Positions 1-39,708 of a DNA stretch of 39,708 nucleotides are shown piece by piece. This DNA is from a virus, in the IMG/VR virus record IMGVR_UViG_3300045988_140580, one strand, 5' to 3'. Below the pieces are notes generated by a model that saw nothing but the letters and a program-made list of their open reading frames with translations, did not search any database and was not told where the DNA came from. Each line of letters starts with the position of its first letter. Within the stretch, counting starts at the first letter, position 1. The position numbers were made by a program, and so were the translations under genes.

Positions 1-81
1 ATCACCGTCGTCTTTGGCACATCCATTGCGACCATCTTCGGCGTATTCCTCATTCCGATTCTGTTCATCATCGTAGAAAAT
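1..81. repeat. Left copy of 81-bp terminal direct repeat (identical to 39628-39708). Candidate phage DTR, circular-assembly overlap, or att core.
   Basis: Exact identity of 1-81 with 39628-39708, read directly. The repeat has a higher GC content and a C-ending codon bias unlike the phage genes, and it is open in + frame 1, where it encodes a hydrophobic helix. Confidence 0.9.
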
Positions 82-180
82 ATCGGACACAGAGGGAAAC
101 CCTTTAGTAAGGTAAAGGAATCTGACGGTTGACCGCTGGACTCAGGAGCACAATAAGCAACTTATAAGCACTTTTGTCTC

Positions 181-1263
181 TCACGGGTAACTCCATGTTA
201 CTCGGTTGTCTGTGGAGTGTGTGTAGTATTTCAGAGTAGTTTCTATACTACTGTGACCCATCAGTTTGCTTACTCTCATAACGTCTACATGTTTCTCAGT
301 TATGAGTAGGGTAGCAAAAGTATGTCTCATGTCGTACAGGTGGTGTCCTCTACCCAGTACGGCATGGGTATACTTTTTGAATCGCATATTTACATTATCG
401 ACACTCATATAACCATACTGGCTCTTGAAGGAATAGAAGATATTATCCTTTGGGAGCCTTTTTATATTACTTACTAACCACTTACCATACTGCTCTTTGT
501 CTATCGGTACTATCCTATAACTGCTATCCTGTGTCTTCATCCCATCCTGTAGTTTTCCTCTGAATCCCAGGGATTTGTTGAAGTTCACATAGTTTTCCGT
601 AACATCTTCCTTGGTAAGCGCGAGTATTTCCTGTGGTCGTGCCCCAGTTATCATACCGATTACTATGTATATTTGGTAGACTAGGGGAAGCTTAGTAGAC
701 AAAGTTTTTTTATCTAGCAGCTTACTGACTTCCTCACTGGAGAATGTACGTATGTGTCTTTTGGGTTTACCCTTGATGGTCCTTATGGCACCTCTGCTTG
801 TCATTGGATTATTATCAAGGTATCCCTCGTATACCGCGGTTTCCAGTATAGCTTTGAAGTTCTTTCTCCATCTTGACAGGGTAGAAGTAGCGTAGCCATG
901 GGAAGCCAGACCTAGGAAATACCTATTGATATCCTGTGTAGTCAGATCATAAAACTTTGTCTTAGCTAACTTACTGCCTACTACATGTTTGTTATAGAAA
1001 TGCTTGATACCATTTAAGGTAGACTCACGATACACATTTTCCTTCAGTTCTATGAAGTGTTCCCAATATTCCTCTATGGTAGTAGGGGTGAAGTACTTTA
1101 TGTTTGTTCCTCGTACCTTATCAAAAAACTGCTCAACTTCCTGTCGGGTATCACACGTTTTACTAACTCGCTTACCATTACCGATGCATATAGCACCTTT
1201 GAATTTTCCATTTGGTGTCCTTGTTATAGAACCAGTACCTTTTTCTCTTCTTATTCTTTTCAT
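181..1263 (-). CDS. int: Tyrosine recombinase / phage integrase
   Basis: 360-aa ORF. The C-terminal catalytic region reads HDMRHTFATLL...LMGHSSIETTLKYYTH (R..HxxR..Y tyrosine recombinase motifs), and ARPQEILAL supplies the box A arginine. An RBS GAAAGGTGA lies upstream on the minus strand. It is the only large gene on the minus strand. Confidence 0.93.
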   Translation of the reverse strand: MKRIRREKGTGSITRTPNGKFKGAICIGNGKRVSKTCDTRQEVEQFFDKVRGTNIKYFTPTTIEEYWEHFIELKENVYRESTLNGIKHFYNKHVVGSKLAKTKFYDLTTQDINRYFLGLASHGYATSTLSRWRKNFKAILETAVYEGYLDNNPMTSRGAIRTIKGKPKRHIRTFSSEEVSKLLDKKTLSTKLPLVYQIYIVIGMITGARPQEILALTKEDVTENYVNFNKSLGFRGKLQDGMKTQDSSYRIVPIDKEQYGKWLVSNIKRLPKDNIFYSFKSQYGYMSVDNVNMRFKKYTHAVLGRGHHLYDMRHTFATLLITEKHVDVMRVSKLMGHSSIETTLKYYTHSTDNRVTWSYP

Positions 1264-1479
1264 ATATCACCTTTCTTCCCTAGATACTTTTAGTTGTTCC
1301 CTCTATGGGTAGGATAGCATAAGGGGACACAGTATTCCAGATGAAAATTGGAGAAAAATTTGTGATACTAGATTGATTGAGATCTCCTCAGATTTTCCCC
1401 CGTGTACCCCCTGGACAACAATATAAAATAAAATAAACTTAATTATATACTATTATATGTCTGAACAGAAACACATAAG

Positions 1480-1525
1480 GTCTCACGGTATCCCTGATAA
1501 TATCAAGGTTTACACGGTATCCAGT
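1480..1525. repeat. Direct repeat of CACGGTATCC(C/A)(T/G)TG at about 30-bp spacing (candidate protein-binding sites near int)
   Basis: tctCACGGTATCCctg at about 1480 and tttaCACGGTATCCagtg at about 1510. Confidence 0.4.
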
Positions 1526-1722
1526 GTCTATCTATTGCTTTTATTTATGATACACACGGAGCCGTTGTATTGATGTTATCAGTTTTTTTAATTAGTTGAA
1601 TGAGTCAACTATATGGATACTCAAGGATATATGATGGAAACATTAAGATATATGAACGAATGTTCATGTGATATTAAAAATTGCTCTATAAAATATCTGT
1701 CTATATACATTAGAAATACTTA

Positions 1723-1875
1723 TCACGTACATCAGAAATATTTATAAGATACATCAATGTTACTTATAATATACATTGGAAATACTTATAACATACATAT
1801 TCCAGGCATGGAGTATACTTATGACAGACACAGGAAATACGTATGATAGACACAGAATATGTTGGGATACATGGC
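1723..1875. repeat. Iteron-like array: about 7 imperfect tandem copies of a 22-bp unit GAAATACTTATNANNTACATCA
   Basis: Units begin at about 1723, 1745, 1767, 1789, 1811, 1834 and 1855, for example GAAATACTTATCACGTACATCA, GAAATATTTATAAGATACATCA, GAAATACTTATAACATACATAT and GGAAATACGTATGATAGACACA. The array is AT-rich and non-coding, and lies between int and the repressor module. Confidence 0.7.
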
Positions 1876-1944
1876 TTATGGTCTATAGCATATTGCTATT
1901 AATCTAAGCATCGAAAGAAGATAAAGCATTAACTAATTTTCTTA

Positions 1945-2337
1945 TTACTGTTTTGAGCGTATATACATAAAAGTACCAATAAGTAATATGATTCCGATAA
2001 TGATATTAAGAGATAATAAATAAGCTGTTTCATTTTTTAATTTATTAACTTCAGATTCTAATTGTTTTATTTTGTTATAATTTTGCGTTATTGTTTTTCC
2101 CTGTGCTTCATTTATTAATACTGTTTCAGATAAAACCTCATCAATACGCTCATTTGGCTGTAATGTTTGGGGATCTATATGCGGTTGAAAATTTCTATAT
2201 TTATCATTATACCACTGAACAAATGCATTATGTGTACCTCGGTCCCATGTATCATTTTTCCAGTCGTAGGCCATTATTTCCATAACAGAGACAAAGAGTA
2301 AACATAAAGAAATTATAATTTTGAAGAATATCTTCAT
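1945..2337 (-). CDS. Secreted/membrane protein (N-terminal signal peptide or TM, coiled coil, C-terminal TM). Candidate lysogenic-conversion or superinfection-exclusion protein.
   Basis: The ORF track gives 1945..2382 from a TTG start. The more plausible start is ATG 2337 (MKIFFKIIISLCLLFVSVMEIMA), preceded by GAGGTG. The C-terminal hydrophobic segment is LLSLNIIIGIILLIGTFMYI. It is co-oriented with the repressor and int. Confidence 0.5.
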   Translation of the reverse strand: MKIFFKIIISLCLLFVSVMEIMAYDWKNDTWDRGTHNAFVQWYNDKYRNFQPHIDPQTLQPNERIDEVLSETVLINEAQGKTITQNYNKIKQLESEVNKLKNETAYLLSLNIIIGIILLIGTFMYIRSKQ

Positions 2338-2434
2338 TTTATACACCTCAATTATATGTAAATTATAAGAATAGTATAGCAAAATATAGGTATCCTTAGA
2401 ATACTTTTGTATTCTTTAGATACCCATATTTTAG

Positions 2435-2611
2435 TTATTGCTTTTTATTTTCAGTTATTAGAATATTTTCATTATCATTAACATATTTTGTAATATGTCG
2501 TGTTAAATATCCGCTTACAGTGTCGCCTTTTATTTTTAGTATTTTTTGAAATTTGTTTTTTAGTTCACTATCTATTCTTATTTGCATGAACTTTTCTTTT
2601 GTGTCTTTCAT
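2435..2611 (-). CDS. Small ribbon-helix-helix (Arc/Mnt/CopG-like) DNA-binding protein, 58 aa. Candidate lysogeny repressor. Not in ORF track (under 60 aa).
   Basis: Hand translation of the minus strand gives MKDTKEKFMQIRIDSELKNKFQKILKIKGDTVSGYLTRHITKYVNDNENILITENKKQ*. The pattern is a beta-strand (FMQIRIDSEL) with alternating hydrophobics, helix A, a G-D-T-V-S-G loop (the G-x-S/T-x-S RHH hallmark) and helix B. An RBS AGAAGGGAAG lies 9 nt upstream. It is divergent from the early operon, with operators between them. Confidence 0.6.
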   Translation of the reverse strand: MKDTKEKFMQIRIDSELKNKFQKILKIKGDTVSGYLTRHITKYVNDNENILITENKKQ

Positions 2612-2637
2612 ATAATATCACTTCCCTTCTAATATTC

Positions 2638-2665
2638 ATTATAGCAGGTTTTTTAAGTTGTGACA
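2638..2665 (-). promoter_or_regulatory. Sigma70-like promoter for the RHH gene (minus strand): -35 TTGTCA (2665..2660), 16-nt spacer, -10 TATAAT (2643..2638)
   Basis: Read on the reverse complement. The -35 overlaps the operator half-site at 2660-2676. Confidence 0.45.
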
Positions 2666-2676
2666 ATGTAGTAAAA
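2660..2676. promoter_or_regulatory. Operator-like site O1 (half-conserved): TGTGACAATGTAGTAAA
   Basis: Shares CAATGTAGTAA with O2 and O3. Overlaps the -35 of the leftward promoter. Confidence 0.45.
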
Positions 2677-2692
2677 AAAAACAAATTAGGTA

Positions 2693-2721
2693 TTGACTTT
2701 GTCACTACATTGTAGTAATAT
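2693..2721 (+). promoter_or_regulatory. Sigma70-like early promoter: -35 TTGACT (2693-2698), 16-17-nt spacer, -10 TAATAT/AATATA (2715-2721)
   Basis: Near-consensus hexamers read directly. Operator O2 lies inside the spacer. The promoter is upstream of the first early gene (ATG 2822). Confidence 0.6.
2700..2717. promoter_or_regulatory. Operator O2: GTCACTACATTGTAGTAA (perfect 6+1+6 palindrome ACTACA-T-TGTAGT)
   Basis: Palindrome read directly. Located in the spacer of the early promoter. Confidence 0.6.
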
Positions 2722-2780
2722 ATACTCAACGAAAGGGAACATATCAAAATATAAAGTTCCCAAAAATTTTTAACTTCTTA

Positions 2781-2797
2781 TGTCACTACAATGTAGT
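2781..2797. promoter_or_regulatory. Operator O3: GTCACTACAATGTAGTA (palindrome ACTACA-A-TGTAGT) in the early-transcript leader
   Basis: Second perfect copy of the O2 palindrome, about 25 nt upstream of the first early gene's RBS. Confidence 0.55.
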
Positions 2798-2821
2798 ACA
2801 ATCAAGAAAGGAAGGGTAAAC

Positions 2822-3193
2822 ATGGAAGAAGTAACAAAGGAAATGATAATGGACGCTTTGACTGATTATGTTTCTGAATTGTCTGAAGAAGACACAATTA
2901 CACTATGGAATGCCTATTGTGAAGACTACAACCAGATGCACCGATTCATTTATCTAAATGATTTTGACGAACTCGACAGCGTTTTTAAGTCACCTTCAGA
3001 AGCTTTGTATATGGCACAGTATTCACCGTATCACATCAACGACAGATATTTTACTTACAGTTCTTTTTGTGGGCTTATGTCTTTCAGTTTTCTTACAGAT
3101 GAAAATAGTCCGGTAGTAGTTGATGAATTAGTTAGCTACCTGATGAGTCAAAGAGCTGTATATATTTTAGTAAAAAGTCAGTTAGAAAGGTAG
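2822..3193 (+). CDS. Early protein, strongly acidic (about 22 D/E vs 7 K/R in 124 aa). Candidate DNA-mimic / anti-restriction protein (by composition only).
   Basis: ATG 2822 with RBS AAAGGAAGGG; the ORF-track start at 2780 is less likely. It is the first gene of the host-transcribed operon, the position of T7 gene 0.3 (Ocr). Confidence 0.6.
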   Translation: MEEVTKEMIMDALTDYVSELSEEDTITLWNAYCEDYNQMHRFIYLNDFDELDSVFKSPSEALYMAQYSPYHINDRYFTYSSFCGLMSFSFLTDENSPVVVDELVSYLMSQRAVYILVKSQLER

Positions 3194-3202
3194 GTAATTA
3201 CT

Positions 3203-3418
3203 ATGACACAGAGAATCACGGAAAAATTTTTAGATAACATGATTAAAAACATCAATAACAGAACTGGCAGAAAGTACTTCTTAGAATATGCATACGGTGG
3301 GGTAAAACTGGCGCATACATACGAAAACGGCGGATACACAGATGAAAGTTATAGAATGACAAAACGAGAAATGTATTATGTCCTAGATGCTTTACAGCAC
3401 TTCATCAATCACAATTAG
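3203..3418 (+). CDS. Hypothetical early protein (71 aa)
   Basis: ORF with RBS GAAAGGTAGG. No recognisable motif. Confidence 0.5.
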   Translation: MTQRITEKFLDNMIKNINNRTGRKYFLEYAYGGVKLAHTYENGGYTDESYRMTKREMYYVLDALQHFINHN

Positions 3419-3426
3419 TGGATTTT

Positions 3427-3480
3427 ACAGGGTGCCTTAGAAAACTAAGGCACTCGATAAAGGCCACTAGAAGCCTTTAG
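3427..3480 (+). other. Conserved intergenic RNA element, copy A: two stem-loops (GUGCCUUAG-AAAA-CUAAGGCAC; AAAGGC-CACUAGAA-GCCUUU)
   Basis: Paralogous to 4177-4230, with compensatory base changes that preserve both stems. Confidence 0.6.
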
Positions 3481-3507
3481 GCAGTTAGGTAGAAAGGAAG
3501 TAATATC

Positions 3508-3963
3508 ATGACAAGAATTAGCCTGTATCACGTAGAGTTAGTAAAAGATAGCAGCCATAACTATAACGTCTCAAGAGATATGTCTAGCCCGTATAATGTC
3601 ATTCATATGCTTGTAAATACATTGCATCTGGACAAACGCAACGTAGAAAATTTTGGCATGATTGCAGTTAATACGCAAAACAAATTAATAGCTGTACAGA
3701 TTTTAACGCAAGGATCTATCGATACATCTATAGCAAGTACTAGAGAAGTCTTTCAATGCGCTTTACTGCATAATGCACGTGCCATAATACTATTCCATAA
3801 TCATCCTTCCGGGAATTCTGGTCCTTCTAAAGAAGATATAGCAATAACTAAAAGGATAGTTAAAGCTGGGGAACTACTAGGTATTCCGGTATTGGACCAT
3901 GTGATTATAGGTAGTGAGAACGATTACTTTAGCATGAGAAGTGAGGGAATTATCAATGACTAA
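3508..3963 (+). CDS. RadC-like JAB/MPN-domain protein (DUF2466 family)
   Basis: Motif ILFHNHPSGNSGPSKEDIAITKRI matches the RadC-like HNHPSG...PS.xDxxxT signature. 151 aa. Confidence 0.85.
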   Translation: MTRISLYHVELVKDSSHNYNVSRDMSSPYNVIHMLVNTLHLDKRNVENFGMIAVNTQNKLIAVQILTQGSIDTSIASTREVFQCALLHNARAIILFHNHPSGNSGPSKEDIAITKRIVKAGELLGIPVLDHVIIGSENDYFSMRSEGIIND

Positions 3964-4180
3964 CAAAGAATTAGCAAGAAAAATATACGATACGGGGCGT
4001 AATGAAACAACTACAGGAAACTGGGTTTTTCACATAAGTGAGTTAGATGGCAGGACGCCAGAAGAAGGTATGTATATCCTGTTAGATGAGTATAGAGAAG
4101 ACATTTTAGACATAACGTGTACAGATACAGAACTGGATATCATTTTCGCATTAGCTGTTTGTCCTTATTTTCAAGAGTGA
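3956..4180 (+). CDS. Hypothetical early protein (74 aa)
   Basis: ATG 3956 preceded by GAGGGAA. It overlaps the end of the RadC-like gene. Confidence 0.5.
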   Translation: MTNKELARKIYDTGRNETTTGNWVFHISELDGRTPEEGMYILLDEYREDILDITCTDTELDIIFALAVCPYFQE

Positions 4181-4230
4181 ATTTAACAGAGTACCTTAGA
4201 TAACTAAGGTATTCGATTAAGTCCACTAGT
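4177..4230 (+). other. Conserved intergenic RNA element, copy B: GUACCUUAG-AUAA-CUAAGGUA(U); UAAGUC-CACUAGU-GACUUA
   Basis: Same architecture as copy A. The loop CACUAG is conserved while the stems co-vary. Confidence 0.6.
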
Positions 4231-4264
4231 GACTTATCACATGTAACCAGAAAGGATGATACAT

Positions 4265-4846
4265 ATGTTAGCACAGGAAATTTTAAAAGTATTAGCACTC
4301 GATATGACTGAAAAAGAAAAAGTAGAAAAAATCCAAAAACTATGCACCGATGATATTTATGTACACACATGTAGCAAGCCTGTAGGCAATCGGTTTAAAT
4401 TCATACAGAAAGAGTGTAAGAAGGCTAAAAGACCTTGCTTAACAAAGGTACACAGATCGGAAAAATATGGCCTAGTCTGGACCGATGCTTATGTATTGTG
4501 CACGTTTAGAGATGATACATTTCCTACTGATTTATTAGCAACAGAAAAGGAAAAACTAAATGTAGACAATGTTTTAAAGAGTGTAGGTAATGATAAAGCC
4601 AATGCAAGTGTTGAATACAAGGACGTAAAAGCACGGCTTGCTTGTCTATCGACGAAAAAAGAAAAAGAAGCGGACATAATCGAAATAGGGGATTCAATTT
4701 TCAAGACTTGCTTAGTTGACAAAGTTTTCAAATTTTATGGCCTGGACAAACTGAATTTACATACAAAAAATAGCTGTGTTGCATACGGTTATACAGAAAA
4801 TGGTGATGCATTCTTAATTTGTCCGATGAAAAAGGAAGTTAAATAG
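4265..4846 (+). CDS. Hypothetical early protein (193 aa), Cys/Lys-rich, no recognised motif
   Basis: ATG 4265 with RBS AGAAAGGA at correct spacing; the track start at 4256 is too close to the RBS. It is the last gene before the terminator hairpin. Confidence 0.55.
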   Translation: MLAQEILKVLALDMTEKEKVEKIQKLCTDDIYVHTCSKPVGNRFKFIQKECKKAKRPCLTKVHRSEKYGLVWTDAYVLCTFRDDTFPTDLLATEKEKLNVDNVLKSVGNDKANASVEYKDVKARLACLSTKKEKEADIIEIGDSIFKTCLVDKVFKFYGLDKLNLHTKNSCVAYGYTENGDAFLICPMKKEVK

Positions 4847-4951
4847 ATATGAGTACAAAAGAGAAGATAGAAGGATATGCATACTACATCATACTTTGTC
4901 TCTTGTGCATGTTGTGTGAATACCTAGATAAAAACTTAATATAGTTAAGCT

Positions 4952-5005
4952 AAAAATAGCGTGTACTTAGAAATTTTTAAGTCACTCTAAGTACACGCTA
5001 TTTTT
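4952..5005 (+). terminator. Perfect 19-bp inverted repeat (AAAAATAGCGTGTACTTAG ... CTAAGTACACGCTATTTTT) with a 16-nt loop, followed by a T-run. Intrinsic terminator and/or RNase III-type site.
   Basis: Arms at 4952-4970 and 4987-5005 read directly. Located between the early genes and the RNAP gene. Confidence 0.75.
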
Positions 5006-5035
5006 ATATATAAATGCATGAACAAACGTTCTGTT

Positions 5036-5058
5036 AATTGTCCCACTATTAAGAGAAA
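5036..5058 (+). promoter_or_regulatory. Phage-RNAP promoter P1 (variant): ATTGTCCCACTATTAAGAGAAAT, followed by a degenerate copy ATTTGTCCCTTATTTAGAAAGG
   Basis: Member of a 4-copy family sharing ATTGTCCCACTAT(T/C)AAGAGA. Immediately upstream of the RNAP start codon. Confidence 0.6.
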
Positions 5059-5095
5059 TATAATTTGTCCCTTATTTAGAAAGGTGGTTAAAAAT

Positions 5096-7636
5096 ATGTA
5101 TACGCTGGAACAACAATTGGAAGTTGAAAAAATGTATAAGACAGTAGCGGAAGATTCCTTTTTTTCAAAATTGAATCAAGACAAGCAAGAAGGTAACTAT
5201 TCTAGAAGTTCCATAGGTAAAGGAATTATAAAGCAGGTTATGGCACCTTTTACAAAAAACATACACATAAAACTACAGGAAGTCACACTGAGTAAAAAAG
5301 GAGTAAAACCTAAATATTATGCAGTTCTCAAAAAATTCATGGATTACTATATAAACGACATGGATACTTTTGTTAATACATTAGCATTACAAACAATAAA
5401 GGTAGTAGTAAACAACATTGCTACCAATAGAAAAAACTGCAATATGATAGCTAGTGTTATAGGTACAGAACTACAAGATGAAGTAGAATTATATGCCTTT
5501 ATGCATACTGTCGAACATGCAGAAACAAGATATAGTAAAGACATAAATAAACGTGTAGGGAGGAGTTTCAAGAAGAATTTTATCTTACATGCATATCAAG
5601 GGAATGATTTTGTATTTCCTAAATTCAAAAAAACGGAGCTTACAGCTTTAGGCATGGAAATGATAGCTATACTTACAGAATCAGTAGACTTTTTCTACAT
5701 AGCTATGACAGGCGAAAAAGGTTTATTGGAGTTACATCCTAGTGATATGTTTTTACAAGCTGTCATAAAGTCGGAAGAAAACATTATGTCTAGGACGGTT
5801 AAATTAGTACCAACTATAATACCTCCTAAAGCATGGAAAGGAATATTTGAAGGAGGGTATTATGGGGCGTTAGGTATCCAAAATAGATTTATGCGTCATC
5901 ATCCCTATATGAAAGGCACAAAAACATTAAGTAGATACCTGGCACGGCTTAATGAATTAGACCTAACACCTATTTACAGAGCAGTTAATAGGATCCAGAA
6001 CACTGCCTATCATATCAATAGTTATATGCTCGATGTAGTAGGTTCTATATTAGAAAGCGGTGGAAATAGGGCAGGTATACCCCAGATGAAACCATATGAA
6101 AAACTTCCGGCTTTTCCGTATGGAGACAAAGAGATAGAAGAGTCTGAGGAATTGCAAGTGCTATTTAAAGAACATAAGAAGAAAATGATAACCATGATAC
6201 ATAAAGAAAACCAGAGACAAGGCAAGGCGCTAAGGTGCACCATGGTGTACAAATTAGCTAAAGATTTTAGCAGATTTGAGACAATATACTTCCCAATGAA
6301 TATTGATTTTCGAGGGCGTATATATCCCATTCCTACGGGTCTTAATCCACAGGGGGATGATATGACAAAAGGTTTACTGGAATATGCTTTTCCTAAAGCT
6401 GTGTCTAGTGAAGATTCCTTGCAATGGCTTATGATTCACGGTGCAGGGTTAGCAGGGCACGATAAAATTTGTCTGGATGAACGTGTACAATGGGTACAGG
6501 ATAACAAAGATAACATTGTAAATAGTGTCGATAATCCCATAGGGTACACATGGTGGCAAGAGCAGGATAAACCTTTCCAGTTCCTAGCGTGGTGCAGGGA
6601 ATACGTCAATGCCTTAGCTTATATGTTTGCACACAATGGCTCTTTAATAGGGTTCGAGTGTCATTGTGTAATAGCATATGACGGTACCTGCTCTGGACTT
6701 CAGCATTACTCTGCATTACTGAGAGATCCTGTTGGTGGCAGTGCGGTAAATCTGGTGGACCATGATAAGCCTAGTGATATTTATCAGGAAGTAGCAAATA
6801 AAGTTCTGATATCAGTAGAGAATGATTCTCATAATGGCACTATAGAAGATACAGACAGAAAAGGAAATAAGATACCTGGTACAAAAGCAATAGCGGAAGC
6901 ATGGCTTGCACATGGTATCACACGGAAAGTTTGTAAACGCCCTGTAATGACACTAGCCTATGGATCTGGGCAATATGGTTTTGGGGACCAGATTTTTGAA
7001 GATACGACAAAAGACAATCCCTTCTTTAATGGTGTAGGTGACTTCAGGGCAGCTAGATATATGGCTAGTAAGGTATGGGAGACTGTACAGACAACTGTAG
7101 TTTCTGCTACACAGGGCATGTCTTTTCTTAAGGAGTTAGCTAATGAGTTAGCGTCTGATAATATGCCTGTAGAATGGATTACACCGTTGGGATTGCCTGT
7201 ACAACAGATGTATCTTGATTTACATACGGAATGCTTCAGGTTACGGTTTGGTGGTGCCAGTGTGCGCTATCGTATATATGTTACAGAGCCGAAGGAAGGG
7301 GAAGACACAGACAAAAAGAAGCAGGTGTCTGGTGTTGCTCCTAACTTCATTCACTCCCTAGATGCTACTCACTTGATGATGTCTGTTAATGCTTGTGAGA
7401 ATGTGTCTAACTTCACTACGGTCCATGATTCATTTGGTACGTCATTAGGTGAAGCAGAGGAGCTGAGAGAAGTTATTAGACAGCAAATGGTTAAATTGTA
7501 TAGTGAAAATGAGCCACTAAAAGATTTTAAAGCTCATGCTGAAGAATTGCTAGGCAAACATATTGATATAGATTTACCCCGAAAAGGCACATTAGATATC
7601 AATTCTATTTTGTCTAGCAAATTTGTGTTTCACTAA
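5096..7636 (+). CDS. T7-like single-subunit DNA-dependent RNA polymerase
   Basis: The 846-aa protein has TTVHDSFGT (T7 RNAP motif C HDSFGT) and a palm/fingers region similar to T7 gene 1. The start is ATG 5096 after AAAGGTGG; the track's upstream ATG 5018 would place promoter P1 inside the gene. Confidence 0.95.
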   Translation: MYTLEQQLEVEKMYKTVAEDSFFSKLNQDKQEGNYSRSSIGKGIIKQVMAPFTKNIHIKLQEVTLSKKGVKPKYYAVLKKFMDYYINDMDTFVNTLALQTIKVVVNNIATNRKNCNMIASVIGTELQDEVELYAFMHTVEHAETRYSKDINKRVGRSFKKNFILHAYQGNDFVFPKFKKTELTALGMEMIAILTESVDFFYIAMTGEKGLLELHPSDMFLQAVIKSEENIMSRTVKLVPTIIPPKAWKGIFEGGYYGALGIQNRFMRHHPYMKGTKTLSRYLARLNELDLTPIYRAVNRIQNTAYHINSYMLDVVGSILESGGNRAGIPQMKPYEKLPAFPYGDKEIEESEELQVLFKEHKKKMITMIHKENQRQGKALRCTMVYKLAKDFSRFETIYFPMNIDFRGRIYPIPTGLNPQGDDMTKGLLEYAFPKAVSSEDSLQWLMIHGAGLAGHDKICLDERVQWVQDNKDNIVNSVDNPIGYTWWQEQDKPFQFLAWCREYVNALAYMFAHNGSLIGFECHCVIAYDGTCSGLQHYSALLRDPVGGSAVNLVDHDKPSDIYQEVANKVLISVENDSHNGTIEDTDRKGNKIPGTKAIAEAWLAHGITRKVCKRPVMTLAYGSGQYGFGDQIFEDTTKDNPFFNGVGDFRAARYMASKVWETVQTTVVSATQGMSFLKELANELASDNMPVEWITPLGLPVQQMYLDLHTECFRLRFGGASVRYRIYVTEPKEGEDTDKKKQVSGVAPNFIHSLDATHLMMSVNACENVSNFTTVHDSFGTSLGEAEELREVIRQQMVKLYSENEPLKDFKAHAEELLGKHIDIDLPRKGTLDINSILSSKFVFH

Positions 7637-7654
7637 GCAAGAACATAGAGTTTT

Positions 7655-7720
7655 GCAGAAGCACGTATAGAGTAGAAGCATAGGTTTAGACAAAAGTCAA
7701 GACTTCTGCTTCTACTTTTT
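7655..7720 (+). terminator. Hairpin(s) plus T-run after the RNAP gene (AGTAGAAGCA ... TGCTTCTACTTTTT; alternative GCAGAAG/CTTCTGC)
   Basis: 10-bp stem at 7671-7680 / 7707-7716 followed by TTTTT. Confidence 0.55.
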
Positions 7721-7743
7721 AATTGTCCCACATATACTGAAAA
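7721..7743 (+). promoter_or_regulatory. Promoter half-site variant AATTGTCCCACATATACTG, in tandem 27 bp upstream of P2
   Basis: Shares ATTGTCCCAC with the promoter family but diverges downstream (CATATA instead of CTATTAAGAGAGA). The same tandem arrangement recurs at 39358. Confidence 0.4.
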
Positions 7744-7746
7744 TCT

Positions 7747-7778
7747 TATTGTCCCACTATTAAGAGAGAAGGGAAAGG
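7747..7778 (+). promoter_or_regulatory. Phage-RNAP promoter P2: TATTGTCCCACTATTAAGAGAGAAGGGAAAGG
   Basis: Consensus family member. The CACTAT core matches T7 promoters (TCACTATAGGGAGA). It occupies the position of T7 phi1.1. Confidence 0.75.
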
Positions 7779-7884
7779 AATACCTTAGGTATATTAAGTA
7801 TTCCTTAGTTACTTTCTTGGTTACTTACTTAGTAGTTAGTTAGTAGTATTCCTAAGGAATACTAGGAAGGAGCAGAGAAGAGAA
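7776..7884 (+). other. Structured 5' leader downstream of P2 (12-bp stem AGTATTCCTTAG ... CTAAGGAATACT around a loop rich in TAGT/TTAG repeats)
   Basis: Inverted repeat at 7797-7808 / 7851-7862. An alternative pairing is GGAATAC with GTATTCC. Confidence 0.45.
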
Positions 7885-8307
7885 ATGTACAGCGTAGGAG
7901 ATTATGTAGTTATTCGAGAAATACCGGAAACCAATCGTTTTTCTAAATATAACGGTTTGGTTGCTAAAATTATCGGTAAACCTTACTCACAAATTTTAGT
8001 CTATGAAGTATGTATCTGTGGGTTAGAAGATGAAGGTAGTATCTATGTTGAAAGTGTTAATTTAGAACCATATGAAGATGTAGATTGCTACCATGACTCC
8101 CACTACAGAAACAGTGTCTTAGAACCCATTCTGGTAATGCAGAGTATGTTCACGCATGAAGAGTTCATAGGATTTCTCAAGGGAAACATTCTGAAATACA
8201 GATTACGCCTGGGACATAAAGACGATATCCAAAAGGAAATGGACAAGATACAGAGATACGAACAGTGGTTAGCAGAAGCAGAGGAGGGTAAGAAAATTAC
8301 GATATGA
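7885..8307 (+). CDS. Hypothetical protein (140 aa), first gene after P2
   Basis: ORF with RBS GGAAGGAG. No confident motif. Confidence 0.55.
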   Translation: MYSVGDYVVIREIPETNRFSKYNGLVAKIIGKPYSQILVYEVCICGLEDEGSIYVESVNLEPYEDVDCYHDSHYRNSVLEPILVMQSMFTHEEFIGFLKGNILKYRLRLGHKDDIQKEMDKIQRYEQWLAEAEEGKKITI

Positions 8308-8789
8308 TTTACAAAATTGAATTTCATAAATTACGGGATGATGTAGTAGTTCCACAGATTCAGACGGAGGGTTCAGCAGGTGCAGACTTAGTGGTACCAG
8401 ATGATACCTATATCCCACCTTTCCATAGTGTGGGTCACGGAACGCTTGTGCCTTTAGGGTTCTCTTTAGATATCCCTAAAGGAATGCAGGTACACATTAT
8501 GTTACGGTCAAGTGTAGGGCTGAATACTCCATTACGATTATCTAATGGTGTCGGTTTGATTGACTCAGATTACAAAGGCGAAATTTGTCTGCTATTAGAT
8601 AATTTGTCTAAAAATATCGTTTTTATCAAAAGTGGGACTCGAATAGCACAAATGCTACCTTTTTGCAGTGCGAAGTGGGAACTTTCTTCTATTGTCCCAC
8701 TATCAAGAGAGAAGAGGGATAAAATCCCAATCCAGAAAAGAACAGGTGGATTCGGTTCCACCAACAGAAAAAGGAGCGATAGCGAATGA
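8304..8789 (+). CDS. dut: dUTP pyrophosphatase (dUTPase)
   Basis: Trimeric dUTPase motifs: GSAGADL (motif 2), GLIDSDYKGE (motif 3) and RTGGFGSTN (motif 5). 161 aa. Promoter P3 is embedded in its 3' part. Confidence 0.85.
   Translation: MIYKIEFHKLRDDVVVPQIQTEGSAGADLVVPDDTYIPPFHSVGHGTLVPLGFSLDIPKGMQVHIMLRSSVGLNTPLRLSNGVGLIDSDYKGEICLLLDNLSKNIVFIKSGTRIAQMLPFCSAKWELSSIVPLSREKRDKIPIQKRTGGFGSTNRKRSDSE
8690..8721 (+). promoter_or_regulatory. Phage-RNAP promoter P3: TATTGTCCCACTATCAAGAGAGAAGAGGGATA (inside dut, upstream of SSB, like T7 phi2.5)
   Basis: Family member with one substitution (T to C). Confidence 0.7.
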
Positions 8790-9328
8790 AAATCAAAGGG
8801 AAAGCATTTTGGGCAAAAGTAAGGACACCAGAAACATATCAGGGAAATCCTGTGGGATACTCTGTACAGGTTGAAATGCCTGAGGAAAATCTTCAGCGCA
8901 TGAAGGATTACTTTACTGACAAATGCAAAAATGAACAGTTTACAGACAAACGTTGTGATGGTGAAATCACACTGCCAATCAAGGTCGATGAAACCACAGG
9001 TAGAAAAACGGTAAAGGTAAAGACTAAACACTTCTATGTCGAAAAAGCTACAGGCAAGCAGGTTAATAAGGTAATCCCTATTTACAACGAATATGGTGAA
9101 ATTATTCCGGAAGATGTACTTATTGGGAACGGCTCTGATGTAGAAGTAGCCTGTAACTGCAAATTCTTCTATGATTCTGCTAAGAAGTGGGGCGTACGGC
9201 TCTACTTACAGAGCATGATGGTCACTAACCTTGTCAAATACAGTACAGACGGTTCAGATGAATTCGAGTTTAAGAAACGTCCTGAAGTGGAAGAAGCAGA
9301 CGTGCAGGAAGATGAGGTGGATTTCTAA
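8786..9328 (+). CDS. T7 gp2.5-like single-stranded DNA-binding protein
   Basis: 180-aa protein. The acidic C-terminal tail ends in ...EEADVQEDEVDF, with a terminal Phe as in gp2.5. Gene order matches T7. Confidence 0.8.
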   Translation: MKIKGKAFWAKVRTPETYQGNPVGYSVQVEMPEENLQRMKDYFTDKCKNEQFTDKRCDGEITLPIKVDETTGRKTVKVKTKHFYVEKATGKQVNKVIPIYNEYGEIIPEDVLIGNGSDVEVACNCKFFYDSAKKWGVRLYLQSMMVTNLVKYSTDGSDEFEFKKRPEVEEADVQEDEVDF

Positions 9329-9333
9329 TACGA

Positions 9334-9804
9334 ATTGGTGGCATACATAAGAATAAACGTGGTACACGTTCAAAGTATGAAGAGACACTTTTACAGAATC
9401 TAAAAGACAGAAGTGTCTCTTTTGCATATGAGCAGTATTCTTTGAAGTACACAGTGGAACATACATATACACCTGATTTTGTACTACCTAACGGCATTAT
9501 TGTAGAAGCCAAAGATGGTGAAGGTGGGTATGCTCATGTTGGCAAAAGCTCATACTACAGGGGTTCTCTGGATTCCGCAGCCAGAGGGAAGATGTTGCGT
9601 ATCAAGAAGCTGTATCCGAACTTAGATATACGCTTTGTCTTCCGAACAGATCAGACACTGCATAGTCTGGGAAAAAAATGTAGTACATGGTGTAAAGAAC
9701 ATGGTTTCAAGTATCACATAGGTGACTCCATACCAGACAGTTGGCTGAAAGAAGAGCCTAAGGATACAGAAGGATTACTACTGAAAAAGAGAAAGGAGAA
9801 ATAG
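9334..9804 (+). CDS. T7 endonuclease I-like Holliday-junction resolvase. Start codon uncertain (no in-frame ATG/GTG/TTG upstream of the conserved N-terminus).
   Basis: HTYTPDFVLPNGIIVEAKDG matches T7 gp3 YTPDFLLPNGIFVETKG. The reading frame is open from 9316, and the upstream peptide (GGIHKNKRGTRSKYEETLLQNLKDRSVSFAYEQY) aligns with the T7 gp3 N-terminus. The track starts the ORF at TTG 9442. Confidence 0.8.
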   Translation: MGGIHKNKRGTRSKYEETLLQNLKDRSVSFAYEQYSLKYTVEHTYTPDFVLPNGIIVEAKDGEGGYAHVGKSSYYRGSLDSAARGKMLRIKKLYPNLDIRFVFRTDQTLHSLGKKCSTWCKEHGFKYHIGDSIPDSWLKEEPKDTEGLLLKKRKEK

Positions 9805-9807
9805 TTA

Positions 9808-10155
9808 TTGTTAAAGTTTAGAGACAGAGAAGATACAGAATTTGTACGTGTCTATTGGCATGATTTAAATGGTCTGTCTGTCCCTGGACTGCTTAAGGAG
9901 ATTAGGAGAACTAAGGGTGACTTTACTGCTCCATATCACATGATTATTACTAAGGATGGTACGATTCATCATATTAGAAATCTGGAAGCGGTTGCAGGGT
10001 ATGAACTGGCAGACAATGAGTTTGGAGTGCACATCTTAGTTGATTCCATTAGTAGAGATTTAATGACTAGAGTACAGCGGTTATCTCTGGAGGATGTTCT
10101 AAATGATATCAATGTAAAATATCCAGATATACCTGAAGAAAACTATTATGAATGA
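9808..10155 (+). CDS. T7 lysozyme (gp3.5, amidase_2/PGRP)-like protein, C-terminally truncated and lacking the Zn ligands. Probable RNAP-regulatory, non-catalytic homolog.
   Basis: Collinear with T7 gp3.5 (FRDREDTEFVRVYW / LKEIRR..G...YHMIITKDGTI / EFGVHILVD), but it ends about 35 aa early. T7 positions H122/K128/C130 are absent. TTG start. Confidence 0.65.
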   Translation: MLKFRDREDTEFVRVYWHDLNGLSVPGLLKEIRRTKGDFTAPYHMIITKDGTIHHIRNLEAVAGYELADNEFGVHILVDSISRDLMTRVQRLSLEDVLNDINVKYPDIPEENYYE

Positions 10156-11740
10156 TAATGTTCCTATTAAAACGCATTTACCGTGTCCGGATTGTGGTTC
10201 TCATGATGCATTAACAGAGTATTCAGATGGGCACACATATTGTTTCTCATGTCAGACAGTCAGGAATACTTTAGCGCGTGAAAGTAAATTGATTGACATA
10301 AACTCTTTGTCTTTCTCACCACTAAAAAAGCGCGGTATTATGACAAACACATGTGAGAAATATCATTATTACACAGGATATCACAACGGGAAACCTGTTC
10401 ACGTAGCTTGCTATTATGACGACACAGGGGAGCTGATAGGTCAGAAAGTACGCTATCCAGATAAGACGTTTGAGACAATCGGAAAGATTTCTAAAAGGTT
10501 TTTCGGACAGGAGCTGTTCTCTAGCAGGGGAAAGTTAGTTATCACTGAAGGTGAAATTGACTGTCTTACTGTCTCACAGCTGCAGGGGAATAAGTATCCA
10601 GTTGTGTCCATCCCAACAGGTGTTGTGTCTGCTAAAAAAGTGATAACGCATAACATGGAGTGGCTTTCACAGTTCGATGAAATCATTCTGATGTTCGATA
10701 TGGATGAGCCGGGGAGAAAAGCCGTAAAAGAATGTGCAGGCCTTCTCAAAGGCATTAAGGTAGCTAATTTACCTATGAAAGATCCTAACGAATGTCTGTT
10801 AAATGACAAAGGTCAAGCTGTGATAAATGCTATATGGAATGCGAAACCATACAGGCCGGATGGAATAGTTAATGGTGCTGAACTATGGGATATTGTAGAT
10901 AGTGAGGAAGACACAAAAGGGTACAGTTATCCTTGGGATATTCCATTAAATGACATGACACTCGGTATGCGAAAAGGCGAACTGGTAGTGATTACCGCAG
11001 GGACAGGCGTAGGTAAAACTACATTTGTCAGACAACTTATGTATGAATTAGGTGTCAATCAGGGCCGGAAGATAGGCTGTATGATGCTAGAAGAAAATAT
11101 TAAACGTACAGCAATCGGCCTTATGTCTATCCATACAGGTAATAGATTGCACTTAAATAGACATGCAATATCGGAAGAAGAATATCATAAAGCATTCGAT
11201 GAGACACTGGGTACAGGTCACTATGTCTTATACAATCATTTTGGTTCACTCGATGGTGACAACTTACTCAACAAAATACGATACCTGGCTATCTCAGAAG
11301 AGTGTGATTTCATAGTTTTAGATCATGTGTCTATAGCTGTTTCGGGTCTTGAAGGAGATAACGAGCGGAAACTCATAGACTATCTTATGACACAAATGAG
11401 GAGCATAGTAGAAGAAACTGGTGTAGGTATGTTGGTTATCAGTCACTTAAGGCGACCAGATACATCGCAACAATCTCATGAGGAAGGCGGAATAACGTCT
11501 TTGTCTCAGTTAAGAGGTTCTCATGCTATTTCTCAGTTATCAGACATAGTTATTGGCTTGGAGAGAAACCAACAGGATGAGGATGAACATATGAAAAACA
11601 CCATAAAAATACGGGTTCTTAAGAATCGGTTCAGTGGCGATACTGGAATAGCCGGATACCTAGAGTACAGTAAGAAGACAGACAGATTAGAAGTAAAAGG
11701 AAAGAGGGAGAATAATAATGATGATGAAGCAGAGTTTTAA
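10148..11740 (+). CDS. T7 gp4-like primase-helicase
   Basis: Zinc ribbon CPDCGSHDALTEYSDGHTYCFSCQ, TOPRIM ITEGEIDCLTV, Walker A GTGVGKTT, and helicase motifs. Confidence 0.93.
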   Translation: MNDNVPIKTHLPCPDCGSHDALTEYSDGHTYCFSCQTVRNTLARESKLIDINSLSFSPLKKRGIMTNTCEKYHYYTGYHNGKPVHVACYYDDTGELIGQKVRYPDKTFETIGKISKRFFGQELFSSRGKLVITEGEIDCLTVSQLQGNKYPVVSIPTGVVSAKKVITHNMEWLSQFDEIILMFDMDEPGRKAVKECAGLLKGIKVANLPMKDPNECLLNDKGQAVINAIWNAKPYRPDGIVNGAELWDIVDSEEDTKGYSYPWDIPLNDMTLGMRKGELVVITAGTGVGKTTFVRQLMYELGVNQGRKIGCMMLEENIKRTAIGLMSIHTGNRLHLNRHAISEEEYHKAFDETLGTGHYVLYNHFGSLDGDNLLNKIRYLAISEECDFIVLDHVSIAVSGLEGDNERKLIDYLMTQMRSIVEETGVGMLVISHLRRPDTSQQSHEEGGITSLSQLRGSHAISQLSDIVIGLERNQQDEDEHMKNTIKIRVLKNRFSGDTGIAGYLEYSKKTDRLEVKGKRENNNDDEAEF

Positions 11741-12188
11741 GGTTCCTGTTCATGATTATGGGATTACATTAACAGAAATTCCAGATGAAATCACTCTGTA
11801 TTTTAACATTGGAAATTGTGAGTGCCATTGTAAAGGTTGTCATAGTGATTTTCTGTGGGATACACATTTAAATACGCCGATGAAAACGGTAGATGAAATT
11901 TTGTCTATTGTCAAGAAATACAAAGAGGATGTAACAGCTATTGTGTTCATGGGTGGCAATCGTAATGGTATGGATTTTGAAGAATTTGCAGATAAAGTGT
12001 TGAAGCCTGTGTCTGAATTTATGGATGTTGGTATCTACATGGGAGCTTGGGATGCTAATGATTTATTCGTTGCATCTCAATATTGCCGATGGATTAAAGT
12101 AGGCTGCTACAAAGAAGATTATGGTGGACTAGATTCTCCAGCTACCAATCAGCTGTTTTTTGAAGTACAAAATTATAAATTCTTATAG
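11718..12188 (+). CDS. nrdG: Anaerobic ribonucleotide reductase activating protein (NrdG-like radical-SAM activase)
   Basis: GNCECHCKGCHSDFLWD matches the NrdG CxxxCxxC cluster and context (T4 NrdG ...FFQGCPHHCPGCQNPETW). About 156 aa, like T4 NrdG. Adjacent to NrdD. Confidence 0.7.
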   Translation: MMMKQSFKVPVHDYGITLTEIPDEITLYFNIGNCECHCKGCHSDFLWDTHLNTPMKTVDEILSIVKKYKEDVTAIVFMGGNRNGMDFEEFADKVLKPVSEFMDVGIYMGAWDANDLFVASQYCRWIKVGCYKEDYGGLDSPATNQLFFEVQNYKFL

Positions 12189-12197
12189 GTGGTAACA

Positions 12198-12458
12198 ATG
12201 ACGTTTACATTACATGTTATTAAAGGTTGTGCATACTGTGATGCTATTTTGTCTTTATATCCATCATTGGTAAAGAGATATCCTAAGTTATATTTCAATA
12301 TGAAATGTGATGAAAGTGCAAATGAGGGTACAGTATATCCATATATTGAAGCATATCATCTTGATGTTGACGGTGTGTATAGAGACAAAAAAGATTCCAT
12401 GCTATACATCAATGATGTTGTAGATTTTGTAGAAAGGAGTCTTAATAAAGGTAAATGA
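12198..12458 (+). CDS. Glutaredoxin/NrdH-like thioredoxin-fold protein
   Basis: CAYC (CxxC) after the first beta-strand. Lies between nrdG and nrdD. ATG 12198 follows AGGTGG. Confidence 0.5.
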   Translation: MTFTLHVIKGCAYCDAILSLYPSLVKRYPKLYFNMKCDESANEGTVYPYIEAYHLDVDGVYRDKKDSMLYINDVVDFVERSLNKGK

Positions 12459-14218
12459 TTTTGAACTTAACTCCTGATCAGATACAGGGGAAGATTGATT
12501 ATATTAAGAAGTATTCACAAGCGTCCAATAGTGCTGATGGTTCATTAGTTGATAGTAATGCTAATGTAGACACAAAAAACATAGGCATTCTGGAAGCGGA
12601 ACTGTATAAGCCAGAGACGATTCAGATTAATAGAGAGATTGTGAAGCAAAAGTTAGACAGCATGTTTCCTGGACTAGGAGCACAGTATATCAAGGACATA
12701 GAAAGTCACTTTATTTATATCCATGATGAAACGTCCTTGCGTCCCTACTGTGCTTCTATTACCTTGTTTCCTTTCCTGCTAAATGGTACTAAACCTCTGG
12801 GTGGGACAAGCAAAGCACCAAAGAACCTGCATAGTTTTTGTGGATCATTCATTAATCTTGTCTATCAGGTAGCGTCTGGTTTTGCAGGTGCTGTGGCTAC
12901 TGTCGAATTTCTGCTATATTTTGATTATTTTGCGAGAAAGACATATGGCAGTGCTTACATAACTACTAACAAGAAAGAGGTAGAACAGGCCCTACAGGGT
13001 GTTGTATATGCCTTGAATCAGCCTGCTAGTGCACGGGGAAATCAGAGCGTGTTCTGGAATATCTCTGTATTAGACAAGCATTATTTTGAGCACCTATTTG
13101 GTACATTTCATTTTCCGGATGGTTCACAGGCTATGTATTATGGTTCATTCCATGATTTGCAGGAGCTTTTTATGGAGTGGTTCAGGAAAGAGAGGGAGAA
13201 AGAGCTACTGACATATCCCGTTTTGACAGCTTCTATGCTTATCAACGATGAGGGCGTTCCTGTAGACACAGAATTTGCAGAGATGTGTGCTGAGGAAATG
13301 TCCAAAGGTCTGAGCTTCTTTGTCTATGAATCACAAAGTGTTGACTCACTTGCTTCCTGTTGTCGATTGCGCAATGAACTGTCTGACAATACGTTTAGCT
13401 ATACACTGGGAGCAGGTGGGGTATCTACAGGTTCCATACAGGTTATTACACTGAACATGAACAGACTCGTACAACAGAAAGACCATACTGTGTCTGACAT
13501 TGTAAAGCGTGTTCATAAGTACCTTCTGGCATACAGGGCAGTGATTGAAGATTACATGAATAGTGGTTTGTTGCCAGCGTATACAGCTGGGTTTATTAAT
13601 CTGGACAAGCAGTTTCTTACTGTTGGTATCAATGGCATGTTGGAAGCTTCTGAGTTCCTGCACGGTAAACCAGACATAGACTTCTATAGAGATACATTGA
13701 AGACTATCTACTTGTTGAATAAAGAGGATGGTCAAAGATACAAAGTTAAATATAATACGGAGTTTGTCCCCGCAGAAAATTTAGGTGTGAAGAATGCAAA
13801 GTGGGACAAAGAAGATGGCTTAGTGGTTCCTAGAGACTGCTATAATTCCTATTTCTTTCCTGTAGAGAGCAGTGAGTACAGCATTATAGACAAACTTGAT
13901 ATGCATGGTTTACGTACTACAGCGTTTCTTGACGGGGGAGCAGCTTGTCATCTTAATTTGGCGCAGTTATTGACTAAGAAACAGGCGTATCAACTAATGT
14001 GTCTTGCAGGTAAGAAGGGCGTTAATTACTGGACATTTAACTGCTTAATGACAATTTGTGACGATTGTGGATATATTGATGTGAACACGGAAAGGCAGTG
14101 CACGAAATGTGGAAGTACCAATGTTGGTTATGCCACTCGTGTCATTGGCTATCTCAAACGTATTGATAGTTTTTCCACAGCACGTCAGAAGGAAGCTTTT
14201 AAACGACATTATACTTAA
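12455..14218 (+). CDS. nrdD: Anaerobic (class III) ribonucleoside-triphosphate reductase NrdD
   Basis: C-terminal zinc ribbon CDDCGY...CTKCGS followed by the glycyl-radical motif ATRVIGYL (RVxGY). Size 587 aa, adjacent to the NrdG-like gene. Confidence 0.75.
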   Translation: MILNLTPDQIQGKIDYIKKYSQASNSADGSLVDSNANVDTKNIGILEAELYKPETIQINREIVKQKLDSMFPGLGAQYIKDIESHFIYIHDETSLRPYCASITLFPFLLNGTKPLGGTSKAPKNLHSFCGSFINLVYQVASGFAGAVATVEFLLYFDYFARKTYGSAYITTNKKEVEQALQGVVYALNQPASARGNQSVFWNISVLDKHYFEHLFGTFHFPDGSQAMYYGSFHDLQELFMEWFRKEREKELLTYPVLTASMLINDEGVPVDTEFAEMCAEEMSKGLSFFVYESQSVDSLASCCRLRNELSDNTFSYTLGAGGVSTGSIQVITLNMNRLVQQKDHTVSDIVKRVHKYLLAYRAVIEDYMNSGLLPAYTAGFINLDKQFLTVGINGMLEASEFLHGKPDIDFYRDTLKTIYLLNKEDGQRYKVKYNTEFVPAENLGVKNAKWDKEDGLVVPRDCYNSYFFPVESSEYSIIDKLDMHGLRTTAFLDGGAACHLNLAQLLTKKQAYQLMCLAGKKGVNYWTFNCLMTICDDCGYIDVNTERQCTKCGSTNVGYATRVIGYLKRIDSFSTARQKEAFKRHYT

Positions 14219-14232
14219 GAAAGGAGGACCTA

Positions 14233-14430
14233 ATGATTCTATTAAAATTTCTGATGCGATTGGAAGAGTTTTATCGGAAACAGGCCTATAAGTGCCAGGT
14301 GCGGCGTGTTCAGTATGGTCAGCAGATTATGGAAAAACTGAATTACTCTCTGATTAAACTAAGAGAAGAAACTAAACGTGCAGAAGACAAAATTAAAGAG
14401 AAGATTGAGGATGTAAAGCTGTATATGTGA
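14233..14430 (+). CDS. Hypothetical small coiled-coil protein (65 aa)
   Basis: Strong RBS AAGGAGG. No motif. Confidence 0.45.
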   Translation: MILLKFLMRLEEFYRKQAYKCQVRRVQYGQQIMEKLNYSLIKLREETKRAEDKIKEKIEDVKLYM

Positions 14431-14445
14431 TGGAGGTTGTAAGAT

Positions 14446-16293
14446 ATGTTGTTTTTTGATATTGAAACGGATGGACTATTAGAAGATTTAACTAAAATCC
14501 ATTGCATGTGTATTAAAGACACTTCTACAGACACGATGTATCGGTATACTCCAGAAAACATAGAAGACGGTATAAAAAAGCTTATGGTGGCAGGTGAAAC
14601 GATATGTGGTCACAATGTAATCGCATTCGACTTACCTGCCATTAAGAAGCTGTATCCATGGTTCACTGTTCATAAAGACAAAGTTGTTGATACTCTTGTC
14701 TATGCTCGTCTGGTGTTTTCTGAAGTCAACTATATTGATAACAAACTGACAAGGATAGGTGTCTTACCAAAACGCTTGTATGGTTCACACTCTCTAAAAG
14801 CATATGGATATCGTCTGGGAGTACTTAAAGGTACTTACTGTGAGACAGAAGATGCCTGGGCAATTTTCACTCCAGAAATGTTGGACTATAATGAACAAGA
14901 CGTTGTTGTAACAGAAGCTCTGTATAAGAAATGCAGTAAGAAAACTACTACGGAACAGGCTTTGTCTTTGGAACATAAGGCTCAGTGGTTGATGGTAAGG
15001 ATGGAGAACAATGGATTTACGTTCGATAAAGAAAAGGCGATAGAGCTTATGTCTACATTACAGAATAAACAGATTGAAGTACTGAATCAGTTAGCCCATA
15101 TGGTTCCACGTATACCCGACAAAGTTTTCATCCCTAAAAGAGATAACAAAAGTAAGGGATATAAAGCAGGCGTTCCTATTCAGCGCTACAAAGAATTCAA
15201 TCCTAATAGCAGACAGCAGGTTCTATGGATCATGAAAGATTACTACAAATATCCTTTCAGTAATCCGGATATGCATACTGAGGATGGAAAAATACAGCTG
15301 AATGAAGAAACCTTTAAATTAATAGTAAAAGACACAGAAGCACCAGAAGAAGTTCGTAAACTTGCTGAGCTATTTCAAGAAAACTTCTTACTGACTAAGC
15401 GACTAGGACAACTGATTGATGGGAAAAACGGCTGGCTGAAACTCGTAAGTGAAGATGGGAAAATACACGGACATGTTAATCCTAATGGAGCTATTACAGG
15501 CAGAGCCACACACAGTAAACCTAATATTGCTCAAGTACCACATGTTGGCACAGAGTATGGCAAGGAATGCAGAGAACTGTTTACCGTACCCAAAGGATGG
15601 TATCAAGCCGGCATAGATGCATGTGGACTGGAACTACGGTGTCTATCTCACTACATGTATCCATTTGATGATGGTGAATATGCTAATGAATGTGTTAATG
15701 GTGATATTCATACGAAAAACCAGATAGCCGCAGGATTGCCAGAGAGAAATATGGCGAAGACGTTTATATATGGCTTTTTATATGGTGCAGGTGATGCAAA
15801 GATTGGACAGATTGTAGGTGGTACAGCAGAGCATGGAGCAGAACTACGGAAGAAGTTCTTAAAGGAAACTCCTGCTATCAAGAAATTACAGAGTTATGTA
15901 AAAAATCTTTTGTCTGAATATGATGTAGGACTCAGACAAAGGAAATGGAAAACACGATATTTGAAGGGACTTGATGGTCGATTGCTTTATACTCGGTCTA
16001 TCCATAGTGCCCTTAATCTACTATTACAGTCAGCAGGTGCTATTGTCTGTAAATACTGGATTGTACGAACTGAAGAACGCTTATTGAACCTGGGATTAGA
16101 CCATGGTAAAGATTTTCAGCTCATGGCATGGGTGCATGATGAACAACAGATAGCGTGTCGTAATAAAGACATTGCTGGGATTGTAGTAAGAGAAGCACAG
16201 GAAGCTATGAGGGATACACAAAAATACTATAACTTTAAGTGTCAGTTAGATACGGAAGGTATCATAGGGCACAATTGGTACGAATGTCATTGA
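14446..16293 (+). CDS. T7 gp5-like family-A DNA polymerase with 3'-5' exonuclease
   Basis: Exo I motif MLFFDIETDGL. Long identities to T7 DNAP, for example GDIHTKNQIAA and KTFIYGFLYGAGDAKIGQIVG, and the LDTEG...ECH C-terminus. It is shorter than T7 gp5 in the thioredoxin-binding region. Confidence 0.96.
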   Translation: MLFFDIETDGLLEDLTKIHCMCIKDTSTDTMYRYTPENIEDGIKKLMVAGETICGHNVIAFDLPAIKKLYPWFTVHKDKVVDTLVYARLVFSEVNYIDNKLTRIGVLPKRLYGSHSLKAYGYRLGVLKGTYCETEDAWAIFTPEMLDYNEQDVVVTEALYKKCSKKTTTEQALSLEHKAQWLMVRMENNGFTFDKEKAIELMSTLQNKQIEVLNQLAHMVPRIPDKVFIPKRDNKSKGYKAGVPIQRYKEFNPNSRQQVLWIMKDYYKYPFSNPDMHTEDGKIQLNEETFKLIVKDTEAPEEVRKLAELFQENFLLTKRLGQLIDGKNGWLKLVSEDGKIHGHVNPNGAITGRATHSKPNIAQVPHVGTEYGKECRELFTVPKGWYQAGIDACGLELRCLSHYMYPFDDGEYANECVNGDIHTKNQIAAGLPERNMAKTFIYGFLYGAGDAKIGQIVGGTAEHGAELRKKFLKETPAIKKLQSYVKNLLSEYDVGLRQRKWKTRYLKGLDGRLLYTRSIHSALNLLLQSAGAIVCKYWIVRTEERLLNLGLDHGKDFQLMAWVHDEQQIACRNKDIAGIVVREAQEAMRDTQKYYNFKCQLDTEGIIGHNWYECH

Positions 16294-16314
16294 TGAGAAG
16301 GAGACAGGACTATT

Positions 16315-17010
16315 ATGAAATTTGAAGAAGCAAAGATTGGTATGGAAGTAATTTGGAATGGAAGTATTAAAATGAAAGGGACAATTACCATTATCGACAC
16401 ACAGGATAAAAGTGTATTGGTTGTATCGGATGACGAATTTTTTAAATTGTGGTTTTTTGATGACAGTGAGAATCCAACGTTTGATTTAAAAACTTTAAAA
16501 CCCTATAATAGCATTCAGATTACCAAAAAGCCACCTAAGTTTGACATAGATCTAATAGATAGTAAAGAGTTTCAATCTTATGTTGAGACTGTTATTGCTA
16601 AGTATGAGAAAGAGTTTTTACCTGAGGGGACATGCCTTACACATGTGTCTATTCGCAAAGATGGAGAAATCGTAGTGAAGGACAACAGTGGGAAGACAGG
16701 GATTTCAAAATGCCACCCTGATGATGCTTTTAATATCGAAGTGGGATTACAGTTAGCTATGAAGCGATTGGCAGAAAGGCTCCCTTTCATTCCTAAAGAT
16801 GGGGAAGAATATTACTCAATCTTACCTACTTCAGGAACGGTGTATAGCAGTGTTTATTATGGGGGTATATTTAGTGATGCCTTCAACAAGGCCATGGGTA
16901 ATTGCTTCCGCACAGAAAAGGTAGCAAAAGAGAACAAAGACAAAATAATGGCTCGATATGAAAATATCTTAAAATTAGCTGAACTGAATGCTGTAGGAGA
17001 TAAAGGATAA
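16315..17010 (+). CDS. Hypothetical protein (231 aa)
   Basis: ORF with RBS. Sits in the position of the T7 5.x genes. No confident motif. Confidence 0.5.
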   Translation: MKFEEAKIGMEVIWNGSIKMKGTITIIDTQDKSVLVVSDDEFFKLWFFDDSENPTFDLKTLKPYNSIQITKKPPKFDIDLIDSKEFQSYVETVIAKYEKEFLPEGTCLTHVSIRKDGEIVVKDNSGKTGISKCHPDDAFNIEVGLQLAMKRLAERLPFIPKDGEEYYSILPTSGTVYSSVYYGGIFSDAFNKAMGNCFRTEKVAKENKDKIMARYENILKLAELNAVGDKG

Positions 17011-17159
17011 TGAAATATTGTGCTCATGTGAAATATAAATTAGATGAGTATGTTCTCATTGAAGCTGATTCAGAAGAAGAAGCATATGACAAAATAGAAG
17101 ATGTAATACATCCGTTTGCTGAGGATATCGAGGTTATATCAATATACAGAGAGAAATAA
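17010..17159 (+). CDS. Small acidic hypothetical protein (49 aa), not in ORF track
   Basis: ATG overlaps the preceding stop (TAATG), preceded by GGAG. It fills the gap before thyX. Confidence 0.35.
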   Translation: MKYCAHVKYKLDEYVLIEADSEEEAYDKIEDVIHPFAEDIEVISIYREK

Positions 17160-17176
17160 AATAAAAGGGGGTATGC

Positions 17177-17761
17177 GTGTTGCCTAAAGTAGAACTAATT
17201 GCTATTACACCTAACTATATTCAGTTAATTCAGCGGGCTATGGGAGAGTGCTATCAGCGCCCTGTAGGAGAAAAGACGGTAAAGAAAGCTATTCAAGCAG
17301 GGCATTTGTCTGTACTTGAACATTGCTCAGCAACGTTTGAGATTCAGTGCTCTATTTCTGTGTTGCTACAACTGACCAGACACAGACATTTTTCCTTTAC
17401 AGTACAGAGTTCTAGGGGATGCGAACTTACACACTTTCACAAGACTGGCATTGAGTTTTTAGATAGTCTGCTGATAGAGCATATGGCTGATTATAAGTAT
17501 GCTGTAGAAGATGGTTGTAAGAATAAAGAAGATGCTGCTTACTTATTGCCTAAAGCCGCTGAATATAAATTACTTATTACAGGAAACTTCAGGGCATGGT
17601 ATGAGTATTTGCCTAAGCGGATGTGCAAGAGAGCACAGAAGGAACATAGACAAATGGCAGAACAGATTCAGAAACTGTTAGCAAAGACAGCACCAGAGAT
17701 TTTTGATAGAGATTTTATGAATTGCGATAGATGCACTGAAAAGAGTTGTTCGTTCTCATGA
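17177..17761 (+). CDS. thyX: Flavin-dependent thymidylate synthase ThyX
   Basis: ThyX signature RHRHFSFTVQSSR (RHRx7-8S). GTG start after AAGGGGG. Confidence 0.8.
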   Translation: MLPKVELIAITPNYIQLIQRAMGECYQRPVGEKTVKKAIQAGHLSVLEHCSATFEIQCSISVLLQLTRHRHFSFTVQSSRGCELTHFHKTGIEFLDSLLIEHMADYKYAVEDGCKNKEDAAYLLPKAAEYKLLITGNFRAWYEYLPKRMCKRAQKEHRQMAEQIQKLLAKTAPEIFDRDFMNCDRCTEKSCSFS

Positions 17762-18513
17762 TGAATCTTATTTTTGATGCTGACATGTTACTTTTTATCT
17801 CTCTCCTGGAATGTGAAAAAGCTGTTCATTGGAGCAATGATATTTGGACCTTGCACTGTGATATGAGAGAAGCATGTGTCTATTATGATAACTTTGTTAC
17901 TGATCTTACGGAAAAAGTATTAAATCATTATAAATATGATGGAGACTATAAGCTGTTCATGTGTCTTACTGATAAAGAACATGATAATTTCCGTAATGTA
18001 GAAGTTTTTGCTGACTATAAAGCGAATAGGAGGAGCAAGCGTAGACCTGTGTGTTTCAATCCGATGCGTGAATGGATTCGTGATAACTATATTAGCTACA
18101 TGGAACCACATCTAGAAGCGGACGACTGTGCAGGTCTTTTGACACGTGAAGTTGATGGTGATTACATTCTTATTTCGGGAGACAAAGATTTTCGCTCGAT
18201 ACCGGGTAAATTCTATGATTTCATGAGAGACAAATATTTCCAGACAACAGATGAGGATGCAGCCAAATTTCATCTATATCAAACTATTTTAGGAGATTCA
18301 ACAGATAATTATAAAGGTGCTCCGGGATTTGGTGAAGTGAAAGCAAAACGCATTCTAGATGAACTGGGGTACACATGGGAAACGGTGGTAAAAGCATATC
18401 AAGGGAATGAACAGGAAGCCCTGAAAAACGCAAGGTTAGCATATATCTTGCACAAGGCAGGTGATTATGATTGGAAAACAGGGAGTATAAAGCTCTGGGA
18501 ACCCGATTCGTAG
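17758..18513 (+). CDS. T7 gp6-like 5'-3' exonuclease (FEN family)
   Basis: DYKANRRS matches T7 NYKANRK, and ISGDKDFRSIPGKFYDF matches T7 SCDKDFKTIPN. LYQTILGDSTDNYKGAPGFG is also conserved. Confidence 0.88.
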   Translation: MMNLIFDADMLLFISLLECEKAVHWSNDIWTLHCDMREACVYYDNFVTDLTEKVLNHYKYDGDYKLFMCLTDKEHDNFRNVEVFADYKANRRSKRRPVCFNPMREWIRDNYISYMEPHLEADDCAGLLTREVDGDYILISGDKDFRSIPGKFYDFMRDKYFQTTDEDAAKFHLYQTILGDSTDNYKGAPGFGEVKAKRILDELGYTWETVVKAYQGNEQEALKNARLAYILHKAGDYDWKTGSIKLWEPDS

Positions 18514-18971
18514 TTTCCTATGGTAGTCAGGATACCGAACTTGTCTATAGTGTTTACGAACGTTTATGGGAGTTACGGAAAGGACACAAGGTAATCGAGC
18601 CACTTGCTGACAAAGACAGAGTATTCAGAATGGTTACTGAACTGAACAGGTATGGTCAACTTGCCTATTTTTATTACAAAGACACCCTTGTTGGTGTAGT
18701 GGCCTTTAATATCAATCCGGATTTTGTCTGGTGGGGATATATGGTTAAGGCTGTGGAAGAAGTCTTTGTCCTGAGCATGTCTGATGATTATGCAGGGTTC
18801 GGCAGAGTGGCGGCTCAGTTTTTAAAAGATTTGTGCAAGGAAAATCAATGTGACTTAGTGTTTGCAGGGGCGTTTCTGGGTTCTAACAATAGCTATAAAA
18901 AGGTTAAGGGGTATTCTGAGGAGTACCCCACTTACGTTTGTCTTAGAAAGGATTGTGATGCTGTTGAATGA
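18471..18971 (+). CDS. Hypothetical protein, possibly GNAT-like. The true start is probably internal, because the 5' end overlaps the exonuclease gene.
   Basis: ORF with an alpha/beta pattern and a DYAGFGRVAAQFL segment reminiscent of acetyltransferase motif A. Weak. Confidence 0.35.
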   Translation: MENREYKALGTRFVVSYGSQDTELVYSVYERLWELRKGHKVIEPLADKDRVFRMVTELNRYGQLAYFYYKDTLVGVVAFNINPDFVWWGYMVKAVEEVFVLSMSDDYAGFGRVAAQFLKDLCKENQCDLVFAGAFLGSNNSYKKVKGYSEEYPTYVCLRKDCDAVE

Positions 18972-19149
18972 AGAATTACGGTATCTAGTGTCTGCACAAT
19001 TAATCGCAAATTTACGGGAGACATTTACACCTAACTATTTCCTTAACGCTAATAAAAAGTTTACTGCTGAGTATCAGTTAGGTTTTATGGACGGTATATG
19101 TTCCCTTATTAATTATTTAGAAAACAGTATTGATGGGAAAGGAGAATGA
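18958..19149 (+). CDS. Hypothetical small protein (63 aa)
   Basis: ATG 18958 overlaps the preceding stop. Confidence 0.35.
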   Translation: MLLNEELRYLVSAQLIANLRETFTPNYFLNANKKFTAEYQLGFMDGICSLINYLENSIDGKGE

Positions 19150-19156
19150 TTTACGT

Positions 19157-19462
19157 ATGAGTGGTGGAATTGGTAGGGCACTGAAGAAGGTAGTGTCTGC
19201 ACCATTTAAAGTTGTTGGGAAGGTTCTTGGTGTTGGTGGTGGCGGTTCACAGACTGTAAAGGTACAGACACCGGAAGTTACAGGAGCACAGATACAGGCG
19301 AGTACGCAGGCTCAGGCTCCAGAAGCACCTGTATTAGGAACTGAAAATACCACATTAGATTCCAATGGCAAGAAGAAGAAAAAAGGTAAAGCAGGGCTTC
19401 TCATATCTAAAGACAACGGTTCTGGCGGCAACAGTGGTGGTTACACAGGGCTGAATATTTAA
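19157..19462 (+). CDS. T7 gp7.3-like virion/ejected protein
   Basis: Gly/Lys-rich, low-complexity protein of about 100 aa ending ...GGYTGLNI (T7 gp7.3 ends ...GGGINI). Immediately upstream of the portal gene. Confidence 0.6.
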   Translation: MSGGIGRALKKVVSAPFKVVGKVLGVGGGGSQTVKVQTPEVTGAQIQASTQAQAPEAPVLGTENTTLDSNGKKKKKGKAGLLISKDNGSGGNSGGYTGLNI

Positions 19463-19465
19463 GAT

Positions 19466-20989
19466 ATGGCGGATATTACGACACAGGAAATGCAGGAGCA
19501 GGGAGCAAAGAAGACATATGAACGATTAAAGTCGGACAGACAGCCTTATGTTGATCGTGCTGTTGATTGTGCAAAGGTCACTATTCCTGCATTGTTCCCT
19601 AAAGAAAATGATGATAAATCTACGAAATATGAGACACCATATCAATCGGTAGGAGCAAGAGGTGTCAATAACCTTGCGTCTAAGTTGATTCTTGCACTCA
19701 TGCCGCCGAACTCGCCTTTCTTCAGATTAGGTATGTCTGATGAAGTATTAGCTGAGTATATGAATAATGGGCAGGAAGACACAAAAGCTCAGGTTGAACA
19801 GGCTCTGATGATGATTGAGAACAGAGTGATGAAGTACATAGAGTCTAATCAGATACGTGTTACGGTCCTGGAAAGTATTAAACAGCTGATTGTTGCAGGG
19901 AATGCCTTGCTGTTTCTTCCACCTGCTGAGGGCGGTATCAAACTATACAAACTGATGGACTATGTAATACAAAGAGATGGATTGGGCAATGTCGTGCAAA
20001 TTGTTACATTAGACAAAGTGGCGTATGCAACACTTGATGAAACCATACAAAACCTTATTAAGACAGACAAGAAACCAGAAGACCTTATAAATGTATATAC
20101 ACATGTGTGCAGAAGTGGTGATAACTATTTGTCTTATCAAGAGGTGGATGAACAGGTAATTCAAGGAAGTGAACAGACTTATCCCGTAGCTAAGACACCT
20201 TATATTCCTATTCGTATGGTCAAGATGGATGGTGAATCTTATGGCAGGTCCTTCTGTGAAGAATACTTAGGTGATTTAAACTCTTTGGAAAATTTGTCTA
20301 AAGCCATGTTCAAACTGTCAACTATAGCAGCTAATATCTACTTCCTTGTAAATCCCAATGGTGTAACAAGGGTTAAGAAATTGGAAAATGCTGCCAGCGG
20401 TGATTTTGTTGCAGGTCGTAAGGAAGATGTCGATGTATTACAGTTGGACAAATATTATGACTTCAATATGACAAAGGCGCAGGCCGATGCTATAGAAAAT
20501 CGGTTGTCTTTTGCATTCCTTTTGTCTTCTGTAGTACAGCGGAATGCTGAACGAGTAACCGCTGAAGAAGTTCGAACAGTAGCGTCTGAACTTGAAGATA
20601 CTCTCGGTGGAGTTTATTCTATTTTGTCTCAAGAGCTTCAATTGCCGTTGGTACGGCGTATCCTTAATCAGTTACAGAGTACAGGGGAAGTTCCGAATTT
20701 ACCAGAAGGGACAGTAGAGCCTACTATTACTACTGGTCTTGAAGCACTGGGAAGAGGGCATGATCTTGAAAAATATGCTACTGTATTGAATCTTATTTCA
20801 CAGATACCAGGAGCGCAGGAAATGATTAACTGGAATGTCATGCTTCTTAACTTATTTACTGGTGTTGGTGTAGAGACAGAAGGTTTGATTAAGACACAGC
20901 AACAGATAGAGGAAGAACAGCAAATGGCTATGGGGCAGGAAATGGCAATGCAAGCAGTAAAGGAAGGTGGTGACGAAACGAATGGCTGA
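19466..20989 (+). CDS. Head-tail connector (portal) protein, T7 gp8-like
   Basis: Extensive identity to T7 gp8, for example KTYERLKSDRQPY, GESYGRSF.EEYLGDL and LGGVYSILSQELQLPLVRR. Confidence 0.95.
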   Translation: MADITTQEMQEQGAKKTYERLKSDRQPYVDRAVDCAKVTIPALFPKENDDKSTKYETPYQSVGARGVNNLASKLILALMPPNSPFFRLGMSDEVLAEYMNNGQEDTKAQVEQALMMIENRVMKYIESNQIRVTVLESIKQLIVAGNALLFLPPAEGGIKLYKLMDYVIQRDGLGNVVQIVTLDKVAYATLDETIQNLIKTDKKPEDLINVYTHVCRSGDNYLSYQEVDEQVIQGSEQTYPVAKTPYIPIRMVKMDGESYGRSFCEEYLGDLNSLENLSKAMFKLSTIAANIYFLVNPNGVTRVKKLENAASGDFVAGRKEDVDVLQLDKYYDFNMTKAQADAIENRLSFAFLLSSVVQRNAERVTAEEVRTVASELEDTLGGVYSILSQELQLPLVRRILNQLQSTGEVPNLPEGTVEPTITTGLEALGRGHDLEKYATVLNLISQIPGAQEMINWNVMLLNLFTGVGVETEGLIKTQQQIEEEQQMAMGQEMAMQAVKEGGDETNG

Positions 20990-21719
20990 TGAATTGACTA
21001 ATGTAGAAACTACTCCCACAGTGGAAAACAATGATGTAGAAATTAAGACAAATCAGAATATTACTATCGAAGCGCAAGGGGATACTCATGAATCTACGAC
21101 TACTATGAATGAGGAGCAGACGAATGAACCTACTGGGCAGGATGTAGATGCGAATGTACAGCAACGTATTGATGCTCAGACACAGGCAAATACAGACCTT
21201 AAAAACGATTTGTCTAACAAAGGTGTCGATTGGAATGTTCTTGAAAAGGAATATACAGATAACGGTGAGTTGTCCAAAGAATCCTTGGAAGCATTAGAAA
21301 AGGCCGGATACCCTAAGAGCGTAGTAGATGCATACATCAATGGTATGGAAGCTGAGTATGAACGGCTTGCTATGCATGTTGTAGAAAGTGTAGGTGGTGC
21401 AGAACAATTTACTAAATTACAGAATTTTGCAAAGACACAGAATGCAGACTATCAGAAAATGTGGAATGACACGATGAATAGTGGCAATGTGTTAGCAATT
21501 AAGACGATGCTGTCTGGTATCCAGTCTGACATGATTGCAGTTCAGGGTACACAGAAAAGTACTATTATGGGAAGTGGTTCTTCTGGGGCAGGCAACGGAA
21601 ACGCAGGATTCACTTCTAGACAGGACATGATTAAAGCTATGTCTGACCCTCGGTACGGTAAAGACAAAGCCTATACTCATGAAGTTGAACAAAAGGTTAT
21701 TAATTCTAAATTATTTTAA
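20982..21719 (+). CDS. Capsid assembly (scaffolding) protein, gp9-like
   Basis: Position between portal and capsid. Acidic and Gln/Glu-rich. ATG 20982 follows GGAAGGTGGTGA. Confidence 0.75.
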   Translation: MADELTNVETTPTVENNDVEIKTNQNITIEAQGDTHESTTTMNEEQTNEPTGQDVDANVQQRIDAQTQANTDLKNDLSNKGVDWNVLEKEYTDNGELSKESLEALEKAGYPKSVVDAYINGMEAEYERLAMHVVESVGGAEQFTKLQNFAKTQNADYQKMWNDTMNSGNVLAIKTMLSGIQSDMIAVQGTQKSTIMGSGSSGAGNGNAGFTSRQDMIKAMSDPRYGKDKAYTHEVEQKVINSKLF

Positions 21720-21743
21720 ACAAAAGGAGATTGATTAATTAAT

Positions 21744-22736
21744 ATGGCAAATTTAACAAATATTTCTCAGCCCGGGCTTAATCAGGGGCAGTCTGATGCT
21801 TTGCAGGGTTTTCTTAAAGTATTCAGTGGTGAAGTTATTTCTGCATTCGATAGAGCTTCTAAAAGTGTGAATAATCATATCGTTCGTACTATTTCCAGTG
21901 GCAAGTCAGCAAGCTTCCCTGTAATGGGTCGGGCGACTGCTCACTATCTTGCACCGGGCCAGTCTTTGGATGACGTACGAGAAGCCATTCCGCATAACGA
22001 AAAAGTTATTGGTATTGATGGCTTGCTTACTTCTGACCAGTTGATTACTGACATTTATGAAGCTATGTCTCACTTTGATGTACGACAGGAATATTCCAAA
22101 CAGATGGGTGAAGCACTTGCTTTGTCTGCCGATGGTGCTATTCTTGCTGAAATTGCTAAACTGGCTATTGCTAATACTGAAAACATTACAGGTCTTGGTA
22201 AAGGTATTATCATTGAGAAAAAGCTGGCTTCTGGTGACATTGGTATTACGGAAGCTGAAGGTAAGATGATTGTACAGATGCTTCTCGAACTGAAAGCTAA
22301 GTTTTCTAATCAGTACGTACCCAATGATGAACGCTATGTCTATATGAAACCAGAAGGGGTAGCAGCTCTCATTAATTCGTGGAATGCTATCAACCGTGAC
22401 TATGGTGCTGTTGGTACTATTGTTGATGGGAACATTACCAAACTCGCAGGATTCAATATCATTGAAGTTCCTCATCTTACTATTGGCGGAGCAGATGGTG
22501 AACATGTCTTGCGGTCTGGTGTTGCTCATGATTTCCCGTCTGCATATAAAGACAAAACCGTATTTGTCGCCGCTCATCATACTGCTGTTGGTACAGTTAA
22601 ACTGAAAGACCTTGCTGTAGAAACTGCCCGTCGTATCGAATACCAGGCGGATCAGGTAGTTGGTAAGTATTCTATGGGACACGGTGGTTTGCGTCCGGAA
22701 GCTTGCGCAATCGGTACTATTTCTGCTTCTGTATAA
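21744..22736 (+). CDS. Major capsid protein, T7 gp10A-like
   Basis: SSGKSASFPVMGRA...AHYLAPGQSLDD and the C-terminal MGHGGLRPEA match T7 gp10. Confidence 0.95.
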   Translation: MANLTNISQPGLNQGQSDALQGFLKVFSGEVISAFDRASKSVNNHIVRTISSGKSASFPVMGRATAHYLAPGQSLDDVREAIPHNEKVIGIDGLLTSDQLITDIYEAMSHFDVRQEYSKQMGEALALSADGAILAEIAKLAIANTENITGLGKGIIIEKKLASGDIGITEAEGKMIVQMLLELKAKFSNQYVPNDERYVYMKPEGVAALINSWNAINRDYGAVGTIVDGNITKLAGFNIIEVPHLTIGGADGEHVLRSGVAHDFPSAYKDKTVFVAAHHTAVGTVKLKDLAVETARRIEYQADQVVGKYSMGHGGLRPEACAIGTISASV

Positions 22737-22750
22737 GTTTATTTATGGTT

Positions 22751-22792
22751 GGGAGAGGTTCACTCTTAGGGTTCCTCTCCCTATTTATTTAT
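22751..22792 (+). terminator. Intrinsic terminator after the capsid gene (GGGAGAGG ... CCTCTCCC stem followed by TATTTATTTATCT), analogous to T7 Tphi
   Basis: 8-bp GC-rich stem at 22751-22758 / 22774-22781 followed by a T-rich tract. Confidence 0.75.
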
Positions 22793-22817
22793 CTATGAAG
22801 AAAGGTGGGTGAGACAT

Positions 22818-23384
22818 ATGATACTTACACCATTGACTGAGTTAGATGCAATTAATGAAATTATCACAGCTACAGGTGAGGATGGGATTTTGTCTATTGA
22901 AGAAGTTTCAGAAAATGCAGATGCTACAATGGCTCAGAAGATGATAGAATCTGTAAGTCGAGAGATACAGCAGGAAGGATGGGACTTCAATACTATTCCA
23001 GAGGTTACATTATTTCCAGATACAAACACAGGAAAAATAAAATGGAATACATACTTCTTACGTCTAGGCTCAACTGAATACAGAAATAGAGGTGGATATC
23101 TTTATAACATTACAGACGGTACAGACAAATTCGCCACATCTGTAGTTTTTAGTAATGTTATTGTGCTTATTCCTTTCGATGAACTGCCAGAGGTTTTCAG
23201 AAAATATGTAACGACAAAAGCGGCCTTAGCATTTTCTACCCGTTTCTTGGGGGATGCTGAACTCGAAAACTCTTTGTCTTCTGAACTTTCTAAAGCGTAT
23301 GCTGATGTAATGACATACGAGTTAGACACACAGAAAGTAAATGTCTTTAATAATACTTCTGTATCTGAGGTGGGAACACGATGA
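22818..23384 (+). CDS. Tail tubular protein A (gp11-like)
   Basis: Similar to T7 gp11 (ELDAINEI..., RNRGGYLYN). ATG 22818 follows AAAGGTGGGTGAG. Confidence 0.85.
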   Translation: MILTPLTELDAINEIITATGEDGILSIEEVSENADATMAQKMIESVSREIQQEGWDFNTIPEVTLFPDTNTGKIKWNTYFLRLGSTEYRNRGGYLYNITDGTDKFATSVVFSNVIVLIPFDELPEVFRKYVTTKAALAFSTRFLGDAELENSLSSELSKAYADVMTYELDTQKVNVFNNTSVSEVGTR

Positions 23385-25699
23385 GTAATATGACCCAGAG
23401 AATAGACAACTTTATAGAAGGTGTGTCTCAACAGTCACCTATGTTGCGTCATGCTGAACAGCTAGAGGAACAAATTAATGGCTACAGTACTGAAGCAGGG
23501 GGATTACAGAAAAGACCTCCTACTATATCTATAAGTAAACTGTTTAGTGGCACTGAGACAAATGATAACCTATATGTTCATATTATAAATAGAGATGAAA
23601 CTGAGAGATATATTGTAATCTTAGATGTGACGAAAAAGAGTATCAGAGTATTTGATTTGTCGGGCAAGGAAATAAAAGTCACTGTAGAAGACCCAGATTA
23701 TTTGTCTGGTATCACAGGCAATTCATATGCTCAAATGAAAGCTATTACGGTGGCTGACTATACATTTATTCTGAATAAGACAAAGAAAGTACGTATGTCT
23801 GGCGTTAAGACTTCTGATACTATGGCTAATCAGGGGTGTCTAATTAATGTCAAACAGGGGCAATATGGTAGAACGTACAAAGTGTCTATTGATGGTAAGC
23901 AGGTCGCTTCCTATGAAACTCCTGATGGTTCACAAGCAGCTCATGTAAAGAATATTGCTACTGATTATATACGTGACCAACTAGCAACACAAATTCGTAG
24001 TGCAGGTTATACGGTTGATACAGGTTCGTCCTGGCTACGTGTTAGAGGTAATATTAGCAAGGTAGAAACATCTGACTCATTCAACAACTTGGCACTAATT
24101 GGAATTACATCATATACGAATAAATTCACAAACTTACCTGCTTCTGCTCCAGATGGCTACATTGTCTTAATTAGAGGTGAGTCTAATGCTGATGACGATT
24201 ACTATGTAAAATATTCTTCCAGTAGAAACATTTGGGTAGAGTCGGTGAAGACAGGAATAGATAATACAATAGACAAAAAGACGATGCCACATGCTCTAAT
24301 TCGTAATTCAGATGGAAGCTTTACTTTCAAAACCTTAGACTGGGCAGAACGAAAAACAGGTGATGAGAGCAGTAATGAAGAACCATCATTTGTTGGTAGC
24401 ACTATCAATGATTTGTTTTTCTACAGAAATCGTCTTGGATTCCTTAGTGGTGAGAATATCATTTTGTCTTCTTCTTCAGATTTATTTAATTTCTGGATGC
24501 AGAGTGTAGTGGATGTACAGGATGATGATACGATAGATACGAACGCACCTAACAACAAAGTGTCTGTTCTGTATAATGCTATTCCATTCTCAGGTGCTTT
24601 ATACGTATTCTCCGGCCAGACACAGTTTGCACTCACGGCAGACGGTACACTATCTCCTAAAAATGCCAGGCTGGATAGTATTACAGAGTTTACTTCAGAT
24701 ACAGATGTTATTCCTGTTGGTGCGGGTAATTCTGTGTACTTTGTCTCTAAGAGAGCGGATTTTGCTTCTGTCAATGAATATCGGGTAGCTCAATATTATA
24801 CAGATGTAAAGGATGCAGAAGATGTAACAGCTCATGTTCCTTATTATATCCCAAATGATGTCTACAGGATGATTGGTAGTTCTAATGACAATTTACTGTT
24901 CTGTATGTCTGATAATGACAAGCATATAATATATGTATATAAGTATTTGTATATGAACGGCAATAGGGTACAGAGTTCATGGTCTAAATGGAAATTTACA
25001 GGTGAAGTAATTGGCGCTGATTTTGTGGGATCTACTATGTATCTCGCTATCAAATATAGTGACAATTCAATATATCTTGAGAAACTGACTTTGAGTTACA
25101 ATACTGAGGATTTTAAAGATACAGAGAAATACCGTGTGATGCTTGATAGAAAAATAGAAGTAACATTGTCTACTGCTAATGCCACTGAGGATGACCAATA
25201 TATTATTATAGATGTGTCTAAATTGTATGGAGATGCGAATACTCATATCTCAATAGTTACGAATGACGGTATAGTGTATGAAGACAATAAAATTCTCAAA
25301 AATGATGTAACAAAGATGGGAAGCAAAGTAATAGTAGGTGTTCCATATGATTTTGAAATGACACTTTCTACTATTTATATGAAACAGAAAAACAGTCAGG
25401 GAAGTACAGTAACTATTCCTAGTTATAAGTTGATGTTGAGACACGTATTTTTTGACTATGCTGATACGGGTTTTATGGAAGTCGATGTTGACAATAAGTA
25501 TAGGTACAAACTGACAAATAAGAAAGTTGGTTCATATAGATTAGGTAATATTGCATTGCTCACCGGAACATTCAGAGTGCCGGTTAGAAAACTGAATACT
25601 AAAGCCGTTATAAAAGTAATCAATTCATCACCATTACCTTTGTCTATTATTGGTGGTGGTTATGAAGCCAATTACACAACAAGATTTAAGAATTTGTAA
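23381..25699 (+). CDS. Tail tubular protein B (gp12-like)
   Basis: 772-aa protein with segments matching T7 gp12: GLQKRPP, FFYRNRLGFLSGENIILS, and the IIGGGYE.NYTTR C-terminus. Confidence 0.93.
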   Translation: MSNMTQRIDNFIEGVSQQSPMLRHAEQLEEQINGYSTEAGGLQKRPPTISISKLFSGTETNDNLYVHIINRDETERYIVILDVTKKSIRVFDLSGKEIKVTVEDPDYLSGITGNSYAQMKAITVADYTFILNKTKKVRMSGVKTSDTMANQGCLINVKQGQYGRTYKVSIDGKQVASYETPDGSQAAHVKNIATDYIRDQLATQIRSAGYTVDTGSSWLRVRGNISKVETSDSFNNLALIGITSYTNKFTNLPASAPDGYIVLIRGESNADDDYYVKYSSSRNIWVESVKTGIDNTIDKKTMPHALIRNSDGSFTFKTLDWAERKTGDESSNEEPSFVGSTINDLFFYRNRLGFLSGENIILSSSSDLFNFWMQSVVDVQDDDTIDTNAPNNKVSVLYNAIPFSGALYVFSGQTQFALTADGTLSPKNARLDSITEFTSDTDVIPVGAGNSVYFVSKRADFASVNEYRVAQYYTDVKDAEDVTAHVPYYIPNDVYRMIGSSNDNLLFCMSDNDKHIIYVYKYLYMNGNRVQSSWSKWKFTGEVIGADFVGSTMYLAIKYSDNSIYLEKLTLSYNTEDFKDTEKYRVMLDRKIEVTLSTANATEDDQYIIIDVSKLYGDANTHISIVTNDGIVYEDNKILKNDVTKMGSKVIVGVPYDFEMTLSTIYMKQKNSQGSTVTIPSYKLMLRHVFFDYADTGFMEVDVDNKYRYKLTNKKVGSYRLGNIALLTGTFRVPVRKLNTKAVIKVINSSPLPLSIIGGGYEANYTTRFKNL

Positions 25700-25719
25700 G
25701 GAAAGGAGAGTTATATAAT

Positions 25720-26487
25720 ATGGGTGCAATGGGAGCTATTCAAGGTGGCCTAATGTTAACTCAGGCTTATACAGGATGGAAAGCTCAAAGAGACCAGGCG
25801 AAAGAGCAAGCAAAAGCTTTGTCTAAACAAGCAAGTGCCATAGGAAAAAATTTAGCGTATGCATTCCAGAACTATGAATTACAGCGTGTTGATGCCTTTG
25901 ATTCTGCTGTGAATAGTTTGATGAAGACAAGACAGCAGGCATTAGCACTTACTTCTAGTGTACGCGCAGCTATAAATGAAGAGACAAGCGGTAATTCAAG
26001 AACTGGCAGGGCACTACAGAGAGCTTCCAGTGCCGACGTGTTACGTACTGAAAGTTCCATTAAAGACAACTATGAAAGACAATCTGATGAAATAGACTTG
26101 AACAAAGAAGCAGAGAAAAGACAAGCTATTGATGAAATTAATAATATTAAAGCACAGGCTCCACAAATGCCGTCTGTCTGGTCACTCATAGGGCAGGTAG
26201 CAGGTGGGGCTTTGTCTATATATAATTCGTACCAGAATGCGAGTGAGTCAGCGGCTTCACAGGGGATGAAATTAGACACATGGTGGAGAGCAAAGAATCC
26301 AGAGACATATACAGCTAATCGGTATCACTTTAGTATTCCTACGTATTCTTCTGGACTTCCAAATAGCTACAATTATACAAACTATATGTCTAGAAATATT
26401 CCTATACGGTATTCTTTCCCTAACATGCCTACTTACTATACTCTTTTGCCTTCTACTTATACATACAAAAATACAAGGGGGTGGTGA
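25720..26487 (+). CDS. Internal virion protein, gp14-like
   Basis: Position and N-terminus resemble T7 gp14. Strong RBS AAAGGAGAG. Confidence 0.55.
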   Translation: MGAMGAIQGGLMLTQAYTGWKAQRDQAKEQAKALSKQASAIGKNLAYAFQNYELQRVDAFDSAVNSLMKTRQQALALTSSVRAAINEETSGNSRTGRALQRASSADVLRTESSIKDNYERQSDEIDLNKEAEKRQAIDEINNIKAQAPQMPSVWSLIGQVAGGALSIYNSYQNASESAASQGMKLDTWWRAKNPETYTANRYHFSIPTYSSGLPNSYNYTNYMSRNIPIRYSFPNMPTYYTLLPSTYTYKNTRGW

Positions 26488-26492
26488 ATTAG

Positions 26493-28742
26493 ATGGCAAA
26501 TACGAATACGAGCAATGCTGTGGGTACTGCCAGACAGTTCACACCACAGCCCCAGAGCACGTATCAAAGACAGCTTATAACCCCTAGATTAGGAAATACT
26601 ATTCGCTCCAAAGATGTACAGTCAGCAGGAGCACAGTTAGCAGAATCTTTGGGTGTTCTACAAAATGCAGTAGAAAAATACAGACAGGATTATGATACCA
26701 GACAAAAGGATATTGCAGACAAAGTAGTACCTATCCTGTATGGTAAAGAAGATCATGATACCCGGCTGACTGTTGATAGTGTCGCTCTTTTGAATAAAGC
26801 CGGTATAGGTGGTTTGCAAGATAATCCATATGCCTTGGCTTTGATAGACCAGTTGAGAGGGCAGGAAGTATCTTCTGAAATTCATAAGAGATATGATGCA
26901 TATGCTTCTCAGGAACGTCTGAAAGGTACTCTTGAGGATGAGATTAAGAGTTACGATGATTTCTATAATGAACATGTTCAGGACTATTTGTCTAATCTAA
27001 ACGTTAACAATAAGTACGCTATGGATAATGGCCTGTATGAATCACGAGTAGTTAATACTGGTAAAGTAGCGAGTAAGTTCATCACAGAAAAAGAAGAAGA
27101 AATGTCTATCAATCGTTCTGAAGCCATATCTTCTTTTGTCTCTGAAAATACACGCAATAGATGGAAATGGTCAGAAGATGAGGAAAATAGTTTTGTCTCA
27201 CAAGTTGGCAATCTTCTTACCACTACACAGGAGCGTGACCCGACAAAGAACTATCAGATACTAGACAACATGATGAAGACAATAGCTACTAATACAGGTA
27301 ACTACAATATATTATCTAAATTGAAGGAAGCTATTGTCTACGGTAATCAGCGCTTAGGTGATTTTATTGATATAGACAAATATAAAGACCTTGCCAATGA
27401 ATCCAATAAGGCACACTGGATGCAGAGAACACGAGATATATATGATAAGGTGTCTACAGCTAAAGACAAACGTTCTCTATATGAAATAGTAGATGGTTTT
27501 GATGATGATGAAGATAGACAAATTGCTTCTGGTTTTGTCAGTGGGCAGTTGTCCAGTATTGAAGCTGAGGACAGACAGAGAAGAGCGATTGAGCTTGCAT
27601 CTGCTAAGGCTATGGCTAAAGCTGCTGTTGGCAATATTAATCTAAAAGCACAGTTAGCAGCTATCATGAATGGACAGACAACAGATGCCATGGGAAATGG
27701 CGTTGTTACTACTGCTTCACAATTAAAATCGCTTGGTATAGATGAAAATGATATGATTCTCGCTATAGATTCAACTATTGAGAGTCTGAATTTTGATGAT
27801 CCTAATGCTATGTCTCAGCTGATGCGTTTGTCTTATCACCCGGCATATAAAGGAGCTTTTTCTAAGGTATTGCAATATGATGCTACAGCAGGTCTGAATA
27901 GTCTGACAATAGACAATCAAGAACTAACATCATCCTTAAAGCGATGCGTTGATTTATATTTGCGTTCTCCCAGTTTATTTAACGACATGATTCCTGATTC
28001 CAGTTTACAAGCAGGTGTCATGTGTGTAGCCACTCAGGGTGTTCCTACTTACTTACAGGTAAAAGATGTATTAGGAGACAAAAGTAAGCTTGAGCAGATA
28101 GACAAAGATATGAAAGATGCTGTACAGGATGGCGTATCTGGTATGTCTTTACCCTCCCTGGCTGATGGAAGTTCATATGAAGGATTTTCATATACAGAAC
28201 CTAACTCATTAGCTTTTAATGATACCTATAAAAACTACGCACGCATATACAGGGCAGAAGGTTTCTCTGTTGATGAAGCGATTCGGCAGACTAATTATCG
28301 TTTGTCTTCTGAATATTATGCTTTTAATGGTTGTCCTATTCCTAAATCAGTAGCACGACTGTGTGATATAGGTGGCACGGATGAAGACACCTGTAGATCA
28401 GCTTTCTACTGGGTACTTGGTAGTAAATTAAAGAATTACTGTGAAAGTGCAGGTGTAGACTCGTCGGTGGTAACTGTGTCTTATCGTTCGAATAATGCTA
28501 ATGGACAATCTATAGTTTCTTTCTCCAGTTCGGCAGGTATTGTATCGTATCCTTTAATGGGCGACAACGGTATTATCACTGAAGCTAGAGCAAACTTGGA
28601 ACAGAGTGGTAATCAGACATATGAAATTCCTGCCAGTGAGAAGCTCGCTAAGGAAGAAGATAATACTGCAAGAGATAATGCTATACAAACTAAGGAAGAT
28701 GAACAGTCATATGTATACGGTGGTAATCATTTCTGGATGTAA
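26493..28742 (+). CDS. Internal virion (core/ejection) protein, gp15-like
   Basis: 749 aa (T7 gp15 is 747 aa). Assigned by position between the gp14-like and gp16-like genes. Confidence 0.65.
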   Translation: MANTNTSNAVGTARQFTPQPQSTYQRQLITPRLGNTIRSKDVQSAGAQLAESLGVLQNAVEKYRQDYDTRQKDIADKVVPILYGKEDHDTRLTVDSVALLNKAGIGGLQDNPYALALIDQLRGQEVSSEIHKRYDAYASQERLKGTLEDEIKSYDDFYNEHVQDYLSNLNVNNKYAMDNGLYESRVVNTGKVASKFITEKEEEMSINRSEAISSFVSENTRNRWKWSEDEENSFVSQVGNLLTTTQERDPTKNYQILDNMMKTIATNTGNYNILSKLKEAIVYGNQRLGDFIDIDKYKDLANESNKAHWMQRTRDIYDKVSTAKDKRSLYEIVDGFDDDEDRQIASGFVSGQLSSIEAEDRQRRAIELASAKAMAKAAVGNINLKAQLAAIMNGQTTDAMGNGVVTTASQLKSLGIDENDMILAIDSTIESLNFDDPNAMSQLMRLSYHPAYKGAFSKVLQYDATAGLNSLTIDNQELTSSLKRCVDLYLRSPSLFNDMIPDSSLQAGVMCVATQGVPTYLQVKDVLGDKSKLEQIDKDMKDAVQDGVSGMSLPSLADGSSYEGFSYTEPNSLAFNDTYKNYARIYRAEGFSVDEAIRQTNYRLSSEYYAFNGCPIPKSVARLCDIGGTDEDTCRSAFYWVLGSKLKNYCESAGVDSSVVTVSYRSNNANGQSIVSFSSSAGIVSYPLMGDNGIITEARANLEQSGNQTYEIPASEKLAKEEDNTARDNAIQTKEDEQSYVYGGNHFWM

Positions 28743-28760
28743 GAAAGGTGGTGGAATTTC

Positions 28761-31700
28761 ATGAGCAAGAATGAAGATATAGCAAAATTTATGATGGCTA
28801 TCAAGGGGCAGGAGTCGGGCGGGGATTATACAAAACCTAATGAATCTGGCTCTGGTTGTACAGGGGCATACCAGTTCTGTCAAGGTACATGGGATGCATA
28901 TGCAAGCAGTGTAGCACCAGAGTATGTAGGAATAGATCCTGCCAGTGCACCACCAGATGTGCAGGATGCTGTGATGTATGCTAAGACTTCTGAAATGTAT
29001 GATAGATATGGTGGGGATACTCGCCTAATGGCTTTGGAACACTATGGTGGTTCTGGTGTAGCGGATAGGGCAATGGAGACAGGTGTCATTTCAGATGCAC
29101 CAGAGTGGTTCAATGGTGACAAGTATCCCTCTCAGTTAGAATATGCAAATGCCATAGCAAATGCTTCAGGTAGTGCAGTTCCTTCTTTTGGTGGCATGGA
29201 TAAAGCTGTGTCTAATAGCAGACCCATGTTACAACAAACAAGCGTACTACCTATTTTCATCAATCCGGATATATACAAGGTAGATAATACAGAGTTAAAC
29301 AATAGGCCTTTCTTTGATAAGTTGTCTGATTCATTCCAGAATATGTGGTATGAAAACGGAACTATATCTGCTATCCGGTCTGCTTTGATAAAGTCTGTTA
29401 ATAGAGGGTACGAGAAAAACTGGACACCTTCTGACGATGACCTGAAGTTAATGGACGATTTACTGGGGAATAATAAAGTAGCAAAACAGGCAGTACTTCT
29501 TAACTCCGACAATGAAGCACAATTCAGGGCATTTCTGAAGACAAAGAAAGAAGATATAGATAGAGCTAAGAGAGCGGAGCAAACTTCTTGGGGCATTCAT
29601 TCCATTATTGGGGGTGGCCTTGGAATGCTCCTTGACCCTCTGAATCTTATTCCTTTTGTGGGTGAAGGTGCTATGGTAGCTAAGGTAGGTTCTAAGTTAG
29701 GCCTGAAGACATTGGAGAACATAGGAGCTAAACGTGTCTATCAAATCGCAGAATCTGGGGCAACACAGGGATTAGTTAATATGGCGGATTCCTACCTTTC
29801 TGAAAGACACGGCATAAATGAAGCTAACTATGCTGTGTCTGGCCTACTCGGAGCGGCAGGTGGCGCAGGTGTTCGCTTGCTTAGGACCATGCGGAATATT
29901 CCAGGCACTAAGCTTGATGGTGAGAATATGCAGAAATTCATTGCTCAGACAAAAGCGCAGGAAGAACAGGCAGTCAGGGGAGCAATGGACATGGCAGATA
30001 ATGTTTCCTTGGTAACCAATGTGGATCTTAGACATAATGATACCCCTGTAGAAAGAGCAGTATCTGAAGTTTTGCGTTCTAAAGAAGACATAGCTAAAGG
30101 GCTTGATGAACTCACAGGTAGAAAAGTAACTACAGGTAAAGCAATGGAAAAAGCTGTGAGAATGACAACAACGAAATTACAACAGGCTAAAACTGTGTCT
30201 GACCTTGTAGGACGGAAAGCAAGCACTTTGTTACGTAAAGCAGGATTGGATAAGGATGCTTCTCTGTCTGATTTATTACAGGTAGCTAGAGACAATCCAG
30301 ATATTGGTAGACAGGTAAGAAAGGCTACTGAAAAGTATCTGAAAACACCTTTCTCGGATGGAGCATGGAACGGTTTTCTGTACAAGAAGGGTGAAAAGAG
30401 TGCAGATGAAAAAGCTAAGTATGCCATGGAAGCTCTTACTGATTCTGAAAAAGCTAATAACGTCCGCCTGCAAATCGAAAAGAATACTGGTGAAAAGGTA
30501 ACTAATGAGGATGTTAGACGGAGCTTAAAGAAAATACTGTATCAAGAAACTGGGGTTACGTACAAAGAGTCCGGAGACATCATAATCAATGGTACACGCA
30601 TTCGACCAGAATCGCCTGTACATGATTCTATTGTACATCCAGATATTTACTCTATTGGGATGGATGCACCAGAACTTGAAGATATGACAGTGGCTTCTCG
30701 CTCTGTGTCTCCTACGGAACTGAAGAAAGACGGAATAATCAGTAGGGAAGAACAGGAAGCTTTCCAGAAAGATACTGAGTTTGGTTCAAAGACACTTAGA
30801 GAAGTGGAAAAAGAATCACAGGTAGCATTCAAGAGCAGAGTGATGCAGTACGTAGGCAGAAAACTACAGGATAGTAAATATCTTGGTAATACCTATGGAC
30901 ATTTTACAAACTCTGTGTCTAATCATCTCCGTGACTTTGGTAGGAAGATGCTTGGTGATACAAGACAAAATGCTGATAGACTGACTGATGGTATGACTCT
31001 GGACTTCAACACACGAAAGGCAATAGCACGCAGAGAATTACAGAATTATCTCGGGCAGATGTACAGTCAGTATGTGTCTTTCTTTAACAAGAATCCTGGG
31101 ACTCCTACAGAAGTCAGGCAGAAATTTGGCAAACTGTTCACGGAAGCCTACGATTCGAAGGTTAAAAAAGGTCAGGTTATAGATGGATATCCGGACGAAA
31201 TTAAGGAAGCTGTTAAGTTGGCTGAACAGTTCCGTAAGGAAGAACAGTGGATGCTACATAAAGCCGGACTTCTGGATGATGTAATCCCAGACACAGGGTT
31301 TTACAGGAATGCTGATGTAGACAAAGTAGCTGACTTCCTTACTCACTTTGACACGACTGATGATGCTATTAGATGGTTGAAAAGATATGGAGCTGAAAAT
31401 GCAGACAGAAGTGCACTAGAAAGAATGTGGAAAGAAGACTTGGCTAAACGTGAAGCAGATATAGAAGCAAGACGTAAAGCCGGTAAGAAGATTACGGAAG
31501 CAGAGGAAGAAGCACTCGCTACTGAAACCTTAAATGATTTTATCAACAGAGAAGCTCATAACTGGGCATATGGTATTATAGACAGAAATTTGTCTAATTC
31601 CAGAATTGAGTTACGTGATCTGAATCATATGAATAAGCTTGAACAGTACCAGAGAAGATTCCCTGTAGACACAGCTGCTATTTCTTCCAGAGAACTTCCT

Positions 31701-33455
31701 AATGGTGGTGGCCTATGGTCCTTTGATGATTGTATGCGAGATCACGATATCTTTAAGACCATGGAACGAATAGCTGACCGTAGTTCTGCTAAAGCTACAT
31801 TACGCTCCTTTGGTGTAACAGATATGGGTAAGTTCTTTGATGATTACAGAGACAAGATATATAGGGAACTACGAGGTGCTAATGAAAACAGGCGGCTTAT
31901 CAATCGGTCAAAGGTAGAGGAAAGCTTGGAAGAATTTGACTATGTTGTCTCTAAGCTTATGGGGTATCGTTATGGAACTAAGCAAGCACAAGACCCAATG
32001 AAAGGTATGGTACGCTTACTCAATAAACTTTCCTATTCTATGAATGGCTTCAACATGGGGCTTAACCAGATAAATGAAAATATGGGGCTTATGTCTGTTA
32101 CTGGTAGCCGTGCCATAACTCATATGATTCCTGGGTTAGACAAAGTTTTACAGGGTATGAGACACACTGCACTTTCTCCGGATGAAATAAAGAAGCTACG
32201 TATAGCCAGTGATTACGCCCATTACAATTTCTTGAATCCAATGGACTTAACCACACCACAGGTAGAGCGTATAGGATTGAGAGCTAAGGTAATGGCTAAG
32301 GCAAATACTATGGCTGACTATGCTTCTGATATGACTTCCATGATAAACAGATTGTCCGCGTGGACTTCTAATGCTGTCAGTCTGGGCGAAGCTGATGTTA
32401 TGTCTGATTTGGTGGACTGGGCTGTTCTGGGTAAGACAAGGAAGAAGATATTTTCTGATAGGTTCATGAGAGAAGCCGGGGTGCGTGATGTAGATAAATT
32501 CAAAGACACAATCAATAAGTACTTTGGTAATTTAGACCATGATGATCCGGATGCTGTATTCAAGGCTATACATGAAATGCAGGAGAAAGACTATCAAGCC
32601 TTTGTCTCCATGAGAGCATTGTCAGCGCAAGCAGTACAGAGAGGTATCTTACAGCCTAATTTGTCTAATGATAATTACTTTGCTAAAAAAGGTATGTGGC
32701 CTATTCTGTTTCAGTTTAAGAACTTCTCCAGAATGGCTTTGGATTCCCATTTAGCAAGAGCCTTGGAAAGACCAGACAGGGAAGTAATGACACAGCTCTT
32801 GTCTTCAGGGGTAGCAGGTGCAGGTATCTGGGCATTACGAACACAAGCGTATGCAAATTATAAATATAAAGACGAAAAGGAAAGACAAAAATATCTTGAT
32901 GATACCTTAACGGCAGATAATTTTGCTCGTGCAGGTATTACCAGAAGTTCATTGTTAGCCGGATTATCTTATGGGAACGACTTGTACGAAATGATATCGG
33001 GTGCTCCTACTGTACGTACTACTGTAAATAGACAAGGACAGGCTACGGGAATTGGCGATTATGTCAATCAGTTACCTGCCTTTGGTTCAGCTAATACTAT
33101 AGTGTCTGGAGTTGGTGGTGTGTGGGGTGCTATGCACGACCTTGTGAAAGATCATGAAGTATATCAAGATGATGCTAAAACAGTAGCTAACATGTTCCCG
33201 ATAGACAAATTTGTAGGCACACAGGCTGTTTTGTCTGGAATGCTCGATATCCACAAAGGACAAACCGTAGAAAATAACTTTAAGAAGCGTCCGGAAAAGA
33301 GACTGACTAACAATCCTGTACAGATGCTGAAAGACTATGTTACAGGGACAAATGATGTAAAAGAACAGAATGAAAAGATGAAAGAAAGCCAGAAAAAGAA
33401 AAGAGACAAAAATAAAAAGAAAGAAATTATTCCTATGAATGGAGAAAGGTGGTAA
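28761..33455 (+). CDS. Internal virion protein gp16-like with an N-terminal lytic transglycosylase (SLT) domain
   Basis: 1564-aa protein. The N-terminus has the catalytic E-S (AIKGQESGG) and GAYQF..GTW, as in SLT domains. Large size and position match gp16. Confidence 0.8.
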   Translation: MSKNEDIAKFMMAIKGQESGGDYTKPNESGSGCTGAYQFCQGTWDAYASSVAPEYVGIDPASAPPDVQDAVMYAKTSEMYDRYGGDTRLMALEHYGGSGVADRAMETGVISDAPEWFNGDKYPSQLEYANAIANASGSAVPSFGGMDKAVSNSRPMLQQTSVLPIFINPDIYKVDNTELNNRPFFDKLSDSFQNMWYENGTISAIRSALIKSVNRGYEKNWTPSDDDLKLMDDLLGNNKVAKQAVLLNSDNEAQFRAFLKTKKEDIDRAKRAEQTSWGIHSIIGGGLGMLLDPLNLIPFVGEGAMVAKVGSKLGLKTLENIGAKRVYQIAESGATQGLVNMADSYLSERHGINEANYAVSGLLGAAGGAGVRLLRTMRNIPGTKLDGENMQKFIAQTKAQEEQAVRGAMDMADNVSLVTNVDLRHNDTPVERAVSEVLRSKEDIAKGLDELTGRKVTTGKAMEKAVRMTTTKLQQAKTVSDLVGRKASTLLRKAGLDKDASLSDLLQVARDNPDIGRQVRKATEKYLKTPFSDGAWNGFLYKKGEKSADEKAKYAMEALTDSEKANNVRLQIEKNTGEKVTNEDVRRSLKKILYQETGVTYKESGDIIINGTRIRPESPVHDSIVHPDIYSIGMDAPELEDMTVASRSVSPTELKKDGIISREEQEAFQKDTEFGSKTLREVEKESQVAFKSRVMQYVGRKLQDSKYLGNTYGHFTNSVSNHLRDFGRKMLGDTRQNADRLTDGMTLDFNTRKAIARRELQNYLGQMYSQYVSFFNKNPGTPTEVRQKFGKLFTEAYDSKVKKGQVIDGYPDEIKEAVKLAEQFRKEEQWMLHKAGLLDDVIPDTGFYRNADVDKVADFLTHFDTTDDAIRWLKRYGAENADRSALERMWKEDLAKREADIEARRKAGKKITEAEEEALATETLNDFINREAHNWAYGIIDRNLSNSRIELRDLNHMNKLEQYQRRFPVDTAAISSRELPNGGGLWSFDDCMRDHDIFKTMERIADRSSAKATLRSFGVTDMGKFFDDYRDKIYRELRGANENRRLINRSKVEESLEEFDYVVSKLMGYRYGTKQAQDPMKGMVRLLNKLSYSMNGFNMGLNQINENMGLMSVTGSRAITHMIPGLDKVLQGMRHTALSPDEIKKLRIASDYAHYNFLNPMDLTTPQVERIGLRAKVMAKANTMADYASDMTSMINRLSAWTSNAVSLGEADVMSDLVDWAVLGKTRKKIFSDRFMREAGVRDVDKFKDTINKYFGNLDHDDPDAVFKAIHEMQEKDYQAFVSMRALSAQAVQRGILQPNLSNDNYFAKKGMWPILFQFKNFSRMALDSHLARALERPDREVMTQLLSSGVAGAGIWALRTQAYANYKYKDEKERQKYLDDTLTADNFARAGITRSSLLAGLSYGNDLYEMISGAPTVRTTVNRQGQATGIGDYVNQLPAFGSANTIVSGVGGVWGAMHDLVKDHEVYQDDAKTVANMFPIDKFVGTQAVLSGMLDIHKGQTVENNFKKRPEKRLTNNPVQMLKDYVTGTNDVKEQNEKMKESQKKKRDKNKKKEIIPMNGERW

Positions 33456-33461
33456 CACATT

Positions 33462-34721
33462 ATGGCTCAAGATTTAAAAGCAAGTGTATCTTTTATTGGT
33501 GATGGTAATACTACTAAATTTTATTTCGGATTTGATTATATTAATAAGCAGTTTATTAAGGTCTCTGTAGGGACAGACGGCACACTTTTGTCTTATCCTA
33601 CAGATTACACGGTGAATGATAAAGAGGTGGAGTTCGTGAAAGCACCTGCTAATGGTACACCAATTCGAATTTATAGACAAACTAATACATCTCGAATTAT
33701 TGAATGGTCTGATGGTGCATTCATTAAAGCTTTACAGATGACGCTTGAAAACGTTCAGCAGTTACATCTGATTGAAGAATCCCAGGACTATGTAATCATC
33801 AATGGCATGTCTAAGTATCCAGATGGAGTTAATTTTAACGCTCTGGGAGCACGTGTTATAAATGTTGCAGACCCAAAAGAGTCACAGGATGCTGTAACGA
33901 AGCACTACATGGAAACGGTACAGGGTGGCTTTGTGTCTCAGAATACAGCACTGGTAGAACAGGCGACTACACAGGCGACCAATGCGAAAAACAGTGCATC
34001 CAGTGCGGCTACATCAGCTTCCCAGAGTGCTTCTAGTGCCAGTGCTTCTGAAACATCTAATCAGTCGGCTAAGAAGTGGGCTGAGTCTACGGATTCTCCA
34101 GATAATCAGGCAGACACAGATAGTACGACAGGGAAGACACAGAGTTCCCGAAGTTGGGCGTTGTATAGTAAGGCAAAAGCGCAGGAAGCGATTACAGCTA
34201 CTAGCACAATGGATGAAAAAGTTGCTGTTGCTATAGAACAAGCGAGCAATGCCGCTAAAAATGCTGAGAATAGTAGAGTTAATGCAGAAAATTCTTCTGT
34301 AAGCGCAGAGAAAGCACTCTCGGCAGCAAACAATGCAGGTGCTTATGCGAATGCGGCTCAGATATCTGAGGTAAACGCAGCTGAAAGTGCGAAACAGGCA
34401 GCCGAATCCGCTGTTGTCTCGAATGCTTTCACAGGGGCCACAGCTACACAAGATGGCACAGCCGGGATAGTACCAAAACCACTGGCAGGACAACAGACTA
34501 GTTTCTTAGCTGGTAGTGGTACATGGGAACCTATTTATCTCCTTGTGACCACAGGAATGATAGTGGCATTCAAGGGAAAGCTAGATACAAATGGATTCCC
34601 GATTATTCCTTCTTTAAATACTCCCAATTTTGCATGGCATGTATGTGATGGGACAAATGGCACGCCGGATTTAAAAGATAAATTTATTCCAGGCACGTCT
34701 TATATCATGATGATCGGATAA
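33462..34721 (+). CDS. Tail fiber protein, gp17-like (conserved N-terminal tail-attachment domain, divergent Ala/Ser-rich shaft and C-terminal tip)
   Basis: N-terminal 110 aa are collinear with T7 gp17 (...GDGNTTKFYFGFDYINKQFIKV..., QQLHLIEE). 419 aa. Confidence 0.8.
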   Translation: MAQDLKASVSFIGDGNTTKFYFGFDYINKQFIKVSVGTDGTLLSYPTDYTVNDKEVEFVKAPANGTPIRIYRQTNTSRIIEWSDGAFIKALQMTLENVQQLHLIEESQDYVIINGMSKYPDGVNFNALGARVINVADPKESQDAVTKHYMETVQGGFVSQNTALVEQATTQATNAKNSASSAATSASQSASSASASETSNQSAKKWAESTDSPDNQADTDSTTGKTQSSRSWALYSKAKAQEAITATSTMDEKVAVAIEQASNAAKNAENSRVNAENSSVSAEKALSAANNAGAYANAAQISEVNAAESAKQAAESAVVSNAFTGATATQDGTAGIVPKPLAGQQTSFLAGSGTWEPIYLLVTTGMIVAFKGKLDTNGFPIIPSLNTPNFAWHVCDGTNGTPDLKDKFIPGTSYIMMIG

Positions 34722-34754
34722 TAAGTGAATAATAAATGTAGGTAATCTTATGAT

Positions 34755-34794
34755 GAGGTATTTTAAGAGTTCTTGAGAACACTCAAAATACCTC
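34755..34794 (+). terminator. Long near-perfect hairpin after the tail fiber gene (GAGGTATTTT...AAAATACCTC with inner GAGT/ACTC). No T-run; terminator or RNA processing site.
   Basis: Inverted repeat read directly. Confidence 0.4.
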
Positions 34795-34840
34795 AGAAAA
34801 CCTTGGTTACATTTGTGATTACGTAATAGGAGAATGATAG

Positions 34841-35044
34841 ATGAAAAACTATATTATTCGTATGCAGGATGAACGTGCGAAATTAGAAACTAAATGGGAC
34901 AAACTTATTAAATATGTGAGCGAGCATTATGATAACCTTGATGGAACAGAAATATACTTGATGCAACAGCAAATTAAGTGTATGGAAAAATATATCATGT
35001 TTCTTAACGCTCGTATTGATCATGCTAAACTCAAAGAAAAGTAA
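34841..35044 (+). CDS. Hypothetical small protein (67 aa)
   Basis: RBS AGGAGAATGA. No TM segment. Confidence 0.45.
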   Translation: MKNYIIRMQDERAKLETKWDKLIKYVSEHYDNLDGTEIYLMQQQIKCMEKYIMFLNARIDHAKLKEK

Positions 35045-35058
35045 AAGGACGATGAAAA

Positions 35059-35529
35059 ATGAAACGAGGTTCGCTAACTAATATGATTAACACAATATGG
35101 AACTTATGGACAGCCACAGAAGTTAAGATTGGCTGTCTTTTTTCTATCCTCTGGCTAGCGTTCAATACACTTGTAGGGGGTGTGGATGACCAGATACAGG
35201 CCCTTGTCATTCTTGTGTCTTTAGACATACTGACTGGCATGGTTGCATCTTGTAAATCACACTCCTTTGTGAGTGCCATCGCTACGAGAGGACTTTGTAA
35301 GAAAGCTGTTATGTTCTTAGTCATTGGTCTGGGTGTCTTACTGGACAGTGCCATGCATACACATATGATCCGCACGATGTTCATAGGGGCCTATGCGATT
35401 GTAGAGGCCATGAGTATCTTAGAGAACATAGACAAACTGGGGTATGGACACTATATCCCGAATTTTATACGAAATGCTTTGGCTCAGATTGCTAGAGAAA
35501 AGCATGTGGAAAAGGAAGGGGACAAATAG
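35059..35529 (+). CDS. Holin (multi-TM, about 3-4 TM segments)
   Basis: Several hydrophobic helices: CLFSILWLAFNTLVGGV, ALVILVSLDILTGMVAS and AVMFLVIGLGVLL. Charged C-terminus. Immediately upstream of the endolysin. Confidence 0.65.
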   Translation: MKRGSLTNMINTIWNLWTATEVKIGCLFSILWLAFNTLVGGVDDQIQALVILVSLDILTGMVASCKSHSFVSAIATRGLCKKAVMFLVIGLGVLLDSAMHTHMIRTMFIGAYAIVEAMSILENIDKLGYGHYIPNFIRNALAQIAREKHVEKEGDK

Positions 35530-35591
35530 ATGCTTTTCGTTCTACTTTTGTACCTTTTTCTCTTAAACCTTATAAAAGGTGGTGTTATTTA

Positions 35592-35729
35592 AATGATTGA
35601 TATTTCTGCAATACTCAACAGTTGCTTTTTGTGTTTCTTTTTCGCTACTATCCTTCACACACGCATAGATGAAAAAGACACCTGTACAATTATTCTTTGT
35701 TTTATTTGGTTACAATGTATTATCCTTAG
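35592..35729 (+). CDS. Small hydrophobic Cys-rich peptide (45 aa), not in track. Possible antiholin or membrane peptide.
   Basis: ATG 35592 after AAAAGGTGGTG. Hand translation gives MIDISAILNSCFLCFFFATILHTRIDEKDTCTIILCFYLVTMYYP*. Confidence 0.3.
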
Positions 35730-35769
35730 TTTATTTTATACTGTTATTAAACAAGGGGGTGTTATTTAG

Positions 35770-36366
35770 ATGGCCAGTAAAGTTATTGACGTATCCTATT
35801 GGCAGAAAGACATAGATTATGATGCAGTAGTTGATGCAGGTGTCGATGGAGCCATTGTCAAGATATCTGAAGGATGTATTGAAGAAGAAACATGGAGACA
35901 CCATGTAGAACAGTGTATTGAACGTGGCCTGAAGTGGGGTGTCTATGTCTATTCTCATGCTTCGACACCTGAAAGGGCCAGAGAGGAAGCAGAGACAGCT
36001 ATCATGCTTTTGTCTGGATATTCTACACCACCTTTAGGTATCTGGTTTGATTGTGAAGACCCTGAGTGCTTCGAGGAAGGTATAGACACAACAGCAATCT
36101 GCTCAGCCTTTATCGTAGAATGTAATGAAGCTGGATTCAGAGCAGGTATCTACTCGTCTTCCTTGAAGTTTACAGACTACATGGAAAACTCTATTCAGCC
36201 TAATTTGCTTGCTGATTATGTACCATACTGGATTGCAGATTATCGTGGATACAATGGGTTTGCTCAGGCATACCCAGATAAGCACGTAGCAGGTTGGCAG
36301 TGGAGTGATAAGGAATATATTGGAGATACTAATGTTGATATGAATGAATGGTATGAGGAGATGTAA
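35770..36366 (+). CDS. GH25-family endolysin (muramidase)
   Basis: N-terminal KVIDVSYWQKDIDYDAVVDAGVDGAIVKISEG matches the GH25 signature (DVS.WQ...D...V...G..F..IK..EG). Confidence 0.88.
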   Translation: MASKVIDVSYWQKDIDYDAVVDAGVDGAIVKISEGCIEEETWRHHVEQCIERGLKWGVYVYSHASTPERAREEAETAIMLLSGYSTPPLGIWFDCEDPECFEEGIDTTAICSAFIVECNEAGFRAGIYSSSLKFTDYMENSIQPNLLADYVPYWIADYRGYNGFAQAYPDKHVAGWQWSDKEYIGDTNVDMNEWYEEM

Positions 36367-36369
36367 GAT

Positions 36370-36558
36370 ATGTACAAGAACCTACGCAAGCAACTTTGCA
36401 AAGAGATTAATAAAATGGATGACCATATGTTTATCCTTCATTTAGCTTGCTTGGATATGATAGATACAGAAATTGTTGATAAAATTATTGATTTTAAAAG
36501 ATTAAAAGACGAAGCAGATAAGATTGAGAAAAACTTAGAAAAAAGGAGTAGGGAATGA
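36370..36558 (+). CDS. Hypothetical small protein (62 aa)
   Basis: ORF between the endolysin and the spanin-like genes. Confidence 0.4.
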   Translation: MYKNLRKQLCKEINKMDDHMFILHLACLDMIDTEIVDKIIDFKRLKDEADKIEKNLEKRSRE

Positions 36559-36953
36559 ATGAAGATAAAATCAAATATGCTGAAAAGATCGTTGCTGTCT
36601 GCATTATTGGTTGTCTCGCTATCTTCTGTCTCTTTTGCGTCTACAACTACCTATCCGCAGACAAATCAGCAGACGATCACAATGACACTATCACAATACA
36701 ACGAATTGAAGATGAACATAGACAGCTTGGAGATGAACTTGCAGATATTAGAACAGAACTCCAGTACGGACAAGAAGCAGTTAATAGAGCTGAGGAACGA
36801 GTTGGAGACCTGCAAGAGTCAAATGCTGTTAGCGCAGAAAAGCTCAGAGAAAGCAGAGAACTTATTGAAAGAAGTAGAAACATCTTTAAAGACGTTGACA
36901 GAGCAAATGGACTCCCTGAAGCACAAACTGGCAGTGAAGGAACGACAAAATAA
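36555..36953 (+). CDS. i-spanin-like protein (N-terminal TM plus charged coiled-coil periplasmic domain)
   Basis: TM segment IVAVCIIGCLAIFCLFCVYNYL followed by an E/R-rich helical region. Position after the lysozyme. Confidence 0.5.
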   Translation: MNEDKIKYAEKIVAVCIIGCLAIFCLFCVYNYLSADKSADDHNDTITIQRIEDEHRQLGDELADIRTELQYGQEAVNRAEERVGDLQESNAVSAEKLRESRELIERSRNIFKDVDRANGLPEAQTGSEGTTK

Positions 36954-37005
36954 ACTGGCGTGGTCTGTTGCAGGTGGTCTTCTGATTGGTCTGGTTGCGA
37001 AATAA
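36577..37005 (+). CDS. Embedded alternative-frame ORF: signal peptide, coiled coil and C-terminal TM (o-spanin or u-spanin-like), fully overlapping the i-spanin-like gene
   Basis: MLKRSLLSALLVVSLSSVSFAST signal-like N-terminus and a C-terminal LAWSVAGGLLIGLVAK. It forms a 140+ codon open frame inside another gene in AT-rich DNA. No lipobox Cys is seen. Confidence 0.4.
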   Translation: MLKRSLLSALLVVSLSSVSFASTTTYPQTNQQTITMTLSQYNELKMNIDSLEMNLQILEQNSSTDKKQLIELRNELETCKSQMLLAQKSSEKAENLLKEVETSLKTLTEQMDSLKHKLAVKERQNKLAWSVAGGLLIGLVAK

Positions 37006-37095
37006 GAAAAGTTATTTTTGTCCATGAGTAATTTATCCTGAGGATAGTGTTATGTGTCTAAAAACGCTCTGGGAGCGTGATAGAGGAGAAAAAAC

Positions 37096-37296
37096 ATGAA
37101 AGTACGTATGAAAAATATAGAGAAACCATCAATGGCTAAGGCAATCCGTGAGAAATGTATAGATTGTTGTTGTGGAGACACAGCAGAAGTACGGAAATGT
37201 ATTTTGGATAGATGTCCTCTGTTTCCATACCGATTCGGATGTAATCCCAAAAGCTATATAAACAGGAACAGAGATATCGTTAAAATTATTCCCTAG
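37096..37296 (+). CDS. Small Cys-rich (putative zinc-binding) protein (66 aa)
   Basis: CIDCCCGD...CILDRC...GC. RBS GAGGAG. Confidence 0.45.
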   Translation: MKVRMKNIEKPSMAKAIREKCIDCCCGDTAEVRKCILDRCPLFPYRFGCNPKSYINRNRDIVKIIP

Positions 37297-37324
37297 ACCG
37301 ACTGGGAAGGGGATAGAGACACAT

Positions 37325-37371
37325 AAGGCTCCCTCTAGGTGTAATTACCTATGGAGCCTTTTATTATTTTT
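37325..37371 (+). terminator. Interrupted hairpin (AAGGCTCC..TAGGT..ACCTA..GGAGCCTT) followed by TTATTATTTTT
   Basis: Arms at 37325-37332 / 37353-37360 with an inner TAGGT/ACCTA pairing, then a T-run. Confidence 0.6.
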
Positions 37372-37396
37372 AAATTCGCAAAGGGGTGAGGAAATA

Positions 37397-37651
37397 ATGA
37401 AGATAGATCCTAAACTGTTAGATAAACTTGCAGAGGAAGAAGTACAGGCTCTACTTGATGGTATACAGGATGAAGAATTACGACAAAATCCTGCATTCCT
37501 GGCTAAAGTAAGACAATTCTTAAAAGACAATGATTTGAAGACAACACCAGAAACTACAGCACCTTTGGTTAAACAGATTACGAAAGAATTACCTGATTTT
37601 GGAGAGGATGATGATTTAACTGTTAACACAATGGACACAAGAACAAATTGA
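37397..37651 (+). CDS. Putative terminase small subunit (gp18-like, by size and position)
   Basis: 84-aa acidic helical protein directly upstream of the large terminase. No diagnostic motif. Confidence 0.4.
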   Translation: MKIDPKLLDKLAEEEVQALLDGIQDEELRQNPAFLAKVRQFLKDNDLKTTPETTAPLVKQITKELPDFGEDDDLTVNTMDTRTN

Positions 37652-39335
37652 TGACGCTAAGAAAGATTTTCGTAAGTTTCTGTTCATTTTATGGGATGAG
37701 ATTGCGCTCCCTGAGCCTACAGGCATACAATATGCCATAGCGTCATTATTGATGAAATGCCCACAGAAACGATTCATTATAGAAGGATTCCGTGGTGTAG
37801 CTAAGTCGTTTATTACATGTGCTTATATTGTTTGGTGTCTATGGAATAACCCGCAGCTGAAATGCTTGATAGTGTCTGCTAGTAAGGATAGAGCGGATGC
37901 TAATGCGGTATTCATACGACGTATCATTTACTTACTAGACTTTTTGTCTGATCTTAAGCCTAGAGATGGTCAACGTAATACACAGAACCTTTTTGATGTT
38001 GGCTTAGCAATACCTGATATTTCTCCTTCTGTAAAATCCGTTGGTATTACAGGTCAGATAACAGGCAGCCGTGCAGACATATTGGTTGCAGATGACGTAG
38101 AGATACCAAACAATTCCAGTACACAGGTCCGTAGAGACAAACTATTCGAGGATGTAAAAGAATTTGATGCTATTATAAAGCCGGGGGATAGTAGTAAGAT
38201 TATATACCTTGGAACTCCCCAAAATGAGATGTCACTATATAATGAATTACAGAATCGTGGCTATGGTGTCTTTGTATTCCCTATCGTATATCCGGAAACA
38301 CCAGAGGAACGTGAATACTATGGAGACAAATTAGCTCCCTTTATTGCTGAACCGTATGATAGAAATCCGGAGCTATACGCAGGCAAGCCAACAGATCCTA
38401 AACGATTCCCAGAAGAAGAAATTGAAGAACGTAGATTATCCTACGGTAAGGCAGGGTTTTCTTTACAGTTCAAACTGAATACTAACTTGTCTGACTATGA
38501 AAAGTATCCATTAAAAGTACAAGACCTGATTGTCTCAGAAGTGGATTTGGATGAAAGTTCACTGAAGTGGGCATGGGCAAGCAGTTATGAGTACAGATTA
38601 AACTCATTGCCTTGTGTAGCAGTCAAAGGTGATTATTTCTATAGAGAGTTCGGTAGAAGTAAGGAGACAGCTAAATATACAGGTACCGTTATGTCTATAG
38701 ACCCATCTGGTAGGGGAACAGATGAAACTGCTTACTCTATTGTGAAATACCTGAATGGTTATCTTTTTGTAGTAGAAGTAGGTGGTTATTCAGAAGGATA
38801 CTCTGATTCTGTACTGACACAGTTAGCAAATAAAGCAAAAGTGTATGGAGTAAATGAGATTGTCGTAGAAGCTAACTTCGGGGATGGCATGTTTACACAG
38901 TTATTCAAGCCCATACTGAATAAAATACATCCATGCTCCATTCAAGAAGTGAAGAACACTAAGCAGAAAGAAGCTCGTATTATTGATACACTGGAACCTG
39001 TTATGATGAGACACAAGTTAATAGTAGCAGAGTCAGTCATTAAAGATGATTATATAATATATGAAAATAAAGGACAGAATTACTCTCTGATATATCAACT
39101 GACACGCCTAAGCAGAGACAAAGGTTCACTATCACATGATGACCGCCTGGACTCCTTAACAATGGCTGTGTCGTATTGGTTAGAAGTTATGGATAGGGAT
39201 GAGCAAGTAGGGATGGATGAACAACTGGATGACTTTCTAGAAGCAGCTATGGATGATGACAGGGGCATCTTCTCACTGATGTATGGTAATACCGATATGA
39301 ATAAAAATAGGAATATAATGAATAAAAAATGGTAG
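37620..39335 (+). CDS. Terminase large subunit, T7 gp19-like. The conserved N-terminus is encoded upstream of the track's start, with no canonical start codon.
   Basis: Very high identity to T7 gp19 (FRGVAKSFITCAYIVW, LIVSASKDRADAN, SPSVKSVGITGQITGSRADI, IYLGTPQ, YGKAGFSLQF, IDPSGRGTDETAY). The frame is open from 37620 and encodes LLTQWTQEQIDDAKKDFRKFLFILW, which aligns with T7 MSTQ...DFVAFLFVLW. The first in-frame ATG is at 37752. Confidence 0.9.
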   Translation: MLTQWTQEQIDDAKKDFRKFLFILWDEIALPEPTGIQYAIASLLMKCPQKRFIIEGFRGVAKSFITCAYIVWCLWNNPQLKCLIVSASKDRADANAVFIRRIIYLLDFLSDLKPRDGQRNTQNLFDVGLAIPDISPSVKSVGITGQITGSRADILVADDVEIPNNSSTQVRRDKLFEDVKEFDAIIKPGDSSKIIYLGTPQNEMSLYNELQNRGYGVFVFPIVYPETPEEREYYGDKLAPFIAEPYDRNPELYAGKPTDPKRFPEEEIEERRLSYGKAGFSLQFKLNTNLSDYEKYPLKVQDLIVSEVDLDESSLKWAWASSYEYRLNSLPCVAVKGDYFYREFGRSKETAKYTGTVMSIDPSGRGTDETAYSIVKYLNGYLFVVEVGGYSEGYSDSVLTQLANKAKVYGVNEIVVEANFGDGMFTQLFKPILNKIHPCSIQEVKNTKQKEARIIDTLEPVMMRHKLIVAESVIKDDYIIYENKGQNYSLIYQLTRLSRDKGSLSHDDRLDSLTMAVSYWLEVMDRDEQVGMDEQLDDFLEAAMDDDRGIFSLMYGNTDMNKNRNIMNKKW

Positions 39336-39357
39336 ATTTCTGGTATCCCAGAAATCT

Positions 39358-39380
39358 TATTGTCCCACATATAGGAAAGT
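39358..39380 (+). promoter_or_regulatory. Promoter half-site variant TTATTGTCCCACATATAGGAAAG, in tandem 28 bp upstream of P4
   Basis: Same arrangement as 7721-7743. Confidence 0.4.
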
Positions 39381-39384
39381 CGCT

Positions 39385-39418
39385 TATTGTCCCACTATTA
39401 AGAGAGAGAAGGGAAGAC
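39385..39418 (+). promoter_or_regulatory. Phage-RNAP promoter P4: TTATTGTCCCACTATTAAGAGAGAGAAGGGAAGAC (right-end promoter, like T7 phiOR)
   Basis: Full family member downstream of the terminase gene. Confidence 0.7.
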
Positions 39419-39627
39419 AAAGGAAAACTAAAGTATCTAAGGAACTCTAATTATACTAAGTATACATATGTACTCAGTTAGCTGTCCTTTAGCGCACTGA
39501 AGTATTCCTGTATCCTTCAGTATCCCTAAAGTATCAAACACTATATCCCATATCGGATAGACAAGGAATAAGCAACTAACAGCTAAACACTTACCACTAA
39601 TTACACACTCATAGGAAGCCTATGGGC

Positions 39628-39708
39628 ATCACCGTCGTCTTTGGCACATCCATTGCGACCATCTTCGGCGTATTCCTCATTCCGATTCTGTTCATCATCG
39701 TAGAAAAT
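39628..39708. repeat. Right copy of the 81-bp terminal direct repeat
   Basis: Identical to 1-81. Confidence 0.9.

Follow-up and report, generated by a model that had tools for sequence, protein, structure and literature searches.

The window, by which we mean the whole stretch of 39,708 nucleotides analyzed, is a temperate, T7-like prophage whose host is the gut bacterium Megasphaera. This assignment is based on an integrase gene (181-1263, minus strand; phrog_1 match, E = 2e-51), on att repeats of 81 bp at both window ends (1-81 and 39628-39708) and on a Megasphaera genome that carries a polymerase 82% identical to that of the window. Homology to a Megasphaera genome locus (L021) begins at the right copy of the att core (39628..39708, plus strand), and in Megasphaera sp. 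AM44-1BH a related prophage lies beside a host gene whose end falls within att. Megablast of positions 4800-9300 against GenBank phages found no near DNA relative, and the relatives described here were obtained solely through protein-anchored searches. An Rfam search of the window gave no known RNA family. The temperate T7-like phages, LUZ100 among them, likewise have an integrase in a T7-like genome. LUZ100 has a Pseudomonas host, whereas Megasphaera is a Negativicute, and its MarR-like regulator was not found here, as the scanned early and lysogeny ORFs (a subset of the small ORFs) had no match to a MarR-type repressor. A 58-aa ORF (2435-2611) with a weak, sub-threshold match to a RelB-like ribbon-helix-helix protein is a candidate repressor.

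The polymerase gene and promoters P1 to P4

The single-subunit RNA polymerase gene (5096..7636, plus strand) codes for a protein of 846 aa that presumably reads all the sites described below. Over 99% of its length the enzyme shares 34-35% identity with T7-group polymerases, and its alignment with T7 gp1 takes in the catalytic and specificity-loop regions. The gene starts at 5096 and not at the first ATG at 5018, with P1 directly before it. An intrinsic-terminator-like hairpin followed by U5 (4951..5005, plus strand; -27.9 kcal/mol, z = -7.1) is found 5' of P1, and the order of hairpin, P1 and polymerase gene is kept in all relatives. The place of P1 ahead of the polymerase gene went unremarked in the first-pass annotation of this DNA. 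This position suggests a self-amplifying arrangement like that of LUZ100, where a phage-specific promoter directly 5' of the polymerase gene and behind a terminator implies positive feedback (PMC10134795). The window would then be a T7-like prophage with a self-amplifying polymerase gene in a gut Negativicute.

Six exact copies of the 10-mer ATTGTCCCAC are present in the window, all on the plus strand and all between genes or at gene ends, with 0.08 expected. Four have a purine-rich start region: P1 at 5037, P2 at 7748, P3 at 8691 and P4 at 39386. The 24-mer ATTGTCCCACTATYAAGAGAGAAG matches at the same four positions on the plus strand with three, zero, zero and two mismatches, respectively; 100 shuffles yielded no match. 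All six sites listed in the first-pass annotation exist, though each of its coordinates is one base low.

The four full promoters are all on the plus strand, with predicted starts taken from alignment with T7, SP6 and sister lineages. P1 (AATTGTCCCACTATTAAGAGAAATA; 5036..5060, predicted start G5053) is directly 5' of the polymerase gene, and a promoter is present at this position in every relative examined. P2 (TATTGTCCCACTATTAAGAGAGAAG; 7747..7771, predicted start G7764) would drive the genes for a nucleotide kinase and a dUTPase and later genes. P3 (TATTGTCCCACTATCAAGAGAGAAG; 8690..8714, predicted start G8707) lies within the 3' end of the dUTPase gene, 79 nt before the gene for a gp2.5-like ssDNA-binding protein. 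Between P4 (TATTGTCCCACTATTAAGAGAGAGA; 39385..39409, predicted start G39402) and the att core there is no plus-strand gene. P2, P3 and P4 had been assigned to the positions of T7 phi1.1, phi2.5 and phiOR, and the T7 annotation agrees, placing phi1.1A/B immediately behind gene 1 and phiOR 99 nt beyond gene 19; P3 shares its position with phi2.5. A seventh, degenerate element (ATTTGTCCCTTATTTAG; 5063..5079, plus strand), overlooked earlier, is located 27 nt 3' of P1 and overlaps the polymerase gene's leader and ribosome-binding site. Lineages A and B both keep its TTGTCCC (at 5065) at an unchanged offset. A full and degenerate pair of a comparable kind is also present in L250, but there it is 3' of the polymerase gene.

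A scan allowing up to 2-3 mismatches and requiring a purine-rich start found no further plus-strand site that could serve as a late promoter. As no further site appears at up to two mismatches and the late region (8.8-39.3 kb) has almost no intergenic space, the earlier observation that no family member precedes the structural genes holds at that sensitivity. A hairpin with a U-rich tail is present at 22751-22781 (centroid -17.5 kcal/mol), after the capsid gene, where a terminator had been placed.

The sites share several features with the promoters of the T7 group (T7, T3, SP6 and K11). Those are about 23 bp long and consist of two parts, an upstream element read by the specificity loop and, behind it, a segment for melting and initiation whose start site is a purine. 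Copies recur along the coding strand where genes meet. In contrast to the four promoters here, none of them before late genes, T7 has 17. The core sequence is unrelated to that of T7 (ATTGTCCCAC versus TAATACGACT), and its CAC is about 1-2 positions further upstream than the CAC of T7. A CACTAT at -10 to -5 had been described as shared with T7, but T7 has CACTAT at -7 to -2, and only CAC is found family-wide. Sister lineages read CACATAGTA, CACATACA or CACAGAGTA there, so the match to T7 is largely coincidental.

The first-pass annotation also considered the ATTGTCC upstream region unique and suggested scanning relatives for the motif. Relatives have sites at the same positions, and ATTGTCC belongs to an allelic series of cores, each specific to its lineage, that includes ATTGTCACAC, ATTGTCCACC, ATTGTGGCAC, ATTGGTGCAC and others. 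As in the T7 group, the core co-varies with the residue equivalent to T7 N748: ATTGTC-C-CAC is found with Arg and ATTGTC-A-CAC with Gln. This residue is one of only five columns, out of about 852, that split the Arg and Gln groups, and by polymerase distance the Gln lineages do not form a monophyletic group. T7 residues 748, 756 and 758 are established co-varying specificity determinants (PMC11880802). Lineages C, D and E follow this rule, the variable core base being C with Arg and A with Gln. Conserved positions, lineage-specific cores and a C-to-A core change that tracks Arg-to-Gln together identify the sites as putative promoters of the polymerase, consistent with the promoter family originally proposed. 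ATTGTCCCAC is the predicted upstream recognition element of the phage's own single-subunit RNA polymerase, and P1-P4 are predicted ordinary mRNA promoters, each composed of the recognition element, about six lineage-specific bases and a purine-rich G start (GAGAGAAGGG).

The co-variation of core and polymerase is not absolute. L330 has Gln with G at the variable base, while L244 combines a window-like specificity loop with a different promoter; a one-to-one code between residue and base was rejected, as it fails in both. In L332 the upstream site is A-type and the promoter C-type, both core alleles are mixed in L325, and one or two of the ten core positions differ in L176, L178, L180 and L181. 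A repeat search in L010 did not reveal the promoters of that lineage, which were later recovered from L244. At least ten recognition cores, including the clean Arg/Gln-C/A switch at the N748-equivalent residue, form a natural series that is useful for decoding or engineering orthogonal transcription.

The variant site upstream of P2 and P4

An exact ATTGTCCCACATATA is found at 7722 and at 39359, 5' of P2 and P4, respectively, with start-to-start spacings of 26 bp (7722/7748) and 27 bp (39359/39386). The combination of this site, 8-14 nt and the 10-mer occurs twice in the window, with zero expected. The left copy (AATTGTCCCACATATA; 7721..7736, plus strand) is followed by the spacer CTGAAAATCT. 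It abuts an intrinsic-terminator-like hairpin with U5 (7669..7719, plus strand; -24.8 kcal/mol, z = -6.2) right after the polymerase gene. The right copy (TATTGTCCCACATATA; 39358..39373, plus strand) is followed by GGAAAGTCGCT and abuts a hairpin (39334..39357, plus strand; -12.7 kcal/mol, z = -4.3) 3' of the terminase large-subunit gene, which ends at 39335. Lineages C and D lack this second hairpin, and their variant site overlaps the stop codon of the terminase gene.

Repeats are found downstream of both pairs. The P2 leader contains short direct and inverted repeats (AGTATTCCTWAG / AAGGAATAC; 7775..7864, plus strand). Those 3' of P4 (CTAAAGTATC / AGTATNCCT; 39428..39538, plus strand) resemble the CCTAAAG arrays at T7 DNA ends. 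AT content over the 50-110 nt downstream of the modules is 0.66-0.75 compared to 0.61 genome-wide, a weak signal for an unwinding region in the window, whereas the distant relative L330 shows a clear one.

The upstream member had been termed a half-site. The label is misleading, as it comprises a complete upstream recognition element and its own conserved TATA-like, AT-rich segment, CACATATA. The start region that follows is ATATA-CTGAAAA in the left copy and ATATA-GGAAAG in the right. Both depart from the sister-lineage start consensus WACAAA(A/G), and neither has A at the predicted start.

The pair in other lineages

We scanned viral contigs with ATTGTCNCACATATA, and most matches were due to chance, with two real modules among about 120 loci listed. 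The search was therefore anchored on the terminase and polymerase genes instead. The terminase-anchored survey covers 13 modules, each a variant site followed by a full promoter at a spacing of 27-28 bp, with ten distinct 10-mer cores between them. The upstream and downstream 10-mers are identical in nine of the 13 and match at 8-9 of the ten positions in the others. G content from +1 to +8 is 0.12 in variant sites compared to 0.43 in full promoters, and AT content from -5 to -1 is 0.92 compared to 0.69.

The variant site after the terminase gene is kept in lineages A to E and beyond. Lineages A and B also have the pair 3' of the polymerase gene, as does L330, whose polymerase is 36-38% identical and where about 270 nt of AT-rich non-coding DNA follow. 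After the polymerase gene, lineages C to E have full promoters only, three in tandem. Variant sites shift with the recognition element of their lineage but not with its -6 to -1 segment: the constant CACATATA accompanies TATTAA, ATAGTA, ATACA or AGAGTA in lineages A to E, whose polymerases differ in the intercalating-hairpin region. The variant sites of sister lineages read TATA(T)ACAAA or TTAAACAAAA, and in other lineages TATTAA or TAATAA replaces ATATA. Across lineages the variant site is better conserved than the full promoters, its 15-mer remaining unchanged where promoters and spacers have diverged. The left copy is invariant in the window, L142, L143 and L021. In L142 the spacer is largely rewritten with both sites intact, indicating that constraint falls on the site and not on the spacer.

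Could the upstream sites be non-functional remnants of a promoter duplication, a decayed copy or recombination scar? The window's two modules can be aligned over only about 50 bp, which fits a copied cassette, and the element after P1 is clearly degenerate. However, a remnant would not be expected to keep an invariant 15-mer where promoters and spacers diverged, nor to persist with ten different cores tracking the specificity of each lineage, and the arrangement also occurs in a phage with a polymerase only about 37% identical. Conservation already disfavors this explanation, which we consider very improbable. The pair appears from its distribution to be old and widespread, and the "half-site" is not a decayed half. 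Of the module originally described, the tandem arrangement at two loci stands, while its origin as a local duplication does not.

That CACATATA stays constant without co-varying with the polymerase could mean that another protein, such as a repressor, a T7-lysozyme-like regulator or the small terminase, recognizes it beside the promoter. Repressor sites flanking phage promoters have been proposed for temperate T7-like phages (PMC10134795), and inverted repeats resembling operators are found near some promoters in lineages C to E. An independent protein would not, however, be expected to have a site whose left part changes along with the promoters. The site also lacks dyad symmetry, has TATTAA or TAATAA in place of ATATA in some lineages, and no candidate regulator is tied to CACATATA. 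A role for such a protein seems highly doubtful.

It is more plausible, though still rather unlikely in our estimation, that the pair is simply a tandem promoter, the upstream site being a second, weaker or alternative promoter that adds to or buffers transcription and has no part in replication or packaging. Tandem phage promoters are common, as in T7 phi1.1A/B, the three of lineages C to E and LUZ100 phi2/phi3, which are upstream of the SSB gene (PMC10134795). The right copy's GGAAAG is potentially a perfectly good G start, and TATA|GGAAAG in the window has a plausible counterpart in TATA|GGGGAAGAGG of L325, where the G-rich start region of the upstream site makes the module look like plain tandem promoters. 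A spacing of 26-28 bp may also be the closest at which both promoters work. Against this, the TATA-like, G-poor signature of the upstream member is kept in 13 lineages with no drift to the promoter consensus. Nor does it show the -6 to -1 changes of every true promoter in the same genome, and the right-end pair has no gene to boost.

Possible roles of the pair

The variant sites are, judged by their sequence, a second conserved class of putative polymerase-recognition site, in which the shared recognition element is joined to CACATATA and a non-consensus start region. A second promoter type for one polymerase has precedents in the A-initiating T7 phi2.5, in Cronobacter phage CD23823 (AATGTATACCCCTATATACAC) and in KP34, whose one polymerase uses two promoter classes including a weak promoter (PMC6834552). 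T7 phi2.5 uses A as its first nucleotide, and starts of AAA or AAC make initiation by T7 polymerase unstable (PMC3683919). The tested CD23823 promoter (...CCTATATACAC) has an A start (PMC12272871), indicating that a working A-start promoter can consist of TATATAC with A-rich sequence behind it. Each of these precedents is a lone promoter that drives genes, whereas the variant site here is always the upstream partner of a consensus promoter. It also differs from the class II / class III division of the T7 group, as the second class here differs at -5 to +8 and is found only upstream of a full promoter. LUZ100 has few phage promoters (eight) and, like the window, has them in tandem (PMC10134795). 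The passages of the LUZ100 paper on tandem and phage-specific promoters do not describe a variant and full pair (PMC10134795).

The polymerase would bind the variant site with the specificity-loop contacts that it makes at full promoters, and the DNA there would melt easily. Initiation there may be poor, abortive or begin with a different first nucleotide. At a spacing of 26-28 bp, two polymerase footprints could fit side by side. The pair after the terminase gene, at the position of T7 phiOR, is an ancient unit; the pair after the polymerase gene, at the phi1.1A/B position, occurs in this lineage and at least one very distant one. The role of the pair would be to load polymerase and to prime or activate DNA replication, to transcribe across the genome end for concatemer processing, or both, with P2 possibly acting as a middle-gene promoter as well.

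Both positions are those of T7 replication promoters: phi1.1A/B and phiOR are the primary and secondary replication origins of T7 (PMC8373140). As at the T7 primary origin, tandem polymerase sites are immediately 3' of the polymerase gene. As with phiOR, a promoter follows the terminase gene at a distance of about 25-100 nt without an essential gene beyond it, and behind the right-end promoter there are similar short repeats and a conserved box. T7 differs in that its two full promoters are separated by 75 bp and phiOR is single, where the window has a distinct variant 26-28 bp upstream, and the AT-rich unwinding region that defines its primary origin is weak here. Because the copy at the right end precedes no gene that it could express and the two positions match T7 replication promoters, a non-coding role is the most likely. 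The pair therefore probably functions in replication or at the genome end and not in gene expression, which is the leading but unproven explanation. A weak promoter, a decoy and a priming element, the functions suggested at the outset, all remain live options. Two GTC- and pause-related candidates were dropped: many lineage cores lack the GTC that would make the TTGTC of the core a T7-primase-type site, and the half-site bears no resemblance to the class II pause signal ATCTGTT.

The location of the pair also raises the possibility that it docks polymerase for genome-end processing or packaging, with a held polymerase marking where terminase acts, much as T7 polymerase pauses at the concatemer junction. 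Mutations in the T7 polymerase impair concatemer processing. Packaging of T7 plasmids reportedly requires an origin together with the concatemer junction, a finding attributed to Chung and Hinkle in 1990. The pair is universally right after the terminase large-subunit gene, with overlap of its stop codon in several lineages, and the CCTAAAG-like short repeats downstream and the box conserved as far as T7 phiOR fit such a function. However, lineages A, B and L330 also have the pair after the polymerase gene, far from the genome ends, and the class II pause signal ATCTGTT was not identified here. Such docking appears quite unlikely.

Overall, two site classes together with a non-coding replication or genome-end role of the pair is the best explanation, and we give it an even chance of being correct. 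From sequence, conservation, co-variation and position we infer polymerase binding, weak or alternative initiation, and the role in replication or at the genome end. A more specific version is tentative: the variant site may be a dedicated non-coding priming or parking site that, with the strong promoter, defines an origin and/or end-processing signal across a large temperate T7-like clade. Since T7, and lineages C to E after the polymerase gene, use only tandem full promoters, the variant class would not be a general origin requirement.

The role of the phiOR- and phi1.1-type "replication promoters" of T7-like phages is still not settled. If the proposed role is true, the specificity of origin and packaging would co-evolve with the promoter specificity of the polymerase, and the conserved two-site architecture would be one not described for T7 itself. 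As the variant site is conserved, tracks binding specificity and not initiation preferences, and sits without a gene to express, it allows polymerase binding to be tested apart from mRNA synthesis. Against a replication role of the pair, the window has another candidate origin elsewhere, a 22-bp iteron-like array at 1705-1847.

Promoter family of the phage polymerase

The window, about 39.7 kb long with about 39% G+C, is the genome of a T7-like phage that has nearly every gene on the + strand. Its single-subunit RNA polymerase (846 aa, ORF 5096-7636) shares 34-35% identity with T7-group polymerases across its full length. The gene order after it is that of T7 (nucleotide kinase, dUTPase, gp2.5-like ssDNA-binding protein, endonuclease, amidase, primase-helicase). 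The phage is temperate; it encodes a tyrosine integrase (181-1263, - strand), bases 1-81 recur at 39628-39708 as att, and Megasphaera sp. AM44-1BH carries an integrated relative with a polymerase 82% identical. Homology to this relative starts at window position 1, adjoining a 1055-aa host ORF that ends within the 81-bp repeat. Insertion appears to be in the 3' end of a host gene with the phage supplying a replacement 3' end, proposed to be a small hydrophobic ORF starting at 39622. At the AM44-1BH locus, the host ORF (2050-5217) ends inside the att core and is followed by the integrase gene (5245-6327). A 385-aa ORF precedes it, and the sizes alone of the two host ORFs suggest a candidate RND efflux pump.

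The 24-mer ATTGTCCCACTATYAAGAGAGAAG is found on the + strand at 5037, 7748, 8691 and 39386 (the full sites P1 to P4) with 3, 0, 0 and 2 mismatches, respectively, while shuffled sequences gave zero matches. Exact copies of the half-site ATTGTCCCACATATA are at 7722 and 39359, starting 26 bp (left) and 27 bp (right) before P2 and P4. Both kinds of site reported in the first-pass annotation exist, though its coordinates were all one base low. The 10-mer common to all sites, ATTGTCCCAC, occurs six times, only on the + strand, with 0.08 expected; the composite of a half-site, 8-14 nt and the 10-mer occurs twice against none expected. A relaxed scan of the window, with up to two core mismatches and then a purine-rich start required, found no further credible + strand site. 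The earlier observation that no family member precedes the structural genes therefore stands, as the late region is almost gap-free. The terminator-like hairpin it described after the capsid gene is at 22751-22781.

A strong terminator-like hairpin at 4951-5005 (-27.9 kcal/mol, z = -7.1) precedes P1, which is 43 nt 5' of the start codon of the polymerase gene. Between the end of that gene and P2 there is another (-24.8 kcal/mol, z = -6.2). P3 is 79 nt 5' of the ssDNA-binding protein gene, and P4 is 50 nt 3' of the terminase gene. As had been proposed, P2, P3 and P4 match annotated T7 promoter positions: phi1.1A/B lie 26 and 101 nt past gene 1, phi2.5 is 51 nt ahead of gene 2.5, and phiOR is 99 nt past gene 19.

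Relatives from IMG/VR, metagenomes and the Megasphaera genome have sites at the same positions, each lineage with its own version, and all promoters of one genome changed together. Lineage A (the window and L001) has CAC-TATTAA-GAGAG, lineage B (L002-4 and L021) CAC-ATAGTA-GAGAG, lineage C CAC-ATACA-GAGG, and lineage E CAC-AGAGTA-GAGG; lineage D is as lineage C except for the core ATTGTCACAC. The polymerase co-varies with these versions. In the column of T7 Asn748, lineages with a ...TC-C-CAC core have Arg and those with ...TC-A-CAC have Gln. Only five of about 852 columns separate the two groups, this one among them, and by polymerase distance the Gln group is not monophyletic (L147 and L150 are closer to lineage C than to L145 and L146). 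Specificity determinants at positions 748, 756 and 758 are known to co-vary (PMC11880802). Lineages A, B and C-E also differ from one another where they align with the T7 intercalating hairpin, which fits their different -6 to -1 segments. Exceptions occur: L330 pairs Gln with a G at the variable base, and L244 combines a window-like specificity loop with a different promoter. Position, T7 match, lineage-wise conservation and protein-DNA co-variation all back the family, and the motifs are almost certainly promoters of the phage polymerase, a family of the well-known T7-type class.

Because a G follows the 11-mer AATTGNNNCAC after five bases in most lineages, we infer that +1 is the G of GAGAG (G5053, G7764, G8707 and G39402). 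In this register CAC is at about -9 to -7 and the bases after it vary between sister lineages. The first-pass annotation saw a CACTAT element shared with T7 at -10 to -5, but T7 has CACTAT at -7 to -2 and the family-wide match is CAC only; the likeness is largely coincidence.

The variant site paired with P2 and P4

We surveyed the DNA after the terminase stop codon in about 70 related contigs, anchoring on that gene and presupposing no motif. The half-site (hereafter the variant site) followed after 27-28 bp by a full promoter is present in 13 lineages with 10 different cores, including ATTGTCCACC, ATTGCGGCAT, ATTGTGACAC, ATTGGTGCAC, ATTGTGGCAC and ATTGTGCCAC. Two additional lineages have a looser pair spaced by 36-39 bp, and more distant phages have one T7-like promoter in place of the pair. 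A metagenome scan found the same pair at the right end of lineage E. We rejected a decayed half-promoter, as the variant site is more conserved than the promoters, tracks the recognition element, and is old and widespread.

Nine of the 13 lineages have the same 10-mer in both members of the pair, and in the other four the two agree at 8-9 of 10 positions; over the seven variable core positions, mean identity is 6.6 within a pair versus 4.7 between lineages. Lineage D has ATTGTCACAC in both members, in both of its polymerase sub-lineages (L163 and L168). This co-variation of the core with the promoters, and the lack of dyad symmetry, make a site for another protein very improbable. In the relative L142 the spacer is largely rewritten with both sites intact, and ATTGTCCCACATATA is unchanged at both loci in lineages A and B. 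Such conservation contradicts a duplication relic, to which we give hardly any weight.

Beyond the core the two members differ. A+T at -5 to -1 is 92% in upstream members (ATATA, GTATA, TATTA) versus 69% in full promoters, and G makes up 12% of the next eight bases (WACAAA(A/G)) versus 43% (GAAGRA or GAGAG). The full promoters of lineages A and B differ at five of the six positions from -6 to -1. Plain tandem promoters are common among phages, yet they leave unexplained both why the upstream site has a separate conserved signature and why it took no part in the -6 to -1 switches, and we consider this reading rather unlikely. The window's variant sites, ATATA-CTGAAAATC (left) and ATATA-GGAAAGTCGC (right), both lack the WACAAA start of sister lineages, and the right one could be usable as a G-start promoter. 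Exceptions are L332, with an A-type upstream site and a C-type promoter, and L325, with a G-rich start at the upstream site and mixed A and C cores.

Past the polymerase gene, lineages C to E have three full promoters in tandem in place of the pair. L330, with a polymerase 36-38% identical to the window's, has ATTGTCGCACATATACCAAAGTGTTA-ATTGTCGCACAAGTTGAAG about 230 nt past that gene, followed by an AT-rich non-coding stretch of about 270 nt and then a further full promoter. Lineages A and B are thus not alone in having the pair at this location. The pair could also be a docking site for terminase or concatemer processing, which its position adjoining the terminase gene and the T7-end-like repeats downstream would fit; the copies after the polymerase gene do not, and we think this improbable.

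Possible action of the pair

The variant site keeps a co-evolving recognition element and an easily melted TATA-like segment, has no conserved purine-rich start, and lies one footprint-length 5' of a strong promoter. In T7 promoters, -17 to -5 serves binding and -4 to +6 melting and escape, and T7 polymerase prefers to start with G. At the A-starting T7 phi2.5, AAA or AAC starts give very heterogeneous products, put down to an unstable initiation complex (PMC3683919). Another phage polymerase starts with A at a natural promoter ending ...CCTATATACAC (PMC12272871), and the single KP34 polymerase uses two promoter classes (PMC6834552). These features and precedents lead us to expect that the polymerase, which probably recognizes the variant site, would bind it about as well as a promoter, and that initiation there would be weak or abortive, or would use a different nucleotide.

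The two pair loci correspond to the primary (phi1.1A/B) and secondary (phiOR) replication origins of T7 (PMC8373140). At the right end no + strand gene lies between P4 and att. Several viral contigs have terminase, the pair, att and integrase in unbroken order, so in assemblies the free form is either circular or circularly permuted; on the circle, P4 reads through att, antisense to the integrase gene. Since the loci match T7 origins and the right-end copy expresses nothing obvious, we propose a non-coding role. The leading reading, still tentative, is that the pair may load the polymerase and prime replication, and/or serve to transcribe through the genome end. Counting against an origin, the window has only a weak form of the AT-rich unwinding region by which the T7 origin is defined (AT 0.66-0.75 versus 0.61 genome-wide), and T7, like lineages C-E past the polymerase gene, uses full promoters only. 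We give the account as a whole about an even chance; within it, promoter identity is nearly certain, recognition of the variant site likely, and the replication or genome-end role somewhat less likely than not. We found no description of the conserved pair in the literature searched. The pairs are a natural set of orthogonal polymerase-promoter combinations and would give a clean handle on the unsettled role of T7-like "replication promoters".

The AT-rich non-coding stretch of 680 bp that separates the integrase gene from the lysogeny genes on the - strand holds five iteron-like 22-bp direct repeats (ATACATyrGAAATACTTATmAC, 1705-1847). They are an alternative origin candidate, a further point against an origin at the pair, and could also be integrase arm sites or repressor sites.

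Elements near the promoters and the genome end

The order of hairpin, P1 and polymerase gene (4951-5096) implies that host-promoter read-through would seed a positive feedback loop, as proposed for the temperate T7-like Pseudomonas phage LUZ100, which also has a promoter ahead of its polymerase gene (PMC10134795). The small number of promoters has been seen before, in KP34 and LUZ100. Among the window's scanned early/lysogeny ORFs, none matched a MarR-type regulator. A candidate repressor is the ribbon-helix-helix-like 58-aa ORF at 2435-2611 (- strand), whose RelB match is sub-threshold, and there are divergent sigma-70-like promoters at about 2638-2726.

A degenerate recognition element (TTGTCCC only, 5063-5079) lies 27-28 nt 3' of P1, overlapping the polymerase gene leader, so the spacing of about 27 bp recurs in reverse order. 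Lineages A and B both keep it, L250 has a counterpart just past the polymerase stop codon, and it could be an autoregulatory polymerase-binding site. In L145-L154 (lineages C-E), P1 and two of the promoters past the polymerase gene, the first and the third, each have an inverted repeat, CCAAACA-NN-TGTTTGG or a variant, directly 5' of them; it could be the operator of a lysogeny regulator. The window's only form of this repeat, before P1, is weak (GAACAAACGTTC). The early gaps at 3419-3507 and 4181-4255 each have a hairpin (GTGCCTTAG-aaaa-CTAAGGCAC or GTACCTTAG-ataa-CTAAGGTAT) and then a CCACTAG box, recalling RNase III processing sites between T7 early genes. Within the dUTPase coding sequence, 15-60 nt 5' of P3, AAGTGGGA, the reverse complement of the promoter-core TCCCACTT, occurs twice (8630-8637 and 8669-8676). 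Relatives have both copies too, which may reflect coding constraint or chance.

The short repeats AGTATNCCT, CTAAAGTATC and AAGGAATAC cluster mainly 3' of P2 (7775-7864) and P4 (39428-39538), with few isolated copies elsewhere (e.g. 10270, 26332 and 29122). They resemble the CCTAAAG arrays at both T7 DNA ends, and on this basis the genome may have its physical ends between P4 and att. A box just 3' of the right-end promoter is conserved from L174 (GACGAAAAGTATATATAGTATC), L171, L191 (GGGAAAGGTTATATATAGG), L204 and the window (GGAAAACTAAAGTATCTAAGG, 39410-39440) to T7 phiOR (GGACGAAAGGTTACTATATAGATAC, 39245-39270); to our knowledge it has no assigned function. The late region has two further strong hairpins, at 34754-34795 and 37325-37372 (z = -3.3 and -4.8), one 3' of the tail-fibre gene and the other, with a U-rich tail, 5' of the small and large terminase genes. 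With this hairpin before them and no promoter downstream of it, terminase expression would depend on read-through.

Follow-up and report, generated by a model that had tools for sequence, protein, structure and literature searches.

The analysis of a stretch of virus DNA of 39,708 nt (record IMGVR_UViG_3300045988_140580, the whole of which is referred to here as the window), belonging to a T7-like phage of Megasphaera, indicates that one segment of ~400 nt almost certainly codes for two proteins, called here A and B, in different reading frames; this is deduced from the sequence, and translation of both proteins is inferred. The arrangement is kept in about 75 related phages and prophages of Negativicutes. 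The best explanation overall, which we hold with a confidence only slightly above even, is that of a two-frame pair constituting a lipoprotein-free equivalent of the spanins; there is no experimental evidence of the synthesis of the proteins or of a role in lysis.

Layout of the lysis cassette and of the two frames

The elements of the cassette are located in the window as follows:

35059..35529, + strand: holin, start of the lysis cassette (Pfam Phage_holin_4_1, E = 1.5e-26)
35770..36366, + strand: endolysin, a GH25 muramidase with the catalytic domain only (Pfam Glyco_hydro_25, E = 1.4e-22)
36543..36548, + strand: shared Shine-Dalgarno AAGGAG, read from the sequence and located 6 nt and 10 nt ahead of the starts of A and B, respectively
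36555..36953, + strand: frame A gene, an ORF of 132 aa with an ATG start; i-spanin-like, predicted N-in/C-out (type II) inner-membrane protein
36559..37005, + strand: frame B gene, an ORF of 148 aa with an ATG start; product predicted to be exported, with a coiled coil, a hydrophobic anchor at the C-terminus and no lipobox
37325..37370, + strand: intrinsic terminator-like hairpin followed by a U-run, closing the lysis transcription unit (-19.8 kcal/mol, z = -5.1, a stability reached by none of 200 shuffles)

The A/B pair lies 189 nt downstream of the GH25 endolysin, and a 66-aa Cys-rich ORF precedes the terminator-like hairpin. Relative to A, frame B is shifted by +1 and overlaps it by 395 nt; it had been described from the sequence alone as fully overlapping and inside frame A, which is slightly wrong since B continues for 52 nt past the TAA of A (36951-36953), an overhang that corresponds exactly to the C-terminal hydrophobic segment of B (36955-36999).

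In the lineage of the window two start codons offset by 4 nt (ATGAATG) have a single Shine-Dalgarno between them, the initiation region being unstructured (fold z = +0.97), and a comparable arrangement of one Shine-Dalgarno with two nearby out-of-frame starts was found in several other lineages. The start of B had been left at either 36559 or 36577; the ATG at 36559 is the better candidate, as it is placed 10 nt after the only Shine-Dalgarno, whereas the ATG at 36577 has none. We also considered a universal rule of one ribosome-binding site with two starts 2-11 nt apart, which was rejected because it holds for the window lineage and several others only; in the largest IMG/VR subgroup the A start is located ~30-45 nt upstream, and the Shine-Dalgarno of B (GAGGAGG) is found within the K-E-E-V codons of A. 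Programmed frameshifting was dropped as unnecessary, since each frame has its own start.

The pair ends the lysis cassette both in T7-like phages and in unrelated prophages having GH25 or Amidase_2 endolysins, and in the prophage copies the module adjoins the integrase or attachment-site end. The hosts of these phages and prophages are Megasphaera spp. and Phascolarctobacterium faecium, both Negativicutes; thus the diderm host anticipated by the sequence-only reading was indeed found, Megasphaera being a two-membrane Firmicute of this class. In the window the gap between the T7 gp18-like gene and TerL measures 97 nt, leaving no room for an ORF at the place where T7 has its spanins, and a lipobox scan of the window detected no o-spanin candidate near the lysis cassette; no other candidate for outer-membrane disruption was found in it.

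Evidence for dual coding

Both frames were open in 33/33 close or moderately related loci and in 11 lineages, the most distant having a B identity of about 25%; moreover, in 65 distinct IMG/VR loci the open stretch of the A frame spans 125-165 aa and always carries an N-terminal transmembrane helix. The third forward frame, used as a control, displays 6-22 stops overall, 15-22 in the set of 11 lineages and 6-21 in the 65 IMG/VR loci. Stops in frame B of related phages had been named in advance as an observation that would refute the proposal, and no such stops appeared in any relative examined; with all of these loci and lineages open, both A and B qualify as conserved coding frames.

A recoding test was then applied, in which one protein was held fixed while synonymous codons were drawn at phage codon usage (3000 trials per lineage). 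When B was recoded frame A received 12.5 stops on average and was open in 0/3000 trials, and when A was recoded frame B received 7.3 stops and was likewise open in 0/3000. Four other lineages behaved alike; over all lineages 6-13 stops are predicted in the partner frame, which remained open in ≤1/3000 trials, a result that sustains the earlier contention that an open alternative frame is improbable by chance.

The divergence by codon position was 0.046 for A1/B3, 0.011 for A2/B1 and 0.029 for A3/B2, so that the order in the overlap (B3 > B2 > B1 = A1 > A3 > A2) fits neither frame alone; four flanking genes analyzed as controls showed the classical pattern, with position 3 (0.06-0.13) far above position 1, and this above position 2. 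When the polymorphisms were classified, the classes deviated from random mutation (chi-square p = 4e-4): 0 stops were counted versus 4.1 expected, and changes non-synonymous in both frames reached 0.61x the random expectation. The synonymous sites of A are strongly frozen, with a codon identity of 0.74-0.86 vs 0.43-0.60, while those of B are only slightly above controls in conservation at depth, the constraint that A imposes on them being modest. The amino acid constraint on A is weak, its identity being 33-42% where that of B is 48-56%. Both the second codon and the signal peptide of B are biased in their composition: 45 of 109 representatives (41%) begin with MW or MC, that is ATGTG, which embeds a GTG start for A; and F, S, C, Y and W together make up 35% of the signal peptides, with Cys alone at 7%. 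This bias is what co-encoding the start and the helix of A requires.

These data have to be weighed against the reading that only frame B is a real gene and that A stays open as a by-product of the composition of B or of shared ancestry, which we find barely credible. The fast drift of the A amino acid sequence would agree with it, as would the changes synonymous in A and non-synonymous in B, which are at the random expectation (11 vs 11.5), and the fact that gene callers usually report one frame. Nevertheless, a fixed B protein predicts 11-13 stops in A and none was seen in any lineage, although the other alternative frame has its 6-22; A always begins with a transmembrane helix and has a usable start beside or just upstream of that of B; the second-codon bias and the Ser/Cys/Phe-rich signals of B fit a co-encoded A; and the third-position divergence of B is 2-2.5 times lower than in the flanking genes.

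Predicted architecture of A and B and their relationship to known spanins

Two features were delimited in A and four in B:

36588..36644, + strand: transmembrane helix of A, residues 12-30, IVAVCIIGCLAIFCLFCVY (summed Hessa scale -3.95); the same DNA encodes the B signal peptide
36885..36914, + strand: conserved C-terminal motif of A, FKDVDRANGL, with hydrophobic-(D/E)-x-A-N as its consensus; it may form the distal tip or a site of interaction
36559..36639, + strand: signal peptide of B, residues 1-27, with n, h and c regions read from the sequence and predicted signal peptidase I cleavage between SFA and STTT
36811..36813, + strand: Cys85 of B, its single periplasmic cysteine, in the motif x-D/E-C-K/R, invariant in a 5-lineage alignment
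36937..36954, + strand: basic juxtamembrane cluster of B, KERQNK; the stop of A (TAA, 36951-36953) lies within its AAT-AAA codons
36955..36999, + strand: C-terminal hydrophobic segment of B, LAWSVAGGLLIGLVA, the sole part of B outside the overlap, followed by K148 and the stop (37003-37005)

Across the 11 lineages the segment equivalent to the A helix has a summed Hessa scale of -0.02 to -4.35, and the Kyte-Doolittle maximum of frame A exceeds 1.8 in 65/65 IMG/VR loci. Beyond this helix A consists of an acidic helical domain of ~100 aa, predicted to be periplasmic, and AlphaFold2 models the protein as one helix from residue 3 to 117 (mean pLDDT 82.7). Residue A117 is near-invariant over 11 lineages at 16-66% identity, the C-terminal motif remaining visible in distant loci, and 35 homologues of A were found at 63-95% identity. 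The i-spanin criterion, an N-terminal transmembrane helix plus a helical coiled-coil periplasmic domain, is thus satisfied by A in all lineages, with a topology that is predicted only, and the architecture attributed to frame A by the sequence-only reading (N-terminal TM plus charged coiled coil, i-spanin-like) was confirmed, and the 'Rz-like spanin' PHROGs are weakly matched. In the window lineage the periplasmic domain of A is devoid of Cys, such residues being present in some other lineages. We discarded A as a lipoprotein: the residues 'IIGC' (17-20) fit the lipobox pattern but are in the middle of the helix and are followed by 10 more hydrophobic residues, and IVGY takes their place in L011, therefore the match was treated as due to chance.

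The N-terminus of B is made up of MKIKSNMLKR, SLLSALLVVSL and SSVSFA, the last being followed by S, a Sec-type signal by the -3/-1 rule, and no Cys is found in its first 84 residues. In most B homologues a small residue precedes the first acidic or polar one (A before D, E or Q). A canonical lipobox was detected in 5/109 representatives, the position of the Cys being taken by A or S in many homologues; lipidation is therefore not a conserved trait of the family, in agreement with the earlier remark that the expected lipobox Cys is missing. B as a lipoprotein was rejected for a further reason: Cys is frequent in the signal peptides yet not positionally conserved, and its presence is explained by the xTx codons of A, which force T-initial codons (F/S/C/Y/W) in B.

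The periplasmic part of B is a coiled-coil region of ~100 residues with three helices, the predicted ones spanning residues 44-67, 72-95 and 99-147 in a structural model of low confidence (pLDDT 54.5), and heptad-sized indels are seen in the alignments. Spanins typically have conserved periplasmic cysteines, which serve for intermolecular disulfides; in B such a Cys is positionally conserved but present in only about 27% of the representatives. Of these, 80/109 have no core Cys at all, and 25 of the 34 core Cys in the family are located at the position equivalent to Cys85. An RQR/RQN-like motif is found in 79/109 representatives, and the 12 residues preceding the hydrophobic segment carry a mean net charge of +3.1. 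This segment is present in about 90% of representatives, with the basic cluster before and not after it; its uncharged run is exactly 15 residues in 58/109, about 40% G/A/S, with a tail of ~2 residues, and its summed Hessa scale (median +1.1) makes it only marginally hydrophobic, and much less so than the A helix. Hence the signal peptide and coiled coil proposed earlier for frame B were recovered, and what had been called a C-terminal TM corresponds to a short hydrophobic segment. The B family, which is unannotated, comprises 126 cluster representatives at E <= 1e-3, nearly all of them full-length proteins of 140-170 aa; ACT01_07020 of Megasphaera hexanoica (CP011940) is one of the homologues. 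A copy with 97% identity is carried by Megasphaera sp. AM44-1BH (NZ_QSFA01000002).

Database searches provided little functional information. No significant match resulted when the region, both proteins and divergent members were compared by megablast and tblastn with 50,697 GenBank phage records, and all that Pfam, NCBIfam and PDB sequences yielded for the two families were generic coiled-coil matches below cut-offs. The best PHROGs were phrog_18860 for A (E = 1e-8, 7/11 lineages) and phrog_15236 for B (E = 6e-5), both of 'unknown function', thus related proteins are already in the phage catalogues, unannotated; for neither of these PHROGs is a function, a pairing or an overlap recorded. The sole recurring functional match is that of divergent A members to 'Rz-like spanin' PHROGs (E = 1e-5 to 1e-3, 1-3 of 11 members each), which could reflect only the transmembrane helix and the coiled coil. 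An hhalign comparison of the A family with lambda Rz, whose sequence was entered by hand, gave a probability of 1.6% over 10 transmembrane-helix columns only, and Foldseek of the A model against BFVD retrieved nothing at E <= 0.001, a lone long helix carrying no fold information. For B the best sub-threshold match was TIGR04211 (27.7 bits vs a cut-off of 65), and XhlA was matched at E = 0.71. Gene callers usually report one of the two frames, under the names 'hypothetical protein' or, wrongly, 'CHASE3 domain sensor protein'. An A-B fusion allele (P0080), in which the N-terminal transmembrane helix of A is joined to the C-terminal two-thirds of B in one 171-aa ORF, was found on three independent contigs and originated by a DNA indel.

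When compared with lambda Rz/Rz1, T7 gp18.5/18.7 and P2 LysB/LysC, the A/B pair resembles them in being the last lysis genes of phages with a diderm host and in the +1 register, which lambda, T7 and P2 also use for the second spanin gene relative to the first (PMC6139136); A is also alike to their i-spanins in its predicted type II insertion in the inner membrane and in a periplasmic domain that is helical and coiled-coil. Spanin genes are expected within the lysis cassette or beside it, as neighbours, overlapping or one embedded in the other, and A and B conform to this. In contrast, where those systems have a Pro-rich outer-membrane lipoprotein of small size, B is a 148-aa coiled coil with a signal peptidase I signal; about 99% of A, from codon 2, lies in the overlap, versus ~0.4-1.0 of the i-spanin length for known embedded o-spanins (PMC6139136); and, in the window lineage, both start codons share one ribosome-binding site, unlike the lambda, T7 and P2 pairs. 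No significant sequence homology to characterised spanins was detected in the searches described above.

The u-spanin T1 gp11 is similar to B in its N-terminal export signal and its location as the last gene of the lysis cassette, and its C-terminal transmembrane domain has a possible counterpart in the short, marginally hydrophobic C-terminal segment of B. T1 gp11 requires its lipobox Cys for outer-membrane anchoring and has a periplasmic domain predicted to be mainly beta-sheet (PMC6139136); B has no conserved lipobox, is predicted to be helical (low confidence) and is always co-encoded with a second protein, failing both the lipoprotein-signal test for u-spanins (S follows SFA, without lipobox) and that of a mainly-beta domain. 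The pair had been likened to an embedded Rz/Rz1 or to a u-spanin-like protein, of which the position and the i-spanin architecture stand and the lipoprotein test of both spanin classes fails; since that test defines both classes, we regard A/B as a possible functional equivalent of the spanins and not as a member of them. TIGR04211 and XhlA-like proteins share with B the coiled coil, the basic juxtamembrane stretch and the C-terminal hydrophobic helix with a 1-3 residue tail, but B has an additional N-terminal signal peptide and the matches are below curated cut-offs. By analogy only, SNAREs may be likened to B in their layout of coiled coil, basic juxtamembrane stretch and short C-terminal hydrophobic helix.

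Possible role in lysis and alternative explanations

That A and B act as a spanin equivalent is an inference based on where the genes lie, on the predicted topology and on the biology of the hosts; we give it roughly an even chance. All catalogued spanins depend on a lipoprotein anchor (PMC6139136), and Negativicutes lack LolA/LolB (PMC5007114; bioRxiv 10.1101/2021.05.31.446380), so these hosts probably cannot deliver such an anchor to the outer membrane; we infer that B lacks a lipobox because its hosts have no Lol pathway for this delivery. Halanaerobiales, by comparison, have LolA. According to this model A and B would be produced late, along with the holin and the GH25 endolysin, and their coiled coils would join them into a complex spanning the periplasm, which would breach the outer membrane once the endolysin has removed the peptidoglycan; its action would be lipoprotein-free as Negativicutes have no Lol pathway to bring a lipoprotein to the outer membrane. 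Contact with this membrane might be established by a tip formed by the conserved C-terminus of A and the conserved Thr-rich N-terminus of B, or else by the C-terminal segment of B. Against a spanin role, B has no demonstrated attachment to the outer membrane, and the simplest reading, with B as a signal peptide plus a stop-transfer segment, puts both proteins in the inner membrane.

This last point also supports the possibility, unlikely in our opinion though to be kept in mind, that A and B are made as membrane or periplasmic proteins but serve for something other than outer-membrane disruption, such as regulation of the holin or a timing of the antiholin kind, control of lysis by a complex in the periplasm, or an envelope or superinfection-exclusion function of the prophage. 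The lack of homology to characterised spanins is consistent with it, as are the TIGR04211-type best sub-threshold match of B, the weak matches of some B members (8/43) to XhlA-type 'hemolysin' PHROGs of Firmicute phages, and the location of the prophage module next to the integrase or attachment site, a region in which accessory prophage genes (morons) gather as well. It is disfavored by the fact that the module accompanies holin and endolysin in phages of unrelated types, one of them T7-like with the module in its late operon, ahead of a terminator, that the identified hosts are all diderm with no rival candidate for disrupting the outer membrane in the window, and that two periplasmic coiled coils of ~100 residues have the look of spanins, from which known antiholins differ. 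Another proposal, very unlikely as we see it, makes B alone the effector, as a lipid-free u-spanin analogue held in one membrane by its C-terminal segment and touching the other with its N-terminus, with A being accessory, a chaperone or only weakly functional: the B frame is more conserved and has the larger recognisable family, its export signal and C-terminal anchor mirror T1 gp11 (PMC6139136), and the 171-aa fusion allele suggests that a single chain with two anchors can exist. But about 75 lineages keep the A ORF with its helix, its C-terminal motif and its end just before the B anchor, hence A is not expected to be dispensable, and gp11 itself differs in its mainly beta-sheet periplasmic domain and in requiring a lipid anchor (PMC6139136).

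A quite unlikely variant would see in A/B an unrecognised, lipoprotein-independent machinery of phages of Lol-less diderm Firmicutes, breaching or fusing the outer membrane in a SNARE-like manner. Here the Gly/Ala-rich C-terminal helix of B with its polybasic stretch would escape the inner membrane and insert in the outer one, A would stay in the inner membrane, and antiparallel zippering of the A and B coiled coils would pull the membranes together, both subunits coming from a shared or coupled initiation site within ~400 nt.

Regarding the lipoprotein-free spanin equivalent that we prefer, the passage of the outer membrane by phages of diderm Firmicutes is undescribed, the single Negativicutes prophage survey that we found never mentioning spanins, and the A/B pair constitutes a concrete and directly testable candidate. 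Two proteins of ~130-150 aa encoded over about 99% of the coding sequence of one partner represent dual coding of an extent and age that are unusual for bacterial viruses, conserved in several phage morphotypes and in two or more orders of one class of bacteria, and offer a natural system to study how two coiled coils and two hydrophobic segments fit the same DNA. Since gene callers report one frame per locus, hundreds of gut-virome genomes miss a gene. Megasphaera, the Veillonella group and Phascolarctobacterium are abundant in gut, mouth and rumen, and knowledge of how their phages lyse them is useful for phage engineering and lysin design.

The T7-like phage, its host and the lysis cassette

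The 39.7-kb window covers nearly the whole genome of a temperate T7-like podophage. Gene identities were taken from Pfam matches, and the order of the lysis region from ORF calls together with Pfam; a tyrosine integrase is present despite the T7-like make-up (RNA polymerase, portal, capsid, nozzle, tail fibre and terminase).

Features of the window (positions in nt; strand where assigned)
181-1263, minus strand: tyrosine integrase (Pfam)
5018-7636: single-subunit RNA polymerase (Pfam)
12455-14218: anaerobic ribonucleotide reductase NrdD (Pfam)
No coordinates given: family A DNA polymerase (Pfam)
No coordinates given: T7-type portal, capsid, nozzle and tail-fibre genes (Pfam)
34841-35044: small ORF separating tail-fibre gene and holin; match to the crAss001_48-related family (Pfam PF21825, E = 1.3e-15)
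35059-35529: holin (Phage_holin_4_1)
35593-35769: 58-aa ORF with two hydrophobic segments, between holin and endolysin, abutting the endolysin start codon
35770-36366: GH25 endolysin
36370-36558: 62-aa ORF, its stop overlapping the start of A (ATGA)
36555-37005, plus strand: overlapping frames A (36555-36953, 132 aa) and B (36559-37005, 148 aa), after the 62-aa ORF and before the Cys-rich ORF
37096-37296: 66-aa Cys-rich ORF (C-x2-C-C-C ... C-x4-C, zinc-ribbon-like), directly 3' of A/B
37325-37360: strong terminator hairpin (-19.8 kcal/mol, z = -5.1), downstream of the 66-aa ORF
Downstream of the hairpin: T7 gp18-like gene, then TerL
37749-39335: T7-type large terminase TerL (Pfam)

The 58-aa ORF had no PHROG match; it may act as a second holin or as an antiholin component. 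No family match was found for the 66-aa ORF; it is conserved in the related locus L010, and more distant versions occur in the M. hexanoica prophage and locus L011. The slot between endolysin and A/B is variable among relatives: the 62-aa ORF that fills it in the window is absent at the DNA level from most close relatives, L011 has nothing there, and the M. hexanoica prophage carries a D12-class DNA methyltransferase (L009:7296-7724). A/B itself is always the final element of the cassette, both in T7-like phages and in prophages that have GH25 or Amidase_2 endolysins; in other tailed prophages it adjoins the integrase or the host junction.

Megasphaera chromosomes carry integrated near-identical or syntenic copies (loci L013 and L009/L015). 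Megasphaera sp. AM44-1BH holds a 97%-identical copy within a 283-kb scaffold, and the M. hexanoica chromosome a syntenic T7-like prophage whose B homologue is 52% identical. Its host, Megasphaera, belongs to the Negativicutes, which are diderm Firmicutes, in line with the sequence-only reading, in which spanins implied a diderm host. Host genes flanking the module identify M. paucivorans, M. hexanoica and Phascolarctobacterium faecium, covering two orders of Negativicutes. A 13.7-kb contig (L014, CAMNPQ010000056.1) assigned by binning to "uncultured Pseudobutyrivibrio sp.", a member of the monoderm Lachnospiraceae, carries a 93%-identical module copy; mis-binning of a phage contig is the likeliest explanation, rather than a real host. 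Cassette position and host range were established computationally, as were the predicted topological signals of A and B described below.

Overlap geometry and dual coding of A and B

The two ORFs reported at 36555 and 36559 are present, and they overlap over 395 nt with B in the +1 frame; B is not, however, contained inside A as had been claimed, but extends 52 nt beyond its stop. This private 3' stretch encodes exactly the C-terminal hydrophobic segment of B, and the TAA of A falls within Asn-Lys codons of B. A single Shine-Dalgarno AAGGAG (36543-36548) precedes ATGAATG in an unstructured initiation region, with the ATG of A 6 nt and that of B 10 nt downstream. Three start-codon configurations recur among the lineages: ATG-N-ATG, with A first and B at +4 (window and M. 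hexanoica); N-T-G-T-G, with B first and the GTG of A at +2, which accounts for the MW or MC start of 45 of 109 B representatives; and, in the largest IMG/VR subgroup, an A start 30-45 nt upstream, the Shine-Dalgarno of B (GAGGAGG) being encoded by the K-E-E-V codons of A. Gene callers give one frame per locus, A in the close group and B in most distant loci.

An alternative frame of this length had been judged improbable by chance, and recoding bears this out. When one protein was fixed and its codons redrawn from the phage's own codon usage, 10.7-12.8 stops were expected in frame A with B fixed, and 5.7-9.7 in frame B with A fixed; in five lineages the partner frame stayed open in ≤1/3000 trials. 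Stops in frame B of relatives, set beforehand as a refutation, were absent, both frames being open in 33/33 of the first loci. Eleven lineages (L009, L010, L011, L023, L034, L036, L037 and L039-L042) keep both frames open, reaching the limit of detectable B similarity, and 65 further distinct IMG/VR loci have an A-frame open stretch of 125-165 aa, always with a strongly hydrophobic segment first. The remaining forward frame contains 15-22 stops in the lineage comparison and 6-21 in the core of the 65 IMG/VR loci. Five apparent A-frame stops among the IMG/VR loci were window-boundary artefacts, arising where the B start was set too far upstream or where A ends ~100 nt before B.

Substitution patterns were analyzed as well. 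Four flanking genes in the close group show the classical pattern (third position, 0.06-0.13, far above first, and first above second), whereas divergence in the overlap is 0.046 for A1/B3, 0.029 for A3/B2 and 0.011 for A2/B1, a pattern abnormal for either frame alone, its fastest class being 2-2.5 times slower than normal third positions. The 47 polymorphisms of the close group, classed by their effect in each frame, include no stops against 4.1 expected; changes non-synonymous in both frames occur at 0.61x expectation, and those non-synonymous in A and synonymous in B at 2.0x (chi-square p = 4e-4). In the deeper comparison the synonymous sites of A are nearly frozen (codon identity at identical residues 0.74-0.86 vs 0.43-0.60 in controls) and those of B only slightly slowed, which indicates that B is the dominant sequence constraint; A is retained as an open frame with defined features and a looser sequence.

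The overlap DNA is 95.5-98.7% identical in genomes that share just 65-79% identity in endolysin, holin or terminase; in loci L006, L017 and L019 it is 96-97%, against 71-79% for holin and endolysin and ~65-70% for terminase. Such identity could reflect dual-coding constraint, mosaic exchange of the module, or both. We regard dual coding of A and B as very probable; it is shown computationally, and translation lacks experimental proof.

Predicted architecture of the two proteins

Frame A had been described as i-spanin-like, and its architecture is that of an i-spanin: a short N-terminus, a very hydrophobic 19-residue helix (summed Hessa scale -3.95; -0.02 to -4.35 across lineages) and an acidic domain of ~100 residues (net charge -2 to -12), for which a single long helix is predicted (pLDDT 82.7), with a conserved C-terminal motif, hydrophobic-(D/E)-x-A-N (DVDRANGL in the window). 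A matched phrog_18860, of unknown function, in 7/11 lineages; the sole recurring functional label was "Rz-like spanin" (six PHROGs, each matched by 1-3 of the 11 A members, E = 1e-5 to 1e-3), and real homology to lambda Rz was not found. The JGI label "CHASE3 domain sensor protein" on homologues of A (proteins P0017 and P0027) misnames what is a transmembrane helix with a coiled coil. A lipobox-like string, IIGC (36603-36614, residues 17-20), lies mid-helix; it reads IIGC, IISC or IVGC in close relatives and IVGY in L011, is lacking in distant lineages, and is probably a chance match.

B is part of a sizeable family without annotation: at E ≤ 1e-3, an exhaustive profile search recovered 126 members, each representing a 50%-identity cluster, and almost all are 140-170 aa long and match over their full length. 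The signal peptide and coiled coil proposed for B are family features, as is a C-terminal hydrophobic segment where a TM helix had been proposed. The Sec cleavage region ends with a small residue ahead of D/E/Q (SFA|S in the window), and the mature N-terminus is Thr-rich with the motif P-Q-T-V-T-M-S-x-x-Q-Y-N-x-L-K. Indels in the coiled coil are heptad-sized, with an N-S-S/T break; a single, positionally conserved Cys occurs in ~27% of members (C85 in the window). A basic cluster, R-Q-R-D/N, then W, precedes a C-terminal uncharged run, exactly 15 residues long in 58/109 (~40% G/A/S, ~2 residues after); positive charges lie N-terminal to this segment and not after it, and it is far less hydrophobic than the helix of A (median Hessa sum +1.1). 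The lipobox Cys is indeed missing, a canonical lipobox string occurring in only 5/109 representatives, and the Cys site varies among homologues (some ...G-F-C-T|D-T-T-T, others ...G-L-A-A|D-T-T-T); thus lipidation is not a family property. Signal peptides of B contain 35% F+S+C+Y+W and 7% Cys, an abundance of Cys, Ser and Phe that co-encoding of the A helix requires, because the second codon position of A is the first of B.

In one naturally occurring allele (L043:758-1282, also L044 and L045), the frames are swapped by a 1-nt-class indel. Its 171-aa ORF, P0080, joins the N-terminal transmembrane helix of A to the C-terminal two-thirds of B including the anchor, leaving as fragments the signal-peptide half of B (801-998) and the C-terminal half of A (1066-1218). 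Its presence on three independent contigs, each from a different sample, rules out a sequencing error; a decaying prophage is one possible explanation, a "unimolecular" form of the module another.

Relation to known spanins and proposed function

T7 has its spanins encoded between genes 18 and 19; in the window the gap between the gp18-like gene and TerL is only 97 nt, and scanning the entire window for lipoboxes gave no o-spanin candidate close to the lysis genes. Known spanin genes are embedded, overlapped or separated, embedded o-spanins having typically 0.4-1.0 of the i-spanin length; unimolecular spanins combine a lipoprotein signal, a C-terminal transmembrane domain and a beta-rich periplasmic domain, and all known spanins need a lipobox (Kongari et al., PMC6139136). 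A fits the i-spanin definition, but B fails the lipoprotein test of both the two-component and the unimolecular class, which places the pair outside both.

LolA and LolB were found in no Negativicute, and Antunes et al. suggested that outer-membrane delivery of lipoproteins may be missing in these bacteria (PMC5007114); Lol is also practically absent from Terrabacteria (Witwinowski et al., bioRxiv 10.1101/2021.05.31.446380). This absence gives a biological rationale for doing without a lipoprotein. A survey of 485 Negativicutes prophages states that phages must cross two membranes and never mentions spanins, and our literature search yielded no relevant work on spanins of Negativicutes, Veillonella or Megasphaera.

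We infer that A and B would be made late from the same message, in the window lineage from one common ribosome-binding site that would fix their ratio; A would be an anchored inner-membrane protein and B an exported one, the two would associate through their ~100-residue helical domains, and after peptidoglycan removal the complex would disrupt the outer membrane. B may be a type I inner-membrane protein, with a distal tip formed by the conserved C-terminus of A and N-terminus of B engaging the outer membrane; alternatively, its short Gly/Ala-rich C-terminal helix, with basic residues before it, may escape inner-membrane retention and enter the outer membrane, giving a SNARE-like antiparallel zipper.

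The sequence-only reading survives all the tests run and the observation is real. A spanin-equivalent function, for which neither translation nor activity has experimental proof, we rate at barely better than even, and the pair, of interest to specialists in phage lysis and in overlapping genes, most plausibly works like a spanin.
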